From Candidatus Bathyarchaeota archaeon (lineage in GTDB: Archaea > Thermoproteota > CALKCG01 > B24 > DRYS01): 64,000 bases of DNA. The notes under the pieces are model-generated. The model had not been told where the DNA came from. It searched no databases and saw nothing but the letters and a program-made list of their open reading frames with translations. Each line of letters begins with the position of its first letter. Positions within the stretch are counted from its first letter, which is position 1. Positions 1 through 64,000 of this stretch are shown piece after piece. The stretch covers positions 32,001 through 96,000 of the forward strand of contig JAGTQC010000001.1 in NCBI GenBank assembly GCA_018396535.1, in the 5' to 3' direction. A program made the position numbers and the translations under genes.

Positions 1-66
1 AATCCATACGCCGAGGAATATTAACAGAAGGCTCAGAATGCATAGAATTCTACGTATATCTATCAT
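1..66 (-). CDS. 5' end of a secreted or membrane protein (runs off the window edge)
   Basis: Manual translation MIDIRRILCILSLLLIFLGVWI resembles a signal peptide. Confidence 0.45.
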   Translation of the reverse strand, partial: MIDIRRILCILSLLLIFLGVWI

Positions 67-233
67 TCATAGTACACCGCCTAAGAGTATCCATACCTTA
101 ATGCAATCCTAGGCTATATAATAAACGTTTCTATACGGATATCCCCCGCATCCTTACACTACCTACAGAATTCATAAAGAATAGTGGTTGAAGAATGGTA
201 GCCCGGGGGAGATTCGAACTCCCGTCGGCGGGG

Positions 234-252
234 TTCTCCTCCCTATAGGGAT
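234..252 (-). other. Canonical 37/38 tRNA intron (19 nt)
   Basis: BHB: central helix CTCT/GGAG, bulges GGA and AAC, inner helix TCCC/GGGA. Confidence 0.9.
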
Positions 253-260
253 CCAGAGCC

Positions 261-292
261 TTATGGGAGGGGGCTGGCCCTCACCCGCCTCT
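261..292 (-). other. Non-canonical 29/30 tRNA intron (32 nt)
   Basis: BHB-like: central ATGG/CCAT, bulges CGA and AAG, inner helix GAGG/CCTC. Confidence 0.85.
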
Positions 293-373
293 CGCCATGC
301 TTGGCCGCTGCACCACCGGGCTACCCTCCCATTGTATTATCTCTCTAGGAGGGTTTTAAGGGTTTTGGTTGGT

Positions 374-640
374 TTACACGATTTCAGCTATGGATCCTAT
401 CAGTGTTCCTGGTATCCCCCTATTCATCCTAGCCACTACCACACCCTTCCTCCCATGTACAGCTACTATCCTCCCATAGAATTTACTAATTCTCCTACCT
501 AGCTTTGCTTCTAATACTAGCCTCCTACCTATTAGTCTAGAAGCCTCTCTATCCGATTCTATAAACTCTGGCTTAACTAGTAGCTGGTTTGAGTATTGCT
601 TCTTAGGCCCGATCCTGTAATTTAGGATCCTAGCCTTCAT
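374..640 (-). CDS. rpl35ae: 50S ribosomal protein L35Ae
   Basis: NYRIGPKKQYSNQ and GRIVAVHGRKGVVVAR motifs, 88 aa. Confidence 0.92.
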   Translation of the reverse strand: MKARILNYRIGPKKQYSNQLLVKPEFIESDREASRLIGRRLVLEAKLGRRISKFYGRIVAVHGRKGVVVARMNRGIPGTLIGSIAEIV

Positions 641-720
641 CGAAGACCGCCTCTAAGATCTATTCTAATCCATAGAGCTTCAGATTCATTAACTTTTCTC
701 GATATCTATACTAGGTTTAG

Positions 721-1575
721 ATGAAGTTTAAGGTTAAGGTATTCGAAAGCTGCTACTGGATGCCTGGATACGATTTCGAAACTGAGATAGCATCCAGGGT
801 TAGCCGTTATGCTAGAAGCGGAGACTATCTTGTAATCTCGGAGAAGGCTATAGCTACAGCTCTAGGCTACCTTATAGATGAATCTAAGATCGAGCCTAGT
901 CTATCAGCTAAGATTCTAGCTAAGGTATGGGTACCGATATTCTGGGGATACTTGCTAGGCATCCTATGCGGTTTAAGGTATACTACGCTTAATAAACTTA
1001 GGATGTACCCGTATATCGATGGAGCGCGTCATAAGGAAGCTGCGATACGCTACATCGGACCGGTAGCTGCTTTAAAGCATTTCTCTGAGGGGGGGTTGGA
1101 TGTGAATAATCTACCATACAGCTATGCATCGATCCCTCTACCTAGATGTAGAGCATGCGAGATAGCTTCGAGGATTAGGATGAGGATAGCTGATAGATGC
1201 GGATCTGATATAACGGTAGTCGTGGTTGATAGCGATCATACCTTCAGCTGGCGTTCCATACACATATCTTCGAGACCATCGATAGATGGTATAGTAAACC
1301 TATCCACACTAGGCTTCATAATAGGAGCATCGTTAAGGTGGAAGGCTAGACCTACACCTATAGCTGTATCCGGATCATACGGTAGCTTAGAAGAGGTTTT
1401 AGAAGTTTGTAGAATAGCTGATAAAGCTATGGGTTACGGTCTAGGTAGAGATATATGGGATACATCATCTAGAATCGGTGTACAGCCTACCAGCTTAACA
1501 TGGAGCATCCTTAACAAGTATAGGCATAAACCCTACGCTCTCGTACGTAGAATCTGCCAAGCTACTAGATCCTAG
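721..1575 (+). CDS. Coenzyme F420:L-glutamate ligase (CofE)-like protein
   Basis: GDYLVISEKAIA, GGLDVNNLP and VVVVDSD motifs. Confidence 0.7.
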   Translation: MKFKVKVFESCYWMPGYDFETEIASRVSRYARSGDYLVISEKAIATALGYLIDESKIEPSLSAKILAKVWVPIFWGYLLGILCGLRYTTLNKLRMYPYIDGARHKEAAIRYIGPVAALKHFSEGGLDVNNLPYSYASIPLPRCRACEIASRIRMRIADRCGSDITVVVVDSDHTFSWRSIHISSRPSIDGIVNLSTLGFIIGASLRWKARPTPIAVSGSYGSLEEVLEVCRIADKAMGYGLGRDIWDTSSRIGVQPTSLTWSILNKYRHKPYALVRRICQATRS

Positions 1576-2359
1576 ATAACTCCTCTAGTAATCTATCCTC
1601 CACTACTCTATGCTCTCTGAAATGCTCGTTAGGATCCTTCGCGAGAGTATAAACCCAGTATATTATGAAGAAGCCTAGGCTAAATATCGTAGCTATCAAG
1701 TATACAACTGTACTCCTATCTGGGAAGAGGTAGTCTGGGCTAAATCCTATAGGCTTAGCTTTAGGATTCACTTCTACAGCTATCGATGAAAAACTGCTTA
1801 GAATATACCTCTCCATCCTGGTATGGGATAGGAAATCCTTATTGAGGAAGTGGTATACGTAGATCAGGATTAAAGAGCCTACTATAGGAATTACCTGTAG
1901 GATAGCCCATATGAATGCATCCCTCTCCCTCCACTCGTAACCCGCATCCCTAAGATCCCTCTCCAATAGTTGAAGCCTATCCCTTACATACACACCCCTC
2001 TCGACGCTCACCGCTACTATGTAATCCCTTACAGAATCGAATAATCTTAAAACCCTTCTAAAATGCCTATTCCTCCTATCCACAAGCCTATAGACGATAT
2101 ATATGTTGAATAGACGCATAGCTATCGCTACGATGAAGACTATCGTATACACTAGGATAGGCAGCCTTACCAAACCAGGTCTAGGAGGTATAGGTGTAAC
2201 GAGGAATCGTATACCTATAACTATAGAGGATATCCATGTAGATATGAGTACAACTATGAAGGGTATCATAGGAAGCCATACAGGTATTATACGATCTGAT
2301 TCATCTCTAGCCTCTATACATCTACGTATATACTCTATATGCGGGGATCTAGATGTCAA
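1565..2359 (-). CDS. Membrane protein (DUF4234-like)
   Basis: Hydrophobic helices with repeated IYIVY..RRNRH / IYWVY..DPNEH units. Confidence 0.6.
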   Translation of the reverse strand: MTSRSPHIEYIRRCIEARDESDRIIPVWLPMIPFIVVLISTWISSIVIGIRFLVTPIPPRPGLVRLPILVYTIVFIVAIAMRLFNIYIVYRLVDRRNRHFRRVLRLFDSVRDYIVAVSVERGVYVRDRLQLLERDLRDAGYEWRERDAFIWAILQVIPIVGSLILIYVYHFLNKDFLSHTRMERYILSSFSSIAVEVNPKAKPIGFSPDYLFPDRSTVVYLIATIFSLGFFIIYWVYTLAKDPNEHFREHRVVEDRLLEELSRI

Positions 2360-2455
2360 GCTAGATTTGCCATGATATACGCTAAGTATTAACTCTTACT
2401 ATCTATAGGATGCGGAATCCTTATCTAGATCACATACGCCGTTACTATTCTAGTT

Positions 2456-3676
2456 ATGCCAACAGTTAAGATCGGTATAATAGGTAAGACGAATACCGGT
2501 AAAACAACATTCTTCAATGCTGCAACTCTACTAAGAGCTGAGGTAGGCACCTACCCCTTCACAACTAAGAAGCCTAACATAGGTATAGGATATGCTAGAA
2601 GCTTCTGCGTATGCTCAGAATTCAACATTAAGGATAATCCTAGAAACTCTATATGTATAAGAGGCTTCAGATTCATACCTGTAGAGCTTATAGATCTACC
2701 AGGCCTCATCAAGGGAGCATGGATGGGTAAGGGGCTGGGCAACCAGTTTCTAACAGTAGCATCGCAGGCAGATGTACTACTACATGTAGTAGATGCATCC
2801 GGTAGTATAAACCAGGCTGGAGAACTCGTAGCTCCAGGAATAGGTGATCCAGTACAGGATGTCCTAGATATAGAGGAGGAGCTTAATATGTGGCTCTACA
2901 AGATACTGGAGGGTAGTAGAGCTAGGATTATTAAGATGCTTGAAAGCCGTACAGCTAGGCTTATACCAGCTTTAACCCAGCTCCTATCAGGTCTCAAGAT
3001 AACTAGAGCTCATATAGAGGAGGCTCTAAAACTATCAGAGTTAAACGATAAACCATTCGAGAAGTGGAGCCAGGATGAATTGAAGCTATTCGCTGCAAAT
3101 CTTAGAAAGGTATCTAAGCCTACGGTGATAGTAGCTAATAAGATAGATATAAAGGGAGCTGAGGAGAACTATGAGAGGCTAATCGAAGTATTCAAGCCGA
3201 CCCCTGTTATACCATGCTCAGCTGAAGCTGAGCTTGCATTAAGAAGAGCGGAGTCAGATGGGCTGGTGGAGTATCTACCTGGAGATGAGATATTCAAGGT
3301 TTTATCCTACGATCAGCTATCTGAGAGGCAGAAAGCTGCTTTAAAATATGTAACTGAAAGGGTTTTCGAGAAGATCTCTATGACTGGTGTACAGTATGCT
3401 ATAGATGTAGCCGTATTCAAACTCCTACGTATGAATGTAGTCTACCCGGTTGAGGATGAGAATAAGCTTACAGATAGTAAGGGTAATATCCTCCCAGATG
3501 CATTCCTCATGCCTCAGGGAGCTACGGTATACGATCTAGCTATGGAGATACATAGCGATCTAGCTAATACCATGCTCTACGCGATAGATGCTAGAACTAA
3601 GATTAGATTACCTAAAGACTATATCCTGAGGGATAGGGATGTTATAAAGATAGTAGCAGCAGCTGGTAGAGGCTAG
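2456..3676 (+). CDS. ychF: YchF/Obg-family translation-associated GTPase/ATPase with TGS domain
   Basis: GKTNTGKTT, YPFTT, DLPGL, NKID motifs and C-terminal TGS. Confidence 0.9.
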   Translation: MPTVKIGIIGKTNTGKTTFFNAATLLRAEVGTYPFTTKKPNIGIGYARSFCVCSEFNIKDNPRNSICIRGFRFIPVELIDLPGLIKGAWMGKGLGNQFLTVASQADVLLHVVDASGSINQAGELVAPGIGDPVQDVLDIEEELNMWLYKILEGSRARIIKMLESRTARLIPALTQLLSGLKITRAHIEEALKLSELNDKPFEKWSQDELKLFAANLRKVSKPTVIVANKIDIKGAEENYERLIEVFKPTPVIPCSAEAELALRRAESDGLVEYLPGDEIFKVLSYDQLSERQKAALKYVTERVFEKISMTGVQYAIDVAVFKLLRMNVVYPVEDENKLTDSKGNILPDAFLMPQGATVYDLAMEIHSDLANTMLYAIDARTKIRLPKDYILRDRDVIKIVAAAGRG

Positions 3677-3679
3677 CCT

Positions 3680-4918
3680 ATGGCTAATATCAGATTCTAT
3701 GGTGGAGTAGATGGGTGTATAGGTGGGAATCAGATAGTATTAGAGGATGATAGCGCAACGCTACTCCTAGATTTCGGTTTAAACTATCGTATATGGTCCA
3801 GCTATTTCGAATTCATATTCTCAGAACCTGAGAGTATAGATGAAGTTATTCGTGTAGGCTTAGCTCCTGATAACCGTATACTAAGCTCTATAGATGCATG
3901 CATTCTATCCCATGCTCATACCGATCACTGGCGTCTAATAACGATACTACCTGAAGATACACGTATACTATTAGGGGAGTGCACCTACAGGATTATAGAA
4001 GGCTGGTCTAAACGAGTTAGGAGGAAAACGATACTATACCGTACATCTCATCTTAGATTCGATACATTCAGAACAGGATCCACTATAAGAATCGGGGATA
4101 TAGAGGTTAAACCTATAAGCGTGGATCATAGCATACCTGGAGCATACGGCTTCCATATATACACCCCATCAGGTTTGATAGTATATACAGGGGATTTCAG
4201 ACTTCACGGTAGGTTTAAGCCTAGGGTAGATCTATTCGAAGATTTAGAGGATAGGGTATCGCTACTCATATGCGAAGGAACGAATATAGGTAGACTCGTA
4301 GAGCCTATGAGTGAAAGCGATGTATACGCTAAAGCTTCGAGTATAGTAGAGGAGTGTAGAGGGCTTGTTGTAGTAGATATAGCTCCAGCAGATCTGGATA
4401 GGTTAAACACTATGATAGAGGTAGCCTATAGGGTGGGTAGGAGAGTCGTATGTAGCGATAGGATAATAGATACTATCACAGATCTATCAGGTGATAAGCT
4501 ACTTAAAGTTCCGAGGATAGGAGAGGATGTAGAACCGTTAGAGGATGTAGGGGATAGCTGTACACGCAACCCTGACAAGTATATGCTGATTACATGCTTA
4601 TATAGTGAGAGAGAGGTTAGGAGGATTAAACCTCCACCTGGGAGCATATATCTGCTAAGCTGTTCAGAACCCTTCGAGGAGGAGAGGGAGCTAGCGTTCA
4701 ACAGGCTATCCAACTGGCTATGTATATTCGGGGTATCGATGTACCATATACACTCATCTGGACACGCATACCCACTCGATATACGTAGGATAGTAGAGAG
4801 GATTAGACCTAAAGCCGTAGCCGCTATCCATACAGAGCATCCAGATACGTTTAGATACCTCCTATCCGATCTAACCAGAGTTTACACCTTTAGAAGAGGT
4901 GATGAACTTAGGATCTAG
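3680..4918 (+). CDS. MBL-fold beta-CASP hydrolase (RNase J-like)
   Basis: LLDFG, HAHTDH, VDHS, YTGDFR and HSSGH motifs. Confidence 0.8.
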   Translation: MANIRFYGGVDGCIGGNQIVLEDDSATLLLDFGLNYRIWSSYFEFIFSEPESIDEVIRVGLAPDNRILSSIDACILSHAHTDHWRLITILPEDTRILLGECTYRIIEGWSKRVRRKTILYRTSHLRFDTFRTGSTIRIGDIEVKPISVDHSIPGAYGFHIYTPSGLIVYTGDFRLHGRFKPRVDLFEDLEDRVSLLICEGTNIGRLVEPMSESDVYAKASSIVEECRGLVVVDIAPADLDRLNTMIEVAYRVGRRVVCSDRIIDTITDLSGDKLLKVPRIGEDVEPLEDVGDSCTRNPDKYMLITCLYSEREVRRIKPPPGSIYLLSCSEPFEEERELAFNRLSNWLCIFGVSMYHIHSSGHAYPLDIRRIVERIRPKAVAAIHTEHPDTFRYLLSDLTRVYTFRRGDELRI

Positions 4919-5559
4919 AACTCCATAAGGTATGGTAGTATCGATCTAAGATCAGCAGATTCCACTACTACATCAGCTACCTTCCTCACAGCTTCTACCT
5001 TAGGATTGAAGGCTATCCTAAACCCTGCCTCCTCGAATAGAGAGATATCGCTTATATCATCACCTACAGCTGCTACAGCACCTCTATCGATACATAGAAA
5101 CTCCATGAACGATCTCAGTATCCTACCCTTATCACCTATACCAACCCTAACCTCTATACCACCAGTAAGTATACCATCCACGACTACCAGCCTATTAGCT
5201 ATAGCGTAATCTACACCTAACCTACGCGCAGCTATATCTGCAAGCTCCTGTAAACCCGCACTTATAATCAGCGTTCTAACACCAGCACTTCTCAAAGCAT
5301 CCATAACGTATTCAGCTCCATCCACATACTCTATCTCAGATAAAGCCTCCATAACATCCTTCGCAGGTATACCACGCCATAAGCTTGTATCTAGCCTAGC
5401 CCACTCCTCGTAGCTTATACACCCCCTGAAGAATAGGTCAGCGTTAACCCTAGCCTTCCCGATAGTACCAAACCTAGTATGCAGATACTCCCATACACTT
5501 GTAATCCTAGTTAAAGTTCCATCCAGATCGAATGCTACTAGTTTAAACCTAGATTTCAC
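4915..5559 (-). CDS. HAD-IB phosphatase (phosphoserine phosphatase-like)
   Basis: AFDLDGTL, ISAG, K, GDDISD and IAFNPK motifs. Confidence 0.8.
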   Translation of the reverse strand: MKSRFKLVAFDLDGTLTRITSVWEYLHTRFGTIGKARVNADLFFRGCISYEEWARLDTSLWRGIPAKDVMEALSEIEYVDGAEYVMDALRSAGVRTLIISAGLQELADIAARRLGVDYAIANRLVVVDGILTGGIEVRVGIGDKGRILRSFMEFLCIDRGAVAAVGDDISDISLFEEAGFRIAFNPKVEAVRKVADVVVESADLRSILPYLMEF

Positions 5560-5620
5560 AAAACTTACAAGTATCTAGGAAGACTTTAAGTTTAGCTATA
5601 GGGGTGTGGAGGTAGCATAG

Positions 5621-6614
5621 ATGTTTAGAGAACCTATAGTAGCCGTTACACACGGAGAGTCTCTCTGAGAGACCCGAATACTGTGACGGCGTATGCTCAG
5701 CAGCTATACTGAAGAGAAGTATGAGAGTGGATACTATACGTATATCTACACCTACAAGTCTATGTAGAATACTGAAATCGCTAGCTTCTATAAACCCGTC
5801 GACCATAGTTATATGCGATATAGCTGTCGATACAGGCTACATGAACGAGCTTATAGATCTGATCAGAAACATATCCTCTAGATGCTTCATATACTATATA
5901 GATCATCATCCACCACCCGCAGGATTCCCCCCACCCGGCATAGATCAATTCAAGTACATATACAGGTCGGGTGTATCAGCCTCCCAGCTTGTATACGAAG
6001 CTATAGGTAGATCCGATGATAGGATATCCAGAATCCTTATGGCCTACGGAGCTATAGGCGATATGTGCGATGAATCCCAGCTAGTTAGGGATGTATTAAG
6101 CCTATGGGATAGACGGCTCATATACCTAGAAGCAGGCTTCATAACCGAGGGGCTGATATCTAGGAGAGATGAGAAATTCATATACGAGCTAATAGATAGG
6201 CTAGCTCAAGGTAATCCACCTAGTAGTATACCGGAGCTAGTATCCAGCTGTCTTAAAACCCTGAGCGACGAGTACAAGGTGTATAAGTATGTAGAGGAAA
6301 ACGTTAACGTAAGAGGTAGGATAGCTATCGTAACTAAGATACCTATAAGAGGCTTCGGAGGTAAAGCTGCAAACTATGCTCTAGCATATACCAGAGCTGA
6401 TGTAGCTATAGCTATAACTATAAGCGGTGGTACAGCTCATATGAGTTTAAGAAGTAGGAATCCAAGAATAGATCTAAACGATCTAACACGTAGATTATCC
6501 ACAGCTCTAGGAGGATACGGTGGGGGGCATCCTCAATCAGCTGCAGCAAGGATACCAGCTTCAAGAATAGAGGAGTTCCTCATGTTTATGGAGATAGCTC
6601 TACAAGGATTATGA
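5621..6614 (+). CDS. DHH/DHHA1 family phosphoesterase, intron-containing (exons 5621-5657 and 5680-6614; 323 aa spliced)
   Basis: SD GGAGGT before ATG5621; spliced N-terminus MFREPIVAVTHGDCDGVCSAAIL restores motif I; downstream ICD, IDHH, GAIGD, SLRS and GGGHPQSA motifs. Confidence 0.88.
5658..5679 (+). other. Predicted 22-nt BHB-like mRNA intron in the DHH gene
   Basis: Inner stem GTCTCT/AGAGAC, bulges AGA and ATA; contains in-frame TGA at 5666; removal restores frame and the HGDxDG motif. Confidence 0.8.
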
Positions 6615-6690
6615 GAACCTCGATATCTAACCCTACAAGCTAAACCTTAATATGTAAGTACATCTTGAGCATCCTATGGCGGTGGGATAG

Positions 6691-7788
6691 ATGAAGGTAA
6701 CTATATCCGTTATAAAAGCAGATGTAGGATCCCTAGCAGGACACCACATAGTATACCAGGAGCAGATAGATCTCGCAAAGAAGATGCTACAGAAAGCTAA
6801 GGATGAAGGCCTACTCATAGACTACTACGTATTCAACGCTGGAGATGACCTAGAACTCGTTATGACTCATACTAGAGGAGAATCCAGCCCTGAGATACAC
6901 GGCTTAGCTTGGAATGTATTCAAGGAGGTGACAGAGAAGGTTTCACGTCCTAGAAAGCTGTATGCAGCTGGTCAAGATCTACTAAGCGAAGCATTCTCTG
7001 GTAATGTTAAAGGTATGGGTCCAGGCGTAGCCGAGATGGAGATAGAGGAGAGGAGGAGTGAACCTATAATAGTCTTTGCCGCAGATAAGACGGAGCCCGG
7101 AGCCTGGAATCTACCTCTATACAGGATGTTCGCAGATCCATGGAATACAGCTGGTCTAGTTATAGATCCATCCATGCATCAAGGCTTCGTATTCAGGGTT
7201 ATGGATGTGGTCGAAGGCAAGACCATAGATTTGAAGACTCCTGAAGAAGCATACGATCTACTAGCTCTAATAGGTACTACAGGAAGATATATCGTAGAGA
7301 GGGTTTACAGAGCTGACGGGCTTCTAGCAGCAGTAGCTAGCGTAACTAGGCTAAGCCTCATAGCAGGTAGGTATGTAGGTAAGGATGATCCTGTATGTAT
7401 AGTTAGATGCCAGCATGGCCTACCAGCAGTCGGTGAAGCCTTAGCCCCATTCTTCACACCACACTTCGTAGCAGGGTGGATGAGGGGGTCACACTACGGT
7501 CCATTAATGCCTGTAGGCTTGAAGGATAGTAGATGCTCATTCTTCGATGGGCCGCCTAGAGTCGTAGCGTTAGGATTCCAGCTAGCTGAAGGTAAGCTAA
7601 TAGGACCAGCAGATCTATTCGATGATGTAGCATTCGACCATTCAAGAAGGATAGCACTCCAGATGGCAGAATTAATAAGAAGAAACGGGCCTATAGCACC
7701 AGCTATACTAGGACCAGAGGAACTAGAGTACACGGGTATAAAGGAGACTCTACAGAGACTAGCATCTAGATTCAAAGAGGCTAAGTAG
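6691..7788 (+). CDS. fbp: Bifunctional fructose-1,6-bisphosphate aldolase/phosphatase (class V)
   Basis: IKADVGS, GDD, LYAAGQDLL, DKTEPGAWN, YVGKDDP and GWMRGSH motifs. Confidence 0.96.
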   Translation: MKVTISVIKADVGSLAGHHIVYQEQIDLAKKMLQKAKDEGLLIDYYVFNAGDDLELVMTHTRGESSPEIHGLAWNVFKEVTEKVSRPRKLYAAGQDLLSEAFSGNVKGMGPGVAEMEIEERRSEPIIVFAADKTEPGAWNLPLYRMFADPWNTAGLVIDPSMHQGFVFRVMDVVEGKTIDLKTPEEAYDLLALIGTTGRYIVERVYRADGLLAAVASVTRLSLIAGRYVGKDDPVCIVRCQHGLPAVGEALAPFFTPHFVAGWMRGSHYGPLMPVGLKDSRCSFFDGPPRVVALGFQLAEGKLIGPADLFDDVAFDHSRRIALQMAELIRRNGPIAPAILGPEELEYTGIKETLQRLASRFKEAK

Positions 7789-7914
7789 CTATATACATTT
7801 TTGTGTTAATATATCGAATCCATCTTCTTTTTACCTCTTCAATACAACTATATAGGATCCCATGATACAACTACAGTTTTCTATACCCGATACACTAAAA
7901 ACATTTCCAACAGA

Positions 7915-7920
7915 CTTAAA
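7915..7920 (+). promoter_or_regulatory. Putative TATA box for the structured RNA
   Basis: CTTAAA about 27 nt upstream of the 5' strand of the closing helix. Confidence 0.45.
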
Positions 7921-7946
7921 TCCTCTCACCACCTTAGATAAAAATC

Positions 7947-8271
7947 GCCGGTCGACGGGCGGTACCCCGTTACATCTCTATAGGTTTCTATAGGGATGTA
8001 ACGGTGGATAATACAACGGTAAACAGCCTCCTCCCCCCGGAGGAAGGGGGTCTACCGGGGGGGACCCCCTCCTGGGAGACTGTTTACCGTTGTATTATCC
8101 ACCGTTACATCCCTATAGAAACCTATAGAGATGTAAATCTGAATACCCCTAGGTCCCCCGCCTAGGAGTATTCAGAGGAAGGGGATGCTTGCAATTAACC
8201 GTAGGCTCCGTAACCGGAGCCGAAGGTTGATTGTAAGCCATGGAGGAAACTCCTACCGCCCGATAAACGGC
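7947..8271 (+). ncRNA. Unclassified highly structured RNA closed by a perfect BHB motif (predicted 310-nt circle, 7957-8266)
   Basis: GCCG-GTCG-ACG-GGCGGTA pairs with TACCGCC-CGAT-AAA-CGGC; several internal hairpins; G-U pairs favour the + strand; no ORF in the track. Confidence 0.7.
7970..8136. repeat. Perfect 57-bp inverted repeat (7970-8026 / 8080-8136) with a 53-nt GC-rich spacer
   Basis: Arms checked base by base as exact reverse complements. Confidence 0.97.
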
Positions 8272-8329
8272 ATCCCTTCTATTCTACGATCATCATGAAT
8301 TCGAGTTTATCTACTCTATCGTAACTGGT

Positions 8330-8590
8330 TTATGGAGCTAGCTCCTGCTGACCCTTACCTGTAATCCTCCATGTAGATGGTCTACGCGATACCCTTACTA
8401 CTATACCATCCCTCTCCATCTTCCTAAGCTGTTTTAGTGTCGCTGAGTATGATCTACCTATGGCTTCAGATATAGTATTTGCATCAGATATACCTATCCT
8501 TAGGAGTTCTATTATACGGCTCCTAGTTCTAAGACCTTTCTTAACGTTTCTAGTCGTAACTAGGTATGATTTAGCATCGTATCTATCCAT
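8330..8590 (-). CDS. Small winged helix-turn-helix protein
   Basis: TRSRIIELL...ANTISEAIGRSYSATLKQLRKMERDGIV...WRIT pattern. Confidence 0.8.
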   Translation of the reverse strand: MDRYDAKSYLVTTRNVKKGLRTRSRIIELLRIGISDANTISEAIGRSYSATLKQLRKMERDGIVVRVSRRPSTWRITGKGQQELAP

Positions 8591-8677
8591 CTCTATCTAC
8601 TCTAATCTATAGTAGCTAATAGGGTATCTTAACGTTTATCTCTGGCTTTATTATCCTATCAATTAGGTTTCAGATCT

Positions 8678-9709
8678 ATGTCTAGACGTATACTCGATGG
8701 CGATGTTATCTATAGTAGGGATGGATTCATATTCTATACATTCGGCTATGAACATCCACCAGATAGGATCATAGCTTTCCTCAAGTATATCCCGAAGGAG
8801 TATTCCAGTAAGCTTAACATAGAGTATCTAAGCTATGAGTGGGGGTTTAAGGGTAGGAGGTATGTTAGACCTGCTAAACTCTATACGGCTGAGAATTATC
8901 GTCGTATAATAGAGTTCTTCGAGAAATACTATCCAAGCTATGTATACGACTGCCCTGTGAATAATAGGAAGCTTATAGCTGTACCCAAGGATCTTATAGA
9001 GGAGGTATACTATCCAGATGAGGGGCTACGTAGAGTTCTAGGTATAAGCTCCCTACAACCCATATATAGAGCCGCCGTGGATTTCATAGAATTGGTATCT
9101 AGAGTATCTGGTATCGGTTTAGAGAATTTCGGTCTCCACGGATCCCTCCTCCTAGCTATGGAGTCTGAGAACCCGGATATAGATATAGCAGTCTATGGAT
9201 GGCAGAATTATCGTCTCGTTAAACAGACTATCGGAGAATTAGAGGCGAAGGGCTATCTTAGGATCCTATATGAAGATCCATTGGATTATAGGAGGAGGAA
9301 TAGATGCGTATTCAGAGGATATAGGGTGGTATTGAATGCTATACGTAAACCTTGGGAGGTTCACGATATCTACGGGTCTGTTATACGTAAATCTGTTAAG
9401 CATGTAAAGTTTAGAGCTATAGTTAGGAATGCGTTCGAATCTGTATTCCGTCCAGCTATCTACATAATACAGGGGTACACACCTCTAGACGAGGATTCAC
9501 GTGTATCTAAGGAGGATACACCGTGGTTTCTAGTATCGATGATAGGAGCCTATAGGGATATACTGGAGGAGGGTATGGTTATAGAGGTTTCAGGCCTACT
9601 CGAAAGAGAGTATCTACCAGATGGTAGACCATATAGGACTAGGGTTATCGTAGGCTCAGGTTTAAGCGATGATGAATACATAAGTATAGTTAGAGATAAG
9701 TATAGTTAG
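8678..9709 (+). CDS. Predicted Pol-beta-like nucleotidyltransferase (COG1665-like), paralog 1
   Basis: GLHGS...PDIDIAVYG motif; C-terminal OB-like IEVSGLLE region. Confidence 0.8.
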
Positions 9710-9727
9710 AGAGCAATTTCGACTCGT

Positions 9728-10789
9728 ATGAGGCTTAGAGATAGGGATTACATAGTCGGTGTGGAAGGTATACTATTCAGGGTTCTAGGATATCTCCATC
9801 CACCAGATGGTTATGTATGCGAACCCGAATACGCACCCAAAACGATATTCAAATCATCAAATCCTAGAGCACCGAGAGGCTATCCAGAAGTAGCGTACTT
9901 CAAATTCTATGGTGATGAAGGTTTAAAATTCGTAGAAAAGAATTATCCATCATACCGTATATACGTTAAGCCTCTCAGAACATACCTAGTCGGTGTTCCT
10001 CTAGAATTAATATCAGCTATAAGGAAGCCTCAAGATGGACTAACCAGGATTATGGAAGCATCATCGAGAGATAAACTTCTTAACGATACCGTGGAGATAG
10101 TGGATATACTATGCGAAACTGCGAATCTCAGTGTATCGGATATAGGTGTCTTCGGATCGATACTACACGGATTCCATAACCCTAATCTATCAGATATAGA
10201 TCTAGTAATCTATGGATCCAGGTGCATAGTTAAGCTTAAGGAATGTTTATCTGAGCTATACAGTATGGAGGATAGCCGTCTAAGGAATGAATACGATTTC
10301 CCAGTTGAGAAGCCTAGATGGATATTCAGAAACTATAGTTTGAAGGAGTATATATTCCATGAGAGGAGGAAGATGATATACGGTAAATATTGGGATGGAG
10401 ATAGATGGGTTAAAGTAGAGTTTGAACCAGTTAAAAGCTACGATGAATACCGGGATGAGTATACGGAGATAGTATCGATAGATAAGGTTGGATGGGTTAA
10501 ACTTGAATCGGTAATAGTGGACGATAGTAGTGTATACTTTACACCAGCTGTATACGGAGTCGAGGTTACGAAGCTCGTATCCGGTCCTAGAGAGGCTTTA
10601 GATACCTCTAAGATAGTATCCTATATAGACGAGTTTAGGCTTCAAGCTTGGAGGGATGAGGAGGTTTACGTAGAAGGGATGTTGGAGAGGGTTATTAGAA
10701 GGGATAGGGTTGAATACCAAGTTTCTCTAACATACTGCGATAGGTATGTAGATCAGGTTTTAAAGCTTAGGAGGATCCCAGGATTATGA
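9728..10789 (+). CDS. Predicted Pol-beta-like nucleotidyltransferase (COG1665-like), paralog 2
   Basis: RLRDRD, GYLHPP, GVFGS...SDIDLVIYG and VEGMLE motifs. Confidence 0.8.
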   Translation: MRLRDRDYIVGVEGILFRVLGYLHPPDGYVCEPEYAPKTIFKSSNPRAPRGYPEVAYFKFYGDEGLKFVEKNYPSYRIYVKPLRTYLVGVPLELISAIRKPQDGLTRIMEASSRDKLLNDTVEIVDILCETANLSVSDIGVFGSILHGFHNPNLSDIDLVIYGSRCIVKLKECLSELYSMEDSRLRNEYDFPVEKPRWIFRNYSLKEYIFHERRKMIYGKYWDGDRWVKVEFEPVKSYDEYRDEYTEIVSIDKVGWVKLESVIVDDSSVYFTPAVYGVEVTKLVSGPREALDTSKIVSYIDEFRLQAWRDEEVYVEGMLERVIRRDRVEYQVSLTYCDRYVDQVLKLRRIPGL

Positions 10790-10805
10790 AGTATACGTTT
10801 TTTAG

Positions 10806-11513
<708 letters not shown>

Positions 11514-11530
11514 ATACAGCGATAGCATAT

Positions 11531-12205
11531 TCAAACCACTATCAGAGTCCCCCTGACGTTTTTCCCTTCTAAAGCATACACGATATTAGCAGGGTTTAAA
11601 CCGTTAACGATCAAGCATCTAATAGGTTTAAGCTTTAAGAGTCTAGGGAAGAATCTATCTAGACAAGTTTCCCCTAAACCCTCCAGCTCCGAAGCCTTCA
11701 CAACCGGTATAAGTTTAGCTTCAGGATTACTCTTAGGATCGGCTGTATACAATCCATCCACGTCCTTTACTAGTATAAGCTCATCTACAAGCCATTCCTG
11801 AGCTATCTTTAAAGCTATAGAATCAGATGTAACATCCCATCCTTCAGGTAGGCTACGTACCTCCTCTAGCCTAGATACCTCTAATATAGGCGTATAGCTA
11901 TCCATCCAAAGCTTATACGCTTCCTCCATATTCGAAGCTACCCTACCGTTAGGTATTAGGTATGCTAGGAGTAGGCCATATATATCCATAGATCTTACAG
12001 CCATCAAATGCGATACACTGCTAGGTAGACTGAATAACCTATCCACATACCTAACGGAATCTGCGAATAATCCCCCACCCGGAACTATCGTGAACGATCT
12101 AGATCTGATATTAGATAAGGTTATGCATAGCTCGATAAGCTTACCAGGATAGCTTAGGAGGCTACCACCTAGTTTAACGATGCAGTCTATAGAGCTGGAT
12201 TCCAA
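11531..12205 (-). CDS. mfnE: Amino-acid-kinase-family protein (MfnE-like)
   Basis: VKLGGSL, VPGGGLFAD, WDVTSDSIA and KDVDG motifs; cluster context. Confidence 0.72.
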   Translation of the reverse strand: MESSSIDCIVKLGGSLLSYPGKLIELCITLSNIRSRSFTIVPGGGLFADSVRYVDRLFSLPSSVSHLMAVRSMDIYGLLLAYLIPNGRVASNMEEAYKLWMDSYTPILEVSRLEEVRSLPEGWDVTSDSIALKIAQEWLVDELILVKDVDGLYTADPKSNPEAKLIPVVKASELEGLGETCLDRFFPRLLKLKPIRCLIVNGLNPANIVYALEGKNVRGTLIVV

Positions 12206-13275
12206 TAAACCCTCCTCCCCTCCACTATAGAAGCAGCTAGGAAAGCTAAACCTACAGCAGGTGTCATTAAAGCTACATCACGCCTCGTAATCCTACTAAG
12301 CCTAAATACAGGTGTCAACCCTGCTCTACGAGCAGCTTCAGCAGCTAGGAAATCCTCACCTAAACCTGTAGCTACACATGCAATGCTATCTATACCGTAG
12401 AGCTCCCTCATCCTCTCAGCCTTCCTCCTTAAACTCGAAGCGATAGATTCAACCTGTCTACTATATAGGAACCTAGCTATGGATATTATATCATCCATAG
12501 ATAGCAGCCTCCTATCAGCGCATACAATCCTAGCTATACGATTAGCAGCCTCCTCTTTAGAAACACCTCTACCATCAGGTGTATCGCATATATAATCTCC
12601 AGCCTCTATAAATCCTAGAAGTATATATAGATCCCCAGTCTGCGCGAAGTACTCACTACTCACACCAACCCATCCATCCTTGAAGCGTATCTTCGAAGCT
12701 ATCGAAGCTAGATTAGTCCTTAAAGCACCAGTATACACAAGCTCGTATAACCTAAGCTTATCCAGATCCGTGAATCCCTCAGCTTTAACATCCCCCATCA
12801 CTATAGGTATGATACTCGTCGTAGTACTACCTACATCGACTAGTATACATGTATCGAAGAACTGAGATACAAACCATCCGGATGCATACCAGTTTGAAGC
12901 AGCTACATCATATGGATGTTTCAAAGCATAATCTAAACCGACAAGCCTACCTCTACAATCTAGAACTCTGATATCCGATCTACCAAAAACCTCAGATACC
13001 ATACGGGATATGGTTTCAACACCCTCATCCTTAGATTCGAATACATCTGCTAACTCACCCGTCATAGTTAAAGCCACTACATCTGGAGATCTACCTAGAC
13101 CACCTAGGACATAGTCTACGAGAGAGTTCAATACATATGGTAGCTCTGCTAGCCTCCTCCAAAGCGGTAGATAACGTATCCCAGTAGCTAAGCGTATAGC
13201 TACTCCGTTACGAACTTCAAGAACGGAGATCTTAGTATTAGCTCCTCCTACATCCAATCCTACAACTACGGTCAT
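12187..13275 (-). CDS. mfnF: Hydantoinase/oxoprolinase-family C1-pathway protein (MfnF-like)
   Basis: GLDVGGANTK, TMTGELAD, ASNW, VDVGSTTT, ELVYTGALRT and TPDGR motifs. Confidence 0.78.
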   Translation of the reverse strand: MTVVVGLDVGGANTKISVLEVRNGVAIRLATGIRYLPLWRRLAELPYVLNSLVDYVLGGLGRSPDVVALTMTGELADVFESKDEGVETISRMVSEVFGRSDIRVLDCRGRLVGLDYALKHPYDVAASNWYASGWFVSQFFDTCILVDVGSTTTSIIPIVMGDVKAEGFTDLDKLRLYELVYTGALRTNLASIASKIRFKDGWVGVSSEYFAQTGDLYILLGFIEAGDYICDTPDGRGVSKEEAANRIARIVCADRRLLSMDDIISIARFLYSRQVESIASSLRRKAERMRELYGIDSIACVATGLGEDFLAAEAARRAGLTPVFRLSRITRRDVALMTPAVGLAFLAASIVEGRRVYWNPAL

Positions 13276-14413
13276 CCAACCTCCTCCTAGCATTTATGAG
13301 ATCTATCCAAGCATCTCTTAAACTATATCCAAAACCTGAGATCAAGCTATACCCATGTATATATGCTTCTACTCTATCATCTAGATACGGGTTTATATTT
13401 AGCGGAACACATCTAACCTTAAGGAATACGGAGAATCCTCTAAACCCATCGGTAACCCGAAGCCTATCGTGGAAGGCGGCTTCTGCTATAGCTTCTGCAG
13501 GATTAACACGACAGCATCTACTCAAACCTATATATGAGACTGTCAACCTAGGGTTAACCTCGATTACGTATACGCCGCCGTTAGATATGATCGTATCGAT
13601 ACCTATGTACCCCTTCAACCCGTGTAGAAGGGTATTTAGTTTATCGGTAAGCTTATCGATATCGATAGATGCCAGCGATAACGGTACATATCCTCCGAGA
13701 TACGATGGGCCCCCACTAGATAGATCTACGAACTGACGGTTAATCGATAGAAGCCTAGCATACCTACCATCAGATATAAACGATAAACTTGAGGGTAGAC
13801 CTTTAACATACTCCTGAGCGATATAGCCTCTATAGTTTGCGATCTTAACAAGCCTCTCAGCATCCATACGATTCGAAACTATGTATAGACCACCACATCC
13901 AGCATCCAATCTAGGTTTAATTATGAAGGGATAGCCTAGACTATCTAGATCATCTAGAGAAGCTGAGCTTAGATCGATCGATCTAGGAGTCTTTAAACCT
14001 ATCTCTGAAAGCATACGGTGGAGGCTTAGCTTATCGATAATCCTACCTAACCTATCGATATCCCCTATCGTTACGATCGAGTAGCCATACTCATCGATTA
14101 TCCTACGGATGATCGAGTATAGTAGGCCATTAGTCTCGGGTGCGATAACATAAACCTTATCGAAATCCATCCTGCCTATACAGTGGATTAGATCATCTAT
14201 ACACGGATCATCGAGCATGACTATACGAGCAGGGATGATGGATCTAGGGATATCCGCTATAAACCTCCTATCGATAGCGACGTAGAGATCTACCCAGCTA
14301 AGTTTACATAGATCTACGGCTAGTCTCCTAAGCATAGATAAACCTTCTACTAGGATCGAAGGTGTACCATCTATCAAACCTGCTGTGAGAGCTTCGAATA
14401 GGAGAATCCTCAA
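13238..14413 (-). CDS. mfnD: ATP-grasp protein (MfnD tyramine-glutamate ligase-like)
   Basis: EGLSML, IAPE, IKPRLDAG and IEVNPRLT motifs; adjacent to mfnF and mfnE. Confidence 0.7.
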   Translation of the reverse strand: MRILLFEALTAGLIDGTPSILVEGLSMLRRLAVDLCKLSWVDLYVAIDRRFIADIPRSIIPARIVMLDDPCIDDLIHCIGRMDFDKVYVIAPETNGLLYSIIRRIIDEYGYSIVTIGDIDRLGRIIDKLSLHRMLSEIGLKTPRSIDLSSASLDDLDSLGYPFIIKPRLDAGCGGLYIVSNRMDAERLVKIANYRGYIAQEYVKGLPSSLSFISDGRYARLLSINRQFVDLSSGGPSYLGGYVPLSLASIDIDKLTDKLNTLLHGLKGYIGIDTIISNGGVYVIEVNPRLTVSYIGLSRCCRVNPAEAIAEAAFHDRLRVTDGFRGFSVFLKVRCVPLNINPYLDDRVEAYIHGYSLISGFGYSLRDAWIDLINARRRLDDRSCRIGCRRS

Positions 14414-14453
14414 CCCTAAACTATATACAACCGTTAACCTATAATGTTAAGTT

Positions 14454-14464
14454 AAACGTTTATA
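14454..14464 (+). promoter_or_regulatory. BRE/TATA-like promoter element AAACGTTTATA
   Basis: Motif recurs 30-45 nt before starts, e.g. 15770 and 19458. Confidence 0.55.
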
Positions 14465-14497
14465 CGGGTTTCATAGAAGCTACTCTAACCTTAGGGT

Positions 14498-15220
14498 TTG
14501 ATAGTAGTACCTGTAATCGATATTATGAATGGGTTAGCCGTTCACGCAGTTAGAGGGGAGCGTAGCAGGTATAAGCCTCTGGAAAGTATCCTATGTAGAT
14601 CTACAGATCCGATAGAGGTTGCATCCACCTTCTCTAAGATAGGGTTCAGCCTAGTATACGTAGCAGATCTAGATGCTATACTCTATAGGATGAGATCTCT
14701 AGATCTATACGAGAAGATGAAGTCTACGGTTAAACATATGATGCTGGATAGCGGTGTTAGATCGTATAACGAGTGTATAGATCTACTAAGCCTAGATATA
14801 GATTATATAGTCGTAGGATCTGAGACATTCGAATCTATAAGCGAGTTACTTAGCCTTCTAGAATCCTATAGCGATAGGCTGATCGTAAGCGTAGACTTGA
14901 TGAATGGACAGATACTATCACCTATACAGTCTATAAGAAGGTTAAGTGTAGAGGAGTATATAGCTATGCTGATTAAATACGGGCTCAGCTCAGCTATAGT
15001 ATTAGAGCTCTCTAAGGTTGGATCAGGCTTAGGTATCGATATAGATACTGTACGTAGACTAGTACCTCTAGTAGATAGGCTGTATGTAGGTGGAGGATTA
15101 AGGTCTATAGAGGAGATAGATAGGTTAAGGGATATAGGTATCTACGGTGTACTCGTAGCTACAGCTCTACATAAGGGATGGATAAATGTGGATGATTTAA
15201 AGTATAGAGGATACATCTAG
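14498..15220 (+). CDS. HisA/HisF-like TIM barrel protein associated with H4MPT/MFR C1 clusters
   Basis: PVIDIMNGLAVHAVRGERSRYKP, YVADLDAI and VGGG motifs. Confidence 0.75.
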   Translation: MIVVPVIDIMNGLAVHAVRGERSRYKPLESILCRSTDPIEVASTFSKIGFSLVYVADLDAILYRMRSLDLYEKMKSTVKHMMLDSGVRSYNECIDLLSLDIDYIVVGSETFESISELLSLLESYSDRLIVSVDLMNGQILSPIQSIRRLSVEEYIAMLIKYGLSSAIVLELSKVGSGLGIDIDTVRRLVPLVDRLYVGGGLRSIEEIDRLRDIGIYGVLVATALHKGWINVDDLKYRGYI

Positions 15221-15450
15221 GCTTCGACAAGTGTCTCCGTACTCCTCACACCATCTATACGGTTTATCTCAGCTGAAATCCTAGCTACATCCTCGTTACT
15301 TTCAGCCTCTACGAAGCATACGATATCGAACCTACCGTATACAGGATAGCATTTAGCTACACCACTCATCCCTCTTAGAGTCTCAAGCACCTTCGTCAGT
15401 CTTATAGGTATAACCTTCATTAGTATACAAGCTCTAACCATGGGATTCAC
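15217..15450 (-). CDS. Stand-alone Lrp/AsnC ligand-binding (RAM) domain protein
   Basis: VYGRFDIV...GVRSTETL motif, no HTH. Confidence 0.85.
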   Translation of the reverse strand: MNPMVRACILMKVIPIRLTKVLETLRGMSGVAKCYPVYGRFDIVCFVEAESNEDVARISAEINRIDGVRSTETLVEA

Positions 15451-15694
15451 ACCCCTTCATCTCAACTAGCGTCTCGGTATATACGACTGAGCCAAGCCGA
15501 CCTATCCTCCTCACAATACGTGTAAGCTCTTCTATATCTGAAGCCTCTACATCTACTACAACATCCCACCGTCCAAGTACCGGGAATACGCTTTTAACCC
15601 CAGGTATCTTGCTTAGAGATTCCACTACATCCATATATCTACCCGCTGCACTTCTTATGAGGATACATGCAGATATCAATCTCCACAACACCAT
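15434..15694 (-). CDS. Stand-alone Lrp/AsnC ligand-binding (RAM) domain protein, tandem paralog
   Basis: VLGRWDVV...VVYTETL motif; start trimmed from the ORF track. Confidence 0.8.
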   Translation of the reverse strand: MVLWRLISACILIRSAAGRYMDVVESLSKIPGVKSVFPVLGRWDVVVDVEASDIEELTRIVRRIGRLGSVVYTETLVEMKGCESHG

Positions 15695-15825
15695 TACACC
15701 TCTATACAATATAATCTGTACATAAATATTCTGCTCCAGCTGAAGGATCGATATCATATTATCGTAGGGAAACGTTTAATACAGGTATCTGAAGGTTAAT
15801 GAATCTCTAAAGGAAGCCATAGGCT

Positions 15826-16944
15826 ATGAATACTATAGGTCTAGTATACGATAAGCTAACTTCAGATGAAGAAGAGATAATCCTAGAAGCTGAGAGGAGG
15901 GGCTTCCAGTTAAGGTACCTATTCGTCAAAACCCCTGTAGAATCGTATCTACCAGAATCTAAGCTTGTAGATCTACCAGTAGTATTCAACAGATGCGAGA
16001 GTAAGAGTAGAGCGCTAGAAGCGGGTAGGATAATAGAGGGGAGGGGTATACCTGTAGTAAATCCGTTCAAAGTAGAGTATCTATGTGCGGATAAGGTAGA
16101 GACTATAAAGCTATGGTTTAAAAACGGTGTGGATACACCTAGATGGGTGTATATACCCTTCACGAGTAGTGATGGCTTCCAAGAAGATGAGATAGAAGGT
16201 ATAGCAGATGAGATTGAAAAACTAGGTTACCCACTAGTAGTTAAACCTACCATGGGTAGCTGGGGTAGAGGTGTAGTTAAGGTAGAATGTAGAGATGAGC
16301 TTATAGGTATCCTAAGAGAAGCTCGACCTTCATCTGTAAATCCTACCGGATTCTTCGCTCAAGAATATATAGAGAAGCCTGGGTTCGATCTACGTATACT
16401 AGTCGGTCTCAGACCTGATAGCTGTATAAAGGTTCTATGCGGTATAGCACGTATATCACCCTCACCTGAAGAATTTAGGACTAATACTCATCTAGGTGGT
16501 ATACCCCTAGGGCTTAAGCTCAACGAGAATGATAGGCTTGTAAACGAGGCAGAGAGAGCTGGTGATATAATCTTAAACGGATGTAGGTGGGGTATAGTAG
16601 CGTTGGATGCTATGCCGGATGCTAAAGGTATAGACTATAGTATAGTATACGAGTATGTAACAGAGTGTAGTATACTATTCCAGCAGGTTAGGAGAATCGT
16701 GGAGGAGAATAGGCAGCGTAGGTATAGGGTATGGAAGAATATTCTTGAAGAAGCCTTCTCTAGATACAAATCCTCAGAAATCTATATGAGGATGGAGGGT
16801 ATCCTACACGAGATACTCGAATCATGCAAGATTAAATGGCATGAAGCTAATTCTAGATTCGATTACGCGGTTAATACACGTAATGCTTCAGGCTTCAACC
16901 CGGCTACATTCTATATAGATATCGCTGAAGATCTAGCTAGATAG
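15826..16944 (+). CDS. RimK/LysX-family ATP-grasp ligase with an internal insertion
   Basis: PLVVKPTMGSWGRGV, QEYIEKPGFDLR, FRTNTHLGG and HEANS motifs. Confidence 0.8.
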   Translation: MNTIGLVYDKLTSDEEEIILEAERRGFQLRYLFVKTPVESYLPESKLVDLPVVFNRCESKSRALEAGRIIEGRGIPVVNPFKVEYLCADKVETIKLWFKNGVDTPRWVYIPFTSSDGFQEDEIEGIADEIEKLGYPLVVKPTMGSWGRGVVKVECRDELIGILREARPSSVNPTGFFAQEYIEKPGFDLRILVGLRPDSCIKVLCGIARISPSPEEFRTNTHLGGIPLGLKLNENDRLVNEAERAGDIILNGCRWGIVALDAMPDAKGIDYSIVYEYVTECSILFQQVRRIVEENRQRRYRVWKNILEEAFSRYKSSEIYMRMEGILHEILESCKIKWHEANSRFDYAVNTRNASGFNPATFYIDIAEDLAR

Positions 16945-18294
16945 ATTCTCTAGGAATTTCAACGTAGAGAAGGCTATACGTTCAGTTATCTCCACTGCTT
17001 TACCTAGATAGTTCTCAGGCTTGAATAACTCATCCAACTCCCTATCCGATAGATACCTGGATACTTCTGTATTCCTTAAAACCTCCTTTAGATGGGTTCC
17101 CTTCCTCATAGCTTCGATACAGCTAACCCTCAATAACTCATGAGCCTTTTGTCTATCGTAGCCCTTCCTAGCTAGAGCTATCATAACAGCTTCAGAGAAT
17201 ATAAGCCCCATCGTAGCATCTATATTCCTCCTCATATTCTCAGGATAGACTTTAAGAGTTGATAAGACTCGATGCATAGTCTTAAGCTGCTCATCGAGTA
17301 GTAGGAATACCTCAGGTATCATAACTCTCTCGCATGAGCTATTCGTCAAATCCCTCTCATGCTCCTGAACAACATTCTCGAGAGCTGCTACAGCGAAGCC
17401 TCTCAAAATCTTAGCTAAACCACATACCTTCTCAGATCCTATAGGATTCCTCTTATGCGGCATAGTACTAGAACCGACTTGAGTAGCTTCCTCGAAAGCC
17501 TCCTCAACCTCCTTTATCTCACTTCTATGCAAGTTTCTTATCTCGTTAGCCATCTTATCTAGAGTCGACGATACAAGCGATAAAAACAGTATAAGCTCAG
17601 CTAGTAGGTCTCTAGGAACTATCTGCGTCGTTATCTCAGCAGGTTTTAAACCCAGTATCTTCATAGCGTAATCCTGTATCTCGAAGGCTCTATCCCCGAA
17701 GCCTGCCATAGTTCCTACAGCACCGGTAAGCTTACCTACACAAACCCTATTCTTAACCTCGTTCAATCTCTCGATATGTCTCTTAAGCTCTGAAGCCCAT
17801 ACTGCAAGCTTAAAACCGAAAGTTATAGGTACCGCAGCTACACCATGAGTCCTACCTAGACATACTGTATCCCTATACCTGAGAGCCATCTCAGCGACTA
17901 GTTTAGCTAGCTTAACTAAATCCTTCTCGACTATACCTAATGCTTCCCTTATCTGTAGTGCTAAGACAGTATCTGTTATATCGTTAGACGTAGCTCCTAG
18001 ATGCACGTATCCACCATACGGCTCCCCAACAGCTTCAGCTAAAGCCTTAACAACTGCTACGACTTCATGCTTAGTTAAAGCTTCAAGCTCATTCACCCTC
18101 TCAAGCTTCACGAACTTGGTGGAGGCTTTACCTACTATAGCTTCAGCAGCTTCTCTAGGAATATTACCTACAGCTGCATGTGCCTCTGCTAACGCTGCTT
18201 CTACTCTAAGCATATACTCGAGCCATGTCTCCCTATCGAATATTCTACGCATATCGCTACTACCATACCGATACTCTATAGGGTGGATCGGCAT
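16933..18294 (-). CDS. purB: Adenylosuccinate lyase
   Basis: GSSTMPHKRNP, HLGATSND and GRTHG motifs. Confidence 0.96.
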   Translation of the reverse strand: MPIHPIEYRYGSSDMRRIFDRETWLEYMLRVEAALAEAHAAVGNIPREAAEAIVGKASTKFVKLERVNELEALTKHEVVAVVKALAEAVGEPYGGYVHLGATSNDITDTVLALQIREALGIVEKDLVKLAKLVAEMALRYRDTVCLGRTHGVAAVPITFGFKLAVWASELKRHIERLNEVKNRVCVGKLTGAVGTMAGFGDRAFEIQDYAMKILGLKPAEITTQIVPRDLLAELILFLSLVSSTLDKMANEIRNLHRSEIKEVEEAFEEATQVGSSTMPHKRNPIGSEKVCGLAKILRGFAVAALENVVQEHERDLTNSSCERVMIPEVFLLLDEQLKTMHRVLSTLKVYPENMRRNIDATMGLIFSEAVMIALARKGYDRQKAHELLRVSCIEAMRKGTHLKEVLRNTEVSRYLSDRELDELFKPENYLGKAVEITERIAFSTLKFLENLSS

Positions 18295-18365
18295 AAAACA
18301 TCAACCCACCATCATTATATTGATGGAAATAGCTAATAAACCTAAATACAACCTTTGTTAATAGT

Positions 18366-19427
18366 ATGACGACAGCTATATTCTACGATCCCGTATTCCT
18401 AGAGCATGATACAGGGTATGGGCATCCAGAATCACCGGATAGACTTAAATCTATAATCAGAGGTCTCCGAGAGAATAGTATACTCGAAGATTCAAGATTT
18501 AAAATACTGAAACCTAGTAGAGCATCCATAGAGGAGATAAGCCTCATACATGATCCGAACTATGTACGGTATGTAGAGGATTTCTGTAGGAAAGGTGGAG
18601 GTATAATCGGGACATGGGGTGGTGGAGTTGTATGTAGTGGGAAAAGCTTCGAAGCTGCATGCTACGCTGTAGGTGCAGCTATAGACGCTGTTAAACTATC
18701 TATGGACAACATATACCCCAGATCCTTCTGTCTCGTAAGACCGCCGGGCCATCATGCAGAATACGATTACCCATACGGCTTCTGCATATTCAACAATATA
18801 GCGATAGCAGCAGCATACCTTATCAGGTTTAGGGGGGTTGATAGGATTATGGTATTAGATCTAGATGCACATCATGGAAATGGTACCCAGCACGCATTCT
18901 ACGATTCACCTAAAGTATTCTATATAAGTATACATCAGGATGCCATATTCCCAGGTACAGGATCTATCAACGAGGTGGGTGTAGGCGATGGCGAGGGATA
19001 TACTTTGAATATACCGCTACCAGCTTACTCTGATAAAGAGGTGTATATAGAGGCTATACGAAGGATAGTTAAGCCTATCGCCATGGAGTATAAACCTGAG
19101 ATTCTACTAGTTTCAGCAGGATTCGATCCATATCATGATGATCCTATAACAGATCTAGGATTAACCCTAGAAGGGTTCAGGGAGGTGTATAGGGAGGTTA
19201 TAGATATATCTCGTATATGCTCTGGGAGGATTGTATTCTGTCTTGAAGGAGGCTATAACCTTGAATGTCTAAGGATAGCCGTTGCATCTGTTATAGCTTT
19301 AATGGAGGGTATAGAGTTTGATCTACCTAGAGAGGAGGTCTATCCACCACCATACCTTAAGAGTAGAGCTTTATCGATTATAGAAGCTGTGAGAGGGATA
19401 GCATCATCATACTGGAGGATAGATTAG
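18366..19427 (+). CDS. Histone deacetylase family protein
   Basis: HPESPDR, RPPGHHA, DAHHGNGTQ, SAGFD and LEGGY motifs. Confidence 0.93.
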   Translation: MTTAIFYDPVFLEHDTGYGHPESPDRLKSIIRGLRENSILEDSRFKILKPSRASIEEISLIHDPNYVRYVEDFCRKGGGIIGTWGGGVVCSGKSFEAACYAVGAAIDAVKLSMDNIYPRSFCLVRPPGHHAEYDYPYGFCIFNNIAIAAAYLIRFRGVDRIMVLDLDAHHGNGTQHAFYDSPKVFYISIHQDAIFPGTGSINEVGVGDGEGYTLNIPLPAYSDKEVYIEAIRRIVKPIAMEYKPEILLVSAGFDPYHDDPITDLGLTLEGFREVYREVIDISRICSGRIVFCLEGGYNLECLRIAVASVIALMEGIEFDLPREEVYPPPYLKSRALSIIEAVRGIASSYWRID

Positions 19428-19457
19428 TGTAGATACTATGCTATTATAGCTGAGGGT

Positions 19458-19469
19458 AAACGTTTATAT
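19458..19469 (+). promoter_or_regulatory. BRE/TATA promoter for the S3-led ribosomal operon
   Basis: AAACGTTTATAT about 35 nt before rps3. Confidence 0.6.
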
Positions 19470-19501
19470 GAACGATATACTCTCTCAGGATAGAGTACCG
19501 C

Positions 19502-20146
19502 ATGTACTATAGAGTTAATAGCGTTAGGAAGATTATAGATGAGGATATAAAGAAGGCTTCGATAGAGGAATTTCTAAAGGATTATCTAAAGGATGCTGGG
19601 TTTGGAGGAGTAAGTATACTAACAACACCACTAGGTACACGGGTAACGCTATACGTTATGAGGCCTGGCATGGTGATAGGTAGAGGAGGCCAGAATATAA
19701 TGATGTTATCTAAGATGCTTGAAGAAAAGTTTGGTTTAGAGAATGTACAGATAGCCGTCGCTGATGTACCTAAACCAGAACTAGATCCATACATAATGGC
19801 TTGTCAGATAGCCGCCGCTATGGAGAGGGGGATAAAATTCCGTAGAGCAGCATACTGGGCTTTAAACCGTATAATGAGCGCGGGTGCTCTAGGCGTTGAG
19901 ATAAAGATTTCTGGTAAACTTACATCTGAGAGAGCTAGGACGGAGGCATTCCGTGCTGGATACCTACCTAAATCAGGAGATCCCGCTATGAAGAATGTTA
20001 AAACTGCTTCGGTATCCGTCTTATTGAAGCCTGGTATCTATGGTATAAAGGTATCGATCATACCTCCAGAAGCTGAGTTTCCAGATAAGATAGAGCTTAA
20101 ACTCAAAGAGGAGAGTATTAAAGAAGAGAAGGTTGAGGAGGGTTGA
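19502..20146 (+). CDS. rps3: 30S ribosomal protein S3
   Basis: TPLGT, RPGMVIGRGG KH motif, GVEIKISGKL. Confidence 0.97.
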   Translation: MYYRVNSVRKIIDEDIKKASIEEFLKDYLKDAGFGGVSILTTPLGTRVTLYVMRPGMVIGRGGQNIMMLSKMLEEKFGLENVQIAVADVPKPELDPYIMACQIAAAMERGIKFRRAAYWALNRIMSAGALGVEIKISGKLTSERARTEAFRAGYLPKSGDPAMKNVKTASVSVLLKPGIYGIKVSIIPPEAEFPDKIELKLKEESIKEEKVEEG

Positions 20147-20153
20147 ATTAGCT

Positions 20154-20369
20154 TTGGCTATTCTGAGAATCAAGGATATCAGATCCATGAGTAGTACTGA
20201 GAGGAAGCAGAAATTACTAGAACTTCGTAACGAGTTAGCTAAGATGATGGCTATGGTTAAATCAGGTGGAGCTGTAGAGAACCCCGGCCGTATAAGGGAG
20301 CTTAGGAGAGCTATAGCTCGCATACTCACCGTAGAGAGGGAGGAGCAGATGAGGGTGAGGGGGAGATGA
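20154..20369 (+). CDS. rpl29: 50S ribosomal protein L29
   Basis: ENPGRIRELRRAIARILT; TTG start. Confidence 0.95.
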   Translation: MAILRIKDIRSMSSTERKQKLLELRNELAKMMAMVKSGGAVENPGRIRELRRAIARILTVEREEQMRVRGR

Positions 20370-20638
20370 ACCCTATAACCCCGTACAATATAGTTAGACA
20401 TGAGCTTATAGGATTGGAGGTTAAGGTTTCATCATCATCCAACCCCTATCTTAAAGGTATATCTGGTATAGTTGTAGATGAAACTAAGAATATGCTTTTC
20501 ATAGAGGGGTCGGATGGTAGGGTGCGTAAGGTGCCTAAATCATGTTGTAAATTCAAGTTTAAACTACCCTCAGGTGTTATAGTAGAGGTGGATGGATGGG
20601 TGATAGTAGGTAGACCTGAAGATAGGCTTACGAGGTAG
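20366..20638 (+). CDS. rnp1: RNase P protein component 1 (Rpp29)
   Basis: [17 protein letters not shown] and GRPEDRL motifs. Confidence 0.93.
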
Positions 20639-20645
20639 ATGTGGC

Positions 20646-20963
20646 GTGGGTACAGCTCAACAGATTGTATGCGATGATAGAGACTGCCCCTTCCACGGTT
20701 CGCTTAGAGTTAGAGGTAGAGTCCTAGAGGGGGTTGTTATAAAAGCTAGAGCTAACAAGATGGTTGTAGTAGAGGTAGAGTACCTACATTACGTTCCTAA
20801 GTATATGCGTTATGAGAGGCGTAGAAGTAGGATACATTCTCATAACCCTCCATGTATAAACGCTAAGGTTGGTGATAGAGTTAAAATAGCTGAGTGTAGA
20901 CCTATAAGCAAGACTGTATCTTTTGTAGTTATAGAGAAGAAGGAGGAGGGCTCTAATGTCTAG
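20646..20963 (+). CDS. rps17: 30S ribosomal protein S17
   Basis: [10 protein letters not shown] and ECRPISKT motifs. Confidence 0.97.
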
Positions 20964-21411
20964 TAGAGCTACTAGAGGTGCTGGTAAATCTAGAGCCGTA
21001 TCTGCTAAGGCTGTAGAAGTGCATAAACCGCATATACCTAGAGCACTCCCTATAGGAGCATACCTAGTTTGTGCGGATAACAGTGGTGCTAAAGAGGTTA
21101 AGCTAATAGGTGTTATAGGCTATAAGGGTAGGATTAGGAGGCTTCCAGCAGCTTCGGTTGGGGATATGGTTGTAGTATCTGTTAAGAAAGGTACTACAGA
21201 GCTTAAAGGACAGGTTTTCTATGCAGCCGTAGTTAGACAGAAGCAACCTTATCGTAGAGCAGATGGTACATGGATATGTTTCGAAGATAACGCTGTAGTA
21301 CTCTTAACACCTGAAGGCGATGTTAAAGGTAGCGAGGTTAGAGGACCTATAGCTCTAGAAGCAGCTGATAGGTGGCCTCAGATAGCTTCCATAGCCTCCA
21401 TGGTGGTATAA
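20956..21411 (+). CDS. rpl14: 50S ribosomal protein L14
   Basis: CADNSGAK and FEDNAVV motifs. Confidence 0.97.
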
Positions 21412-21412
21412 T

Positions 21413-21805
21413 ATGGTTAAAAATATCCCTGGATCTAAACGGAAAACTCAGAGAAGACGCTTCTTCGAAGCTCCGATCCACCGTATACGTAGAATGATGT
21501 CGGCTCCTCTATCTGATGAACTAAGGGAGAAGTATAATGTTAGATCTTTCCCAGTGCATAAGGGGGATACGGTTAAGGTTCTCAGAGGTGATTATAAGGG
21601 CGTAACCGGGACAGTCGTTAGGGTAGATTATGGTAAGAGGAGGATATACGTAGACGGTGTCGTTAGGCAGAAGGCTAGTGGCGAAACTGTACATGTACCT
21701 ATCCATCCGTCTAAAGTTATGATAGTTAAGTTAAACTTAGATGATAAGCGTAGGGTAGAGGCTCTCGAGAGAGCTTCCAAGATTAAGATGGTGGTGGGAG
21801 GATAG
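21413..21805 (+). CDS. rpl24: 50S ribosomal protein L24
   Basis: KGDTVKVLRGD KOW motif, IHPSKV. Confidence 0.96.
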   Translation: MVKNIPGSKRKTQRRRFFEAPIHRIRRMMSAPLSDELREKYNVRSFPVHKGDTVKVLRGDYKGVTGTVVRVDYGKRRIYVDGVVRQKASGETVHVPIHPSKVMIVKLNLDDKRRVEALERASKIKMVVGG

Positions 21806-21809
21806 TATA

Positions 21810-22586
21810 ATGGGGAAGATGGGTGGTTCTAGGCATCTAAAGAGGCTTGCAGCTCCACCAATATGGCCTATACCTAGGAAAACCGCTATATGGGCTGTTA
21901 AAACGTCTCCAGGCCCCCATCCGGCGGATTATAGTATACCGCTCGCTATCATCTTAAGGGATATACTAGGTTATGCGAATAATATGCGTGAAGTACGGTT
22001 TATACTAAATAATAGGATGGTGTTAGTTGATGGTTTAGCTAGGGTTGACCCAGGCTTTCCTGTAGGCATCATGGATGTCCTATCTATACCTAAAACTGGC
22101 GAACACTATCGTATCCTACCTAATAGAAGCGGCAGATTAACTCTCCACCGTATAGATGGGGTGGAAGCACGGTTTAAGCTATGTAAGATTATAGGTAAGA
22201 CTATGCTTAAGAATGGAAGGCTTCAGTTAAACCTACATGATGGTAGGAATCTATTAGTGAGGCTATCAGATCCCATGCATCCAGTAGAGGATGTATACCA
22301 TACACACGATTCGATCCAGATCTCCATACCGAATAATACTATGCTATCCCATATACCCTTGAAGGAGGGGGCTATATGCCTAGTCGTTAGGGGTAGTAAT
22401 ATGGGTCGTGTAGGTTATCTAGTAGAAAGGATACCTGGCAGCCTTACATCAGATCCTAGAGCTATACTAGAGAATGAGGGGGGAGAAAGATTCGAAAGCA
22501 TACTAGACTATGTATTCCCTATAGGCATCGATAAGCCGCTTATCTCTCTACCTAAACCTACATTAGAGGTTGTTAAACATGAGTAG
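21810..22586 (+). CDS. rps4e: 30S ribosomal protein S4e
   Basis: HLKRLAAP, PGPH and QLNLHDGRN motifs. Confidence 0.97.
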   Translation: MGKMGGSRHLKRLAAPPIWPIPRKTAIWAVKTSPGPHPADYSIPLAIILRDILGYANNMREVRFILNNRMVLVDGLARVDPGFPVGIMDVLSIPKTGEHYRILPNRSGRLTLHRIDGVEARFKLCKIIGKTMLKNGRLQLNLHDGRNLLVRLSDPMHPVEDVYHTHDSIQISIPNNTMLSHIPLKEGAICLVVRGSNMGRVGYLVERIPGSLTSDPRAILENEGGERFESILDYVFPIGIDKPLISLPKPTLEVVKHE

Positions 22587-23079
22587 CCCATATGATAATC
22601 CTATGAGGAGACCTAAGATAATAAAGGTAGTTGTTCATTCATGCGTAGGTGAATCAGGTGCTCCGTTAGAGAAGGCTATGAAGATATTGGAGGAACTGAC
22701 AGGTGCTAAACCATGCATCAGGAAGGCTAAACGTACGATAAAGGATTTCGGTATATACCGTGGAGAACCTATATCCTGTATGGTTACCCTTAGGGGTTCT
22801 AAAGCTGTAGAATTCTTAAAGAAGGCTTTAGCCGCTGTAGGGAATAGGATTAAAGCTTCAAGCTTCGATAAATACGGGAACTTTAGCTTCGGTATAAGAG
22901 AGCATCTAGATATACCTGGTACGAAATATAATCCTGAGCTGGGTACGATCGGTATGGATGTATGCGTTCATATAGGGAGACCTGGATATAACGTAGATAA
23001 TATAGGAAAGGAGCATAGGATAACAAAGGAGGAAGCTATAAGATTCATGAAGGAGGCATTCGGTGTAGAGGTTATATAA
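22579..23079 (+). CDS. rpl5: 50S ribosomal protein L5
   Basis: NPMRRP, VGESG and GNFSFGIREH motifs. Confidence 0.96.
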   Translation: MSSPYDNPMRRPKIIKVVVHSCVGESGAPLEKAMKILEELTGAKPCIRKAKRTIKDFGIYRGEPISCMVTLRGSKAVEFLKKALAAVGNRIKASSFDKYGNFSFGIREHLDIPGTKYNPELGTIGMDVCVHIGRPGYNVDNIGKEHRITKEEAIRFMKEAFGVEVI

Positions 23080-23339
23080 TCTGGTTACCGTAACAGATTC
23101 CTTAATACCCTGGTTTAAGTAATAAATTTTTGAGAAAAATGGATACTTAACTTATAGCATATAAGGGTAGGCTAGGTTCTGGGAGATGCGTCGATAATGT
23201 ATAGGTAGCCGATAGAGATATACCACCGAGTTATCTATAAACTTTCGAAACGAGATCTACAATATATACATTCAAGGGAAATACTTTTTAGGAAGATAGC
23301 TTATGATGCTTTAGAGAGTTAAGATAGGGGCTTAAGGAT

Positions 23340-23504
23340 ATGGCTAAACATAGACCTCCTAAGGAGAGGAAGTTTGGTAAGGGTAGTCGTAGGTGTAGAC
23401 GTTGTGGTAGTCATGAGGCTATAATCCAAGCATATAACCTCATGTATTGTAGGAGGTGCTTCAGAGAGGTAGCCCCGCTTCTAGGTTTTAAAAAGTTCGA
23501 CTAG
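23340..23504 (+). CDS. rps14: 30S ribosomal protein S14 (Zn-finger); absent from the ORF track
   Basis: Manual translation [23 protein letters not shown]...[19 protein letters not shown]. Confidence 0.96.
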
Positions 23505-23515
23505 GTCGATAGGAT

Positions 23516-23908
23516 ATGGTTATGGTTGATCCATTATCGAATGCTATGGCTATAATAGACAACTCTGAAAGGAGGAGGAAGAAGGAGTGTATAATAGCAC
23601 CTGCGTCTAAACTTATAGGTGAAATCTTACGGATAATGCAGAAATATGGGTATATTGGCGAATTCGAATATATAGACGATGGGTATAACGGTAAGTTTAG
23701 AGTACAGCTACTCGGACGTATAAATAAGTGTAAAGCTATAAGACCCAGATTCTCAGCTCGTAAAGATGAAATCCTCGATTTTGCTCGTAAATATCTACCT
23801 TCACGCGATATAGGTATACTTATACTTACTACATCTAAAGGTGTGATGACGCATAAGGAGGCTTTATCTCTAGGTATAGGTGGTAAGCTGCTAGCTTTCG
23901 TATACTGA
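23516..23908 (+). CDS. rps8: 30S ribosomal protein S8
   Basis: DPLSNA, GYIGEFE and TTSKGVMTH motifs. Confidence 0.97.
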   Translation: MVMVDPLSNAMAIIDNSERRRKKECIIAPASKLIGEILRIMQKYGYIGEFEYIDDGYNGKFRVQLLGRINKCKAIRPRFSARKDEILDFARKYLPSRDIGILILTTSKGVMTHKEALSLGIGGKLLAFVY

Positions 23909-23923
23909 TGGGGGGTATCGGGT

Positions 23924-24484
23924 ATGATGGCTACACAGTTTGCCGAAACGAGGATCGTTAAGATCCCAGCAGGTGCAGATATAGAGGTAGATGGGTTTAA
24001 GGTAACTGTTAAGGGTCCTCTAGGTATGATAACTAAGGATTTCTCTCACATACCGCATAGGAATGTAACGATAAGGAGGGAGGGTGATACGGTGTTCATC
24101 GAAGCCTATGGTAAAGTTAAACGTTCTATCAAAGCTATTCTAGGTACACTACAAGCACATATAGAGAATATGATTACTGGTGTAACTAAGGGGTTTACGT
24201 ATCGCCTTAAAATAGTATACTCGCACTTCCCTATATCCGTGAAGGTTAAGGATGGGGCTGTGTATATAGAGAATTTCATAGGTGAGCGAACTCCTAGAGT
24301 AGCTAAGATCGTAGGTAATGTTAAGGTGATAGTCGAGAAGGAGGATTTGATTATTAAAGGATTGGATATAGATGCTGTAGCACAAACAGCTGCTAATATA
24401 GAGCAGGCAACTAAGGTTAGGAGGAGGGATCCGAGGGTATTTCTAGACGGTATATACGTATACTCTAAGGAGGTTGGTATGTAG
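23924..24484 (+). CDS. rpl6: 50S ribosomal protein L6
   Basis: VKGPLG, YSHFP and DPRVFLDGIY motifs. Confidence 0.97.
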   Translation: MMATQFAETRIVKIPAGADIEVDGFKVTVKGPLGMITKDFSHIPHRNVTIRREGDTVFIEAYGKVKRSIKAILGTLQAHIENMITGVTKGFTYRLKIVYSHFPISVKVKDGAVYIENFIGERTPRVAKIVGNVKVIVEKEDLIIKGLDIDAVAQTAANIEQATKVRRRDPRVFLDGIYVYSKEVGM

Positions 24485-24918
24485 TGAGCGGGGAGACACA
24501 GCAGCCGAAGCCTAAGCCTAAACTCTCTGATAGAGGGAGACGTCTACTAAAGCTTAGGATGGAGAGATCTGTGAAGTTTGTTAGACAGGAGAGTTGGAGG
24601 TATGCACGTGTCGATGAGAATTGGAGGAAGCCTAGAGGCGTATCTAGTAAGATGAGGCGTCGTATGAGAGGCTGGCCTAGGATCGTATCGATAGGCTATG
24701 GTTCGCCTAGAATCGTTAGGGGACTCCATCCTTCAGGCTTCAGGGAGGTCCTAGTATATAGGGAGGAGGATCTAGAGGGTTTAGATCCTGAGAGGGATGC
24801 GGTACGTATAGCTCACACCGTAGGTATGAGGAAGAGGAGGGCTATACTCGATAAAGCTAGGAAGCTTGGTTTGAAGGTTCTAAACCCGGGTGTCGTAGTG
24901 GAGGTTGGAGTTAAATGA
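24484..24918 (+). CDS. rpl32e: 50S ribosomal protein L32e
   Basis: WRKPRG, RGLHPSG and KVLNP motifs. Confidence 0.96.
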   Translation: MSGETQQPKPKPKLSDRGRRLLKLRMERSVKFVRQESWRYARVDENWRKPRGVSSKMRRRMRGWPRIVSIGYGSPRIVRGLHPSGFREVLVYREEDLEGLDPERDAVRIAHTVGMRKRRAILDKARKLGLKVLNPGVVVEVGVK

Positions 24919-25349
24919 AGGTGGATACCCAGCGTCGTATAGTTGCATCCATGCTTGGTGTAGGCTATCATAGGGTATGGATAGATCCTGAGAGGGTGGA
25001 GGATGTACAGTCGGCTATAACTAGAGGCGATTTAAAAGCTCTAGTAAAGGATGGGGTCATAAGGATTAGACCTATCAAGGGTACTAGTAGAGCTAGGGTT
25101 GGGAAGCGGAGGAGGGGGCCTGGGAGCGTTAAAGGTAGCTTTAAATCGAGGATTGATGAGGGGCAGATGTGGGTTGCACGTATAAGAGCTCTAAGAAGGG
25201 AGTTGAAGATCCTGAGGGAGAAACGTATGATAACTAGGTCTACGTATAGGGAGCTATACCGCCTAGCCAAAGGCGGTGTTTTCCGCTCTGTAAGAGAGCT
25301 TAGAAGCTACATATATAGTCATGGGTTGGCTAGGAGGCTGCCTATATGA
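24915..25349 (+). CDS. rpl19e: 50S ribosomal protein L19e
   Basis: RVWIDP, RRRGPGS and LYRLAKGG motifs. Confidence 0.95.
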   Translation: MKVDTQRRIVASMLGVGYHRVWIDPERVEDVQSAITRGDLKALVKDGVIRIRPIKGTSRARVGKRRRGPGSVKGSFKSRIDEGQMWVARIRALRRELKILREKRMITRSTYRELYRLAKGGVFRSVRELRSYIYSHGLARRLPI

Positions 25350-25936
25350 ATGGGAAAGTTATAGCTCTCCCGCTTAAACGTATGAGGCTTGGTTTAACCG
25401 ATTATAGGCGTAGGAGAAAGCTTATATTATCCGGTCTACCTAGGTTTACCGTTAGACTCTCGAATAGGTATATACTAGTCCAGCTGATAGAAGCTAGGAT
25501 AGGTGGTGATCATACTATAGCGTCGTTCTATTCTAGAGAGCTAGTTACTAGGTATGGGTGGAAGGCTTCATGTATAAATATACCTGCAGCATACCTATCC
25601 GGCTTAGTAGCAGGTTATAGATCTTTGAAAGCTGGCGTGGAGAAAGCTGTACTGGATGTTAAAAGGTTTGGTAAAGGTTTCAGATGTTCAGCTGTACTTA
25701 AGGGTGCGTTGGATGCAGGTATGGATATACCTCATGGCGAAGGTATATTTCCAAGCGAATCTAGGATTAGGGGGGAACATATAGCTAGCTATGCAGCTCT
25801 ACTAGAGAAGGTCAACCCGGAAGCCTATCGTAGAAGATTTAGTTTATATCTAGCTAGAGGTTTAGATCCTAAAGATTTACCTAGACATTTCGATGAAACA
25901 TATAAAGCTATAGTAGAGGAGTACAGGGAGGTGTAG
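25346..25936 (+). CDS. rpl18: 50S ribosomal protein L18
   Basis: TDYRRRRKL, NIPAAYL and RIRGEHIA motifs. Confidence 0.95.
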   Translation: MNGKVIALPLKRMRLGLTDYRRRRKLILSGLPRFTVRLSNRYILVQLIEARIGGDHTIASFYSRELVTRYGWKASCINIPAAYLSGLVAGYRSLKAGVEKAVLDVKRFGKGFRCSAVLKGALDAGMDIPHGEGIFPSESRIRGEHIASYAALLEKVNPEAYRRRFSLYLARGLDPKDLPRHFDETYKAIVEEYREV

Positions 25937-25940
25937 AACT

Positions 25941-26564
25941 ATGGCTTTAGATACGAGTAGCTGGACTCCTAAAACACAGTTAGGGGAGATCGTTAAGAAG
26001 GGGTTGATAACAAGTCTAGATGAGGTATTTGCTAGAGGATACAAGATAATGGAGCCTGAGATAGTCGATACACTGCTACCAGATATCCAGTATGAGATCA
26101 TATATACATCGATAGTTCAGAAGCAGACTGATGCAGGTGAGAAATCACGTTTTAAAGTGATAGTAGCTGTAGGTAACGGAGACGGATATATAGGCGTAGG
26201 ATCTAGTAAAGCTGCTCAATGGCGGTTAGCAGTCGATAAAGCTTTGAAGGAAGCTAAGCTTAACATAACGCCTGTAAGACGTGGATGTGGCTCATGGGAG
26301 TGTAGCTGTGATCAACCACACTCAGTTCCATTCAGAGTTATAGGTAAATGTGGTAGTGTTAGGTTTGAGATACTACCAGGACCTAGGGGTTTAGGCTTAG
26401 TAGCTAACGATACATCTAAGATACTACTAAGATTAGCAGGGGTGAGGGATTGTTGGACTAGGAGTAGGGGGTCTACAAGAACTACTCAATCCCTTATATA
26501 TGCTACATTCAACGCTTTAGCGAATACCTATCGTATAATTACACCGGAAGATTGGGTGAGGTGA
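25941..26564 (+). CDS. rps5: 30S ribosomal protein S5
   Basis: WTPKTQLG, QKQTDAG and RGCGSWEC motifs. Confidence 0.97.
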   Translation: MALDTSSWTPKTQLGEIVKKGLITSLDEVFARGYKIMEPEIVDTLLPDIQYEIIYTSIVQKQTDAGEKSRFKVIVAVGNGDGYIGVGSSKAAQWRLAVDKALKEAKLNITPVRRGCGSWECSCDQPHSVPFRVIGKCGSVRFEILPGPRGLGLVANDTSKILLRLAGVRDCWTRSRGSTRTTQSLIYATFNALANTYRIITPEDWVR

Positions 26565-26576
26565 TCCGTATAGACT

Positions 26577-27035
26577 ATGATCGCTGTTATAAGGATTCGG
26601 GGTACCGTTAACGTTAGGATGGATGTAGAGGAGACTCTTAGAAGGCTTAGACTTAAGAAGCTTAACCACTGCGTAATCCTACCTAAGACAGATGCATATC
26701 TAGGTATGATCGAGAAGGTTAAGGATTGGGTTGCATACGGAGAGATAGATCTAGATACGCTTAAACTATTATTAAAGGAGAGAGGCTCTATAACCGGGGG
26801 TAAACCTTTAACCGATGATGTTTGTAGAAAGTTAGGGTTCGATGGGATAGATGGGTTAGCTGAGGCCATATACTATGGGAAGGTAAGCTTTAAGGATCTT
26901 AAGATAGTAAAACCCGTATTTAGGCTACATCCACCTTCAGGGGGATACTATAAGAATACTAGGAGACACTATCCTGAAGGCTCCCTAGGATACTGGGGTA
27001 GAGATATACGGAAGCTTATCGAGCATATGGTCTAG
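26577..27035 (+). CDS. rpl30: 50S ribosomal protein L30
   Basis: IAVIRIRG and FRLHPP motifs. Confidence 0.96.
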   Translation: MIAVIRIRGTVNVRMDVEETLRRLRLKKLNHCVILPKTDAYLGMIEKVKDWVAYGEIDLDTLKLLLKERGSITGGKPLTDDVCRKLGFDGIDGLAEAIYYGKVSFKDLKIVKPVFRLHPPSGGYYKNTRRHYPEGSLGYWGRDIRKLIEHMV

Positions 27036-27145
27036 ATTACTTCGTATCTATCTGAAACTGAGAGTATAGGGTAGGGTTTTAGTTCAAGTTTGGAGAAATC
27101 TTTTTAGATATCCTACCTACAGGTCTAGAGGATAGTGGGATAGTT

Positions 27146-27568
27146 ATGGCTAGAAGGTATAGGAAGTCTAGGTGGATGAGGGGGTCTAGAACGCATGGAT
27201 GGGGTGTTAGCGGTCAGCATAGGGGTAAGGGTTCACGTGGAGGATACGGTATGGCTGGTGGACATAAGCATAAGTGGTCGTGGATAGTTAAGTATGCACC
27301 AGATCACTTCGGTAAAAGAGGGTTTAAACCCCCGTATAGCGTCGAAGACGTATGCATAAATGTCGGCGAGCTCGAGGATCTAGCTGCTAAACTCGGGGTA
27401 AGCGAGAATGGGACTATAGATCTTGAATCTATAGGCTATACTAAGCTACTAGGGGGAGGCTCCATTAGTAAACCTTTCAATATAGTTGTTAGGAAAGCTT
27501 CTAGGAATGCTGTAGAGAAGATTAAATCTATAGGTGGTAGTATAGTTATATTGAGTAGAGCAGAGTAG
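27146..27568 (+). CDS. rpl15: 50S ribosomal protein L15
   Basis: RGSRTHGWG, GKRGF and KLLGGG motifs. Confidence 0.96.
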   Translation: MARRYRKSRWMRGSRTHGWGVSGQHRGKGSRGGYGMAGGHKHKWSWIVKYAPDHFGKRGFKPPYSVEDVCINVGELEDLAAKLGVSENGTIDLESIGYTKLLGGGSISKPFNIVVRKASRNAVEKIKSIGGSIVILSRAE

Positions 27569-27587
27569 TTTAGGTGTCTATTAGGTT

Positions 27588-29003
27588 ATGGCTGGACGGT
27601 TCCTCTCACTATTCAAACCTGTGAAGTCGATCCTACCAGAGGTTCAAGCTCCGGTACGGAAGCCATCATTCAGCGAGAGGATACTATGGACAGCCTTCGC
27701 TCTTATAGTATACCTCGTTATGAGCGAAATACCTCTCTACCATGTAACTAGAGGCGCGGATATATACTTCGCATATCGTGTAATCTTCGCTTCACGTAGA
27801 GGAACGCTTATGGAGCTAGGTATAGGTCCTATCGTTACAGCAGGATTAGTGCTACAGATACTTGTAGGTGGCGGATTGATAGAAGCCGATCTAAGTAAGC
27901 CTGAGGATAGAGCATTGTTTACAGTCGCTAGCAAATTCCTATCTATAATACTAGCTCTATTTCAGATAACTCTATTTCTATCTACAGGTGTATGGGGCTA
28001 CCTAACCCTATTCGAGAGTATGATCGTATTCATGCAGCTTCTAGCTGCAACCCTAATAGTGATACTTCTAGATGAAATGGTGCAGAAGGGCTGGGGTTTT
28101 GGTAGCGGTATAAGCTTATTCATAGCTGGAGGTGTTATACAGGAGATTCTATGGCAAGCCTTCGCTCCTATACCAGCACCTGATGGATCCTTATACGGGG
28201 CTATACCATCATTTATACAGAATATAATTTCTGGGAATCCATCCGCAGCATTCTTCAGAGAACATGGATACCCAGATATGACTGGGTTAATCTCGACTAT
28301 GATACTACTCCTAGTGCTACTATATCTTCAAGGTATAAGGGTGGATATACCTATATCCTTCGCTAGATACAGAGGTTATAGAGGGCGATACCCTATACAA
28401 CTCCTATACCTTTCTAGTATACCAGTCATATTTACTTCAGCTTTATTCAGTAATCTATACGTAGGCGCTCAGATACTATGGTCTAATATGAATAGAGATA
28501 ACAGTAACCCCTGGCTTAACTGGATCGGTATGTTCACTACGGATGAAGCCGGTATTAGACCTATAGGTCCATCGCTAGCGTACTATCTGACACCTCCTAG
28601 AAGTATAGTTGGTATCCTAGAGGATCCGGTGAGAGCTATCATATACATAACTTTAATGGCTTTCTTCTGTATAATCTTCAGCTGGACATGGCTTACGATA
28701 GGGGGTATCGGCCCCTCAGATGTAGCTCGCCAACTTGTCGATGCAGGTGTTCAGATACCTGGATACAGGATGACTGAGAAAACCGTATACTCTATCCTCA
28801 ATAAGTATATACCTGTAGTAGGATTGTTCGGAGGATTTCTCATAGGTTTAATCGCAGGTTTAGCCGATTTGATAAACGTATTCGGTTCTGGTATAGGTAT
28901 ACTCTTAACGATAGGTATAATATACAACTACTACCAGATACTACTACGCGAACGTCTATTCGAGATGTATCCTGGGCTGGAGCGTATGATAGGGGGTAGA
29001 TAG
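27588..29003 (+). CDS. secY: Preprotein translocase subunit SecY
   Basis: GTLMELGIGPIVTA and GWGFGSGISLFI motifs; multiple TM helices. Confidence 0.97.
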   Translation: MAGRFLSLFKPVKSILPEVQAPVRKPSFSERILWTAFALIVYLVMSEIPLYHVTRGADIYFAYRVIFASRRGTLMELGIGPIVTAGLVLQILVGGGLIEADLSKPEDRALFTVASKFLSIILALFQITLFLSTGVWGYLTLFESMIVFMQLLAATLIVILLDEMVQKGWGFGSGISLFIAGGVIQEILWQAFAPIPAPDGSLYGAIPSFIQNIISGNPSAAFFREHGYPDMTGLISTMILLLVLLYLQGIRVDIPISFARYRGYRGRYPIQLLYLSSIPVIFTSALFSNLYVGAQILWSNMNRDNSNPWLNWIGMFTTDEAGIRPIGPSLAYYLTPPRSIVGILEDPVRAIIYITLMAFFCIIFSWTWLTIGGIGPSDVARQLVDAGVQIPGYRMTEKTVYSILNKYIPVVGLFGGFLIGLIAGLADLINVFGSGIGILLTIGIIYNYYQILLRERLFEMYPGLERMIGGR

Positions 29004-29004
29004 G

Positions 29005-29529
29005 ATGGATATCCTATACTCTATATGGAATGCTATAGTAGGGTTTCTAAGCCAGTTCACATATGATTTGAGGGTTGCATGTATATTCACAGTAGTATCA
29101 GCTTCACTTATAATACTCGCATCTATAGGCTTATCAAGGATCTTCATAGATATCAAACTTCAAAGAGAGTATATGATTATACTATCAGAGTATAGATCGC
29201 TCCTAGATGAAGCTAGGCGTACGGGTGATCCTAAAATCCTATCTAAGGTTAAGAAGAAGAAGACTATGGTGGAGCATATGGGGTCTAAGGTATCGATACA
29301 GAATCTTAAGATGATGGCTATATCTATGGCTGTATTCTTCCTAGTATTCAGTATACTTTCATCAGCATTCCAGGGTAGACCAGCAGCTTTAACCATACTC
29401 TACTCTCATAGGGAGCCATTAATCCTCCCATTCTATATATGGTATATGGTTTGCAGCCTCACGATCGGTAGGATGCTATTCAAGCTATTCGGGTTTGAAG
29501 CTCCAGGGCAGACTCGTAGCTCCACCTAA
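29005..29529 (+). CDS. DUF106 / EMC3-TMCO1 (Oxa1 superfamily) membrane protein
   Basis: TM-coiled coil-TM layout, WYMVCS motif, conserved position after secY. Confidence 0.75.
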   Translation: MDILYSIWNAIVGFLSQFTYDLRVACIFTVVSASLIILASIGLSRIFIDIKLQREYMIILSEYRSLLDEARRTGDPKILSKVKKKKTMVEHMGSKVSIQNLKMMAISMAVFFLVFSILSSAFQGRPAALTILYSHREPLILPFYIWYMVCSLTIGRMLFKLFGFEAPGQTRSST

Positions 29530-29559
29530 AAGATTTAAGTTTATCCTATAGGATTCTCG

Positions 29560-29739
29560 ATGGATATGGTGCAGGATATGGGTAAACCTAGATGCGCTAT
29601 ATGCGGTAGGTTTCTGCACGGCGTAGATTATGAAGCCGATACTAAGTCATCGCGTAGACCTGAGAGACCTTACGGAGGATATGTATGCCATAGATGTTTG
29701 GAGAGAGGTATAAGGGATGCTGTTAGAAGGGGGGTATAG
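29560..29739 (+). CDS. rpl34e: 50S ribosomal protein L34e, N-terminally short; absent from the ORF track (start 29560 or 29578)
   Basis: GKPRCAICGRFLHGV...KSSRRPERPYGGYVCHRCL; syntenic position before cmk. Confidence 0.88.
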   Translation: MDMVQDMGKPRCAICGRFLHGVDYEADTKSSRRPERPYGGYVCHRCLERGIRDAVRRGV

Positions 29740-29745
29740 GAGGAT

Positions 29746-30300
29746 TTGGTCGTTATAACGGTTAGTGGTCTCCATGGATCCGGTAGATCTACACAGGCTA
29801 AGCTACTAGCTAGAGAGTTTAACTTGAGATATGTATCAGCTGGTCAGCTGTTCAGGGATATAGCTAGAGAGAAGGGTGTAGCTATACATATGCTTAGCTC
29901 ACAGTTGTTATCCGATCCTACGATAGACTATATGATAGATGAGAGAACTAAACGTGAAGCTGAGAAGGGTGATGTAGTACTAGAGGGTGATCTATCCGGT
30001 GTTATGGCTGGTAACCTAGCCGACGTTAAGATATTCTTGAAGGCTTCGGATGAAGCTAGGTTTAGACGTATAGCTAAACGTGAAGGATGTAGTTTAGAAG
30101 AGGCGGCGAAGATCACCTTAGAGAGGGAGGAGAGGGATAGAGTAAGGTTTAAGATATTTTACGGTGTAGATCCATTCGATCTATCCCTATACCATATAGT
30201 TCTAGATACTAGCTTACTAACCGTCGAATCAACTTTCAGAATACTAAAAGTATGTGTAGAAGAGTATATCAAGTGTAAAGGTTTAAGGGGAAATACTTAA
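29746..30300 (+). CDS. cmk: Cytidylate kinase
   Basis: ITVSGLHGSGRST P-loop, SAGQLFR, RIAKRE; synteny. Confidence 0.9.
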   Translation: MVVITVSGLHGSGRSTQAKLLAREFNLRYVSAGQLFRDIAREKGVAIHMLSSQLLSDPTIDYMIDERTKREAEKGDVVLEGDLSGVMAGNLADVKIFLKASDEARFRRIAKREGCSLEEAAKITLEREERDRVRFKIFYGVDPFDLSLYHIVLDTSLLTVESTFRILKVCVEEYIKCKGLRGNT

Positions 30301-30343
30301 GAGTAGGCTGAGTGAATCCCTAGCCTTTTAGAAGGTGATTCCG

Positions 30344-30628
30344 ATGATAGAGGTGGGTAGAGTATGCGTTAAGACGAGGGGTAGGGAGGCTGGTCTTAAA
30401 TGCGTGATAGTAGATATAATAGACGATAACTTCGTATTGATAACAGGTCCTAAGAATATAACTGGTGTTAGGAGGCGTAGAGTTAACGTTAAACACTTAG
30501 AACCTACACAGTATAAGCTAGAGATAGAGAAGGGGGCAAGCGATGAAGCTGTAGCTGAAGCTTGGAGTAGATCTGGTCTACCTGAAGAGTTCTATAAACC
30601 AGTTAAACCTTTATTGAAGCCTATCTAG
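30344..30628 (+). CDS. rpl14e: 50S ribosomal protein L14e
   Basis: EVGRVCVKTRGREAG and RRRRVNVKHLEPT motifs. Confidence 0.96.
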   Translation: MIEVGRVCVKTRGREAGLKCVIVDIIDDNFVLITGPKNITGVRRRRVNVKHLEPTQYKLEIEKGASDEAVAEAWSRSGLPEEFYKPVKPLLKPI

Positions 30629-30640
30629 GGGGTGTAGGTC

Positions 30641-31658
30641 TTAACTTCTACACCTCCATGGAGCGTTAAGAGGGAGTTCATATATAGGGAGACACCGTAT
30701 ACCGATGGAAGGTATGGGTGTAGACCTGATAGAAGACCTATCGATAAACTACTAGAGTATGGAGTGATACTACTCGATAAACCATCAGGCCCTACCAGTC
30801 ATGATGTAACAGCGCTTATCAGGAGGATAGTTGAAGCTAAGAAAGCTGGTCATGGCGGAACCCTAGAAGTCTAGATCTATAAGGGATCTAGACTGGGGAT
30901 ATCCAGCTGTTACAGGTGTTCTACCTATAACTCTGAATAATGCTGTTAAGATAGTTAGAGTTCTACTTAGCGGTGGTAAGGAGTATGTAGGCGTCATGAG
31001 GCTTCATGGAGATGTATCTAGGGATAAGATTAAATCATGCTTCGATATGTTCCAGGGAGAGATATATCAGAAGCCTCCTGTTAGATCATCTGTTAAGAGG
31101 AGGCTTAGAACTAGGCGTATATACTATCTGGAGCTTCTAGAGATCGATGGACGTGATGTACTGTTTCGTGTAGGCTGCGAGGCTGGGACGTATATAAGAA
31201 AGCTATGCTATGATATAGGCGAGATACTCGGCTGCGGTGCTCATATGAAGGAGCTTAGACGTACACGTGTTTCTACATTCACAGAGGATGAATGTGTACG
31301 TGTAGATGATATATTCGATGCTTACATGAGCTGGAAGGAGTCTGGGGATGAATCTATGCTTAGAAGGATTGTTAGACCTATGGAGGATGCTCTAACTATA
31401 CTACCTCAAGTTATCGTTAAGGATACGGCTGTCGAAGCTATATGTAATGGGGCAGATCTAGCGGTACCTGGTATAGTAGCATTCACAGGGGATATAAGAG
31501 AGGGGAGTCTTGTAGCTATACTAACGGTTAAAGGTGAGGGTGTAGCTTTAGGTTTAGCTCAGCTATCTGCGGAGAAGCTTCTAGAGAAGGAGAAGGGGAT
31601 AGCTGTTAAAACTGAGAGGGTTCTCATGCAGCCTGGTACCTATCCTAGGGTATGGTAA
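30641..31658 (+). CDS. cbf5: H/ACA pseudouridine synthase Cbf5, intron-containing (exons ~30641-30866 and 30901-31658; start codon uncertain)
   Basis: Exon 1 [10 protein letters not shown]...KAGHGGTL; the spliced junction gives [12 protein letters not shown]; PUA domain at the C-terminus. Confidence 0.93.
30867..30900 (+). other. 34-nt BHB intron in cbf5
   Basis: Central CCCT/GGGG, bulges AGA and ATA, 10-bp inner stem AGTCTAGATC/GATCTAGACT; in-frame TAG at 30872; splits the catalytic Asp codon. Confidence 0.92.
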
Positions 31659-31659
31659 T

Positions 31660-32868
31660 CTACTCGTAGCGTAGAGCTTCTACAGGCTGGAGTTTAGCAG
31701 CTCTAAGAGCGGGTAGTAGACCACCTATAGCTCCGACAGAAAGGGATAATAGTATAGCGGATAGGATTAGATCGATCGATATCACGGGTGAGGCTGTGAA
31801 CGCTACACCTTCGATTATAGTTAGAGATCTATTAGTCAGTATATGAGCGCATATCATACCTGCTACCACACCTGCTAAGCCTCCTATGAAGCCTATTATG
31901 AGACTCTCAGAGAGTATTAGAAGCATAACCTGTCTATTTGTGAAGCCTACAGCTTTCATAACACCTATCTCCCTAGTCCTCTCCATAACAGATGTGAACA
32001 TAGTAGCCATAACGCCTGTAACCGCTACCGCGAAGCTTATCGATGAAGTAGAGAATAATAGTACATCGAGTATCCTCATTATGTTATCCACCGTCTTAGC
32101 TATCTGCTTAATAGATATAACATCTAGATAGTCTCCGTACAGATCCCTAATCCTACTCACTATGTACTCAACCCTATCTGGGCTACCTGCTACTAGAAAT
32201 ATACCTGTATACTTCTTCTGACCTAGCATAGATGGGCCTGCATCTAGAGGTAGGAATATAGATCGATCTGGGTTAACTATCATTATAGTACCATACGGTT
32301 TCAGTATACCCGCAACCCTAAAGCTAGATATCTTAAGCCTTATAGCTTCACCTTCGATCACAGGTATCCTAACGGTTAGAGCTGAACCTACACTGTAGAG
32401 TTTAACACCACTTCTACTCGATGTAGCTAGTTCAGATCCTATTAGGCATGAAGTATAAGCTTTAGATGGTGGTATAGATCCCTCTTCAACTTCTAACCCG
32501 CCTATAGCTTTCATCAAGACGGTTAGATCTATAGCGTATAGTTGAACCCTGACAGTCTCACCGTCGAGCTTCCTGAACTCTCCTATACTCTGATAGAATG
32601 GTGTGATATAGGCTACACCAGGTATCCTCCTAAGCCTATCTATATCCGTCTGAGATAACTCGTAGTCCTTACCAGGAAATACTACGATCGTATTCTGTCC
32701 TAGAGATGTTAACTGCTCTGATATAACGTTCATATAGCCTCTCGTAGCACTCACTATCGATACTAAAGCTGTAGGGCCTATCATAACGCCTAAAATGGTG
32801 AGGGCAGCTCTAACTCTACGTTCACGTAGTACGCTTATAGATAGGCTTAGTATATCCTCGATCCTCAA
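31660..32868 (-). CDS. ABC transporter permease, MacB/FtsX family
   Basis: RAALTILGVMIG, SVMERTREIGVMKAVG and PVEALRYE motifs. Confidence 0.92.
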   Translation of the reverse strand: MRIEDILSLSISVLRERRVRAALTILGVMIGPTALVSIVSATRGYMNVISEQLTSLGQNTIVVFPGKDYELSQTDIDRLRRIPGVAYITPFYQSIGEFRKLDGETVRVQLYAIDLTVLMKAIGGLEVEEGSIPPSKAYTSCLIGSELATSSRSGVKLYSVGSALTVRIPVIEGEAIRLKISSFRVAGILKPYGTIMIVNPDRSIFLPLDAGPSMLGQKKYTGIFLVAGSPDRVEYIVSRIRDLYGDYLDVISIKQIAKTVDNIMRILDVLLFSTSSISFAVAVTGVMATMFTSVMERTREIGVMKAVGFTNRQVMLLILSESLIIGFIGGLAGVVAGMICAHILTNRSLTIIEGVAFTASPVISIDLILSAILLSLSVGAIGGLLPALRAAKLQPVEALRYE

Positions 32869-32937
32869 ACCTAGGATCCCATCCCAGTAGCTCCTAGATA
32901 AGATGGGTTAGCAGCGATATATCTACATTACCTATCA

Positions 32938-35900
32938 TCAACTCTTCACTATCCTAGTATGCTTAACATACCTTATTATGAAGTAGCCTGCTACAAGCAT
33001 GAATACCGATGCGATGATTATAGGTAGAAGCCTGTATATAGTCTCACCTATAGGCTGCTGTTGAGGTTTAGGCTGCTCACCAACTTCGATACCTACACTA
33101 TATTCGCTACTATAGGATCTACCATAATCATCTGTATACTCTAACGCTATCTTCAGCGTATATACACCTATATCTGCTTCTACCTCTGCTTCGACTGAGA
33201 ACGGTACCTGGGTATCGGGATCTATACTACCTAGATACTGATGCGACTCTGTCTTAAGCTTGAAGCCCGGATGATCTAGTAGATGCACCGTTACATGCTT
33301 AGCAGTCTCCCTACCTATATTCAATAATATACCTGAGATCGTTAAGCTAGCACCCCTATATGCTGGAGATGGTATAACTGTAAGTTCGAGAAGTTTAAAC
33401 TCTATCTCCCCTCTAACGTTTACAGGAAACGTTATGTTATACCTTCTATTATATCCGTAGCTATCTTTGAAAGCTATCATAGCTAATGCTGTAAGGGTAC
33501 CTCTATACGGTGTATTAGGATTGCCGTAGACGCCTGTCTCTACGATTATATGATCCCCGGCTCTGATAACTGGTATATAGAAGACCTGCTTCTCTAAAGC
33601 TACTCCTGGAGGCATATTGAGGAGGATGAAGTATACATCATATGCTGGTGATGAACCAGTATTTATAACTTTAACAGAGAATTTCTTATAACCACCTACT
33701 ATGATATCGGTGGATACCGGTTCTACTTCTATAAGCTTCACGGATCCTAGGATATACATCCTACATTCGATACATACCTCTTGTATCGTATTCCATTGAT
33801 CTAGGAAGCTTAACGTTAAATCGAATCTATATACACCTGGAGAAACCTTTTGAGAAATCGAGAGCGGGATCACGAAGTATACGTAGTCTCCGAGGTTTAC
33901 GGTAGCGGCAGGCTGGATCTCTAAAGGTATTGTTGGAGGTATGATACCCATAGCTATACTTTGAATCGATATAGGTCTTGTGAATACGACTGGCGTTACG
34001 TATCCCTCACATTCACTAGTAGTCGATAAAGAGAATCCTTCAGGCATCTTCACGTAACCTACTAACCCGCTCATAGAGGGTACGGCGACGTTACGTAGTA
34101 TAACTATAAGCTGTACACCTATATCACCTGGACCAGCGCTTACACCATACCAGAAGCTTTGAACGAATTCTATACCCCCATACAGAGTGTTAACCGTTAT
34201 ATTGAACTCATGGGTTTCACTAAGCTTAACACCATAGCTTCCACTCTCCAGTATGTATTCACATACAACTCTACCTTTATAGATACCGGGTTTTAAACCT
34301 CTATCGATGGATACACGTAGATCTAAACTTCTAGAGCTATATCTAGCTAACGATCCAGACATATATATGTTCTGAGGATCCTTCAACCTGAATCCATCTG
34401 GTAGTATGACTTTAAGATGTATACCTGATATACTATAGGGGGATCTATTCACGAAGGTTAGGGTTAGAGTTACATTTTCATCTCCAGGATAGACTGGAAG
34501 ATTCTCTCCCCAACTTACAGATGAAAGCTCTAGATACCCATAGCCTGCTGGAGGCTTAGTTATCGTAACGTTAAGATAGAATAATTTCACCCTATGTAGA
34601 GAAGAGCCGGCATATGATATGGTATACTCAGTTCTCAACGATATCGTGTATACACCTGGTTTCAAATCTGGATCTACATCGATCTCTATGGTAGCTGTCG
34701 ATGTGGATCCAGGATTCAATATGCTTACTCTACTCGTAGTTTTAGAACTTTGAGAATAGCTGAATCCGTATGGAAGAATATACTCTACGGTTAAACCTTC
34801 AGCTGTACGGCTTCCTCTATTAACTATCTCTACTGTTAAAGGTATATTCTGTGCTCCAGGTATAGCATCTACAGGGTTTCCTGGAGAACCCCAGTAGATC
34901 GATACCACATCTAGTATCGTATCTAATACAGATGGATCGTAAAGTTTTACAGGTATATCGAAAGCGTATGTTGATGGAGCGCCTCCGCCACCAGTCTCTA
35001 GTATGTAATCGATCGATAGCTTTACGATATAGGATCCTGGTTTAAGATCCCCAGATATATCGAATGCTACGGTTATAGATGATGATCCGCCTGAAGCTAT
35101 AGGCTGTAGTGCTCCAGGTCTCACAGCTTTGACGATGAAGCCGATAGGCACATCTACACGTATAGCTGAAGCCGATATAGTATACTCTCCAAGGTTAACC
35201 AGGGTTATCGTTAAATCTATATCCTCAGCTCCAGGTATCGGTAATATAGGTTCACCCCTATAGCTCCAGTACAATCCTGATAGTGTTAGGAAGCTAGGCT
35301 TATACGTGTAGATCGGTATAGCTACGTTTAAACTACATGAATCTCTTACAAGCTTACCTTCAAGATTCATCGTATACTCTAGTATAAGCTTAGCCATAGG
35401 CATTACGATAGAATCTTGTAACCCGTAGATCTCGGCTAAGCTACTCGATACATATATACCTCTGAATACAGCTGTAGCAAACCCGCTAACAGGTATCGCT
35501 CCTACTATACATTTCAAGCTTCCCTCCTTATACTTACCATACAATCCTGGTGGAAGTATAAGCGTCGCCGTTACGCCTGTTAGATCGTAGATATCTAGGT
35601 TCGCTACCTGTATCGTAAGACTTAGATCCCTAGATCCTGGTACCGCTAGATCTATCCTACCAGCTTCACCCCAAAAGCATCCGGCTAAAGCTAGGTTAAC
35701 CTTAGGTATAGGATCTACGTGAAGTGTTACGTTGAGATCCGCTTCCACACCCCTATACCCATCCTGGAGCGTATACTCAACGGTAAGGTTTGCGTAGTAT
35801 ACTCCTGGAGCTACACTACTAGATATATCCACCTGATACGTTAAGATGAAGGTCTCCCCAGGTTTAGCTATACCGCTCCAAGAAGATACGGCTTCATCAC

Positions 35901-36165
35901 CGCCATATATACTTGTAAACCCTGATGGAAGCTTCAACCTACCTGTAGCAGCTGTTATATTATTCGAGTATAGCTCGTTCCTTAGAACTATCGTAAGCGT
36001 ATTGGATTGCGTACCTGGATATGCTTTAACAGGTCTACCAGTCGTACCCCAATACGAGTCCACTATGGTTAAAGCTGTATCGTATGCTGCTATCCTAACC
36101 CAAACATTCTGGATAGGGGATAGTATAAGTAGCAGTATCAATAGGTATCTATATACCGTATTCAA
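32938..36165 (-). CDS. Large surface protein with repeated Ig-like (COG1361 S-layer-like) domains
   Basis: Signal peptide, repeated YWG...PG..L...N.G...LP.GF...PG.Y units, C-terminal TM anchor. Confidence 0.8.
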   Translation of the reverse strand: MNTVYRYLLILLLILSPIQNVWVRIAAYDTALTIVDSYWGTTGRPVKAYPGTQSNTLTIVLRNELYSNNITAATGRLKLPSGFTSIYGGDEAVSSWSGIAKPGETFILTYQVDISSSVAPGVYYANLTVEYTLQDGYRGVEADLNVTLHVDPIPKVNLALAGCFWGEAGRIDLAVPGSRDLSLTIQVANLDIYDLTGVTATLILPPGLYGKYKEGSLKCIVGAIPVSGFATAVFRGIYVSSSLAEIYGLQDSIVMPMAKLILEYTMNLEGKLVRDSCSLNVAIPIYTYKPSFLTLSGLYWSYRGEPILPIPGAEDIDLTITLVNLGEYTISASAIRVDVPIGFIVKAVRPGALQPIASGGSSSITVAFDISGDLKPGSYIVKLSIDYILETGGGGAPSTYAFDIPVKLYDPSVLDTILDVVSIYWGSPGNPVDAIPGAQNIPLTVEIVNRGSRTAEGLTVEYILPYGFSYSQSSKTTSRVSILNPGSTSTATIEIDVDPDLKPGVYTISLRTEYTISYAGSSLHRVKLFYLNVTITKPPAGYGYLELSSVSWGENLPVYPGDENVTLTLTFVNRSPYSISGIHLKVILPDGFRLKDPQNIYMSGSLARYSSRSLDLRVSIDRGLKPGIYKGRVVCEYILESGSYGVKLSETHEFNITVNTLYGGIEFVQSFWYGVSAGPGDIGVQLIVILRNVAVPSMSGLVGYVKMPEGFSLSTTSECEGYVTPVVFTRPISIQSIAMGIIPPTIPLEIQPAATVNLGDYVYFVIPLSISQKVSPGVYRFDLTLSFLDQWNTIQEVCIECRMYILGSVKLIEVEPVSTDIIVGGYKKFSVKVINTGSSPAYDVYFILLNMPPGVALEKQVFYIPVIRAGDHIIVETGVYGNPNTPYRGTLTALAMIAFKDSYGYNRRYNITFPVNVRGEIEFKLLELTVIPSPAYRGASLTISGILLNIGRETAKHVTVHLLDHPGFKLKTESHQYLGSIDPDTQVPFSVEAEVEADIGVYTLKIALEYTDDYGRSYSSEYSVGIEVGEQPKPQQQPIGETIYRLLPIIIASVFMLVAGYFIIRYVKHTRIVKS

Positions 36166-36851
36166 TCCTTCTCACCCACTATCACCCCATCCCTTATATA
36201 TATTATCCTCCTAGCTTCGCTAGCTACATTCTCATCATGGGTAACTATAACTATAGTTCTACCCTCCTCGTTAAGCTTCCTAAGCAATCTGAGAACCTCA
36301 GCTTCAGTCCTAGAATCTAGGGAACCTGTAGGTTCATCAGCTAGTATCATACGCGGATTATGAACTATAGCTCTAGCTATAGCAACCCTCTGCTGCTGCC
36401 CACCCGAAAGCTGGTTAGGCCTCTTAGAAAGCCACCCCTCCTCACCCTCAACCCTAAGCAATGCTTCGATAGCAAGCTTCCTACGCAAATCCCTAGGCAC
36501 ACCCCTAGCTATAAGTGGAAGCTCTATATTCTCTAAGACAGTCATGCGGTTAATAAGGTTAAACTGCTGGAATACGAAGCCTATCTTAACATTCCTAAGA
36601 TAAGCTAGCTCCTTATCCGATAGCATACTCGTATCCACACCATCGATTAAAACCCTACCAGATGAAGGCCTATCTAGAAGACCCATTATGTGGAGGAGAG
36701 TAGATTTACCATGACCAGACGGCCCCATAATAGCTAGATACTCCCCATCACCAACATAGAGATCTACACCTCTCAAAGCCCAAGTCTCCACAGACTCGGA
36801 AAGCCTATAAACCTTAGTTACACCGATAACCTCCAGAATATAAGCTGGCAT
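36162..36851 (-). CDS. ABC transporter ATP-binding protein (LolD/MacB-like)
   Basis: GPSGHGKST, LSGGQQQR and ADEPTG motifs. Confidence 0.95.
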   Translation of the reverse strand: MPAYILEVIGVTKVYRLSESVETWALRGVDLYVGDGEYLAIMGPSGHGKSTLLHIMGLLDRPSSGRVLIDGVDTSMLSDKELAYLRNVKIGFVFQQFNLINRMTVLENIELPLIARGVPRDLRRKLAIEALLRVEGEEGWLSKRPNQLSGGQQQRVAIARAIVHNPRMILADEPTGSLDSRTEAEVLRLLRKLNEEGRTIVIVTHDENVASEARRIIYIRDGVIVGEKD

Positions 36852-36922
36852 AAACCCTAAGAAACTCTAGGGATACCTCCCTAAAACTTTTATCCCTCTA
36901 AACCTCTTTAACCAAGCATGAA

Positions 36923-37008
36923 GCCGGGGTCACCTAGCCTGGTAGGGTGCAGGCCTGGAGAGCCTGTGGCGCATCCGCGCCGCGCGGGTTCAAATCCCGC
37001 CCCCGGCG
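36923..37008 (+). tRNA. tRNA-Ser(GGA)
   Basis: GCCGGGG acceptor, CAGGC-CTGGAGA-GCCTG anticodon arm, long variable arm, TTCAAAT loop. Confidence 0.95.
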
Positions 37009-37023
37009 TATTTTTGAAAAGCA

Positions 37024-37532
37024 ACCTAAAATCTCCTGTGGAGCTGGCGTGCATGGAGATGCGGCGATGATTGGGGTTGGATCGGGGGTTGTTCAGTTCT
37101 TCACCTCCAAGCTAGGCGTAGAATATTGTGGCTAAGGCTATGATCGCTAGTATTGAGTCCATTATGCCAAATGGATAAAATGATGGAGCTAGAGTCATCG
37201 TCTTTATGCTCAACGCCGTGCTGAAGGCTATACCCCCACTTCCTCCTCATTCAGGTTTCGTAGTCCGTAATCAGCTTTGATACATCATAAATAGCGCTTA
37301 TAGTAGCCCAAAACATTTTTCTCTACAAATCCTATTGGGGGTCGTTTGATGGGGGCGTGATTAACGTACCTAAAATCTCCATGAGACTATGTGTTAAAAA
37401 CGCAATAGAAGCTATTTTCAAGCTAGTCTCTTTATCCATCCCTTCAAACAATATTGAAATATCTATACTGTCTTTACTGTCTTTATCCTCCAGCCATTTA
37501 TGTCGTTTACGCATATTATCCCCTGAGATCAT
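37024..37532 (-). pseudogene. Probable degraded membrane transporter remnant (LysO/DUF340-like fragments)
   Basis: Fragments IASIAFLTHSLMEILGTLI and TLAPIILSI separated by stops; 13-bp direct repeat ACCTAAAATCTCC at 37024 and 37368. Confidence 0.3.
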
Positions 37533-37773
37533 TCATAGGATATGTGGTGTTTTCCTCCGGTATTAGTAAACCTTTTATCCGGCGGATGAAACTATTAAGC
37601 AGCTGGTTCTCCCTCGTAGCACGCGATTTAACGCAGGCTTACTTAAAACCCCTGTTAACGGTCCTATTATCTTAAGAGATTATCAGAACGTTAATGCTAA
37701 ACGCTAGGAGATTGAAATATTTAGTTTGAGAAATGTGTTACATGTTACGTGTTCTCGTGGGGGTATGGTAGCT

Positions 37774-38289
37774 ATGAGGATAGCTATAGTATACTATTCT
37801 AGGACTGGGTATACTGAGCGTATCGTCGATGAGCTGGGGTTATATCTAAAGAACGAAGGCTTTATGGTTGATGTCTACAAGGTCATTCCCGTAAGAGAAT
37901 ACTCTAAGCCTTTGCACTTAAATCCTAGACTTATATATGATACCCTTGTTAAGAGAGGGACGGATATAAGATTCGAACACAGCGAACCGAAACTGAACGA
38001 TTACAGCGCTGTTATCGTTGCATCACCTATATGGATCGGCATGCTTTCGCCACCAGTACAAGAATTTCTGAGAAAATATACTGTAGCGAGATTGATGATC
38101 GTTACCACTAGTATTCAAAGCATAAGGGTCGATAAGATTGAGAAGATTGTTGAAAAACTCTGCGGAGCTAAGCCCCTGATATGCGTAAACATCAGAGATG
38201 CTACGATCAGAAACTCTGTCAAGCTTAGAGAAGCAATCGAAGATATTGCTAAAAAATTCAAGGCCATCGTAAAAGGGGAAGATATATAG
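37774..38289 (+). CDS. Flavodoxin-family protein
   Basis: IVYYSRTGYT FMN-binding motif, ASPIW. Confidence 0.85.
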   Translation: MRIAIVYYSRTGYTERIVDELGLYLKNEGFMVDVYKVIPVREYSKPLHLNPRLIYDTLVKRGTDIRFEHSEPKLNDYSAVIVASPIWIGMLSPPVQEFLRKYTVARLMIVTTSIQSIRVDKIEKIVEKLCGAKPLICVNIRDATIRNSVKLREAIEDIAKKFKAIVKGEDI

Positions 38290-38542
38290 CTACGTAAACA
38301 AGATTATTGATCGCGATCTAAGCGATACAGGAGAATAATGCTAGCCTAATTCGCATCGGTGAGTAGTAAGAGCCGGATAATTTCTACCATGCCTTAACTG
38401 CTTCTCTAGGCTTCATCAACCCATGGCTTCCTCTATGATCCTTTAGCAACTATTTGATCAATCATAGTATTTTATCTCTAGGATTTTGTTAGCTACACCC
38501 TTATCCCTCCAATATCAAGCATATAATGAGGATTGGCTAATT

Positions 38543-39490
38543 TTAGATTGGCTTAGCTCTGTAATATTCGTTTCCGTTATATTCAAGCTTTACCAGTCTG
38601 CCTTCCTGTAGAAGCTTTTCTACTATCTGCCAATCTGCTTTAGCTTTCTCTAAGAGTTTTATCATAGCTTCCTTACGTATCGGGTGGACTGCTGCTATTC
38701 CAAGTATCTCATCCTCTATCCTACCAGTAAAGGCAAAGTCGTTTCCCTCATGCTCCACCAAGAATTTCACCCTACTACCTCCAAGAATTCTAGAGAATAT
38801 TTGAAAAGCTTCATTTAGAATCTCTCTTCTAGCAGGCTTAACCCATTTTTCAGATGGAGGTCTAACCGGTACACTGATGTATGCTACGCTTAGATTATCT
38901 AATCCTTCTAGAAATCTCCCTATACGTTCAAACTCTCCGTTATACTCTACCCCGTCGATTATCATCGTCTCGCTTATTACTACTCCATTAAATTCTTCAG
39001 TAAATCTTCTTACACCTTCTAGAATCCTATTTATCTGGAGGCTTTCATGAGGCTTATTCACCAATCTCCATAACTCCTTGCTAACCGCGTCTACTTTTAA
39101 TGATACAAGATCCGCTTCTAAGAGGCTCTTTCTCACATCTTTATTCCAGAGTAGAGAAGCGTTTGTTAAAACCGCGATGGGGATACCTATCCTTTTTAAA
39201 AGTGAGATCTCCCTACCTAAATTAGCGTCTAGGGTTGGCTCACCATCTGGGACAAAGGTTAAGTAATCGATATGCTCGTCTTTTAGATGTATATCCTTAA
39301 CCCTCTTTTCGACCTCGGTCAGAATATCTTCTGGCTTATAGAATCTCCGTCTTCTAATAATCTTATTCGTTGTTTCACCTAGCTGACAGTAAATACATGA
39401 ATACGTACATACCTTGTATGGAACATTATTTATTCCGAGACTTCTTCCTAAGCGTCTTGAAGATATAGGCCCAAACGCTAGCGATACCAT
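38543..39490 (-). CDS. Radical SAM protein
   Basis: FGPISSRRLGRSLGIN, CTYSCIYC and DGEPTL motifs. Confidence 0.9.
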   Translation of the reverse strand: MVSLAFGPISSRRLGRSLGINNVPYKVCTYSCIYCQLGETTNKIIRRRRFYKPEDILTEVEKRVKDIHLKDEHIDYLTFVPDGEPTLDANLGREISLLKRIGIPIAVLTNASLLWNKDVRKSLLEADLVSLKVDAVSKELWRLVNKPHESLQINRILEGVRRFTEEFNGVVISETMIIDGVEYNGEFERIGRFLEGLDNLSVAYISVPVRPPSEKWVKPARREILNEAFQIFSRILGGSRVKFLVEHEGNDFAFTGRIEDEILGIAAVHPIRKEAMIKLLEKAKADWQIVEKLLQEGRLVKLEYNGNEYYRAKPI

Positions 39491-39843
39491 ACGCTATATT
39501 TAACCTTACTCGACTCTTTAAGCCTTCACCTAGATTTCTCGAATACATTCATAGTACTCTTAATATGACTGTAGACGGATATGAAATGAATGTTAACCAC
39601 TCATTAGCTATCTAAGCCCATGTAGTGCTTCCAAAATGGAGTCATATCGTATGGCGTAGCTATTCACGGTCGTTTACAGAGGTCTCCGCTATCTTAAAAC
39701 ACCTTCTGCTAAACCAACCCTACTAGCATGATAGGCTTCTTAAAGCTTAAGTCGAAGCGATACTAAGGAAGCTATGCCATGATATGATGCGGACTTTTCT
39801 AAATAAGCTATAAATCTACACCAAATGGTGTCTGGAGGAGAAA

Positions 39844-40305
39844 ATGGTTATATGCATGTTTAGGTTATCCTGTAAGTCTATGATGTTTAGGGTTATCTCG
39901 AAGGGTCGTGTAAAATCTCCCTGGATATTCCATCTTAATACTGGATCGTGTAATGGTTGTGATATCGAGATAGTTGCCGCCTTTGCTCCTCGTTATGATC
40001 TTGAACGTTTTGGCTGCCTACTCGTCGGTTCACCACGTCATGCTGATGTACTACTAGTTACTGGGCCGGTTACTCGTCAGATGCTACCCCGTTTGATTAG
40101 GGTTTATGAGCAGATCCCTGAGCCTAAGGTTGTCGTTGCTGTAGGTACATGCGCTTCCTCGGGAAGCCCGTTTCTAGGTAGCGAGATGGTTGAGGGGCCG
40201 GTTGATAGAATAATACCGGTTGATGTATATGTTATAGGATGCCCACCTAGACCTGAAGCGATAGTTAAAGGTGTTGTTACAGCTGTGAAGAGTAAGTTTA
40301 GGTGA
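39844..40305 (+). CDS. Group 4 [NiFe] hydrogenase small subunit (NuoB/EchC-like; start may lie slightly downstream)
   Basis: GSCNGCDIE, SPRHAD, GTCA and GCPPRP motifs. Confidence 0.92.
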   Translation: MVICMFRLSCKSMMFRVISKGRVKSPWIFHLNTGSCNGCDIEIVAAFAPRYDLERFGCLLVGSPRHADVLLVTGPVTRQMLPRLIRVYEQIPEPKVVVAVGTCASSGSPFLGSEMVEGPVDRIIPVDVYVIGCPPRPEAIVKGVVTAVKSKFR

Positions 40306-40312
40306 TCTATGG

Positions 40313-41545
40313 ATGACTGCTGAACGTGACGTAGAGAGAGAGGTTGAGGTGGAGTATACTAGGCTACGTATCCCGTTCGGGCCGATCCATCCAGCTCTTA
40401 AAGAACCTGTTTTACTAAGGGTTTCTGTTAGAGGAGAGGAGGTTGTCGATGTTGATATGGCTTTAGGCCATGTCCATAGAGGTATAGAGCTTCTCGCTGA
40501 GGGGCGAAACCTAATTCAAACACTTTATTTAATCGAGCGTATATGCGGGATCTGCTCCCATAGTCATACAACATGCTTTATCCAGGCATTGGAGGAGATC
40601 GGCGGTATAACACCATCTAAGCGGGCTCTGTATCTTAGGACCTTGATCTTCGAGATGGAAAGAATCCATAGTCATCTCCTACTGCTCGGTGTTATAGCTT
40701 ACGAAATCGGGTTTGATACGCTTTTCATGTTCACATGGCATGTTAGGGAGAAGATTCTCGATCTATTCGAGAAGATTACGGGTAACCGTATTCACCATGC
40801 TATGAATACTATAGGTGGGGTTAGATGGGATTTAACACCTAGGATGGTGGAGGAGATAGATGCTTATATGAGGGAGGTGGAGAAGTCTGTCAAATACATT
40901 CACAACGTCTTTATGGATGGGACTGTTGAGAAAAGAGTCTGTGGTTTAGGAGTTTTAAGCTACGATGATGCTGTGAAGCTATGTGTAGTCGGACCTACGG
41001 CTAGAGGATCCGGGGTGGATATCGATGTACGGAGGGATCACCCATACGCTGCTTACGATGAGCTGAAGAGAGATTTCTCAGTAGTCGTGGAGAGAGGTTG
41101 CGATGTTTACGCTAGGACTGAAGTTCGTATTCTAGAGATTTTCGAATCGATAAATATAATCAGGGCTATCCTAGATAGACTTCCAGATGGACCTATACGT
41201 CCAAAGGAAAACGTCTTTAGGCTTATGAGGGGGATCCCTGAGGGTGAAGCTATATCCCTAGTCGAAGCTCCTAGAGGGGAGCTCCTGTACTTCGTTAAAA
41301 CTGATGGGAGTGGTGGTTTGAAAAGATTAAAGGTGCGTACACCTACATTCTCTAATCTAATAGGTTTAAAGCCTATGCTTATTGGATGCGAGATCGCAGA
41401 TGTACCTGTTATAGTGGCTTCTATAGATCCATGCCTTTCATGTACGAATCGATTAATAGTCATCGACCAGGAGAGGGGTGAATCTAATGTTATCGATGTG
41501 GATAGCCTAAGGCATAGGGTGAGAAGAAGGTGGATGCGGCAGTAG
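40313..41545 (+). CDS. Group 4 [NiFe] hydrogenase large subunit (NuoD/EchE-like)
   Basis: L1 RICGICSHSH and L2 DPCLSCTNR, with all four metal-ligating Cys. Confidence 0.92.
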   Translation: MTAERDVEREVEVEYTRLRIPFGPIHPALKEPVLLRVSVRGEEVVDVDMALGHVHRGIELLAEGRNLIQTLYLIERICGICSHSHTTCFIQALEEIGGITPSKRALYLRTLIFEMERIHSHLLLLGVIAYEIGFDTLFMFTWHVREKILDLFEKITGNRIHHAMNTIGGVRWDLTPRMVEEIDAYMREVEKSVKYIHNVFMDGTVEKRVCGLGVLSYDDAVKLCVVGPTARGSGVDIDVRRDHPYAAYDELKRDFSVVVERGCDVYARTEVRILEIFESINIIRAILDRLPDGPIRPKENVFRLMRGIPEGEAISLVEAPRGELLYFVKTDGSGGLKRLKVRTPTFSNLIGLKPMLIGCEIADVPVIVASIDPCLSCTNRLIVIDQERGESNVIDVDSLRHRVRRRWMRQ

Positions 41546-42480
41546 CGTTCATCACATCCTTCCCATTAGTTCTGGTAGTAAGCCTACTATTTGAGGGTAT
41601 AGATAGGAAGATCCATGCTAGAATGCAAAAGAGGATCGGCCCACCGATTATCCAACCCTTCTACGATTTAATTAAACTATTCAATAAGGAGAGGATTATT
41701 CCTGTAACCGCTTCGACAAGGGTATTCGAGATAATGCCCATGATCGCTGCAGCTGCTTCAATACTAGGAGCATCTATACTCTTATCCAATACTCTTTCTG
41801 GATTAGGTATGATCGGCGATCTTATACTAGTCATGTACCTGCTTGCAATGTCATCCATAGCCTTGATGGTTGGAGGCTTAGCTTCAGGTAACCCGTATGC
41901 TGCGATAGGCTTCTCTAGGAAGATGAGTATGATGATAGCTTACGAGATCCCTATGTTCATCGCTATAATATCGGTAGCGTTCGGTCCACCAGCAGTCTTA
42001 ACTATCGATAGGGTAATAAAGTTTCAAATCAGTACACGTCTACCGTTAGCCGTATCCAGCTTAAGCATGGCTTCCGCAGCTGCGACTCTTCTACTCTGTA
42101 TACCAGCTGCTGCATCAGTTGTTCCATTCGATATACCAGAGGCGAAAACAGAGATCATATACGGCTTTCTAATCGAATATGGAGGCCCCTACCTAGCGTT
42201 AGCTAAGATAGCTAAAGCAGTATCAAACTTTACTCTAACACTACTCGTATCGGTTGTCTTCCTATATATTCCCTCGCTATTGGGGGAGGAGGCTCTAATA
42301 AACCTAGGTATATCCTTATCTATATGTCTAGCAGTATCTCTACTCATAATGTTTGCTACGATAACCGTACCACGTACAATCTTCGCTAGATTGAAGATTG
42401 GGCAGGCTTTTAAATTCTACTGGATGCTTCCGTTAGCATTATCGATCTTATCCATCATCCTATCCGTGATCGGCTTATAG
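41530..42480 (+). CDS. Hydrogenase membrane subunit (NuoH/EchB-like)
   Basis: RKIHARMQKRIGPP and PFDIPEAKTE motifs. Confidence 0.9.
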   Translation: MDAAVAFITSFPLVLVVSLLFEGIDRKIHARMQKRIGPPIIQPFYDLIKLFNKERIIPVTASTRVFEIMPMIAAAASILGASILLSNTLSGLGMIGDLILVMYLLAMSSIALMVGGLASGNPYAAIGFSRKMSMMIAYEIPMFIAIISVAFGPPAVLTIDRVIKFQISTRLPLAVSSLSMASAAATLLLCIPAAASVVPFDIPEAKTEIIYGFLIEYGGPYLALAKIAKAVSNFTLTLLVSVVFLYIPSLLGEEALINLGISLSICLAVSLLIMFATITVPRTIFARLKIGQAFKFYWMLPLALSILSIILSVIGL

Positions 42481-42828
42481 GTGATCGGGTTGAAGTTTGG
42501 GAAGATGCTTCGTGATGCTCTAAGATCGCTTTTCCGTAAACCCGTTACGGTAGAGTATCTTACTAAACCTGGGAGGATGGTGCCTGTTTCAGAGCGGTTT
42601 AGGGGTAGGTTAACTTATGATAGGGATGCATGTATAGGATGCCTACTTTGTGTAAGAGTCTGTCCTAGCGGTGTAATAGCTTCGACCGAGGATATGAAGG
42701 TAGCCTTTAATATATCTAGATGCATTCTCTGCGGTCAATGTGCTGAGATATGCCCGAAGGAAGCTATTAAGCTGAGCACGCAGTTTGAGATTATAACAGG
42801 TAATAAAAACGGGCTTATCCTTAAGTAA
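42481..42828 (+). CDS. 2x[4Fe-4S] subunit (NuoI/EchF-like)
   Basis: CIGCLLCVRVCP and CILCGQCAEICP. Confidence 0.92.
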   Translation: MIGLKFGKMLRDALRSLFRKPVTVEYLTKPGRMVPVSERFRGRLTYDRDACIGCLLCVRVCPSGVIASTEDMKVAFNISRCILCGQCAEICPKEAIKLSTQFEIITGNKNGLILK

Positions 42829-42876
42829 GTTGGGTAAAGTTTATTAGTTTTCCACTTCCTAATACAGATTAGCTAA

Positions 42877-43386
42877 TTGAGGTTGGAGCATATCTTGCGG
42901 CAGCATGAGATTGTTACTCTATTATTGAGGGGGGTTGTATTTAGGCATACAGAGTATCGATCGCTTGAAGAGTATCTTATCGAAAAGTATAGGTTTAGAA
43001 AGGTTGGGGAGAAGGAGCAGGTTATCCTAGAAAATAGGCATATAATCCCAGCGGATTATAAGAGGATCCTTGATGAGGGAGCTAAGATCCCTGCTATGCT
43101 AGAGGAGTCTGAGAAAAAGTTTTCTGCATTAAAGATATATGAGGGGGAGTATTTGGATGCGAAGGTATACATCTATGTAATGGGGGAGGTTACTCATAGG
43201 GAGGATATGGTTGCAGAGGCTAGCGGTGAGGAGCAGAATCTCGTATACACGTCCATATACCAGTTGATAAAACTTGTTAGTAGCAGCGGGTATGCGCTAC
43301 AGCAGTTAATCGAGCGGCTTACGATCGATTTAGGACTTGATATCAAGTCTAAGGAGTGGGGTTTCCATAGAGGTATGGAAGCCTAG
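42877..43386 (+). CDS. Hypothetical protein
   Basis: 169-aa ORF following the hydrogenase operon; no recognised motif. Confidence 0.6.
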   Translation: MRLEHILRQHEIVTLLLRGVVFRHTEYRSLEEYLIEKYRFRKVGEKEQVILENRHIIPADYKRILDEGAKIPAMLEESEKKFSALKIYEGEYLDAKVYIYVMGEVTHREDMVAEASGEEQNLVYTSIYQLIKLVSSSGYALQQLIERLTIDLGLDIKSKEWGFHRGMEA

Positions 43387-44891
43387 CCGAATCTGGTATA
43401 GCCTATAAACCTTATGAGGAGGTCTGGGTGTACTCCTATAATTATAGTTGCCATAGCTAGGAGGATCGTGGGTAGCCACATTAATATCGGTACATCACCT
43501 TTAACATCGATGTTTACTCGACTCTTGCCTAGGAAGATTTTGTGGAATGAGCGGATTAGGATTACGCATGATATTACCGCTATACAGATTAGTAGAGCTA
43601 TGATTAGAGATGCTATGATCGAGTTTCCGTAATCGTAGAAGAATTTGTAGGATGCGTTTATAAGGAGTAGCTTCGCATAGAATCCGCTCATCGGTGGGAT
43701 GCCTATTATAGATAGGGCGCATACTATATAGCTTAACGCTGTTTTATTCATTTTTTCAAGAAGACCGCCGAGGAAATCCATATTCGAGCCTCCAGTATTA
43801 AAGTAGACTGAACCTAGACTCAGTATTAACCCGGTTTTTGCTAGTGTGCTATTTATCAGGTAGAATTGCCCGATTATAAAGATCTGTGAATCTGAAGGTG
43901 AGAGTAGGCTTAGGGCGAAGAGGGAGTGCCCATACTCATCTATGCTACAATAGGCGAACATTCTGAAAAAGTCTCTCTGAGAGTATGCCATAAGAGCTCC
44001 GAAGATTATAGATACCAATCCTGTTCCGAGCATTAAAGCTACTATAATACTAGACGGGTAGATTTCGTAGAGTGGAGCGACTAGCCTGTAGAGTGCTAGG
44101 ATTAGGGGGATCGGCTCTATAGCTGTGAAACCGTTAATTATTATCGTAGATGCTGGGAGGGTATCTGGTAGCCAGCCGTGGAATGGGGCGAGCCCGATAT
44201 CTGCACCTAGCCCTACTATGAAACAGGCTACTATAAACATTAGTAGAGGTGGGTTTTCAGCTAGTATCATCCTCTTCTCTATATTACCGAGTAGATGTAG
44301 GATATTCGATTCACCAGTTAAGACGTATATTGTTAAAACACCGATCAAGACAAATAACGCGCTTATAGCTGTTATGATTAGATACTTGAAGGCTGCTTCT
44401 GTCGAATCCTTGATTGGATTATGAGCGACGAGTATTATCGATACACCGATAACCATCTCTACGAATAGGAATATACCGAATAGGTCGTAGGATAGCAGTA
44501 ATCCAAACATGCAGCATAGGAATAGTAGAAGGAAGAAGTTGTATACTCCAGGCTTGAGTCGGCCACCCTTCTCAGCACTCATATTGTAGATCGAGACTAG
44601 GAGGAATAGTATAGCTGTACTCACTAGTGCAGCGATATTTGAAGAATCTGCTCTTAGACCAAGCCCTGTAGTCTCTAGAACTTCACCTATAACACAGTAC
44701 GGGATCATCGCTAATGGTGTAGCTAAGCTTAGAACAGCACTGATTAATAGCAGCATTTTAGCAGTCTTTCTCGAAAACTCCTCTAGGAATTTGAATAGGC
44801 ATGTGAAGAGGCATAGGATACCGGTGAAGAGGGGTACTATTAATGTTAGGAGTGGAAGTAGGGAGTACATTATTCTTTCAGCCACCTCCAT
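43383..44891 (-). CDS. Proton-translocating antiporter-like subunit (HyfF/MrpD-like)
   Basis: EAAFKYL and PFHGWLPD motifs; many TM helices. Confidence 0.88.
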   Translation of the reverse strand: MEVAERIMYSLLPLLTLIVPLFTGILCLFTCLFKFLEEFSRKTAKMLLLISAVLSLATPLAMIPYCVIGEVLETTGLGLRADSSNIAALVSTAILFLLVSIYNMSAEKGGRLKPGVYNFFLLLFLCCMFGLLLSYDLFGIFLFVEMVIGVSIILVAHNPIKDSTEAAFKYLIITAISALFVLIGVLTIYVLTGESNILHLLGNIEKRMILAENPPLLMFIVACFIVGLGADIGLAPFHGWLPDTLPASTIIINGFTAIEPIPLILALYRLVAPLYEIYPSSIIVALMLGTGLVSIIFGALMAYSQRDFFRMFAYCSIDEYGHSLFALSLLSPSDSQIFIIGQFYLINSTLAKTGLILSLGSVYFNTGGSNMDFLGGLLEKMNKTALSYIVCALSIIGIPPMSGFYAKLLLINASYKFFYDYGNSIIASLIIALLICIAVISCVILIRSFHKIFLGKSRVNIDVKGDVPILMWLPTILLAMATIIIGVHPDLLIRFIGYTRFG

Positions 44892-45517
44892 CTGTCGACT
44901 AGTATCGTACCGTGATCTCGATAAGCTTCGATAATCACATATGTCCCCATAGCCGTTACGAATATCATTAGTGTAAGGATGAATGGGACAAGCGTTATCG
45001 GTATTTCTGCTAGTAATGGGAAAAGGGAGTTTTCAGCCATGTTTAGCCCAGCGAGGATTTTAAATGCATCACGCCTAGTGATCATGAGGAGGGTTGAGAA
45101 GGAGAACATAAGTATACAGAAGGATAGGGTTATAATTCTCCCTTCTCGCAGCATCTGAGATTGAAGAATCCATAGGATATAGAGTATAGATATCGATATG
45201 ATTAGCGTAGCTAGCTTCCTAGCTTCGATTAAAGGTTTATCAGCTATATTCTCAGTCTTCGTAACCCCCCAGTAGAGGATTAAAGGTGCTACAACCGCTG
45301 CTGAAAACCACTCTGCAAAAGCAGCGAAGAAGTGTATTAGAGCTTCGATATTCAATCCTATTACTAGATCGATTAGACAACGGGCGAGCGTAGCTGAGCC
45401 TATAGCTATAGCTTGGATGGAGAGAAGCATTATCGTTCTGCGTGTAATATCAGTAAAGCATCCTAAAGCTGTGATGAACGCTGCGATAACTAGAGTTAGA
45501 AGGGATGGGGCTTCCAT
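44870..45517 (-). CDS. HyfE-like membrane subunit
   Basis: Hydrophobic, GLNMAEN motif, located between antiporter subunits. Confidence 0.65.
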   Translation of the reverse strand: MEAPSLLTLVIAAFITALGCFTDITRRTIMLLSIQAIAIGSATLARCLIDLVIGLNIEALIHFFAAFAEWFSAAVVAPLILYWGVTKTENIADKPLIEARKLATLIISISILYILWILQSQMLREGRIITLSFCILMFSFSTLLMITRRDAFKILAGLNMAENSLFPLLAEIPITLVPFILTLMIFVTAMGTYVIIEAYRDHGTILVDRWRWLKE

Positions 45518-45520
45518 GAT

Positions 45521-47506
45521 CTATCCCACCAAAACCGCTAACACCGTTATGATTAACGCTCCTAGAGTGAAGGATAGAATAGCGTAGAAATAGTTCTGCC
45601 GTATATCAAAGCATCGCATCCTCTCTGTTAATTTGAAGAATATCGTTGAGAGTGAATAGTATGCTCTATCGATATCTAGTATACTGCGTAGGCTACCGGT
45701 TCTTAAAACCTCAGCTAGAACATGGTAGAAATGGTGAGCTTGAGGATTATCTAGGATACCCGAATCTTCTCCGCAAATGAATGGTTTAACAGCTTCTTCG
45801 CTAATCGCCGCTCTATGAGCTAGTGCTGCTTTCCTAGAGTAGAGTATTATCGAAATGGATAGTGCGAGGAGGATCGCTATGGATATTGATGTGGTAGTCG
45901 GGTTCCAGAAGCCGAGTGTAGTCTCGATAACCCCCTGTTGCAGAGTCATATTGATCGAGAGATCTCCGAGCAGCTGTTTTACAGCTGGTATAACGAGTAG
46001 GTCTAGTAGAGCTGCTGGAGCGATACCGAATACCATTATAGCTGTAGAGAGGATTGTCATCGGGAGGATCATTAGAATAGTAGGGTTTCTAATAGTTAAC
46101 CTGAGAGGGGGTTTAGCAGTTCTACGTATGAAAACTGAGTAGAACATCCTTACCGCAGCTGCAGCATTAAGGATGCAGCCTAGAAAAGCTATGATTATGA
46201 AGAATGAAGCTTTAGCTTCGATTATAGCGTTGAAAACCAGGTATTTTCCTGCAAAATCGCTGAATAAGGGTATCGTCGACATCGATAGAACGCCTATCAG
46301 ACAGTATAGTGTTGTTATAGGCATTAGTTGATAGAGCCCCTCGATATCGTTTATATTATATCTTCCTGTTGCGTAAACTACCGCACCTGCACAGAGGAAG
46401 AGTAGACCAGATGTGAATGCATGCGATATCATTAGGAATAGGGCTGCGACAATGCCTAGGGGGGTAGCTAGGCCTACGGCTATAGCTATATAGCCTAGCC
46501 CGGATATGGTGGTGTAGGCAACTATTCTCTTTAAATCGCTTTCGATAAGAGCGTTTAAGACTCCGATAACCAGTGTGAGTGAACCGATAAGCGATGTGAT
46601 GAAGCCCCATAAATTTATGCTCCCGAATATCGGGTGGATCAGGGATGTGATGGTGGATGATGTATGGGTGTGGAGTATGTTTGAGAAGAAGCGAATGATG
46701 ATATATATGCCAGCTAGGCTTCCACCCTCATGGAAGACAAGTATGGTTGATGTAGGTGCGATAGTCGCATCCGGTAGCCATGTGTGGAGTGGGAATAACA
46801 CCATCTTAGGTAATGCTGTGATTATGAGGAGTAGGAGGATAATATGAGTTATCGGATCGTTCACAGCTATCCTTTGACCAACTACTTGAATTTCCAGCGT
46901 CCCGGTAACCGAGTGGATGATGATCGATGCTACTAATAGCGTTAAGCCGCCTATATGCGTCATTATCAAAGCCTTCATAGCAGCAGATATGGAGAGGTCG
47001 CTTTCACTCCAAAAGGATATAAGTATATATGAGCATAAGCTGATCAACTCCCAGAATATTAGGAGGGTTAGGAGATTATCTGAGAAAAGCATAGCAAGCA
47101 TAGCGCTATTGAATATGAGGATAAAGGGGTATGACCTATTAAACTCCCAGCCAACCTTATATGCTCTATTGTATGGTGAGAGATAGTGTATGTTGTAGGT
47201 GAGAGCTAGTGCTGTGAATAGTGAGGATATGAGAGCTGGGATGAGGGATAGGCAATCTATGTATAAACCTATGTTTATAACGCCGATCGGTAGGTGGATA
47301 GGGATGAGGCTTACTCTGATTATATCATAGCGAACGACAGGGATCAGTGTGGAGATGAGGAGGAGGGAGAGATAGGATGCTAGGATACAGACGGCTTTAG
47401 CTATGCTTACACCAGTCTTCAACAATCTAGCAATGATATACGATAGTAGAGCTACTGTAGATGGTATAAGCATAGCAAGTATAGCCGTGCTTGATGGAGA
47501 TAACAT
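45521..47506 (-). CDS. Proton-translocating subunit (NuoL/HyfB/EchA-like)
   Basis: FWELISLCSY, PLHTWLPDA, LKRIVAYT and KPFICGE motifs. Confidence 0.9.
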   Translation of the reverse strand: MLSPSSTAILAMLIPSTVALLSYIIARLLKTGVSIAKAVCILASYLSLLLISTLIPVVRYDIIRVSLIPIHLPIGVINIGLYIDCLSLIPALISSLFTALALTYNIHYLSPYNRAYKVGWEFNRSYPFILIFNSAMLAMLFSDNLLTLLIFWELISLCSYILISFWSESDLSISAAMKALIMTHIGGLTLLVASIIIHSVTGTLEIQVVGQRIAVNDPITHIILLLLIITALPKMVLFPLHTWLPDATIAPTSTILVFHEGGSLAGIYIIIRFFSNILHTHTSSTITSLIHPIFGSINLWGFITSLIGSLTLVIGVLNALIESDLKRIVAYTTISGLGYIAIAVGLATPLGIVAALFLMISHAFTSGLLFLCAGAVVYATGRYNINDIEGLYQLMPITTLYCLIGVLSMSTIPLFSDFAGKYLVFNAIIEAKASFFIIIAFLGCILNAAAAVRMFYSVFIRRTAKPPLRLTIRNPTILMILPMTILSTAIMVFGIAPAALLDLLVIPAVKQLLGDLSINMTLQQGVIETTLGFWNPTTTSISIAILLALSISIILYSRKAALAHRAAISEEAVKPFICGEDSGILDNPQAHHFYHVLAEVLRTGSLRSILDIDRAYYSLSTIFFKLTERMRCFDIRQNYFYAILSFTLGALIITVLAVLVG

Positions 47507-47596
47507 CGTCTCCCACTCTAGCTAAACCAGCAAATTAAGGAAATGTATCTAGGAATTTAAGCTTTTAAGCTATTCTTATACAGATTACGACCCCTT

Positions 47597-48031
47597 TCAT
47601 CTCCTTCTCCACATCGGATGAGTATCCTTAGACCAATCGTCAGGTAGGATAAGCGGCTTCAAGTCTGGATGCCCGTTAAACTCTACTCCGAATAGATCGT
47701 GAACTTCCTGCTCATGTAGCATGGCTCCTGGGATGATATCAGTTATCGTAGGTATGGTATGATCGTTTTGAGGTAGTGTGATACGTAGGGTTACCATGAT
47801 GTTATTCCTGCTTAAATGGTAGAGGATTTCTATACTATCCCCTACTTTAAGCGCTGTTATAGCTGATAGATGTGTAAACCCCTCGTCTACTAGGAGCTTC
47901 ACCGCTTCTCTAAGATCTTCCCGATCTATACGGATGAATATACGATCAGCTCTAGGAGTTGAAAGTTCTAGTATACGATTTCGAAGACGATCCATCAATA
48001 TCATCGCTAAACCTGCTTCTATACCAGACAT
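47597..48031 (-). CDS. NuoC/EchD-like subunit
   Basis: HLSAIT and EQEVHDLFGVEFNGHP motifs. Confidence 0.88.
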   Translation of the reverse strand: MSGIEAGLAMILMDRLRNRILELSTPRADRIFIRIDREDLREAVKLLVDEGFTHLSAITALKVGDSIEILYHLSRNNIMVTLRITLPQNDHTIPTITDIIPGAMLHEQEVHDLFGVEFNGHPDLKPLILPDDWSKDTHPMWRRR

Positions 48032-48687
48032 CCCTTAACCCTATACATAGTGATTTCTAACTGTAATAAAGTTGTTGCTCTCCAATATCTAGGTTTATGG
48101 TGGTTATACACTATTATTCTCGAATTAGGAGATAGTTTCTCTATTCTCAAGTAGCTTCTATCATCGATTATTCGTTGAATATCTATCCTCAATATCTATG
48201 GTCTTGATTAACGTGTGCTTCGATCCAATCCTTGATGGTAGGGTTAGCATCGTAATTTCTGAAGCTTGGATGAATCCATCGCTATACTTTAGCTATATTT
48301 TACATAAAACTAGGATTGTTAGATTTCACATATTTTGGTTTATTCTTGATTATTGTAACTTTGTTAATTATTTTGAAATTTAGAGTTTATCTAGATTATT
48401 CTAGTGCTGGATTATCTATCATACCTAGCCTGGGCTGTGGATCTACTATATTATCCATCTTATACATGGTTCATGATCTTAAGTGATCAGCCTTAATTGT
48501 TTGATCTAAATGTTTATCTCTATGACTGGGTTTCTATATTCTAGGGTTGATGATGAGTGTTGTATAGTATCTTCTGATATGGTGAGGATGTTGGGAGTCA
48601 TCTGAAACCTTGTTTGATAATCGTTATCTATGGTATACCGTAAAATATATAAATTATGTATTGGAGTATATTGGTAGAGGTGTTTCT

Positions 48688-50577
48688 ATGTCTAGGAGGC
48701 TTTACGGTTATGCTGGTAGGATTCTCAGATTAGATTTAACTCGTAGGGTTGCTGTTAAATCTGAAACTGGATACGATCTGGCTAGGGATTTCATAGGTGC
48801 TAGGGGTTTTGGAGCTAAGATATTGTGGGATGAGGTTAAGCCTGGTATCGATCCTCTATGCCCTGAGAATAAGATGGTTTTATCCTTCAGCCCGCTTACA
48901 GGTACTTCTGCTCAGAGTTTTCATAGGTTATTCGCTATGTTTAAATCCCCTCTGACTGATGGATATTTTAGATCTACTGGTGGAGGATTCTTCGCTGCTG
49001 AAGTTAAGTTTGCGGGTTATGATGCTATAATAATAGAGGGTAGGGCTGAGAAGCCTGTGTATGTATGGATATGTGATGATGATGTCGAGTTTAGGGATGC
49101 TGATCATGTATGGGGGGCTACCGTGGATGGCGCTGCTGAGATTCTTAGAGAGGAGACTGATAGGAATGCTAGGATGCTTGTTATAGGACCTGCTGGTGAG
49201 AGGCTTGTTAGGATTGCCTGCCTTGTAACTGAGGATTATAGGACTCCTGGTAGGGGTGGTGGTGGAGCTGTATGGGGTTCTAAGAATCTTAAAGCTATAG
49301 TCGTAAAGGGTAGTGGGAGGCCTGAGCTATTCGATCCAGATTTATTCAAGGAGCTTGTCGAGGAGCAGGTGGATGTTTATAGGAGGAGCCCGTTATTCGA
49401 TGCATTCCATAGGCTTGGTACGAACTCTGTTGTATACGAGTTCTATACTCTAGGTCATAATCCGACGTATAACTTTAAGAATGTGGAGTTGGAGAATGTT
49501 GAGGTTTGGAGGCCTGAGGTACTTGAGAGGTATATAGTTAAGCATTACGGCTGTTTCGCATGTATGATCGCTTGTGGTAAGAAGTGGAAGTTGACTATGG
49601 GTCCTTATGCAGGTTTGGTATGGGATTTCCCAGAGTATGAGACTCACTGGAGTTTCGGATCGACTTGTGGTGTTACGAATCTAGAAGCTATAGCTTATGC
49701 TAATATGCTATGCGATAGGTATGGGCTTGATACTATATCTGCTGGTGCTATAGTAGCGTTCGCTATGGAGCTTTATGAGAAGGGTATAATAACTGAGAGG
49801 GAGACTGATGGTTTGAGGCTTAGATGGGGTGATGGCGATGTTGTTGTTGAGCTTGTTAGGAAGATAGCTCTTAGGGAGGGTTTTGGTGATATACTTGCTG
49901 AGGGTGTTGCTAGAGCTGCTGAGATTATAGGTAGGGGTGCTGAGAGGTATGCTATGCATAGTAAGGGTCTAGAGCTCCCCGCCTATGATCCTAGAGCTGC
50001 TAAAGCTCATGGGTTAAGTTATGCTACATCTAATATAGGTGGGAGCCATATGATCGGGTGGAATAAGTATGAGATTCTAGGTAGACCGGAGAGGGTTGAT
50101 CCCCTATCTACAGAGGGGAAGGGTTTGCTAGCTAAGATTGTGCAGGATCAGGTTGCAGCTTATGAAGCAGCTGGCTGGTGTGCTTTCGCAGAGCTTGTCC
50201 AGACTGTTGGTTATGGTAGTGTTGATAGGACTATGGGGTGGATAGGCTCCATCCTCTATGCTGCTACTGGTGTAGAGGAGTTTAGGAATCCTGGTTATCT
50301 ATGGATTATAGGTGAGAGGGTGTATAATATCGAGAGGGCTTTTAACGTTAGGGATGGATTCTCTAGGAGGGATGATTGGCTGCCTGAGAGGTTTCTGAAG
50401 ACTCCGTTTCCGAGGCAGCCTGCTAGGGGTCAGGTATTCGAGTTGGATAGGCTTTTAGATGACTACTACTCGGCTAGGGGTTGGGATTCTAGGACTGGTA
50501 TACCTACTAGGGTGAGGCTTGAGGAGCTTGGCCTCGGATATGTTGCTGATGAGCTTGAGAAGATTGGGAGGTTATAG
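48688..50577 (+). CDS. aor: Aldehyde:ferredoxin oxidoreductase family tungstoenzyme
   Basis: GYAGRILRLDL, KSPLT, GSKNLKA, CFACMIAC, CDRYGLDTIS and YYSARGW motifs. Confidence 0.92.
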   Translation: MSRRLYGYAGRILRLDLTRRVAVKSETGYDLARDFIGARGFGAKILWDEVKPGIDPLCPENKMVLSFSPLTGTSAQSFHRLFAMFKSPLTDGYFRSTGGGFFAAEVKFAGYDAIIIEGRAEKPVYVWICDDDVEFRDADHVWGATVDGAAEILREETDRNARMLVIGPAGERLVRIACLVTEDYRTPGRGGGGAVWGSKNLKAIVVKGSGRPELFDPDLFKELVEEQVDVYRRSPLFDAFHRLGTNSVVYEFYTLGHNPTYNFKNVELENVEVWRPEVLERYIVKHYGCFACMIACGKKWKLTMGPYAGLVWDFPEYETHWSFGSTCGVTNLEAIAYANMLCDRYGLDTISAGAIVAFAMELYEKGIITERETDGLRLRWGDGDVVVELVRKIALREGFGDILAEGVARAAEIIGRGAERYAMHSKGLELPAYDPRAAKAHGLSYATSNIGGSHMIGWNKYEILGRPERVDPLSTEGKGLLAKIVQDQVAAYEAAGWCAFAELVQTVGYGSVDRTMGWIGSILYAATGVEEFRNPGYLWIIGERVYNIERAFNVRDGFSRRDDWLPERFLKTPFPRQPARGQVFELDRLLDDYYSARGWDSRTGIPTRVRLEELGLGYVADELEKIGRL

Positions 50578-50627
50578 GTTTAGCTATACGTTTATCATCC
50601 TATTTCTTTAACCCCTCGGTGGATGTT

Positions 50628-50921
50628 ATGAAGGTTTTCGTAGAGTTTATAGGTTATCTAGCTAGGAAGATCGGGAGGGGGTGGCTATGGGTTGAAGTCT
50701 GTGAGGGGGATGATCTTAGGGATCTGTTTTTGAAGAGGTTATCCTCATGGCTTGAGGTGGATATAGCTAGATCTCTACTAGATGCGTTTATTAGAGGGGA
50801 GGTTAGGATAGCTGTTAACGGTAGGATTGTCTGGGATCTCGATTTGAAGCTTAGCGATGGGGATAGAATACTTTTATTTCCTCTAGCTGCTGGTGGTTGT
50901 AGTCTATCTATAGGATCGTAG
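50628..50921 (+). CDS. MoaD/ThiS-family (SAMP-like) sulfur carrier
   Basis: IAVNGR...LSDGDRILLFPLAAGG followed by a 7-aa tail. Confidence 0.85.
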   Translation: MKVFVEFIGYLARKIGRGWLWVEVCEGDDLRDLFLKRLSSWLEVDIARSLLDAFIRGEVRIAVNGRIVWDLDLKLSDGDRILLFPLAAGGCSLSIGS

Positions 50922-51036
50922 CAGATTCTATTATTGCTGGATTAGTTATGCTTCTATAGAAGTGTATGATTTATCTTTTGGTTTAGATCTGCTTACAGTA
51001 ATGTTTAAATTTTAGTGAATTAGCATCTTAGAAGTT

Positions 51037-51483
51037 GTGGTTTCGATGAGTATAGAGGTTGTTTACGCTCTCCTAGTTATCGTCGGCCTCATATTAGAGT
51101 GGGTGATTTACAGTGTGGAGGGTGATAGATCTGGTGGTATTGTTACGATTCCTCTGATAGCTGTGTATACTCTTCTATATCCATCGTTTGGTCTTCTCCT
51201 CTGGTTTATCGTATCCGTCTGCTATATAGCTGCTGAGATTATGTATAGGGGGTTCCTGCTTTATGGTAGGAGGCTTTTCCTAGCTGTCGTAGCTTTCTGT
51301 ATAGTAGTGACTATTCCATCGATGTTTCTTCTAGGTTTCGAACGTTTCTTCGTTATATCTATAGTTCCCGGGATCGTAGCTTATAATATCCACTATGAGA
51401 GGAGGTTTTCTAGAACCTTTATGTTAACTCTAGCTAAGTATCTTACTCTACTAGGCTTAGGTTATCTATTATTGAATCTGTGA
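51037..51483 (+). CDS. capC: Poly-gamma-glutamate biosynthesis protein CapC/PgsC-like
   Basis: GGIVTIP, LYGRR and IVPGIVAY motifs; adjacent to capB. Confidence 0.75.
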   Translation: MVSMSIEVVYALLVIVGLILEWVIYSVEGDRSGGIVTIPLIAVYTLLYPSFGLLLWFIVSVCYIAAEIMYRGFLLYGRRLFLAVVAFCIVVTIPSMFLLGFERFFVISIVPGIVAYNIHYERRFSRTFMLTLAKYLTLLGLGYLLLNL

Positions 51484-52619
51484 TCGGTATGCTGAGATCT
51501 ATCTGGATGAGGTTTAACTATACGCGTCTCTTGGATAGTGTTAGAGTGAGGATAGCTGTTAACGGTGTTAGAGGTAAGTCTAGCTTAGTTGTGTTGTTGG
51601 AGAGGTTGTTTAGGAGTAGGGGGTTTACTACTTATGGGAAGGTTACTGGGGAGAACCCGTTCTCGATAAAGGATGGTGTCTTCTATCCTATTCCTAGGAT
51701 GGAGGGGTTCCCTATATCTCTCGATGAGAATATCTGTGAGTTCTATAAGTATTTCCCGTTTGATGCTATGATAGTCGAGAATCAGGCTATAACCCCCTAT
51801 ACTATAAGGGTTGTTAACGAGCTTCTGGTTAAGCCTCATATTATCGTTGTAACTAATGTTAGGAGGGATCATGGGGATAGCTTAGGCTGGGATCTTAGAT
51901 CTGTAGCTAGGAGTTTGGGTAGGGGGTTTAGTAGAGCATCTATCGTTGTGTGTGGGGAGCAGAGGGTGGAGCTTAATAGTATTCTTGAAAGGTATGCTAG
52001 GGGTGTGGGTGCTTTATTCGATGTAGTGGAGGTACCTGAAGCTGTGAGGGGGCTTCCAGGTGTAGAGCTGGTTTTCATAGCTAGTAGGATTATGGATAGG
52101 TTGGGTTTGGATTCTATGAAGCCGTATGAGGAGGGGGAGGCTTTGGAATCTATATTGAAGCATTTCACTCTTAGAGAATCTAGTATAGGTGTATCATGGT
52201 TTCCAGGAGCTAAGCTTAACGATATCGATAGCACTTCTATAGTTTTGAAATATATGATGGATAGGTATCCGAGTAGAGGTTTCATGCTGGTAGCATACTT
52301 TAGATCTGATAGACCTAGTAGAACTATCAGCTTTACCGAATTCTTCGATAACATAGATCTAGATAGGGTGGGGAGGATATACCTGGTAGGATTCGGAGCA
52401 GACTACGTGTACAGGAGGGTTAAAGGAAGGGTTAGGGAAGTATCTAGAATCCTACCAGATTCTACTAAGAGTATAGAACAGATCATACAGGAAGCTAGAG
52501 ATACAGGCTACGTAATATTCACTATCGGTAACCAAGTTAACAACTTCATGCGTACACTAACAGCAATCCTAGAACCAGGTATAGAGAAAACAGTTACTAC
52601 GATATTCAAATCTAACTGA
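51480..52619 (+). CDS. capB: Poly-gamma-glutamate synthase CapB/PgsB-like (Mur ligase fold)
   Basis: RIAVNGVRGKSS, GKVTG, NVRRDH, NDIDST and RSDRPSRT motifs. Confidence 0.82.
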   Translation: MIGMLRSIWMRFNYTRLLDSVRVRIAVNGVRGKSSLVVLLERLFRSRGFTTYGKVTGENPFSIKDGVFYPIPRMEGFPISLDENICEFYKYFPFDAMIVENQAITPYTIRVVNELLVKPHIIVVTNVRRDHGDSLGWDLRSVARSLGRGFSRASIVVCGEQRVELNSILERYARGVGALFDVVEVPEAVRGLPGVELVFIASRIMDRLGLDSMKPYEEGEALESILKHFTLRESSIGVSWFPGAKLNDIDSTSIVLKYMMDRYPSRGFMLVAYFRSDRPSRTISFTEFFDNIDLDRVGRIYLVGFGADYVYRRVKGRVREVSRILPDSTKSIEQIIQEARDTGYVIFTIGNQVNNFMRTLTAILEPGIEKTVTTIFKSN

Positions 52620-52717
52620 GATAGAGAGATCTATGGATAGGATATGGAGGGGGACCATAACGGAAACTATGGAAAAACCCGAGGGGGTCCTCGAGTATAG
52701 TAGATCGATAATCTAGA

Positions 52718-52792
52718 CGGGCCCGGTGGGATTCGAACCCACGACCGACAGCTTAGGAGGCTGCCGCGCTATCCTGACTGCGCTACGGGCCC
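52718..52792 (-). tRNA. tRNA-Arg(CCT)
   Basis: GGGCCCG acceptor, GCAGC-CTCCTAA-GCTGT anticodon arm, TTCGAAT loop. Confidence 0.95.
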
Positions 52793-52887
52793 CTCTCCTC
52801 TACCGATATCCTACCCCCCTCCTACGATTTAACCTTTACGATACATACTCATCAAGCTTATCCTATAGAATCTAACATTAATACTAT

Positions 52888-53658
52888 CTAACAGCTATAG
52901 TATTCTCCTAGCCTCCTCTGCTGACCCTTCCTAGATGCTAGTATCTCTATGCATCTAGCTATATCTATCCTCCTATACTCTAATCCAAGCTCCTTCAACC
53001 TCATATACGCTTTATACGTTATCGATGGGGCTGCGAGTATACCCCTCATAGATCCATACCTATCTCTAAGAGATTCTATATATGCTTTAAGCTGTTCTAC
53101 AGCTTCTAGATCCGCCTTCACTCTCTTAAGCTCTACTACTACGAGTCTTCCATACCTATCTAGACCGTATAGATCTACGAAGCCTGATTCTACAGGCTTC
53201 TCTATAGATACAGGTTTAAACCCATCCTCTATCAACCCAGGTTCTGCTAATATAGCTTCACGTATCGCTTCCTCCCCTATCTCTACTCTAAACCTAGGTT
53301 TACCTTCAAGTCTAGATACTGCTACCAGCGATACTGATGTAAAGCGTGCTACCACTCTCTCATACGGAGATCTCCTAGTAGATGATAGTACTAGATTCTC
53401 ATCATCTATATACACCTCCAGCTTCGATCCTGGAGGCTGCCAGTTTACAGGTTCTACACTAGTTGCAGCATGTATAAGAAGTGTACCATCTGGTTTAGCT
53501 ATGATTATACGCGATCCAGATTCTAGGCTTGCAACTCCTCTACCCCTATACTCTACACTACACTCCCCTACTAGGATTAAAACCATACCCTCAGCTAGAC
53601 TCTTCCTGAATAGCTCGATAATATCTTCGAAACTCGGGTTTACGATAGCTGAGGTCAT
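52888..53658 (-). CDS. nucS: Mismatch endonuclease NucS/EndoMS
   Basis: CSVEYRGR, KPDGTLLIH, PVNWQPPG, VDLYG...VVELKR and QLKAY motifs. Confidence 0.93.
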   Translation of the reverse strand: MTSAIVNPSFEDIIELFRKSLAEGMVLILVGECSVEYRGRGVASLESGSRIIIAKPDGTLLIHAATSVEPVNWQPPGSKLEVYIDDENLVLSSTRRSPYERVVARFTSVSLVAVSRLEGKPRFRVEIGEEAIREAILAEPGLIEDGFKPVSIEKPVESGFVDLYGLDRYGRLVVVELKRVKADLEAVEQLKAYIESLRDRYGSMRGILAAPSITYKAYMRLKELGLEYRRIDIARCIEILASRKGQQRRLGEYYSC

Positions 53659-53700
53659 ACCTAGCTTCGATACTCTCCGATAAATCTAACCCTTCATACA

Positions 53701-55011
53701 TTATTCAGTAACTCTAGGTTTCTTCATAAATCTAATCTTAGCTGTAAGTATCTTCTCGCTTTCGAAGAACCATGCAGATACGTATAGGGTGGATAAGGTG
53801 AAAATGGCTAGGTAGATTATACCTAGGATCGGGGTGAGGTAATCTCCGGAGAGGATGGAGTTTACTGATAGGATGGGATATGATAAGGGTATAGCATACA
53901 CTAGTATTCTTAGAGCTATCGGTAGGGAATTTACATCTGTAAATATCGTGAATAAGAACGGTATTATCAAAGGTATGAATACTATACCTAGTAGGCTTTG
54001 AGCACTTCTAACATCATCTGCTAGAGCTGATAAACCTATAGCTATCGAGAGAAGAGCTATGAGTGATAGGATTAGTAGGATACCCATAACTATATATCCT
54101 TGAACCGGTATCTCCACGATCTTAACATATTCTACCGGTATACCTAACCCTGCTAAACCCTCCTGAGGTATGAGAGAGAAGGAGCTCATATATATGGTGA
54201 ACCCGGATAGATAGGAAACTGAACCTATTATAGCTATGAGTATAGAGCCTGCGAGCTTACCCATAAGTATATGTACACGTTTAATAGGTAGTGTTAACAG
54301 GATTTCTAAAGTCTTCCCCTCCTTCTCTTTAGCCATACTAGTAGCAGCTATCTGCATAGCTACTATCACCACCATGAACATAGAGAATGGTAGCATAAGA
54401 CTCTGACTGAATAATCTCTGGAATATAATCGATGGGGGAGCCTTCACGGTGGATCCCTGTATAACCGTATATTCATCTAAGCTTACAGGGTTTAATATGA
54501 AGCTTGGATCTATATCCGGTGCTACCCTCCCCAATAAACTGTATACTAGTATATCTCTATAGGTAGCGATGTATGCTTGGATAGCTGATGACGGTATCGT
54601 CGATAGGAGGGAGAAGCCTTCGATAACAGAGTATACTTGAAGCCTAGCTTTCACACCTATAGTTATATTACTGCTAAATCCTTCAGGTATTATGAGGAGG
54701 ATGTTCAAATCTCTAGATGAAGCTTCGAGTATAGCTTCACTTATACTCCTAGATTTTACGGTATAGATCGAGGCATTCATAGATCTCAACATATCGATTA
54801 GATACGATGCGTAAACACCTCCATCTAGATCTAATACTGCTAGAGATATCCTACCAGCTACAGCTTCTCTAACCGATGTAAACGCTGTCGATAGTATACT
54901 ACCCATTATACCTAGCATAAGGATTGGGGCTAGTAGTATACCTAGAAGTATCTGGGGGTCTCTTAATAGATCCTTAAACTCTTTAACTACCAGAGCTTTC
55001 AGAGGGTTCAT
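53701..55011 (-). CDS. ABC-2 type permease (NatB-like)
   Basis: KEFKDLLRD and AKEKEGKTLEILLTLP motifs. Confidence 0.88.
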   Translation of the reverse strand: MNPLKALVVKEFKDLLRDPQILLGILLAPILMLGIMGSILSTAFTSVREAVAGRISLAVLDLDGGVYASYLIDMLRSMNASIYTVKSRSISEAILEASSRDLNILLIIPEGFSSNITIGVKARLQVYSVIEGFSLLSTIPSSAIQAYIATYRDILVYSLLGRVAPDIDPSFILNPVSLDEYTVIQGSTVKAPPSIIFQRLFSQSLMLPFSMFMVVIVAMQIAATSMAKEKEGKTLEILLTLPIKRVHILMGKLAGSILIAIIGSVSYLSGFTIYMSSFSLIPQEGLAGLGIPVEYVKIVEIPVQGYIVMGILLILSLIALLSIAIGLSALADDVRSAQSLLGIVFIPLIIPFLFTIFTDVNSLPIALRILVYAIPLSYPILSVNSILSGDYLTPILGIIYLAIFTLSTLYVSAWFFESEKILTAKIRFMKKPRVTE

Positions 55012-55739
55012 GCTAAACCCACCGCTTTAAGGAAAACCTCCTCCATATTACTGGATGAGTACTTCTCCTTCAATAATCTAGGCGGCCCTTCATCTATACC
55101 TCTACCCTTATGTATGAGTAGGATACGATCGCATAGATACTCTATCTCAAGCATATTATGACTCGATATAAGCACTGTTAACCCATACTCATCTACATAC
55201 CTACGTATACATCCCCTTATATAATGCGCATGATATACATCTAAACCACTCGTAGGCTCATCTAGGATAGCTACTCTAGGTTTAACCATCAATGTTCTAG
55301 CAACTTGAAGTCTACGCTGCATACCCTTACTATAGCTTTTAACTCTATCCCTAATCCTAGAGCCTAAACCAGATATATCGAGAGCTTCCTCGATCATCGA
55401 TCTAGCTTCATCCTCACTCTTAGCATACACCTCTGCTACAAATCTAAGATATTCATAGCCTGTAAGATTACCGTATACACCAGCTTCTTCAGGTAGATAG
55501 CTTATCAAACCTCTAACACTCTCAGCATGCTCTACTACATCGAAGCCTAGAACTCTAACCGAGCCGGATGTAGGCTTAATAAGCGTAGCTATTATTCTAA
55601 GAGTAGTAGTTTTACCAGCACCATTCGGCCCTATCAACCCGTAGATTTCACCAGCTTCTACAGAGAATGTAAGACCATCTATAGCAGGTATACCTCCACT
55701 ATAAACCTTAACTAAATTCGATACTTCGATAGCTTTCAA
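55008..55739 (-). CDS. ABC transporter ATP-binding protein (NatA-like)
   Basis: GPNGAGKTT, YSKGM and LDEPTSGLD motifs. Confidence 0.95.
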   Translation of the reverse strand: MKAIEVSNLVKVYSGGIPAIDGLTFSVEAGEIYGLIGPNGAGKTTTLRIIATLIKPTSGSVRVLGFDVVEHAESVRGLISYLPEEAGVYGNLTGYEYLRFVAEVYAKSEDEARSMIEEALDISGLGSRIRDRVKSYSKGMQRRLQVARTLMVKPRVAILDEPTSGLDVYHAHYIRGCIRRYVDEYGLTVLISSHNMLEIEYLCDRILLIHKGRGIDEGPPRLLKEKYSSSNMEEVFLKAVGLA

Positions 55740-55880
55740 CCTTGATTCAGAGATTCCTCTCTGAAAGTATCATATAAACGTTGAGTTAGGATAGATCCAT
55801 CAAATCTTAGAATGCATGATATCTAACTCTAGATCTCGATGAATATTCATTGCGACTTCGAGGCTGAAGATAAGATCGAT

Positions 55881-57443
55881 CTATAACTCGATGTTATAGA
55901 TGTTTTTCCCGATCTCCTTCGAGAGGATCTTAGTTATCAAGATAGAGTATGCTACTACCACAACTATCGATAACCAGCTCTTAGCGTCTCCGAAACCTAG
56001 ATTTAACTCTAGCATTACTAGAATATATACTGGTGTTAGGAGTAGTATTGATAGTAGCATAGAGACTAGTCCGATTAGTAGTGAAGGGGCGCCGATACCC
56101 TTCAATTTAATGAGACCTATCATAACATATAGGTTTACGGAGCATCCTATCATCGATGTTGAGATGGTTAGGATCAGTGGTGCTATCGGGTTAACCTTGT
56201 ATATCATAGATAAAACCGCTACTACAACAACCGGTATAGTCGAGGAGAGCGATATGAAGGTGTATAGGAGAGCTTTAACCATTACGTATATATCCATACC
56301 CGAAGTCAACTGTATCCAAAGGTTACCAGAATCTGAGGCTCTCCAATTACTAACCAGCATTAACGGGATGGTTAGCGAATATACCCCTACTATGAATGTT
56401 AGGGAGTATGGGAGGATCTGCTGATTCTGGGATAGGCTACCACTTATAGAAGTAGCTATGAGTGATGCTAGTAGGTAGAGGAGTATGATAGTGAATAGGC
56501 TTCCCTCCCTTAACACTCTTATAAACTCCTTCTTCATCAGGAAGACTAGTATAGATCTTGATTCAGGATTCAGTATCGAAATAACGCCCATTCTAGAAAA
56601 TACTCTAATACTACGCTCCATTTGCAGGTTCTGCATCCTCATAGATGTATCGAAGGGGGATATAAATGGGATACTAGAAACTGATGGGAAGAAGTTTTTC
56701 ATAGATGCTGATAGAAAGAATAGTAGTGATAGTAGGAAGTAAAACGATAAACCAGTAAGATCGATTATTAGATTATCCAAACCGTATACTAAGCCTACAA
56801 TTATCTTCGCTAAGAATGTTGAAGGATAGGGTAATAAAGTGTAACCTATAGGTAGATCGGATATAAGTCCAGCTGATGGAAATAGAAGGAGGAATATGGT
56901 AGCTAGTATAAATATATTGGTTAGTACACCCCTATACAGAGATTTCACTATGGAGAAGGAGACTTTAAGAAAGAGAAGTGTGAAGGTAAAGAGGAGGACA
57001 GATAGTAGTATGAGTAGCGCAGAGGATATAGAGAGTTTAAGTAGATATACTATCATCAAGTAGAAGATAACGAGTGGATTAGCGAAGATGGATAGGGATG
57101 TAAGATTAGAGAATGTATCTGCTATCAAGTATTCTCTAGGTTTTATAGGAGAGGTAAGGATGATATTTTGTTCGTATTCGAATACAGTGTAGCCTCTTAA
57201 TGCTAGGGAGATTGCGAAGACCATGAGTAGACTAGCTATTGAAGATAATTGCTCTATGCATGGGTTTATATCCACAGTCTCTCTAACAGCATTGGATAAA
57301 GTGAGGGATAGACCGAATAAGCCTGGAAGGAGACCAAACGTATAGAAGATTAAGAGAGCTATACTAGCCTTCGATGCTTTAAGAGTACCGAGTAGCATCT
57401 TAACTTTGAAGATGTACAGGTTTAGAATAACATGGATCCTCAT
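55881..57443 (-). CDS. Putative ABC exporter permease
   Basis: About 12 TM helices, internal KKEFIRVLRE; overlaps the ATPase stop codon. Confidence 0.75.
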   Translation of the reverse strand: MRIHVILNLYIFKVKMLLGTLKASKASIALLIFYTFGLLPGLFGLSLTLSNAVRETVDINPCIEQLSSIASLLMVFAISLALRGYTVFEYEQNIILTSPIKPREYLIADTFSNLTSLSIFANPLVIFYLMIVYLLKLSISSALLILLSVLLFTFTLLFLKVSFSIVKSLYRGVLTNIFILATIFLLLFPSAGLISDLPIGYTLLPYPSTFLAKIIVGLVYGLDNLIIDLTGLSFYFLLSLLFFLSASMKNFFPSVSSIPFISPFDTSMRMQNLQMERSIRVFSRMGVISILNPESRSILVFLMKKEFIRVLREGSLFTIILLYLLASLIATSISGSLSQNQQILPYSLTFIVGVYSLTIPLMLVSNWRASDSGNLWIQLTSGMDIYVMVKALLYTFISLSSTIPVVVVAVLSMIYKVNPIAPLILTISTSMIGCSVNLYVMIGLIKLKGIGAPSLLIGLVSMLLSILLLTPVYILVMLELNLGFGDAKSWLSIVVVVAYSILITKILSKEIGKNIYNIEL

Positions 57444-58222
57444 AGCCTCCCCCTCTTCAACATCTCATCTCTGGTAGACTTCACTTCCGCTTCTTCTATC
57501 AATTTGAGGAATACTTCTTCTAAAGTCGCATTCTCACCTGTTCTTGATAATTGTTTGAGAATCTTTAGATCACCAGAAGCTACATTCTGCCCTTTATAGA
57601 TTATAGCAACCCTATCGCAAAGCCTCTCAGCTGTATCGAGCATATGAGTTGATATGAAAACAGTTTTACCATCCTTAACTCTCTCGCTAAATAGCTCCTT
57701 CAATAAATGCTGCCCCATAGGATCGATACCTATGAACGGTTCATCAAGAATCAGTAGATCCGGGTCATGTATAAGAGCTGATGCTATAGCAACCTTTTGA
57801 CGCATACCTTTAGAAAGGGAGACGATTAACGACCTCCTCTTATCTTCGAGTTCGAATAGATTAGTAAGGTGATCGATCCTCTCCCTGATATGCTTAGTTG
57901 AAACACCCCTAATCTTCCCCGAGTATATGAGAAACTCCTCAACGGTTAGATAATCTGGTAGAGAAACAGATTCAGGTACATACCCTATAAGCTTCTTATA
58001 CTCATATGGCTTCTCATATATATCTACACCGTTAACTTTCACGAGACCTCTATCCATCTTCAAGAGACCTACTATTATCTTAAGCGTCGTCGTCTTGCCA
58101 GCACCATTAGGACCTATAAGCCCGAAGATCTCACCTTTTCTAACCTCAAGATTTAAACCTCTAAGTGCTTGAATACCGTTATAAGACTTCCAAACATCTA
58201 TCAATTCGACTATGAAGGTCAT
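57440..58222 (-). CDS. ABC transporter ATP-binding protein
   Basis: GPNGAGKTT, LSKGMRQK and LDEPFIGID motifs. Confidence 0.95.
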   Translation of the reverse strand: MTFIVELIDVWKSYNGIQALRGLNLEVRKGEIFGLIGPNGAGKTTTLKIIVGLLKMDRGLVKVNGVDIYEKPYEYKKLIGYVPESVSLPDYLTVEEFLIYSGKIRGVSTKHIRERIDHLTNLFELEDKRRSLIVSLSKGMRQKVAIASALIHDPDLLILDEPFIGIDPMGQHLLKELFSERVKDGKTVFISTHMLDTAERLCDRVAIIYKGQNVASGDLKILKQLSRTGENATLEEVFLKLIEEAEVKSTRDEMLKRGRL

Positions 58223-58446
58223 AGTACACTATCCTCTATACAGATTAACGTATTGATCTATCTGTGATATTAATATTAGATAAGCTGATAATAGTTGTAC
58301 AACGTTTTTCATCCTTCGTAAAGAGGCTTTAGGAATACGGTTTAAGACCCATTTTATTCAGCTTCGAGTGCTTAACTGACAGCTGTTTAAGATTTACTTA
58401 AAGCTATCGATCTGCAAAAGAATCTGTAGAGATTTCTCTATTGGAG

Positions 58447-58521
58447 TGGGGCCGGCCGGATTTGAACCGGCGACCACGCGGGCCCAAGCCGCGTATCCTA
58501 ACCTAGCTGGACTACGGCCCC
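58447..58521 (-). tRNA. tRNA-Pro(TGG)
   Basis: GGGGCCG acceptor, CGCGG-CTTGGGC-CCGCG anticodon arm, TTCAAAT loop. Confidence 0.95.
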
Positions 58522-58606
58522 CCTACTGGGATTATATCTTATAAAGCTGGCTCGAGATAAATATTTAACGTAGATTATGCAACCATATAATTGAGGTGTC
58601 TAGGCT

Positions 58607-59221
58607 ATGCGTATTAGATGGCTTAGTCATGCATGCTTTGAGCTATCTAATGGAAAGATAGTATTAATAGACCCGTATTTTAAAGGTAATAGGCTTGCTC
58701 CAAGGTATGAAGGGAAGCCTGAAATAGTACTTCTTACACATGAGCACTTTGATCATGCAGATACAGATTTCCTCTCTAGAATTAAACCAAAGATTGTAGT
58801 CGGGCCGCCATCAGTTAGTTATCCAGGTGTAAGAATAATTAGGGTTGGCGAAGCCTTAAACCTAGATGATGTAAAGGTTACAGCTTTAAACGCTAGCCAT
58901 CCTCAGAGTAGGTATCCTGTAGCATATCTCGTAGAGTATAGCGGCGTCATTCTTCTCCATCTAGGCGATACCTATCTAGATGCTATAAAGCCGTTAAGCG
59001 TAGATGTGGATCTAGCTTTAGTACCTATAGGTGGGACTTATACTATGGATATAGATGAAGCTATCGAAGCATTAGAGAGAATTAAACCTAAACTTACGAT
59101 ACCCATGCACTTCAATACATTTCCAGAGATAAGAGCTGATCCGGAGGAGTTTAGAAAGAAAGCTGAGGCTAGAGGCTATAGGGTTAGGGTACTATCCATA
59201 GGTGAATATATAGAAGTCTAA
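58607..59221 (+). CDS. MBL-fold metal-dependent hydrolase (UPF0173-like)
   Basis: WLSHACF, IDPY, THEHFDH, HLGDT, PIGG and PMHFNTF motifs. Confidence 0.88.
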   Translation: MRIRWLSHACFELSNGKIVLIDPYFKGNRLAPRYEGKPEIVLLTHEHFDHADTDFLSRIKPKIVVGPPSVSYPGVRIIRVGEALNLDDVKVTALNASHPQSRYPVAYLVEYSGVILLHLGDTYLDAIKPLSVDVDLALVPIGGTYTMDIDEAIEALERIKPKLTIPMHFNTFPEIRADPEEFRKKAEARGYRVRVLSIGEYIEV

Positions 59222-59236
59222 GGATTTAGAAATATT

Positions 59237-60478
59237 TTATAGCTTGAATAAACGCTTAGCATTACCTGAAAGTAGGGATCTAGCTACTTCTTCAGCTAGA
59301 TCTTTCGTATAGAAGCCTCTCTTCACCATGCAGTCTAGGGCCTCTGCTATCATCTTACGTGTAAGAGCAGCTTTACCATAGATCCATTCCAATACGTATG
59401 CATCGCTAAAGAAGCCGCAGATTTTACCCATGGGTATAAGTTGTAAGCGTTCAAGTATATGCTGTATTATGCTTTCAGGGAAGAAACAGTACCACCAGTA
59501 GCCTGTTAAATAGACGTTAGGATAGTTTTTAGCTATTACCGTAAGCTCGTGGGATTGGAATCTATAAGCGGATATAAGGTGGAAATCTACATTCTTATAC
59601 TGATCGAAGAATCTACATAGCGATATGAGACCCCTTTGCTTGAAACATATAGCTAGATCTGGAGGTGAAGATCCAGGTATATCCCTCACAACTCCGATCA
59701 TTATTTGTATCGGAAGTTTATACTCATAACATAGATCCAATATTATGGATAGGGCTACCGATCTTAAATGAATCCTTTCTGCACCTGATAATGGTTTACC
59801 TACGTAGAGTTTGGTATATGCTTCATTAGCCAGAGCTCTATGGGTTAGCTCATAGGTTTCAAAACTTTGGAAGGATATAGCAGCTGTAGCAGCTGATCTA
59901 TCGAATACTTTAAATCTATCTGCAAGTAGATCCTCGAATTCACCTAGAGTAGATGCCGATCCTCCAGATACCTTCTCGAGTTGATCTATTGATTCCTTAG
60001 ATAAACCTCCGACTAGCGGATCAAGTCTAAGAGAAGCTACATACATCTTTCTATCGAATTCTGGTTTAGTCTCCGTTAACGGATTTATCGTTAAGAATAT
60101 CTTATCTATCTTAGCTTTCTCCCAAACTCTATAAATCCAATTTGGATCTGAGGATTTTGATATTATCGCTTCTCTAAGCTTAGGCCAGTTATATGTATCT
60201 AGATCATAGTCTAAGTCGTATAGATCTGATAGTATCTGTTTAAGACACCAGTACGTAGAAGTATTTCGTATAAGCTTGAAGTATTCGATAAGATCTCCTA
60301 CAGGATCCCTACTCTTTGCTTTAACTTCTTCAACAGGTACACCTACAGATCTAAGTTCAGTAGCTATATAGTGGTATAAGAGTATTTGCGATGGATCTGA
60401 AGCTATAGGTCTTCTAAAATCTATATGTGTATGTACATCTACTAGAGGTGCATCACGAACAACATCTTCAAGACTCAA
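59237..60478 (-). CDS. Amidohydrolase, uronate isomerase (UxaC)-like
   Basis: VDVHTH, LLYHY, YPNVYLTGYWW and FFSDAY motifs. Confidence 0.72.
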   Translation of the reverse strand: MSLEDVVRDAPLVDVHTHIDFRRPIASDPSQILLYHYIATELRSVGVPVEEVKAKSRDPVGDLIEYFKLIRNTSTYWCLKQILSDLYDLDYDLDTYNWPKLREAIISKSSDPNWIYRVWEKAKIDKIFLTINPLTETKPEFDRKMYVASLRLDPLVGGLSKESIDQLEKVSGGSASTLGEFEDLLADRFKVFDRSAATAAISFQSFETYELTHRALANEAYTKLYVGKPLSGAERIHLRSVALSIILDLCYEYKLPIQIMIGVVRDIPGSSPPDLAICFKQRGLISLCRFFDQYKNVDFHLISAYRFQSHELTVIAKNYPNVYLTGYWWYCFFPESIIQHILERLQLIPMGKICGFFSDAYVLEWIYGKAALTRKMIAEALDCMVKRGFYTKDLAEEVARSLLSGNAKRLFKL

Positions 60479-60908
60479 AGTATAGCAACACCTCTTAAGG
60501 ATAGATGCCCTAAGTATCGTAAATTAAACTTTCTCTATAGAGAAAACTATGTTAGGTAACAGCACTAGATTATAATGGTAATGTATTATCTGCTTTCCGA
60601 TACCATACCGACTATACATAATATCTTAAAGGTTATAGGATTGTTTCCGTAGGATATTACCGGTAACCTACCACTAAGAATAAAATTAGGGATATGTAAG
60701 TAGATGATGGTTGGGATGACCCTATCGTGGAATGTATAATAGTTTTAAGAAGGATTGAAACTGGGAAAACCATATATGTGAGATACCATTACAGTTATTT
60801 CAAAACAATGAATTTAAACGTAAGAAGGATGTTTGATGATCCAGTTGTAAGGGTTAGATACGTGAAGTCTGGGTGGAAGGCTCTAAAGAAAAATGGTTGA
60901 AGGATTAC

Positions 60909-61238
60909 CTATAGTATCTTTGATCCTGGTGGAACTGGTTCAAATGTTGTAAGCCATATAGGCTTACCATCAGTCATAGCGGCTAAAGCCATACCTTTAG
61001 ATTCAACACCAGCTATCTTTTTAGGTTCTAGATTCACTAGTACAACGAGAAGCCTACCCTTAAACCATTCAGGGGTATAGTACTCTCCTCCACCAGCTAC
61101 GATCGTACGGATCTCTCCTCCACCTACATCCACCTTAAGTTTTACTACCTTACTTCTTCCAGGAATTCTCTCAGCATCGATAACATAGCCAATTCTTAAG
61201 TCGAGCCTACTGAAATCCTCTATAGATACCATGCTCAT
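60909..61238 (-). CDS. tRNA-binding OB-fold protein (Trbp111/CsaA/MetRS C-terminal-like)
   Basis: DFSRLDLRIG and NLEPKKIAGVESKGM motifs. Confidence 0.9.
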   Translation of the reverse strand: MSMVSIEDFSRLDLRIGYVIDAERIPGRSKVVKLKVDVGGGEIRTIVAGGGEYYTPEWFKGRLLVVLVNLEPKKIAGVESKGMALAAMTDGKPIWLTTFEPVPPGSKIL

Positions 61239-61446
61239 AACGTCTACACCTGAATACATCTTTCCATATCTGAATAGGGATTTAAGTGTTTTCCCTAAAC
61301 CATAGATTCGATTAAGGATGTATAACTAGGTTGAAAGTCTAAGATTATAAGAGACTGCTACCTATATACAGGCGAAACATTTTTATCCAGGATTATGAAG
61401 TTATCTTGTTCCCCGTTGGGGGGATTGTTTATCGTGGGGTGTTATT

Positions 61447-62952
61447 TTATCGGAGGCGCCTAGGAATACTTTAAGATTTCTAGATACCACACTTAGGGAT
61501 GGTGAACAGACCCCTGGCATTTCGTTAAAACCGGAGGAGAAGCTTAAAATAGCATTAGCTCTAGACGAACTTAACATAGATGTCATAGAAGTCGGTTTTC
61601 CGGCTGCATCTGAAGGTGAATTTTTAGCGGCTAAGATGATAGCTAATCAAGGGTTGAAAGCTGAAGTATGCGGTATGAGTAGAGGTGTTTTCGCAGATAT
61701 AGAATGCGTAGCTAAGAGTGGATGTAGAAGTATCCATCTAGTAATACCTTCATCCGATCTTCATATCAAGTATAAGCTCGGTAAATATAGGGAAGAAATC
61801 TTATCTATGGTTGAAAAGTGTGTTGAATACGCTAAAAGCTATGGTTTAACAGTCGAGTTATCGGCTGAGGATGGTAGTAGAAGCGATATAGCATTCTTAG
61901 AAGAATTCTTTAGAAGGGGTATCGAGGTTGGAGCTGATAGATTGTGTATATGCGATACAGTCGGTATACTAACGCCTAATAAGGCGTATAAACTATTCGC
62001 GAATATCGCTAACAAATTCTCAGGGAAAATTATAAGTGCACATTGTCATGATGATTTTGGTTTAGCTGTTGCTAATAGTATAGCTGCTGTAGAAGCTGGT
62101 GCTAGACAGGTTCATGTAACTGTTAACGGTCTAGGTGAGAGAGCTGGAAATGCTGCATTAGAAGAAGTAGCGGTAGCATTAAAAATACTATACGGATACG
62201 ATGTAAAACTGAACCTAGCTAAGATATATGAAGTATCACAGCTTGTATCTAGGATTACCGGCGTCTACGTTCAACCGAATAAAGCTATAGTAGGAGATAA
62301 TGCATTCACACATGAATCTGGGATACATACACACGGCATACTTAGAAATCCATTGACCTACGAACCTATACCGCCAGAACTGGTAGGTAGACGTAGAAGA
62401 CTAGTAGCAGGTAAACATGCAGGTAGACATGGGGTAGAAGCTATACTGAAAGATATGGGATTAAACCCGACTACAGAGCAGGTTGAGGAAATATTCCGTA
62501 GAGTTAAGGCTATGGGTGATAAGGGTAGAAAGATTACAGATGTTGATCTAAGAGTTATAGCTGAGAACGTTATGGGCATACCTAGAGCTAGGTTTGTAGC
62601 ATTAGAGGAATTAGTAGTAGTTACAGGCGATAAGATTACACCCACAGCATCGGTGAAGCTTAGGTTTAAGGATAAGATTGTGCAAGCCGCAGCCGTAGGT
62701 GTAGGACCCGTAGACGCTGCTATGAATGCAGCTAAAGCTGCTTTAAACCTTCTAGAACCTATAAAATTGGATAAATATGATGTTAAAGCTATAAGCGGTG
62801 GAACAGACGCTATAGTCGAGGTATCAGTCGTACTCAGTAAAGGTGATAGAACTGTTACATCGCATAGTGCTCGTGAAGATATCGTTCTAGCTAGTATAGA
62901 AGCTCTATTGGAGGGGGTTAACCTCTTACTCGGAGGTTCTAATGATGGTTAG
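61447..62952 (+). CDS. 2-isopropylmalate/citramalate synthase (LeuA/CimA family); true start lies upstream of the ORF-track call, codon uncertain
   Basis: In-frame DTTLRDGEQTPG at about 61483-61518, upstream of the track start; HCHDD, GLGERAGN, HESGIH and GPVDA motifs. Confidence 0.88.
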   Translation, partial: LSEAPRNTLRFLDTTLRDGEQTPGISLKPEEKLKIALALDELNIDVIEVGFPAASEGEFLAAKMIANQGLKAEVCGMSRGVFADIECVAKSGCRSIHLVIPSSDLHIKYKLGKYREEILSMVEKCVEYAKSYGLTVELSAEDGSRSDIAFLEEFFRRGIEVGADRLCICDTVGILTPNKAYKLFANIANKFSGKIISAHCHDDFGLAVANSIAAVEAGARQVHVTVNGLGERAGNAALEEVAVALKILYGYDVKLNLAKIYEVSQLVSRITGVYVQPNKAIVGDNAFTHESGIHTHGILRNPLTYEPIPPELVGRRRRLVAGKHAGRHGVEAILKDMGLNPTTEQVEEIFRRVKAMGDKGRKITDVDLRVIAENVMGIPRARFVALEELVVVTGDKITPTASVKLRFKDKIVQAAAVGVGPVDAAMNAAKAALNLLEPIKLDKYDVKAISGGTDAIVEVSVVLSKGDRTVTSHSAREDIVLASIEALLEGVNLLLGGSNDG

Positions 62953-64000
62953 GATGACTGGTGCTAAAGCTCTAATAGAATCTTTGAAGAAGGAGGGAGT
63001 GAGAGTAGTATTCGGTCTACCTGGAGGAGCTATACTACCAGTCTACGATGCACTCTACGACGAGACAGAATTAAGACATATACTTGTTAGGCATGAGCAG
63101 TGTGCAGCTCACATGGCTGACGGGTATGCTAGAGCTAGTGGCAGGGTAGGCGTCTGCATGGCTACTTCAGGTCCAGGTGCAACCAATCTGACGACAGGAG
63201 TAGCTACAGCATACATGGATTCATCTCCTATCGTAGCTATCACAGGGCAGGTTCCCACAATCATGATAGGTAGAGATGCATTTCAGGAAGCGGATATAGT
63301 TGGTATAATGACGCCGATAACGAAGCATTGCTTCCAACCTAGAGATGCTAAGGAAATACCTAGAATTGTTAAGGAAGCCTTCTACATAGCTTCAACAGGT
63401 AGACCTGGACCTGTACTTATAGATCTACCCAGGGATGTTCAACAAATGGAGGCAGATATAGAGTTTCCTGAAGATGTGAAACTCCTAGGATATAACCCTA
63501 AGCTTGAGCCTCACCCATTGCAGATTAAGAAGGCAGCTAAGCTACTAGTAGAGGCTGAAAAACCATTCATTCTAGCTGGGGGAGGTGTAAGATTATCCGG
63601 AGCTTATATGGAGCTTGTAGCTTTAGCAGAACTACTACAAGCACCTATAGGTACGACGCTTATGGGTAAAGGCGTCGTACCAGAAGATCATCCACTATGT
63701 GTAGGTGGGGTAGGGATGCATGGAGGGGTAGCGAATAAGATTATATGCGAAGCAGATGTTATACTAGCTATAGGCGTTAGATTCTCTGATAGAACTACAG
63801 GAAGGTTCGATAGCTTCTGTCCTGAAGCTAAGATAATACATATAGATATAGATTCAGCCGAGATCAACAAGAATATTCGAGCTCACATACCTATAGTAGC
63901 TGACGCTAGGAGGGCTCTTAAAGCATTGTACGATGAGATAATAAACTTCGTAGCTAAATCTAACTTAAATAAAACTGGATGGATTAAGCGTGTAAATGAG
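62942..64000 (+). CDS. ilvB: Acetolactate synthase large subunit (partial, runs off the window edge)
   Basis: MTGAKALIESL, FGLPGGA, RHEQCAAHMADGYARASG, TSGPGATN and GRPGPV motifs. Confidence 0.95.
   Translation, partial: MMVRMTGAKALIESLKKEGVRVVFGLPGGAILPVYDALYDETELRHILVRHEQCAAHMADGYARASGRVGVCMATSGPGATNLTTGVATAYMDSSPIVAITGQVPTIMIGRDAFQEADIVGIMTPITKHCFQPRDAKEIPRIVKEAFYIASTGRPGPVLIDLPRDVQQMEADIEFPEDVKLLGYNPKLEPHPLQIKKAAKLLVEAEKPFILAGGGVRLSGAYMELVALAELLQAPIGTTLMGKGVVPEDHPLCVGGVGMHGGVANKIICEADVILAIGVRFSDRTTGRFDSFCPEAKIIHIDIDSAEINKNIRAHIPIVADARRALKALYDEIINFVAKSNLNKTGWIKRVNE

Follow-up and report, generated by a model that had tools for sequence, protein, structure and literature searches.

In archaeal tRNA-type, or bulge-helix-bulge (BHB), introns, the 5' exon contributes its end to one strand of the central helix and the intron its 3' end to the other, and cuts fall after the second base of each bulge. 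The pre-mRNA intron of this kind in the cbf5 gene of Crenarchaeota was reportedly also studied by Watanabe and colleagues in 2002 and by Yoshinari and colleagues in 2006. Its splicing has been shown in Crenarchaeota (Yokobori et al. 2009, PMC2738675), and the papers searched here continue to name no other archaeal coding sequence with a BHB intron, adding to cbf5 one case in a Haloferax 5' UTR (PMC2738675, PMC7714728); a paper of 2025 mentions mRNA splicing only through its cbf5 references (PMC12397907). Among pre-tRNAs, relaxed motifs of the hBH and HBh' forms are cut by EndA enzymes of the (alpha-beta)2 or epsilon2 type (PMC5829648, PMC12397907), and the two-subunit enzyme is known to accept such relaxed motifs (PMC5829648).

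Here, we describe a DHH gene in a stretch of 64,000 nucleotides from an uncultured hot-spring archaeon of the Candidatus Bathyarchaeota (GenBank assembly GCA_018396535.1, contig JAGTQC010000001.1, positions 32,001 to 96,000; hereafter the window, whose own numbering is used throughout) that is very likely interrupted by a 22-nt archaeal BHB intron, located 37 nt after the start codon and removed from the mRNA. An earlier note, made from the letters of the window, had proposed this BHB-type pre-mRNA intron and had suggested that the gene is the second protein-coding gene, beside cbf5, with such predicted splicing. The first proposal is now supported by the position of the insert, covariation, an exon-exon helix, selection, the enzymes encoded in the genome and cbf5 as a comparator, and the second holds against the literature that we searched, where a query for DHH or RecJ genes with introns returned nothing relevant.

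Reading frame and predicted product

Direct reading of the locus agrees with the earlier note that ATG 5621 is preceded by a Shine-Dalgarno sequence (GGAGGT, 7 nt ahead) and that its frame, MFREPIVAVTHGESL, is soon closed, the stop being TGA 5666-5668 inside the insert. Deletion of the 22 nt at 5658-5679, which the note had said would restore the frame and an Asp codon, proves exact to the base: CAC GGA G is joined to AC TGT GAC GGC, ATG 5721 falls in the same frame, and the translation becomes ...THGDCDGVCSAAILKRS-MRVD..., with the Asp codon and DHH motif I (THG-D-CDG) rebuilt. Because an A stands at both boundaries, deletion of 5659-5680 would give the same mRNA. Coordinates of the features discussed below are collected in Table 1.

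Table 1. Predicted exons, intron, signals and structural elements of the DHH gene in the window
Feature	Position	Strand	Remarks
TATA-like box TTTAAG	5586-5591	+	
Shine-Dalgarno-like GGAGGT	5608-5613	+	Read directly; 7 nt ahead of ATG 5621; putative function
Predicted exon 1	5621-5657	+	ATG plus 11 codons (MFREPIVAVTHG), then G, base 1 of the split Asp codon
Outer exon-exon helix, 5' strand (GCCGUUACA)	5642-5650	+	Pairs with 5682-5690, 9 bp
Central helix, 5' strand ACGG	5652-5655	+	Against CCGA 5674-5677; three Watson-Crick pairs plus A.A mismatch
5' bulge AGA, 3 nt	5656-5658	+	Clean; predicted cut after 5657
Predicted intron, 22 nt	5658-5679	+	Base 3 of the 5' bulge, hairpin, CCGA strand, bases 1-2 of the 3' bulge
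Intron hairpin GUCUCU-CUG-AGAGAC	5659-5673	+	6 bp, 3-nt loop
3' bulge AUA	5678-5680	+	Predicted cut after 5679; mismatch C5651.C5681 adjoins
Predicted exon 2	5680-6614	+	AC of the Asp codon, CDGVCSAAIL..., motif III (IDHH), DHHA1 GGGH, stop codon
Outer helix, 3' strand (UGUGACGGC)	5682-5690	+	Motif I Cys-Asp-Gly codons; minimum-energy fold

The spliced product would be 323 aa long and would begin MFREPIVAVTHG-D-CDGVCSAAIL.... Motifs II-IV of the DHH family (ICDIA, IDHH, GGGH) are encoded in exon 2, and motif I (HGDCDG) would be formed only by splicing; the split Asp is presumably a catalytic or metal-binding residue of that motif (DxD). Mechanical gene finding reports instead an ORF of 297 codons from ATG 5721, which, as the earlier note had seen, is without motif I, its sole Pfam match being DHHA1 at 44.8 bits. 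Uninterrupted orthologs are 321-329 aa long, start 3-10 residues ahead of THGDCDG and match both DHHA1 and, from residue 2-3, Pfam DHH; they are similar to archaeal RecJ/GAN structures. Against a local profile HMM built from 19 of these uninterrupted orthologs, the spliced product scores 303 bits from profile position 4, and the ORF from ATG 5721 scores 264 bits from position 28. Every score of the DHH protein against the NCBIfam RecJ models is far under cut-off, and the gene at 5621-6614 is predicted to encode a RecJ-like DHH/DHHA1 phosphoesterase. Unspliced RNA would yield nothing more than a peptide of 15 residues or a protein that is truncated at its N-terminus and lacks motif I.

All 27 of the listed gene calls for the window's clade are truncated at the N-terminus (192-305 aa) and lack the catalytic motif, none having the N-terminus encoded by exon 1, so standard gene callers appear to miss such genes systematically; the earlier note had called the spliced gene invisible to them. 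The best names among these listed calls are 'DHHA1 domain-containing protein' and 'RecJ-like exonuclease'. When the spliced form was sought in 5.8 billion clustered proteins and in the members of the 8 closest clusters, neither it nor any sequence bearing the junction was found, and for these clades the metagenome contigs scanned yielded intron-bearing DNA only.

Fold of the insert and its flanks

The unconstrained minimum-energy fold of 5640-5692 has a free energy of -22.5 kcal/mol (z = -3.95), a stability that 0 of 200 shuffles attain. Both helices that flank a BHB core are present in it, namely a 9-bp exon-exon helix and a 6-bp intron hairpin. The earlier note had placed the boundaries at cuts after the second nucleotide of two 3-nt bulges around a GTCTCT/AGAGAC stem and had called the central helix relaxed (CGG/CCG plus an A.A mismatch); the fold, reached without constraint, agrees on both counts. 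The outer helix that the note saw beyond a C.C mismatch is there too, but it extends to 9 bp, longer than the 6 bp first described. In silico, the predicted cuts (5657/5658 and 5679/5680) are the very boundaries that protein alignment fixes, and the same rule of cutting after the second bulge base also rebuilds codon and frame in the 19-, 27- and 30-nt inserts of relatives described below.

As modelled, the window's copy takes a relaxed hBHBh' form, with a clean 5' bulge, a central helix of three pairs and an imperfect 3' site, the AUA bulge lying inside a 2x5 internal loop and becoming a clean bulge only if both mismatches stack. In two relatives, contig L116 and genome G003, the central helix is a perfect 4 bp (ACGG/CCGU and AUGG/CCAU), which leaves C.C as the sole mismatch.

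A BHB shape by itself is no evidence of splicing: a descriptor of relaxed BHBs matches shuffled sequence 1865 times and the real genome little more often (2179 times), at a rate of about 7e-6 per site and length. At such a rate, however, a chance BHB falling exactly on independently fixed boundaries is very unlikely. This per-site rate is the only use that we made of the genome-wide scan; as an enrichment test it was uninformative without protein homology, a filter for 'removal merges ORFs' leaving 368 candidates.

Distribution of the insert among relatives

The window's class comprises 16 species genomes of Thermoproteota, MAGs labelled Bathyarchaeia or Bathyarchaeota. The Asp codon holds a 22-nt insert in all three genomes of the window's family (G000, G001, G002) and an insert of 27 nt (G003) or 30 nt (G006, G009) in all three genomes of family f2, and it is uninterrupted in 8 genomes of the class that make up family f3, in the one complete copy from family f4 (G005) and in more distant Thermoproteota orthologs. 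A scan of metagenome contigs returned 80 orthologous loci, with the insert in 6 (two new sequence variants) and absent in 74, and four more insert-bearing contigs (L116-L119) were found via protein clusters in public sequencing-run (Logan) assemblies; runs with relatives are SRR24907187, SRR14241346, SRR8554431 and SRR14702244. Five contigs (L036-L038, L118, L119) carry the 22-nt insert and belong to the window's family, L039-L041 carry the 27- or 30-nt inserts of family f2, and L116 and L117 form a third lineage, 53% identical to the window's protein, with an insert of 19 nt. Alignment of orthologs for presence or absence of the intron at the Asp codon, a comparison that the earlier note had put forward, comes out in favor of the intron, with the insert in three lineages and the 74 remaining metagenome orthologs uninterrupted.

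Every member of the three lineages has the same Asp codon split after its first base, by inserts that differ in length and sequence, and in 6/6 insert-bearing genomes an ATG is found 12-18 codons ahead of the split codon. Excision by the BHB rule gives CAYGGAG/AYTGY (slash at the junction) in every length class, identical to the sequence of uninterrupted orthologs, and the spliced junction CAYGGAGACTGY is likewise the uninterrupted sequence of intronless orthologs. Searching with the pattern CAYNNNG-N15-35-AYTGYGAYGGNRTNTGY recovered 6/6 known cases in the 16-genome class and gave 7 matches in 384 other sampled Thermoproteota genomes, none of them an intron-bearing ortholog. All seven were rejected, one being an uninterrupted DHH gene and the other six having no match to the query protein; the most intron-like of these six lies within an unrelated gene on the opposite strand. 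In the gene tree, the class-level clade is supported at 95/100 but the order of its four families is not, so that the tree fits one gain as well as a gain followed by loss.

The spread of lengths bears directly on the possibility that the ribosome, rather than a splicing enzyme, deals with the insert, through a programmed frameshift, stop readthrough, or hopping as in phage T4 gene 60. A stop and a hairpin do follow a GGA Gly codon, like the gene 60 take-off site, and in part of family f2 (G006, G009, L041) a second GGA stands just ahead of exon 2. Yet no single recoding event would serve all lineages, given that the 19- and 22-nt inserts shift the frame and would need a frameshift, whereas the 27- and 30-nt inserts are in frame, with one or two stops, and would need readthrough. 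Products of either kind would be without the first Asp of DxD. Hopping of the gene 60 type was rejected because matching take-off and landing codons occur only in that part of f2, the landing GGA being absent from the window, its family, G003 and L116. As recoding would also leave the exon-exon and central helices unexplained, we regard it as highly improbable.

Covariation and the exon-exon helix

All variants reach the same topology in unconstrained folding. When 10 distinct sequences are aligned, standard pairs occupy 88.2% of cells; sliding the 3' partners by 1-3 columns lowers this to 32-40%. Changes on both sides are seen in 8 of 19 pairs, and 0 of 500 shuffles reach the covariation score, statistics that overstate independence because the ten sequences represent about three independent lineages. 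In the outer helix, 95.6% of cells are paired in these 10 sequences, with two fully compensatory pairs (G-C to A-U and A-U to G-C). The central helix contains a compensatory change from C-G to U-A in which a synonymous change in a His codon is matched by a change in the intron, and among relatives both partners have changed in 5 of 6 pairs of the intron hairpin. All 10 aligned sequences have AGA as the 5' bulge, and the 3' bulge is AGA in all nine sequences other than the window's copy, which has AUA.

Intronless orthologs serve as a control for the part of this structure that lies in coding sequence. Eight distinct intron-bearing sequences form 8-9 of the 9 exon-exon pairs, compared with a mean of 5.4/9 in 74 distinct intronless orthologs, among which the maximum of 8 is reached by 2. 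The exon-exon helix is kept only in intron-bearing genes.

Selection and the downstream start

Within each family, the spliced coding sequence has a dN/dS of 0.10-0.16, with dS at 0.7-1.2; between families, synonymous sites are saturated. In exon 1, all five variable sites among three congeners are synonymous (5/5). Both exons are under purifying selection. It follows that the gene has stayed functional, and that exon 1 has been read in its own frame, throughout the time that the insert has been there.

These data weigh against another reading, in which the insert is retained, the functional product is the downstream ORF from ATG 5721, a DHHA1 protein without motif I, and the 12 upstream codons are a remnant or a small uORF. 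Every public gene call reports just that, and the ORF from 5721 keeps motifs II-IV and matches DHHA1. Its start, however, is conserved in neither kind nor position, the first start codon of the downstream frame being ATG, TTG or GTG at differing positions among relatives, and protein-level conservation extends over the residues encoded from the insert to ATG 5721 (CDGVCSAAIL...). In exon 1, its ATG and the HG-D-CDG codons, it is a different frame that is conserved, congeners differing there only by the synonymous changes just described, and a covarying BHB would be left without explanation. We consider it very unlikely that the insert is retained in this way.

A frame-breaking insert of 22 nt in a single MAG would usually be read as a pseudogene that arose via a small insertion, or as a sequencing or assembly artefact. 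Here, however, the insert is found in every member of the clades, on many independent contigs and in different samples, which excludes an assembly artefact. It persists to 40% protein identity and saturated synonymous sites, with dN/dS of 0.10-0.16 on both sides of it, and the window's genome has no intact paralog of the DHH subfamily. A pseudogene or artefact is extremely unlikely on these grounds.

Splicing machinery and proposed mechanism

The genome encodes two EndA paralogs above the PF01974 cut-off, the first with a Tyr/His/Lys triad and the second without the His and with a weak match to beta-subunit models, as well as RtcB (596 bits). We infer from the two paralogs a two-subunit EndA, the arrangement that accepts relaxed motifs, with its activity as a prediction. 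The same window also holds cbf5, 25 kb downstream of the DHH gene, with a 34-nt insert after GHGGTL-G that folds as hBHBh' and matches the DHH intron in its AGA and AUA bulges and in its Asp-codon phase; among relatives the cbf5 intron is 33-34 nt long in congeners and 20 nt in family f2. Derivation of the DHH intron from the cbf5 intron was considered and rejected, the GUCU...AGAC common to both in this genome being absent from the congeners' cbf5 introns and taken here as a coincidence. The DHH intron falls outside the cbf5 intron family, as its host gene is a DHH phosphoesterase and the hairpins are unrelated in congeners.

In the mechanism that we propose, the outer helix would arise in the pre-mRNA from pairing of the codons that border the insert, the central helix would arise from pairing of the final bases of exon 1 with the intron's 3' end, and the intron core would fold as a hairpin. 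EndA of the (alpha-beta)2 type would cut after the second base of each 3-nt bulge (5657/5658 and 5679/5680), and RtcB would join the exons as CACGGAG-ACUGUGAC, restoring the GAC codon and the frame, and would probably circularise the excised 22-mer too. Cleavage, ligation and the dependence of enzyme activity on splicing are all steps that we infer from sequence. Among the points against this explanation, cleavage of the 3' site in the window's copy would need a broad-specificity EndA, itself a prediction from sequence, and ribosomes could get in the way of folding, the start codon being 37 nt away from the intron.

The short distance to the start codon also suggests a variant in which EndA cuts the BHB as an mRNA-processing or decay signal, with inefficient or conditional ligation, and the element acts as a regulatory switch on nuclease expression. 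Such a role has a parallel in the 5' UTR BHB intron of Haloferax HVO_1309, which affects expression (PMC7714728), and ribosome traffic over an element so near the start codon could modulate its folding. The exact restoration of codon and frame in four length classes, however, speaks for selection acting on the ligated product, and we give a switch of this kind a very slim chance; it is a refinement of the splicing explanation rather than an exclusive rival.

Possible origin of the intron

Sequence repeats at the insertion site permit a speculation about how the intron arose. A perfect direct repeat, CGGAGA, stands on both sides of the insert in family f2 (CA-CGGAGA-[24 nt]-CGGAGA-CTG) and provides the two identical AGA bulges as well as the greater part of the central helix; the other lineages have degenerate copies of the repeat (CGUAGA, CGAAGA, CGAAUA), and uninterrupted orthologs have exactly one copy, CAYGGAGACTG. 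The exon context AG/AY in phase 1 of a catalytic Asp codon is common to cbf5 and the DHH gene. A small insertion with duplication of a 6-bp target may have given rise to the intron, an origin that we consider doubtful. If it were true, insertions that duplicate their target site at AG^A would produce BHB mRNA introns ready-made, and these would be kept because EndA and RtcB remove them. No multi-copy intron family, as a mobile-element origin would predict, was found, the intron being single-copy in G000 and G006.

Comparison with known systems

The DHH intron very probably adds a second gene family to cbf5. If so, EndA/RtcB splicing of mRNA is not peculiar to one gene, and BHB mRNA introns can persist for long periods (three lineages, with saturated synonymous sites) and reach lineages outside the classical Crenarchaeota. 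The four length variants, together with the relative that has a perfect BHB, would also provide a substrate series for the tolerance of broad-specificity EndA.

Among more remote systems, the splicing of eukaryotic HAC1 and XBP1 mRNA by IRE1 and RtcB resembles what we propose in the spliceosome-independent removal of a short, frame-changing mRNA intron and in RtcB-type ligation, whereas the endonuclease there is IRE1, the substrate has twin stem-loops and the reaction is stress-regulated, and we imply no homology. Pre-tRNA introns with relaxed hBH or HBh' motifs share the predicted enzymes, the cut geometry and the tolerance of an imperfect second bulge (PMC5829648, PMC12397907), but the DHH substrate is an mRNA, with an outer helix made of codons and not of a tRNA stem. 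The 5' UTR intron of Haloferax volcanii HVO_1309 is, like the DHH intron, an mRNA substrate of EndA outside tRNA and rRNA (Schwarz et al. 2020, PMC7714728). Its position in an untranslated leader sets it apart, as do its euryarchaeal host, whose enzyme is homodimeric, and the absence of a split codon (PMC7714728), whereas removal of the DHH intron would be required for the protein.

The cbf5 intron, which Sulfolobus acidocaldarius and Saccharolobus splice, provides the closest comparison. Its host gene encodes a pseudouridine synthase, unrelated to the DHH/DHHA1 phosphoesterase, and compared with its 34 nt the DHH intron is shorter (19-30 nt) and stands only 12 codons into the gene; the DHH intron is found in a Thermoproteota class of 16 species, where its splicing is predicted from sequence. 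In other respects, the two are alike. Each is a short BHB-type intron in coding sequence that splits a catalytic Asp codon after its first base, in hosts with a two-subunit EndA, and each has a patchy distribution suggestive of gain and loss and a variable length that is sometimes a multiple of three; in this genome they even have the same AG/A and AU/A bulges. The DHH intron is predicted to work like the cbf5 intron, in an unrelated gene.

Misannotation of the DHH gene, and the cbf5 intron

Across the public protein clusters P0001-P0008 with their members, all 27 database calls listed from the window's clade for the DHH phosphoesterase gene are truncated at the N terminus, with products of 192-305 aa that comprise DHHA1 only and carry names such as "DHHA1 domain-containing protein", "DHH family phosphoesterase", "RecJ-like exonuclease" and "single-stranded DNA-specific DHH superfamily exonuclease". 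The intron is the cause of this annotation error, which is systematic. In the window's cbf5, a 34-nt intron splits the catalytic Asp codon at phase 1, and mechanical ORF finding recovers the last 220 aa only. The cbf5 intron folds with a CCCU/GGGG central helix, an 11-bp hairpin and the bulges AGA and AUA, and is also kept in family f2, where it is 20 nt long, and in the related genomes G001 and G002, at 33-34 nt.

A relaxed bulge-helix-bulge (BHB) descriptor (central helix with 3 or more of 4 pairs, hairpin of 5 bp or longer, outer helix with 7 or more of 8 pairs, intron 12-120 nt) matched 2179 times in the whole source genome (G000) versus 1865 times in a block-shuffled genome, and chance matches would swamp motif-only searches for mRNA introns there.

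Variation and context of the DHH gene

Gene order around the DHH gene is conserved between the window (3680-7788), L118 and L119 from its own family, and L116, a contig of the lineage with a 19-nt intron. Further upstream in the window lies a metallo-beta-lactamase/beta-CASP-like gene. In L116 (490-560, +), and likewise in L117 of the same lineage, the codon aligned with the exon 1 ATG is CTG (LFEKPVVAVTHG versus MFREPIVAVTHG), and the sole canonical in-frame start is a GTG 5 codons later, which suggests either that translation begins at a non-canonical codon in this lineage or that its exon 1 has 7 codons.

At both ends of the DHH intron, CGGAGA is perfect in two f2 genomes and one f2 contig (G006, G009 and L041), with degenerate copies that read CGTAGA in L116, CGAAGA in most members of the window's family and CGAATA in the window. 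Orthologs without an interruption carry one copy only. Judged from these sequences, the repeat looks like a target-site duplication, though a near-palindromic central helix with identical bulges could also generate it.

Locations of features discussed in the text
Feature	Location	Strand	Remark
HAD-family hydrolase gene	upstream of DHH gene	divergent	conserved neighbour
Class V FBP aldolase/phosphatase gene	downstream of DHH gene		conserved neighbour
Direct repeat around DHH intron	window 5652-5658 and 5674-5680; L004:1408-1450		sequence comparison
cbf5 hBHBh' intron, 34 nt	window 30860-30893	+	interruption after GHGGTL-G
EndA paralog 1	G000:C2:6210-6773 (L033:1222-1785)		Tyr/His/Lys catalytic residues kept
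EndA paralog 2	G000:C1:182214-182783 (L034:1249-1818)		without His

Host lineage and splicing endonuclease

In the taxonomy used for our tallies, order and class of the window's organism consist of the same 16 species genomes, and it thus forms a small lineage of its own, at class rank, within Thermoproteota; NCBI titles of its congeners read Bathyarchaeia or Bathyarchaeota, with one "Nitrososphaerota". G000 encodes two paralogs of the splicing endonuclease EndA. Paralog 1 (187 aa) aligns with the C-terminal repeat of fused EndA models and paralog 2 (189 aa) with their N-terminal repeat; paralog 2 also gives weak matches to beta-subunit models. Together with the catalytic residues kept in paralog 1 and the missing His of paralog 2, these matches imply a predicted EndA of the (alpha-beta)2 type.

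What the first reader, a model, noticed from the sequence alone, without database searches (positions are those of the whole stretch)
7947..8271. Free-standing structured ncRNA closed by a perfect BHB: a predicted 310-nt circular RNA
Seen: the two ends pair as outer helix GCCG/CGGC, 4-bp central helix GTCG/CGAT, 3-nt bulges ACG (7955-57) and AAA (8265-67), and inner helix GGCGGTA/TACCGCC. This is the same geometry as the tRNA-Gln and cbf5 introns in this window. Inside are a 57-bp duplex, a hairpin at 8138-8176, a hairpin at 8187-8238 with a loop-E-like GUA/GAA internal loop, and a GGAG-GAAA-CTCC tetraloop hairpin. There is an upstream TATA-like box, a pyrimidine-rich tract downstream, and no host gene or ORF. 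Established: archaeal EndA cuts BHBs and RtcB circularises the excised piece; Thermoproteus makes a circular, permuted SRP RNA this way. Inference: this is an intron without exons whose product is the circle (cuts at 7956|7957 and 8266|8267). Its size matches SRP or RNase P RNA, but I could not find canonical SRP helix 8 or RNase P CR-V, so it may be a new RNA class.
Basis: partly seen in the sequence, partly recalled or inferred. Interest (0 to 1): 0.88.

Follow-up and report, generated by a model that had tools for sequence, protein, structure and literature searches.

The report
Stand-alone, probably circular, structured RNA gene
This hot-spring archaeon has a separate gene for a tightly folded RNA of about 325 bases that matches no described family; its two ends form the exact signal that the tRNA-splicing enzymes cut and rejoin, so it is most likely released as a 310-base RNA ring, and all 16 genomes of its class carry a version, though its job is unknown.

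Summary
Window 7947-8271 (+) is a real, independently transcribed, heavily structured ncRNA gene. Its ends form a strict bulge-helix-bulge (BHB): 4-bp outer helix, 4-bp central helix, two 3-nt bulges and a 7-bp inner helix.

It is not SRP RNA, RNase P RNA or 5S rRNA. Canonical genes for all three exist in the genome or its close kin, and no Rfam family matches.

It is the divergent version, in this genus, of an RNA found in all 16 genomes of the organism's class. The gene usually lies beside a small winged-helix gene, and in two families between fbp and that gene.

The 3-4-3 BHB geometry is kept without indels across four families. All three helices show compensatory changes: 92% of cells paired against 27-50% in slid controls. 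A TTAAAT box lies 26-34 nt upstream of the outer helix, and a T-rich tract follows it. The flanks are not conserved, so the excised piece is the product.

EndA (two paralogues) and RtcB are encoded in the genome.

Circularisation (cuts 7956|7957 and 8266|8267, giving a 310-nt ring) and function remain inferred; read data could not be obtained.

This scan had already flagged the 266-nt version of the family on other DNA (e1-5006763, e1-5578587). I found no paper describing such a gene.

The parts
7904..7921 (+). Invariant upstream block TTTCCAACAGACTTAAAT. The TATA-like TTAAAT at 7916-7921 starts 31 nt before the outer helix. Inferred promoter, with the transcription start near 7944-7947.
   Evidence: Identical in all four variants of the genus while the next 25 nt vary. 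A TTAAAT/TTTAAA box lies 26-34 nt upstream of the outer helix in all families.
7947..7950 (+). BHB outer helix, 5' strand (GCCG); pairs with 8268-8271.
   Evidence: covaries class-wide (GCCG/CGGC, UCG/CGA, GUG/CAC, UUG/CAA, GUGCCG/CGGCAC)
7951..7954 (+). BHB central 4-bp helix, 5' strand (GUCG); pairs with 8261-8264 (CGAU).
   Evidence: 96.2% of cells paired in 13 sequences of 4 families, and the 4th pair switches G-C <-> A-U
7955..7957 (+). 5' bulge ACG; predicted EndA cut 7956|7957.
   Evidence: Always 3 nt (ACG, AUA, AAA, AAG, AGA). The cut position follows the canonical rule (after the 2nd bulge nucleotide). That rule reproduces the 32-nt tRNA-Gln intron of this window.
7957..8266 (+). Predicted excised and circularised RNA, 310 nt; junction ...CCCGAUAA|GGGCGGUA...
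   Evidence: Inference from BHB geometry plus EndA/RtcB; not observed.
7958..7964 (+). Inner helix H1, 5' strand (GGCGGUA); pairs with 8254-8260.
   Evidence: 5 of 7 pairs show changes on both sides class-wide
7965..7968 (+). P2, 5' strand (CCCC); pairs with GGGG 8181-8184.
   Evidence: Compensatory C-G to U-A change in G002.
7970..8136 (+). H3: 57/58-bp duplex (arms about 7970-8026 and 8080-8136) with a G+C-rich branched tip at 8027-8079.
   Evidence: 23 of 58 pairs changed on both sides, 95.5% paired. The tip motif is shared with families f2 and g3.
8138..8176 (+). H4 hairpin. The outer stem covaries; the apical CCUAGGU-CCCCC-GCCUAGG is invariant.
   Evidence: 7 of 17 pairs changed on both sides; the invariant apex was used as the search pattern.
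8185..8241 (+). H5 hairpin with an invariant symmetric GUA/GAA internal loop and a 4-nt loop.
   Evidence: the base AUUAACC...GGUUGAU corresponds to AUAACC...GGUUAU of the f3 version
8242..8253 (+). H6: GGAG-GAAA-CUCC GNRA hairpin (GGAA in G002); a shortened form of the class-wide GGGAGG...CCUCUCCC hairpin.
8254..8260 (+). Inner helix H1, 3' strand (UACCGCC).
8261..8264 (+). BHB central helix, 3' strand (CGAU).
8265..8267 (+). 3' bulge AAA; predicted EndA cut 8266|8267.
8268..8271 (+). BHB outer helix, 3' strand (CGGC).
8272..8292 (+). Pyrimidine/T-rich tract (ATCCCTTCTATTCT...); inferred terminator, sequence not conserved.
   Evidence: T-rich tract directly after the outer helix in all families.
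8330..8590 (-). 86-aa basic winged-helix protein gene, convergent with the RNA gene. It is the most persistent neighbour (families f1, f3, f4 and genus g2).

Best explanation
Window 7947-8271 is a stand-alone gene for a non-coding RNA of an undescribed family.

**Proposed biogenesis**
1. It is transcribed from its own TATA-type promoter, starting a few nucleotides before 7947, and ends in the T-rich tract after 8271.
2. The two ends of the transcript pair into a strict helix-bulge-helix-bulge-helix motif.
3. The heteromeric splicing endonuclease cuts after the second nucleotide of each 3-nt bulge (7956|7957 and 8266|8267). Two EndA paralogues are encoded.
4. RtcB joins the 2',3'-cyclic phosphate and 5'-OH ends of the excised piece into a 310-nt circle. 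Its junction lies in a 7-nt loop (CGAUAA|G) capping helix H1.
5. The roughly 10-nt and 5-20-nt 'exons' are discarded.

**Proposed role**
The circle is an exonuclease-resistant, thermostable rod-and-hairpin RNA. It most likely serves as a protein-binding scaffold or decoy, not as a sequence-specific catalyst. My reasons:
- This genus has lost the junction motifs that are invariant in the other three families.
- It has kept the BHB, the helical architecture and several invariant hairpin tips.
- Sister families multiply the hairpin modules in tandem.

**Shown versus inferred**
- Shown: the gene, the fold, the BHB and its conservation, the presence of the enzymes, and the absence of a host gene.
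- Inferred: transcription, cleavage, ligation and the scaffold role.
For: **Structure**
- z = -21.6 against shuffles.
- Among four variants of the genus, 34 of 137 pairs have changes on both sides and 96.8% of cells are paired; slid controls give 1-7.

**BHB**
- Strict geometry.
- Kept without indels in 13 full-length sequences of 4 families. 92.3% of cells are paired against 27-50% slid, and 10 of 16 pairs changed on both sides.
- Variant L025 breaks the competing extended helix but keeps a perfect central helix GUCG/CGAC.

**Stand-alone gene**
- An invariant TTTCCAACAGACTTAAAT block, then a variable leader.
- TATA-like box 26-34 nt before the outer helix, and a T-rich tract after it, in every family.
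- No tRNA, no Rfam family, and no conserved flanks.

**Enzymes**
- Two EndA paralogues and RtcB in G000.
- A 32-nt tRNA intron of the same geometry lies in this window.

**Family**
- A syntenic fbp-RNA-HTH intergenic RNA in family f3.
- Model R2 finds it in f3 8/8, f2 3/3 and f4.
- Together with the genus hits of R1, that is 16 of 16 genomes of the class.
- None was found in 134 other genomes of the phylum.

**RNA-level, plus-strand selection**
- G.U versus A.C cells in helices: 42:16 and 69:13.

**Established knowledge**
- EndA cuts BHBs and ligation circularises the excised piece (PMC7714728, PMC12558985).
- Thermoproteus SRP RNA is made this way (PMC4731332).
Against:
- In three of the four variants of the genus, the energy model prefers an alternative end pairing by 1.8-4.9 kcal/mol.
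- Two family members (G003, G009) have one A/C mismatch in the central helix.
- Strict BHB geometry alone is not rare in this genome: 68 chance-level hits.
- The covariance models of the genus version and the class version do not detect each other. Homology therefore rests on synteny, the BHB/H1/H5/H6 alignment and the H3 tip.
- The scaffold role is a guess from architecture alone.
Confidence: 0.72

Rival explanations
1. It is a linear structured ncRNA. The BHB-like arrangement either serves only as the closing stem or is used only to trim the ends. Any circle is then a short-lived intermediate that is re-opened elsewhere, as for pre-16S rRNA.
For: - No junction reads are available.
- The energy model favours a non-BHB end pairing in three variants.
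- Circular pre-rRNAs are re-linearised in many archaea (PMC12918454, PMC7714728).
Against: - A plain closing stem has no reason to keep exactly 3-nt bulges on opposite strands, 4 bp apart, without any indel across four families while all three helices change sequence.
- L025 abolishes the alternative pairing.
- After ligation, H1 is capped by a neat 7-nt loop. No second processing motif is evident.
Confidence: 0.17
2. It is a giant intron of a hidden host gene, for example a tRNA with non-canonical introns on either strand, as this scan found elsewhere (e1-1379778).
For: Archaeal tRNA genes with long introns escape tRNA finders. The tRNA-Gln of this very window was missed by ARAGORN and Rfam.
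Against: - The TATA-like box starts only 31 nt before the outer helix, which leaves about 10 nt of 5' exon.
- The flanks are AT-rich (tRNAs here are about 70% G+C) and unconserved among congeners.
- The HTH gene ends 58 nt downstream.
- The joined exons would give only a 4-bp hairpin.
Confidence: 0.02
3. It is a permuted or strongly derived SRP RNA, RNase P RNA or 5S rRNA.
For: - The size fits.
- G000 and G001 lack a detectable RNase P RNA.
- H6 shares a 14-nt identity (UGGAGGAAACUCCU) with the CR-I of the class's RNase P RNA.
Against: - Canonical SRP RNA at 178 bits in G000.
- Canonical 5S rRNA in 15 of 16 genomes.
- Congener G002 and all eight f3 genomes have both a canonical RNase P RNA and this RNA.
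- No CR-II or CR-V equivalent. The candidate P4-like partner covaries with H4 instead.
- No partial Rfam hits, even at E = 10.
- The 14-mer is a GNRA hairpin derived from the class-wide H6.
Confidence: 0.02
4. It is a DNA-level feature: a palindrome, a MITE remnant or an origin-like cruciform, not an RNA.
For: A 57-bp near-perfect inverted repeat. The minus strand folds almost as well, -222 against -225 kcal/mol.
Against: - The two arms change in a compensatory way (23 of 58 pairs), which independent decay of a MITE would not give.
- Single copy in the genome.
- G.U outnumbers A.C in helices.
- GNRA loops are kept as GNRA.
- Promoter and terminator signals are oriented for the plus strand.
- The f3 version has no long palindrome at all.
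Confidence: 0.02

Closest known systems
Circular, BHB-processed SRP RNA of Thermoproteus tenax and T. uzoniensis (Plagens et al. 2015, PMC4731332)
   Same: A non-tRNA, non-rRNA structured RNA of about 300 nt whose transcript ends form a BHB. The splicing endonuclease and a ligase turn it into a stable functional circle.
   Different: - That RNA is a permuted copy of a known universal RNA, and circularisation restores its normal topology.
- Here the RNA belongs to no known family and is not permuted.
- The genome has an ordinary SRP RNA elsewhere, and that gene is not BHB-flanked.
Circular tRNA introns and circular pre-16S/23S rRNA intermediates of Archaea (EndA + RtcB; PMC7714728, PMC12558985, PMC12918454)
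   Same: The same recognition motif, predicted cut positions and enzymes. A tRNA intron of the same geometry lies in this window.
   Different: In those cases the piece is excised from a host RNA whose exons or mature body are the main product. Here there is no host gene, and the excised piece is the only conserved part.
BHB intron in the 5' UTR of Haloferax volcanii HVO_1309 and the cbf5 mRNA introns of Crenarchaeota (PMC7714728 and references in it)
   Same: They show that EndA acts on BHBs outside tRNA and rRNA.
   Different: Those are short introns in mRNAs. This is a 310-nt structured RNA with its own promoter.
The class-wide BHB-framed RNA flagged earlier in this scan in sister genera (266-nt version; e1-5006763, e1-5578587; unpublished AI notes)
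   Same: - Same genomic slot (fbp / RNA / winged-helix gene).
- Same BHB, H1, 4-bp P2, H5 and H6.
- Same promoter spacing.
   Different: - The genus version has lost the invariant junction strands (GUCUAAAGUCGAAAGG and GAGUAGAUAGG).
- It has a single hairpin in place of the three-way domain.
- H3 is lengthened to 57 bp.
- The covariance models do not cross-detect.

Membership tests
Substrates of the archaeal splicing endonuclease (hBHBh' motif) | Two 3-nt bulges on opposite strands separated by a 4-bp helix | tested here: met
   GUCG/CGAU with bulges ACG and AAA. The geometry is kept without indels in 13 sequences of 4 families, with the central helix 96.2% paired.
Substrates of the archaeal splicing endonuclease (hBHBh' motif) | Flanking helices on both sides of the bulges | tested here: met
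   4-bp outer and 7-bp inner helix; both covary class-wide.
Substrates of the archaeal splicing endonuclease (hBHBh' motif) | Cognate endonuclease and RNA ligase encoded | tested here: met
   PF01974 twice (C2:6489-6728, C1:182466-182720) and RtcB (C7:165752-167059).
BHB-derived circular RNAs | Cleavage at the bulges and a back-splice junction in RNA | not testable with these tools
Archaeal SRP RNA (RF01857), including permuted forms | Match to the SRP covariance model (helices 5, 6, 8), whole or in halves | tested here: not met
   No hit on the element even at E = 10. The canonical gene lies elsewhere, at 178 bits.
RNase P RNA (RF00373 type A; RF02357 type T) | CR-I to CR-V and the P4 pseudoknot | tested here: not met
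   - No model hit.
- Only a 14-nt CR-I-like string that forms a covarying GNRA hairpin.
- G002 has a canonical RNase P RNA as well as the element.
5S rRNA (RF00001) | Match to the 5S model | tested here: not met
   Canonical 5S rRNA elsewhere in G000 (C10:17748-17867) and in 15 of 16 genomes of the class.
tRNA or rRNA intron (has a host gene) | Exons that join into a functional RNA | tested here: not met
   Flanks are AT-rich and unconserved, the promoter box starts 31 nt upstream, and no tRNA or rRNA was found by ARAGORN or Rfam.
Box C/D or H/ACA guide RNA inside a BHB | C/D boxes (RUGAUGA, CUGA) with a K-turn, or an ACA tail with a pseudouridylation pocket | tested here: not met
   No conserved boxes in the four-variant alignment; no snoRNA-type Rfam hit above noise.
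Class-wide BHB-framed RNA (this scan's e1-5006763 / e1-5578587) | Same genomic slot, BHB, H1, P2, H5, H6 and promoter spacing | tested here: met
Class-wide BHB-framed RNA (this scan's e1-5006763 / e1-5578587) | Invariant junction strands and detection by the family's covariance model | tested here: not met
   R2 gives no hit in G000-G002 and R1 gives none outside the genus. The junction motifs are absent from the genus version.

The most novel reading that the evidence does not exclude
The locus represents a new kind of cellular RNA gene: a 'host-less intron' whose only mature product is a BHB-made circle.
- It is kept in every genome of an archaeal class as a modular protein-binding scaffold.
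- Hairpin modules are lengthened, multiplied in tandem or swapped between families.
- The circular topology and the closing helix are what stay constant.

In this genus the sequence-invariant junction core was discarded without loss of the gene. That would mean the function resides in the shape and the displayed hairpin tips, not in a catalytic or ligand-binding core.
Probability: 0.45. Interest if true: 0.8.

Novelty: new variant of a known kind. Interest (0 to 1): 0.7.

Why it matters
Published substrates of the archaeal splicing endonuclease are tRNA introns, rRNA processing stems, a few mRNA introns and one permuted SRP RNA.

A conserved gene whose sole product is the BHB-excised piece, from an RNA family with no known relatives, would add three things:
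- a new route for making stable non-coding RNAs in hyperthermophiles;
- a new large structured RNA to the very short archaeal list, which is essentially SRP RNA, RNase P RNA and the rRNAs;
- a natural model for asking what circular topology gives an RNA at high temperature.

The comparison between this genus and the rest of its class shows which parts are dispensable. That narrows the search for the protein partner.

Tried and rejected
**Not obtained**

**Searches that found nothing**
- Rfam at gathering and at E up to 10, on the element and on the f3 loci. Only microRNA-hairpin noise came back.
- Copies outside the class: none in 134 other genomes of the phylum with R2.
- Beside the homologous HTH genes of 17 other-class genomes: nothing with R2 (filters off) or with a BHB scan.
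- Pattern scans of genome and metagenome collections returned only the genus itself plus one new variant, L025.
- Literature: three full-text searches found no description of stand-alone BHB-framed ncRNA genes.

**Identities rejected**
- RNase P. A canonical RNase P RNA coexists with the element in G002. Local alignment between elements and RNase P RNAs of nine genomes shows only the 14-mer. The P4-like pairing ACUCCUA/UAGGAGU is broken in G002 and L025, where the changed base covaries inside H4.
- 5S rRNA, raised by the loop-E-like GUA/GAA: canonical 5S rRNA is present.
- Hidden tRNA on either strand: flanks are unsuitable.

**Structural ideas rejected or set aside**
- A conformational switch from the 'self-folding arms' of the 57-bp duplex. 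Pairing is 27/27 in G000 but only 17-22/27 in kin, so it is not selected.
- SRP RNA of G000 is not BHB-flanked. Its terminal helix shares GGGCGGUA/CUACCGCCC with H1, a match expected by chance.
- Conserved ORFs: 1-nt indels in the alignment break both short ORFs.

Full report
**What is in the sequence**

- Outer helix GCCG/CGGC.
- Central helix GUCG/CGAU.
- 3-nt bulges ACG (7955-57) and AAA (8265-67).
- Inner helix GGCGGUA/UACCGCC.

Inside lie five further elements:
- a 4-bp helix (CCCC 7965-68 with GGGG 8181-84);
- a 57/58-bp duplex with a G+C-rich branched tip (7970-8136);
- a hairpin at 8138-8176;
- a hairpin at 8185-8241 with a symmetric GUA/GAA loop;
- a GGAG-GAAA-CUCC hairpin at 8242-8253.

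The fold is far more stable than shuffles, at -225.5 against -109 kcal/mol, z = -21.6. No ORF of note, tRNA or Rfam family covers it.

**Is it more than chance?**

A script that scans the whole 1.41-Mb assembly for strict BHB geometry spanning 60-700 nt finds 68 places with at most one G.U pair. Geometry alone therefore proves little in this AT-rich genome. This one has by far the most G-C pairs, 11 of 15 against at most 8 elsewhere.

The weight comes from comparison. Two congeners (G001, G002) and one metagenome contig (L025) carry the element at 75-80% identity in the same gene order.
- On these four variants, 96.8% of pair cells are paired.
- 34 of 137 pairs show changes on both sides, against 1-7 in slid controls and 0 of 500 shuffles.
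- The long duplex holds 23 of these 34 pairs, so its arms co-evolve instead of decaying like a transposon's repeats.
- The 'self-folding arms' noted by other first-stage readers are perfect only in G000 (27/27, against 17-22/27 in kin), so they are not selected.

**The BHB itself**

The energy model prefers an alternative in which the inner helix is extended by two pairs. It is favoured by 1.8-4.9 kcal/mol in three variants.

L025 breaks that alternative (A x C) while keeping a perfect central helix GUCG/CGAC, and there the BHB is the MFE.

**A class-wide family**

In the sister family f3, the same slot between fbp and a small winged-helix gene holds a 283-339-nt structured RNA. Its ends read GGUCA-AAA-GGUAGYG ... 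CRCUACC-UGAY-AAA, which is the same BHB.

A covariance model of its 3' half (R2) finds the RNA in f3 8/8, f2 3/3 and f4. The remaining f4 genome has the 3' part at a contig end. Together with the genus hits of R1, 16 of 16 genomes of the class carry it. None was found among 134 other genomes of the phylum.

On an alignment of 13 full-length members of four families:
- the BHB and H1 columns contain no indel;
- 92.3% of cells are paired, against 27-50% in slid controls;
- 10 of 16 pairs show changes on both sides;
- the outer helix runs through GCCG/CGGC, UCG/CGA, GUG/CAC, UUG/CAA and GUGCCG/CGGCAC;
- the fourth central pair switches between G-C and A-U;
- two members have a single A/C mismatch in the central helix.

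**Stand-alone gene**

In every family a TTAAAT/TTTAAA box starts 26-34 nt before the outer helix, and a T-rich tract follows it directly. In this genus an 18-nt block containing the box is invariant, while the 25 nt after it and the 3' flank vary.

The transcript should therefore begin a few nucleotides before the outer helix. The 'exons' are about 10 nt and a few nt long, unconserved and AT-rich, so there is no host tRNA or other gene on either strand.

G.U cells outnumber A.C cells in the helices (42:16 and 69:13), as expected for selection on plus-strand RNA.

**Not a known RNA**
- G000 has a canonical SRP RNA at 178 bits, and it is not BHB-flanked.
- It has a canonical 5S rRNA.
- A canonical RNase P RNA is present in 11 of the 16 class genomes, including congener G002, which also has the element.
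- The f3 loci give no Rfam hit either.
- The only similarity to RNase P RNA is a 14-nt string, UGGAGGAAACUCCU, equal to the class's CR-I. It is the GNRA hairpin H6, a shortened form of the class-wide GGGAGG...CCUCUCCC hairpin. The would-be P4 partner covaries within H4.

**How the genus version differs**

The two covariance models do not cross-detect.

The genus keeps:
- the BHB, H1 and the 4-bp P2;
- H5 (AUUAACC...GGUUGAU against AUAACC...GGUUAU);
- H6;
- the H3 tip motif shared with f2.

It has lost the junction strands that are invariant elsewhere (GUCUAAAGUCGAAAGG and GAGUAGAUAGG). It has a single hairpin with an invariant CCUAGGU-CCCCC-GCCUAGG tip in place of the three-way domain with two GNRA hairpins. 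H3 has grown to 57 bp.

Family f4 multiplies a 28-nt GNRA hairpin in tandem, which breaks its assemblies there. Genus g5 has three such hairpins.

This modular behaviour, with a constant closing motif, is what RNP scaffold RNAs show. It is the basis of my functional guess.

**Mechanism**

G000 encodes two EndA paralogues, which I read as the heteromeric type, and RtcB. The window also holds a tRNA-Gln intron of the same geometry.

By the canonical rule, cleavage falls after the second bulge nucleotide. The same rule reproduces the 32-nt tRNA-Gln intron. The cuts fall at 7956|7957 and 8266|8267, and ligation gives a 310-nt circle (309 nt in the other three variants) with the junction in a 7-nt loop on H1.

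That EndA cuts BHBs and that the excised piece is circularised is established (PMC7714728, PMC12558985). A functional non-tRNA, non-rRNA example is the Thermoproteus SRP RNA (PMC4731332).

**Prior knowledge**

Three full-text searches found no description of stand-alone BHB-framed ncRNA genes.

This scan's own notes had already flagged the 266-nt version of this family in sister genera (e1-5006763, e1-5578587), and similar host-less BHB RNAs in other lineages. I reached the family independently from synteny and then confirmed the overlap by sequence look-up.

**Verdict**

The RNA family and the gene architecture are new to the literature, while the processing chemistry is known. Circularity and function need experiments.

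Noticed in passing
G000:C7:267200-269135 (L096); not in the window: No RNase P RNA is detectable in the G000 or G001 assemblies, although Rpp29 and Rpp30 genes are present. At the locus syntenic with G002's RNase P RNA gene, G000 keeps only a remnant of about 20 nt from the 3' end (ACGGCCAGCATACTCAGCC). It lies next to an HTH ORF and toxin-antitoxin-like ORFs, and the contig ends 1.3 kb further on. No CR-I, CR-II or CR-V motif occurs anywhere in the assembly.
   Followed up: partly
window 8241-8254: The 14-nt string UGGAGGAAACUCCU of hairpin H6 is identical to CR-I of the class's RNase P RNAs. It is perfect in G000 and G001, the two genomes without a detectable RNase P RNA, and has one mismatch in G002, which has one. 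It is probably chance convergence of a GNRA hairpin, but this is unexplained.
   Followed up: partly
L055:1560-1705, L057:1-155, L076 last 330 nt: In family f4 the RNA contains a tandem array of a 28-nt GNRA hairpin (unit about GGGTATCCGTAAGGATGCTTGGAAATCC, at least 4-8 copies). The array breaks or gaps both assemblies. Genus g5 has three related hairpins in a row.
   Followed up: partly
window 8678-9709 and 9728-10789 (+): Two paralogous genes of about 345 aa (27% identical) with a Pol-beta-type nucleotidyltransferase motif; Pfam matches one of them only. There is no NCBIfam or PDB relative by sequence. They are divergent from the winged-helix gene and conserved with it in families f1 and f3.
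   Followed up: partly
window about 261-298 (- strand): A 32-nt intron with strict BHB geometry (AGC-AUGG-CGA-GAGG ... CCUC-CCAU-AAG-GCU) lies in the tRNA-Gln flagged by the first stage. The gene is missed by both ARAGORN and the Rfam tRNA model.
   Followed up: partly
L039 and L040 (G005:C114, G008:C24): In family f4 the fbp gene matches in three consecutive pieces in different frames (residues 2-146, 133-249 and 246-364). This could reflect frameshifts, assembly error or mRNA introns.
   Followed up: no
L001 (G000:C2:17154-17470, - strand): The terminal helix of the canonical SRP RNA (GGGCGGUAG/CUACCGCCC) shares 8-9 nt with helix H1 of the element. This is about what chance gives for two 320-nt RNAs.
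   Followed up: yes
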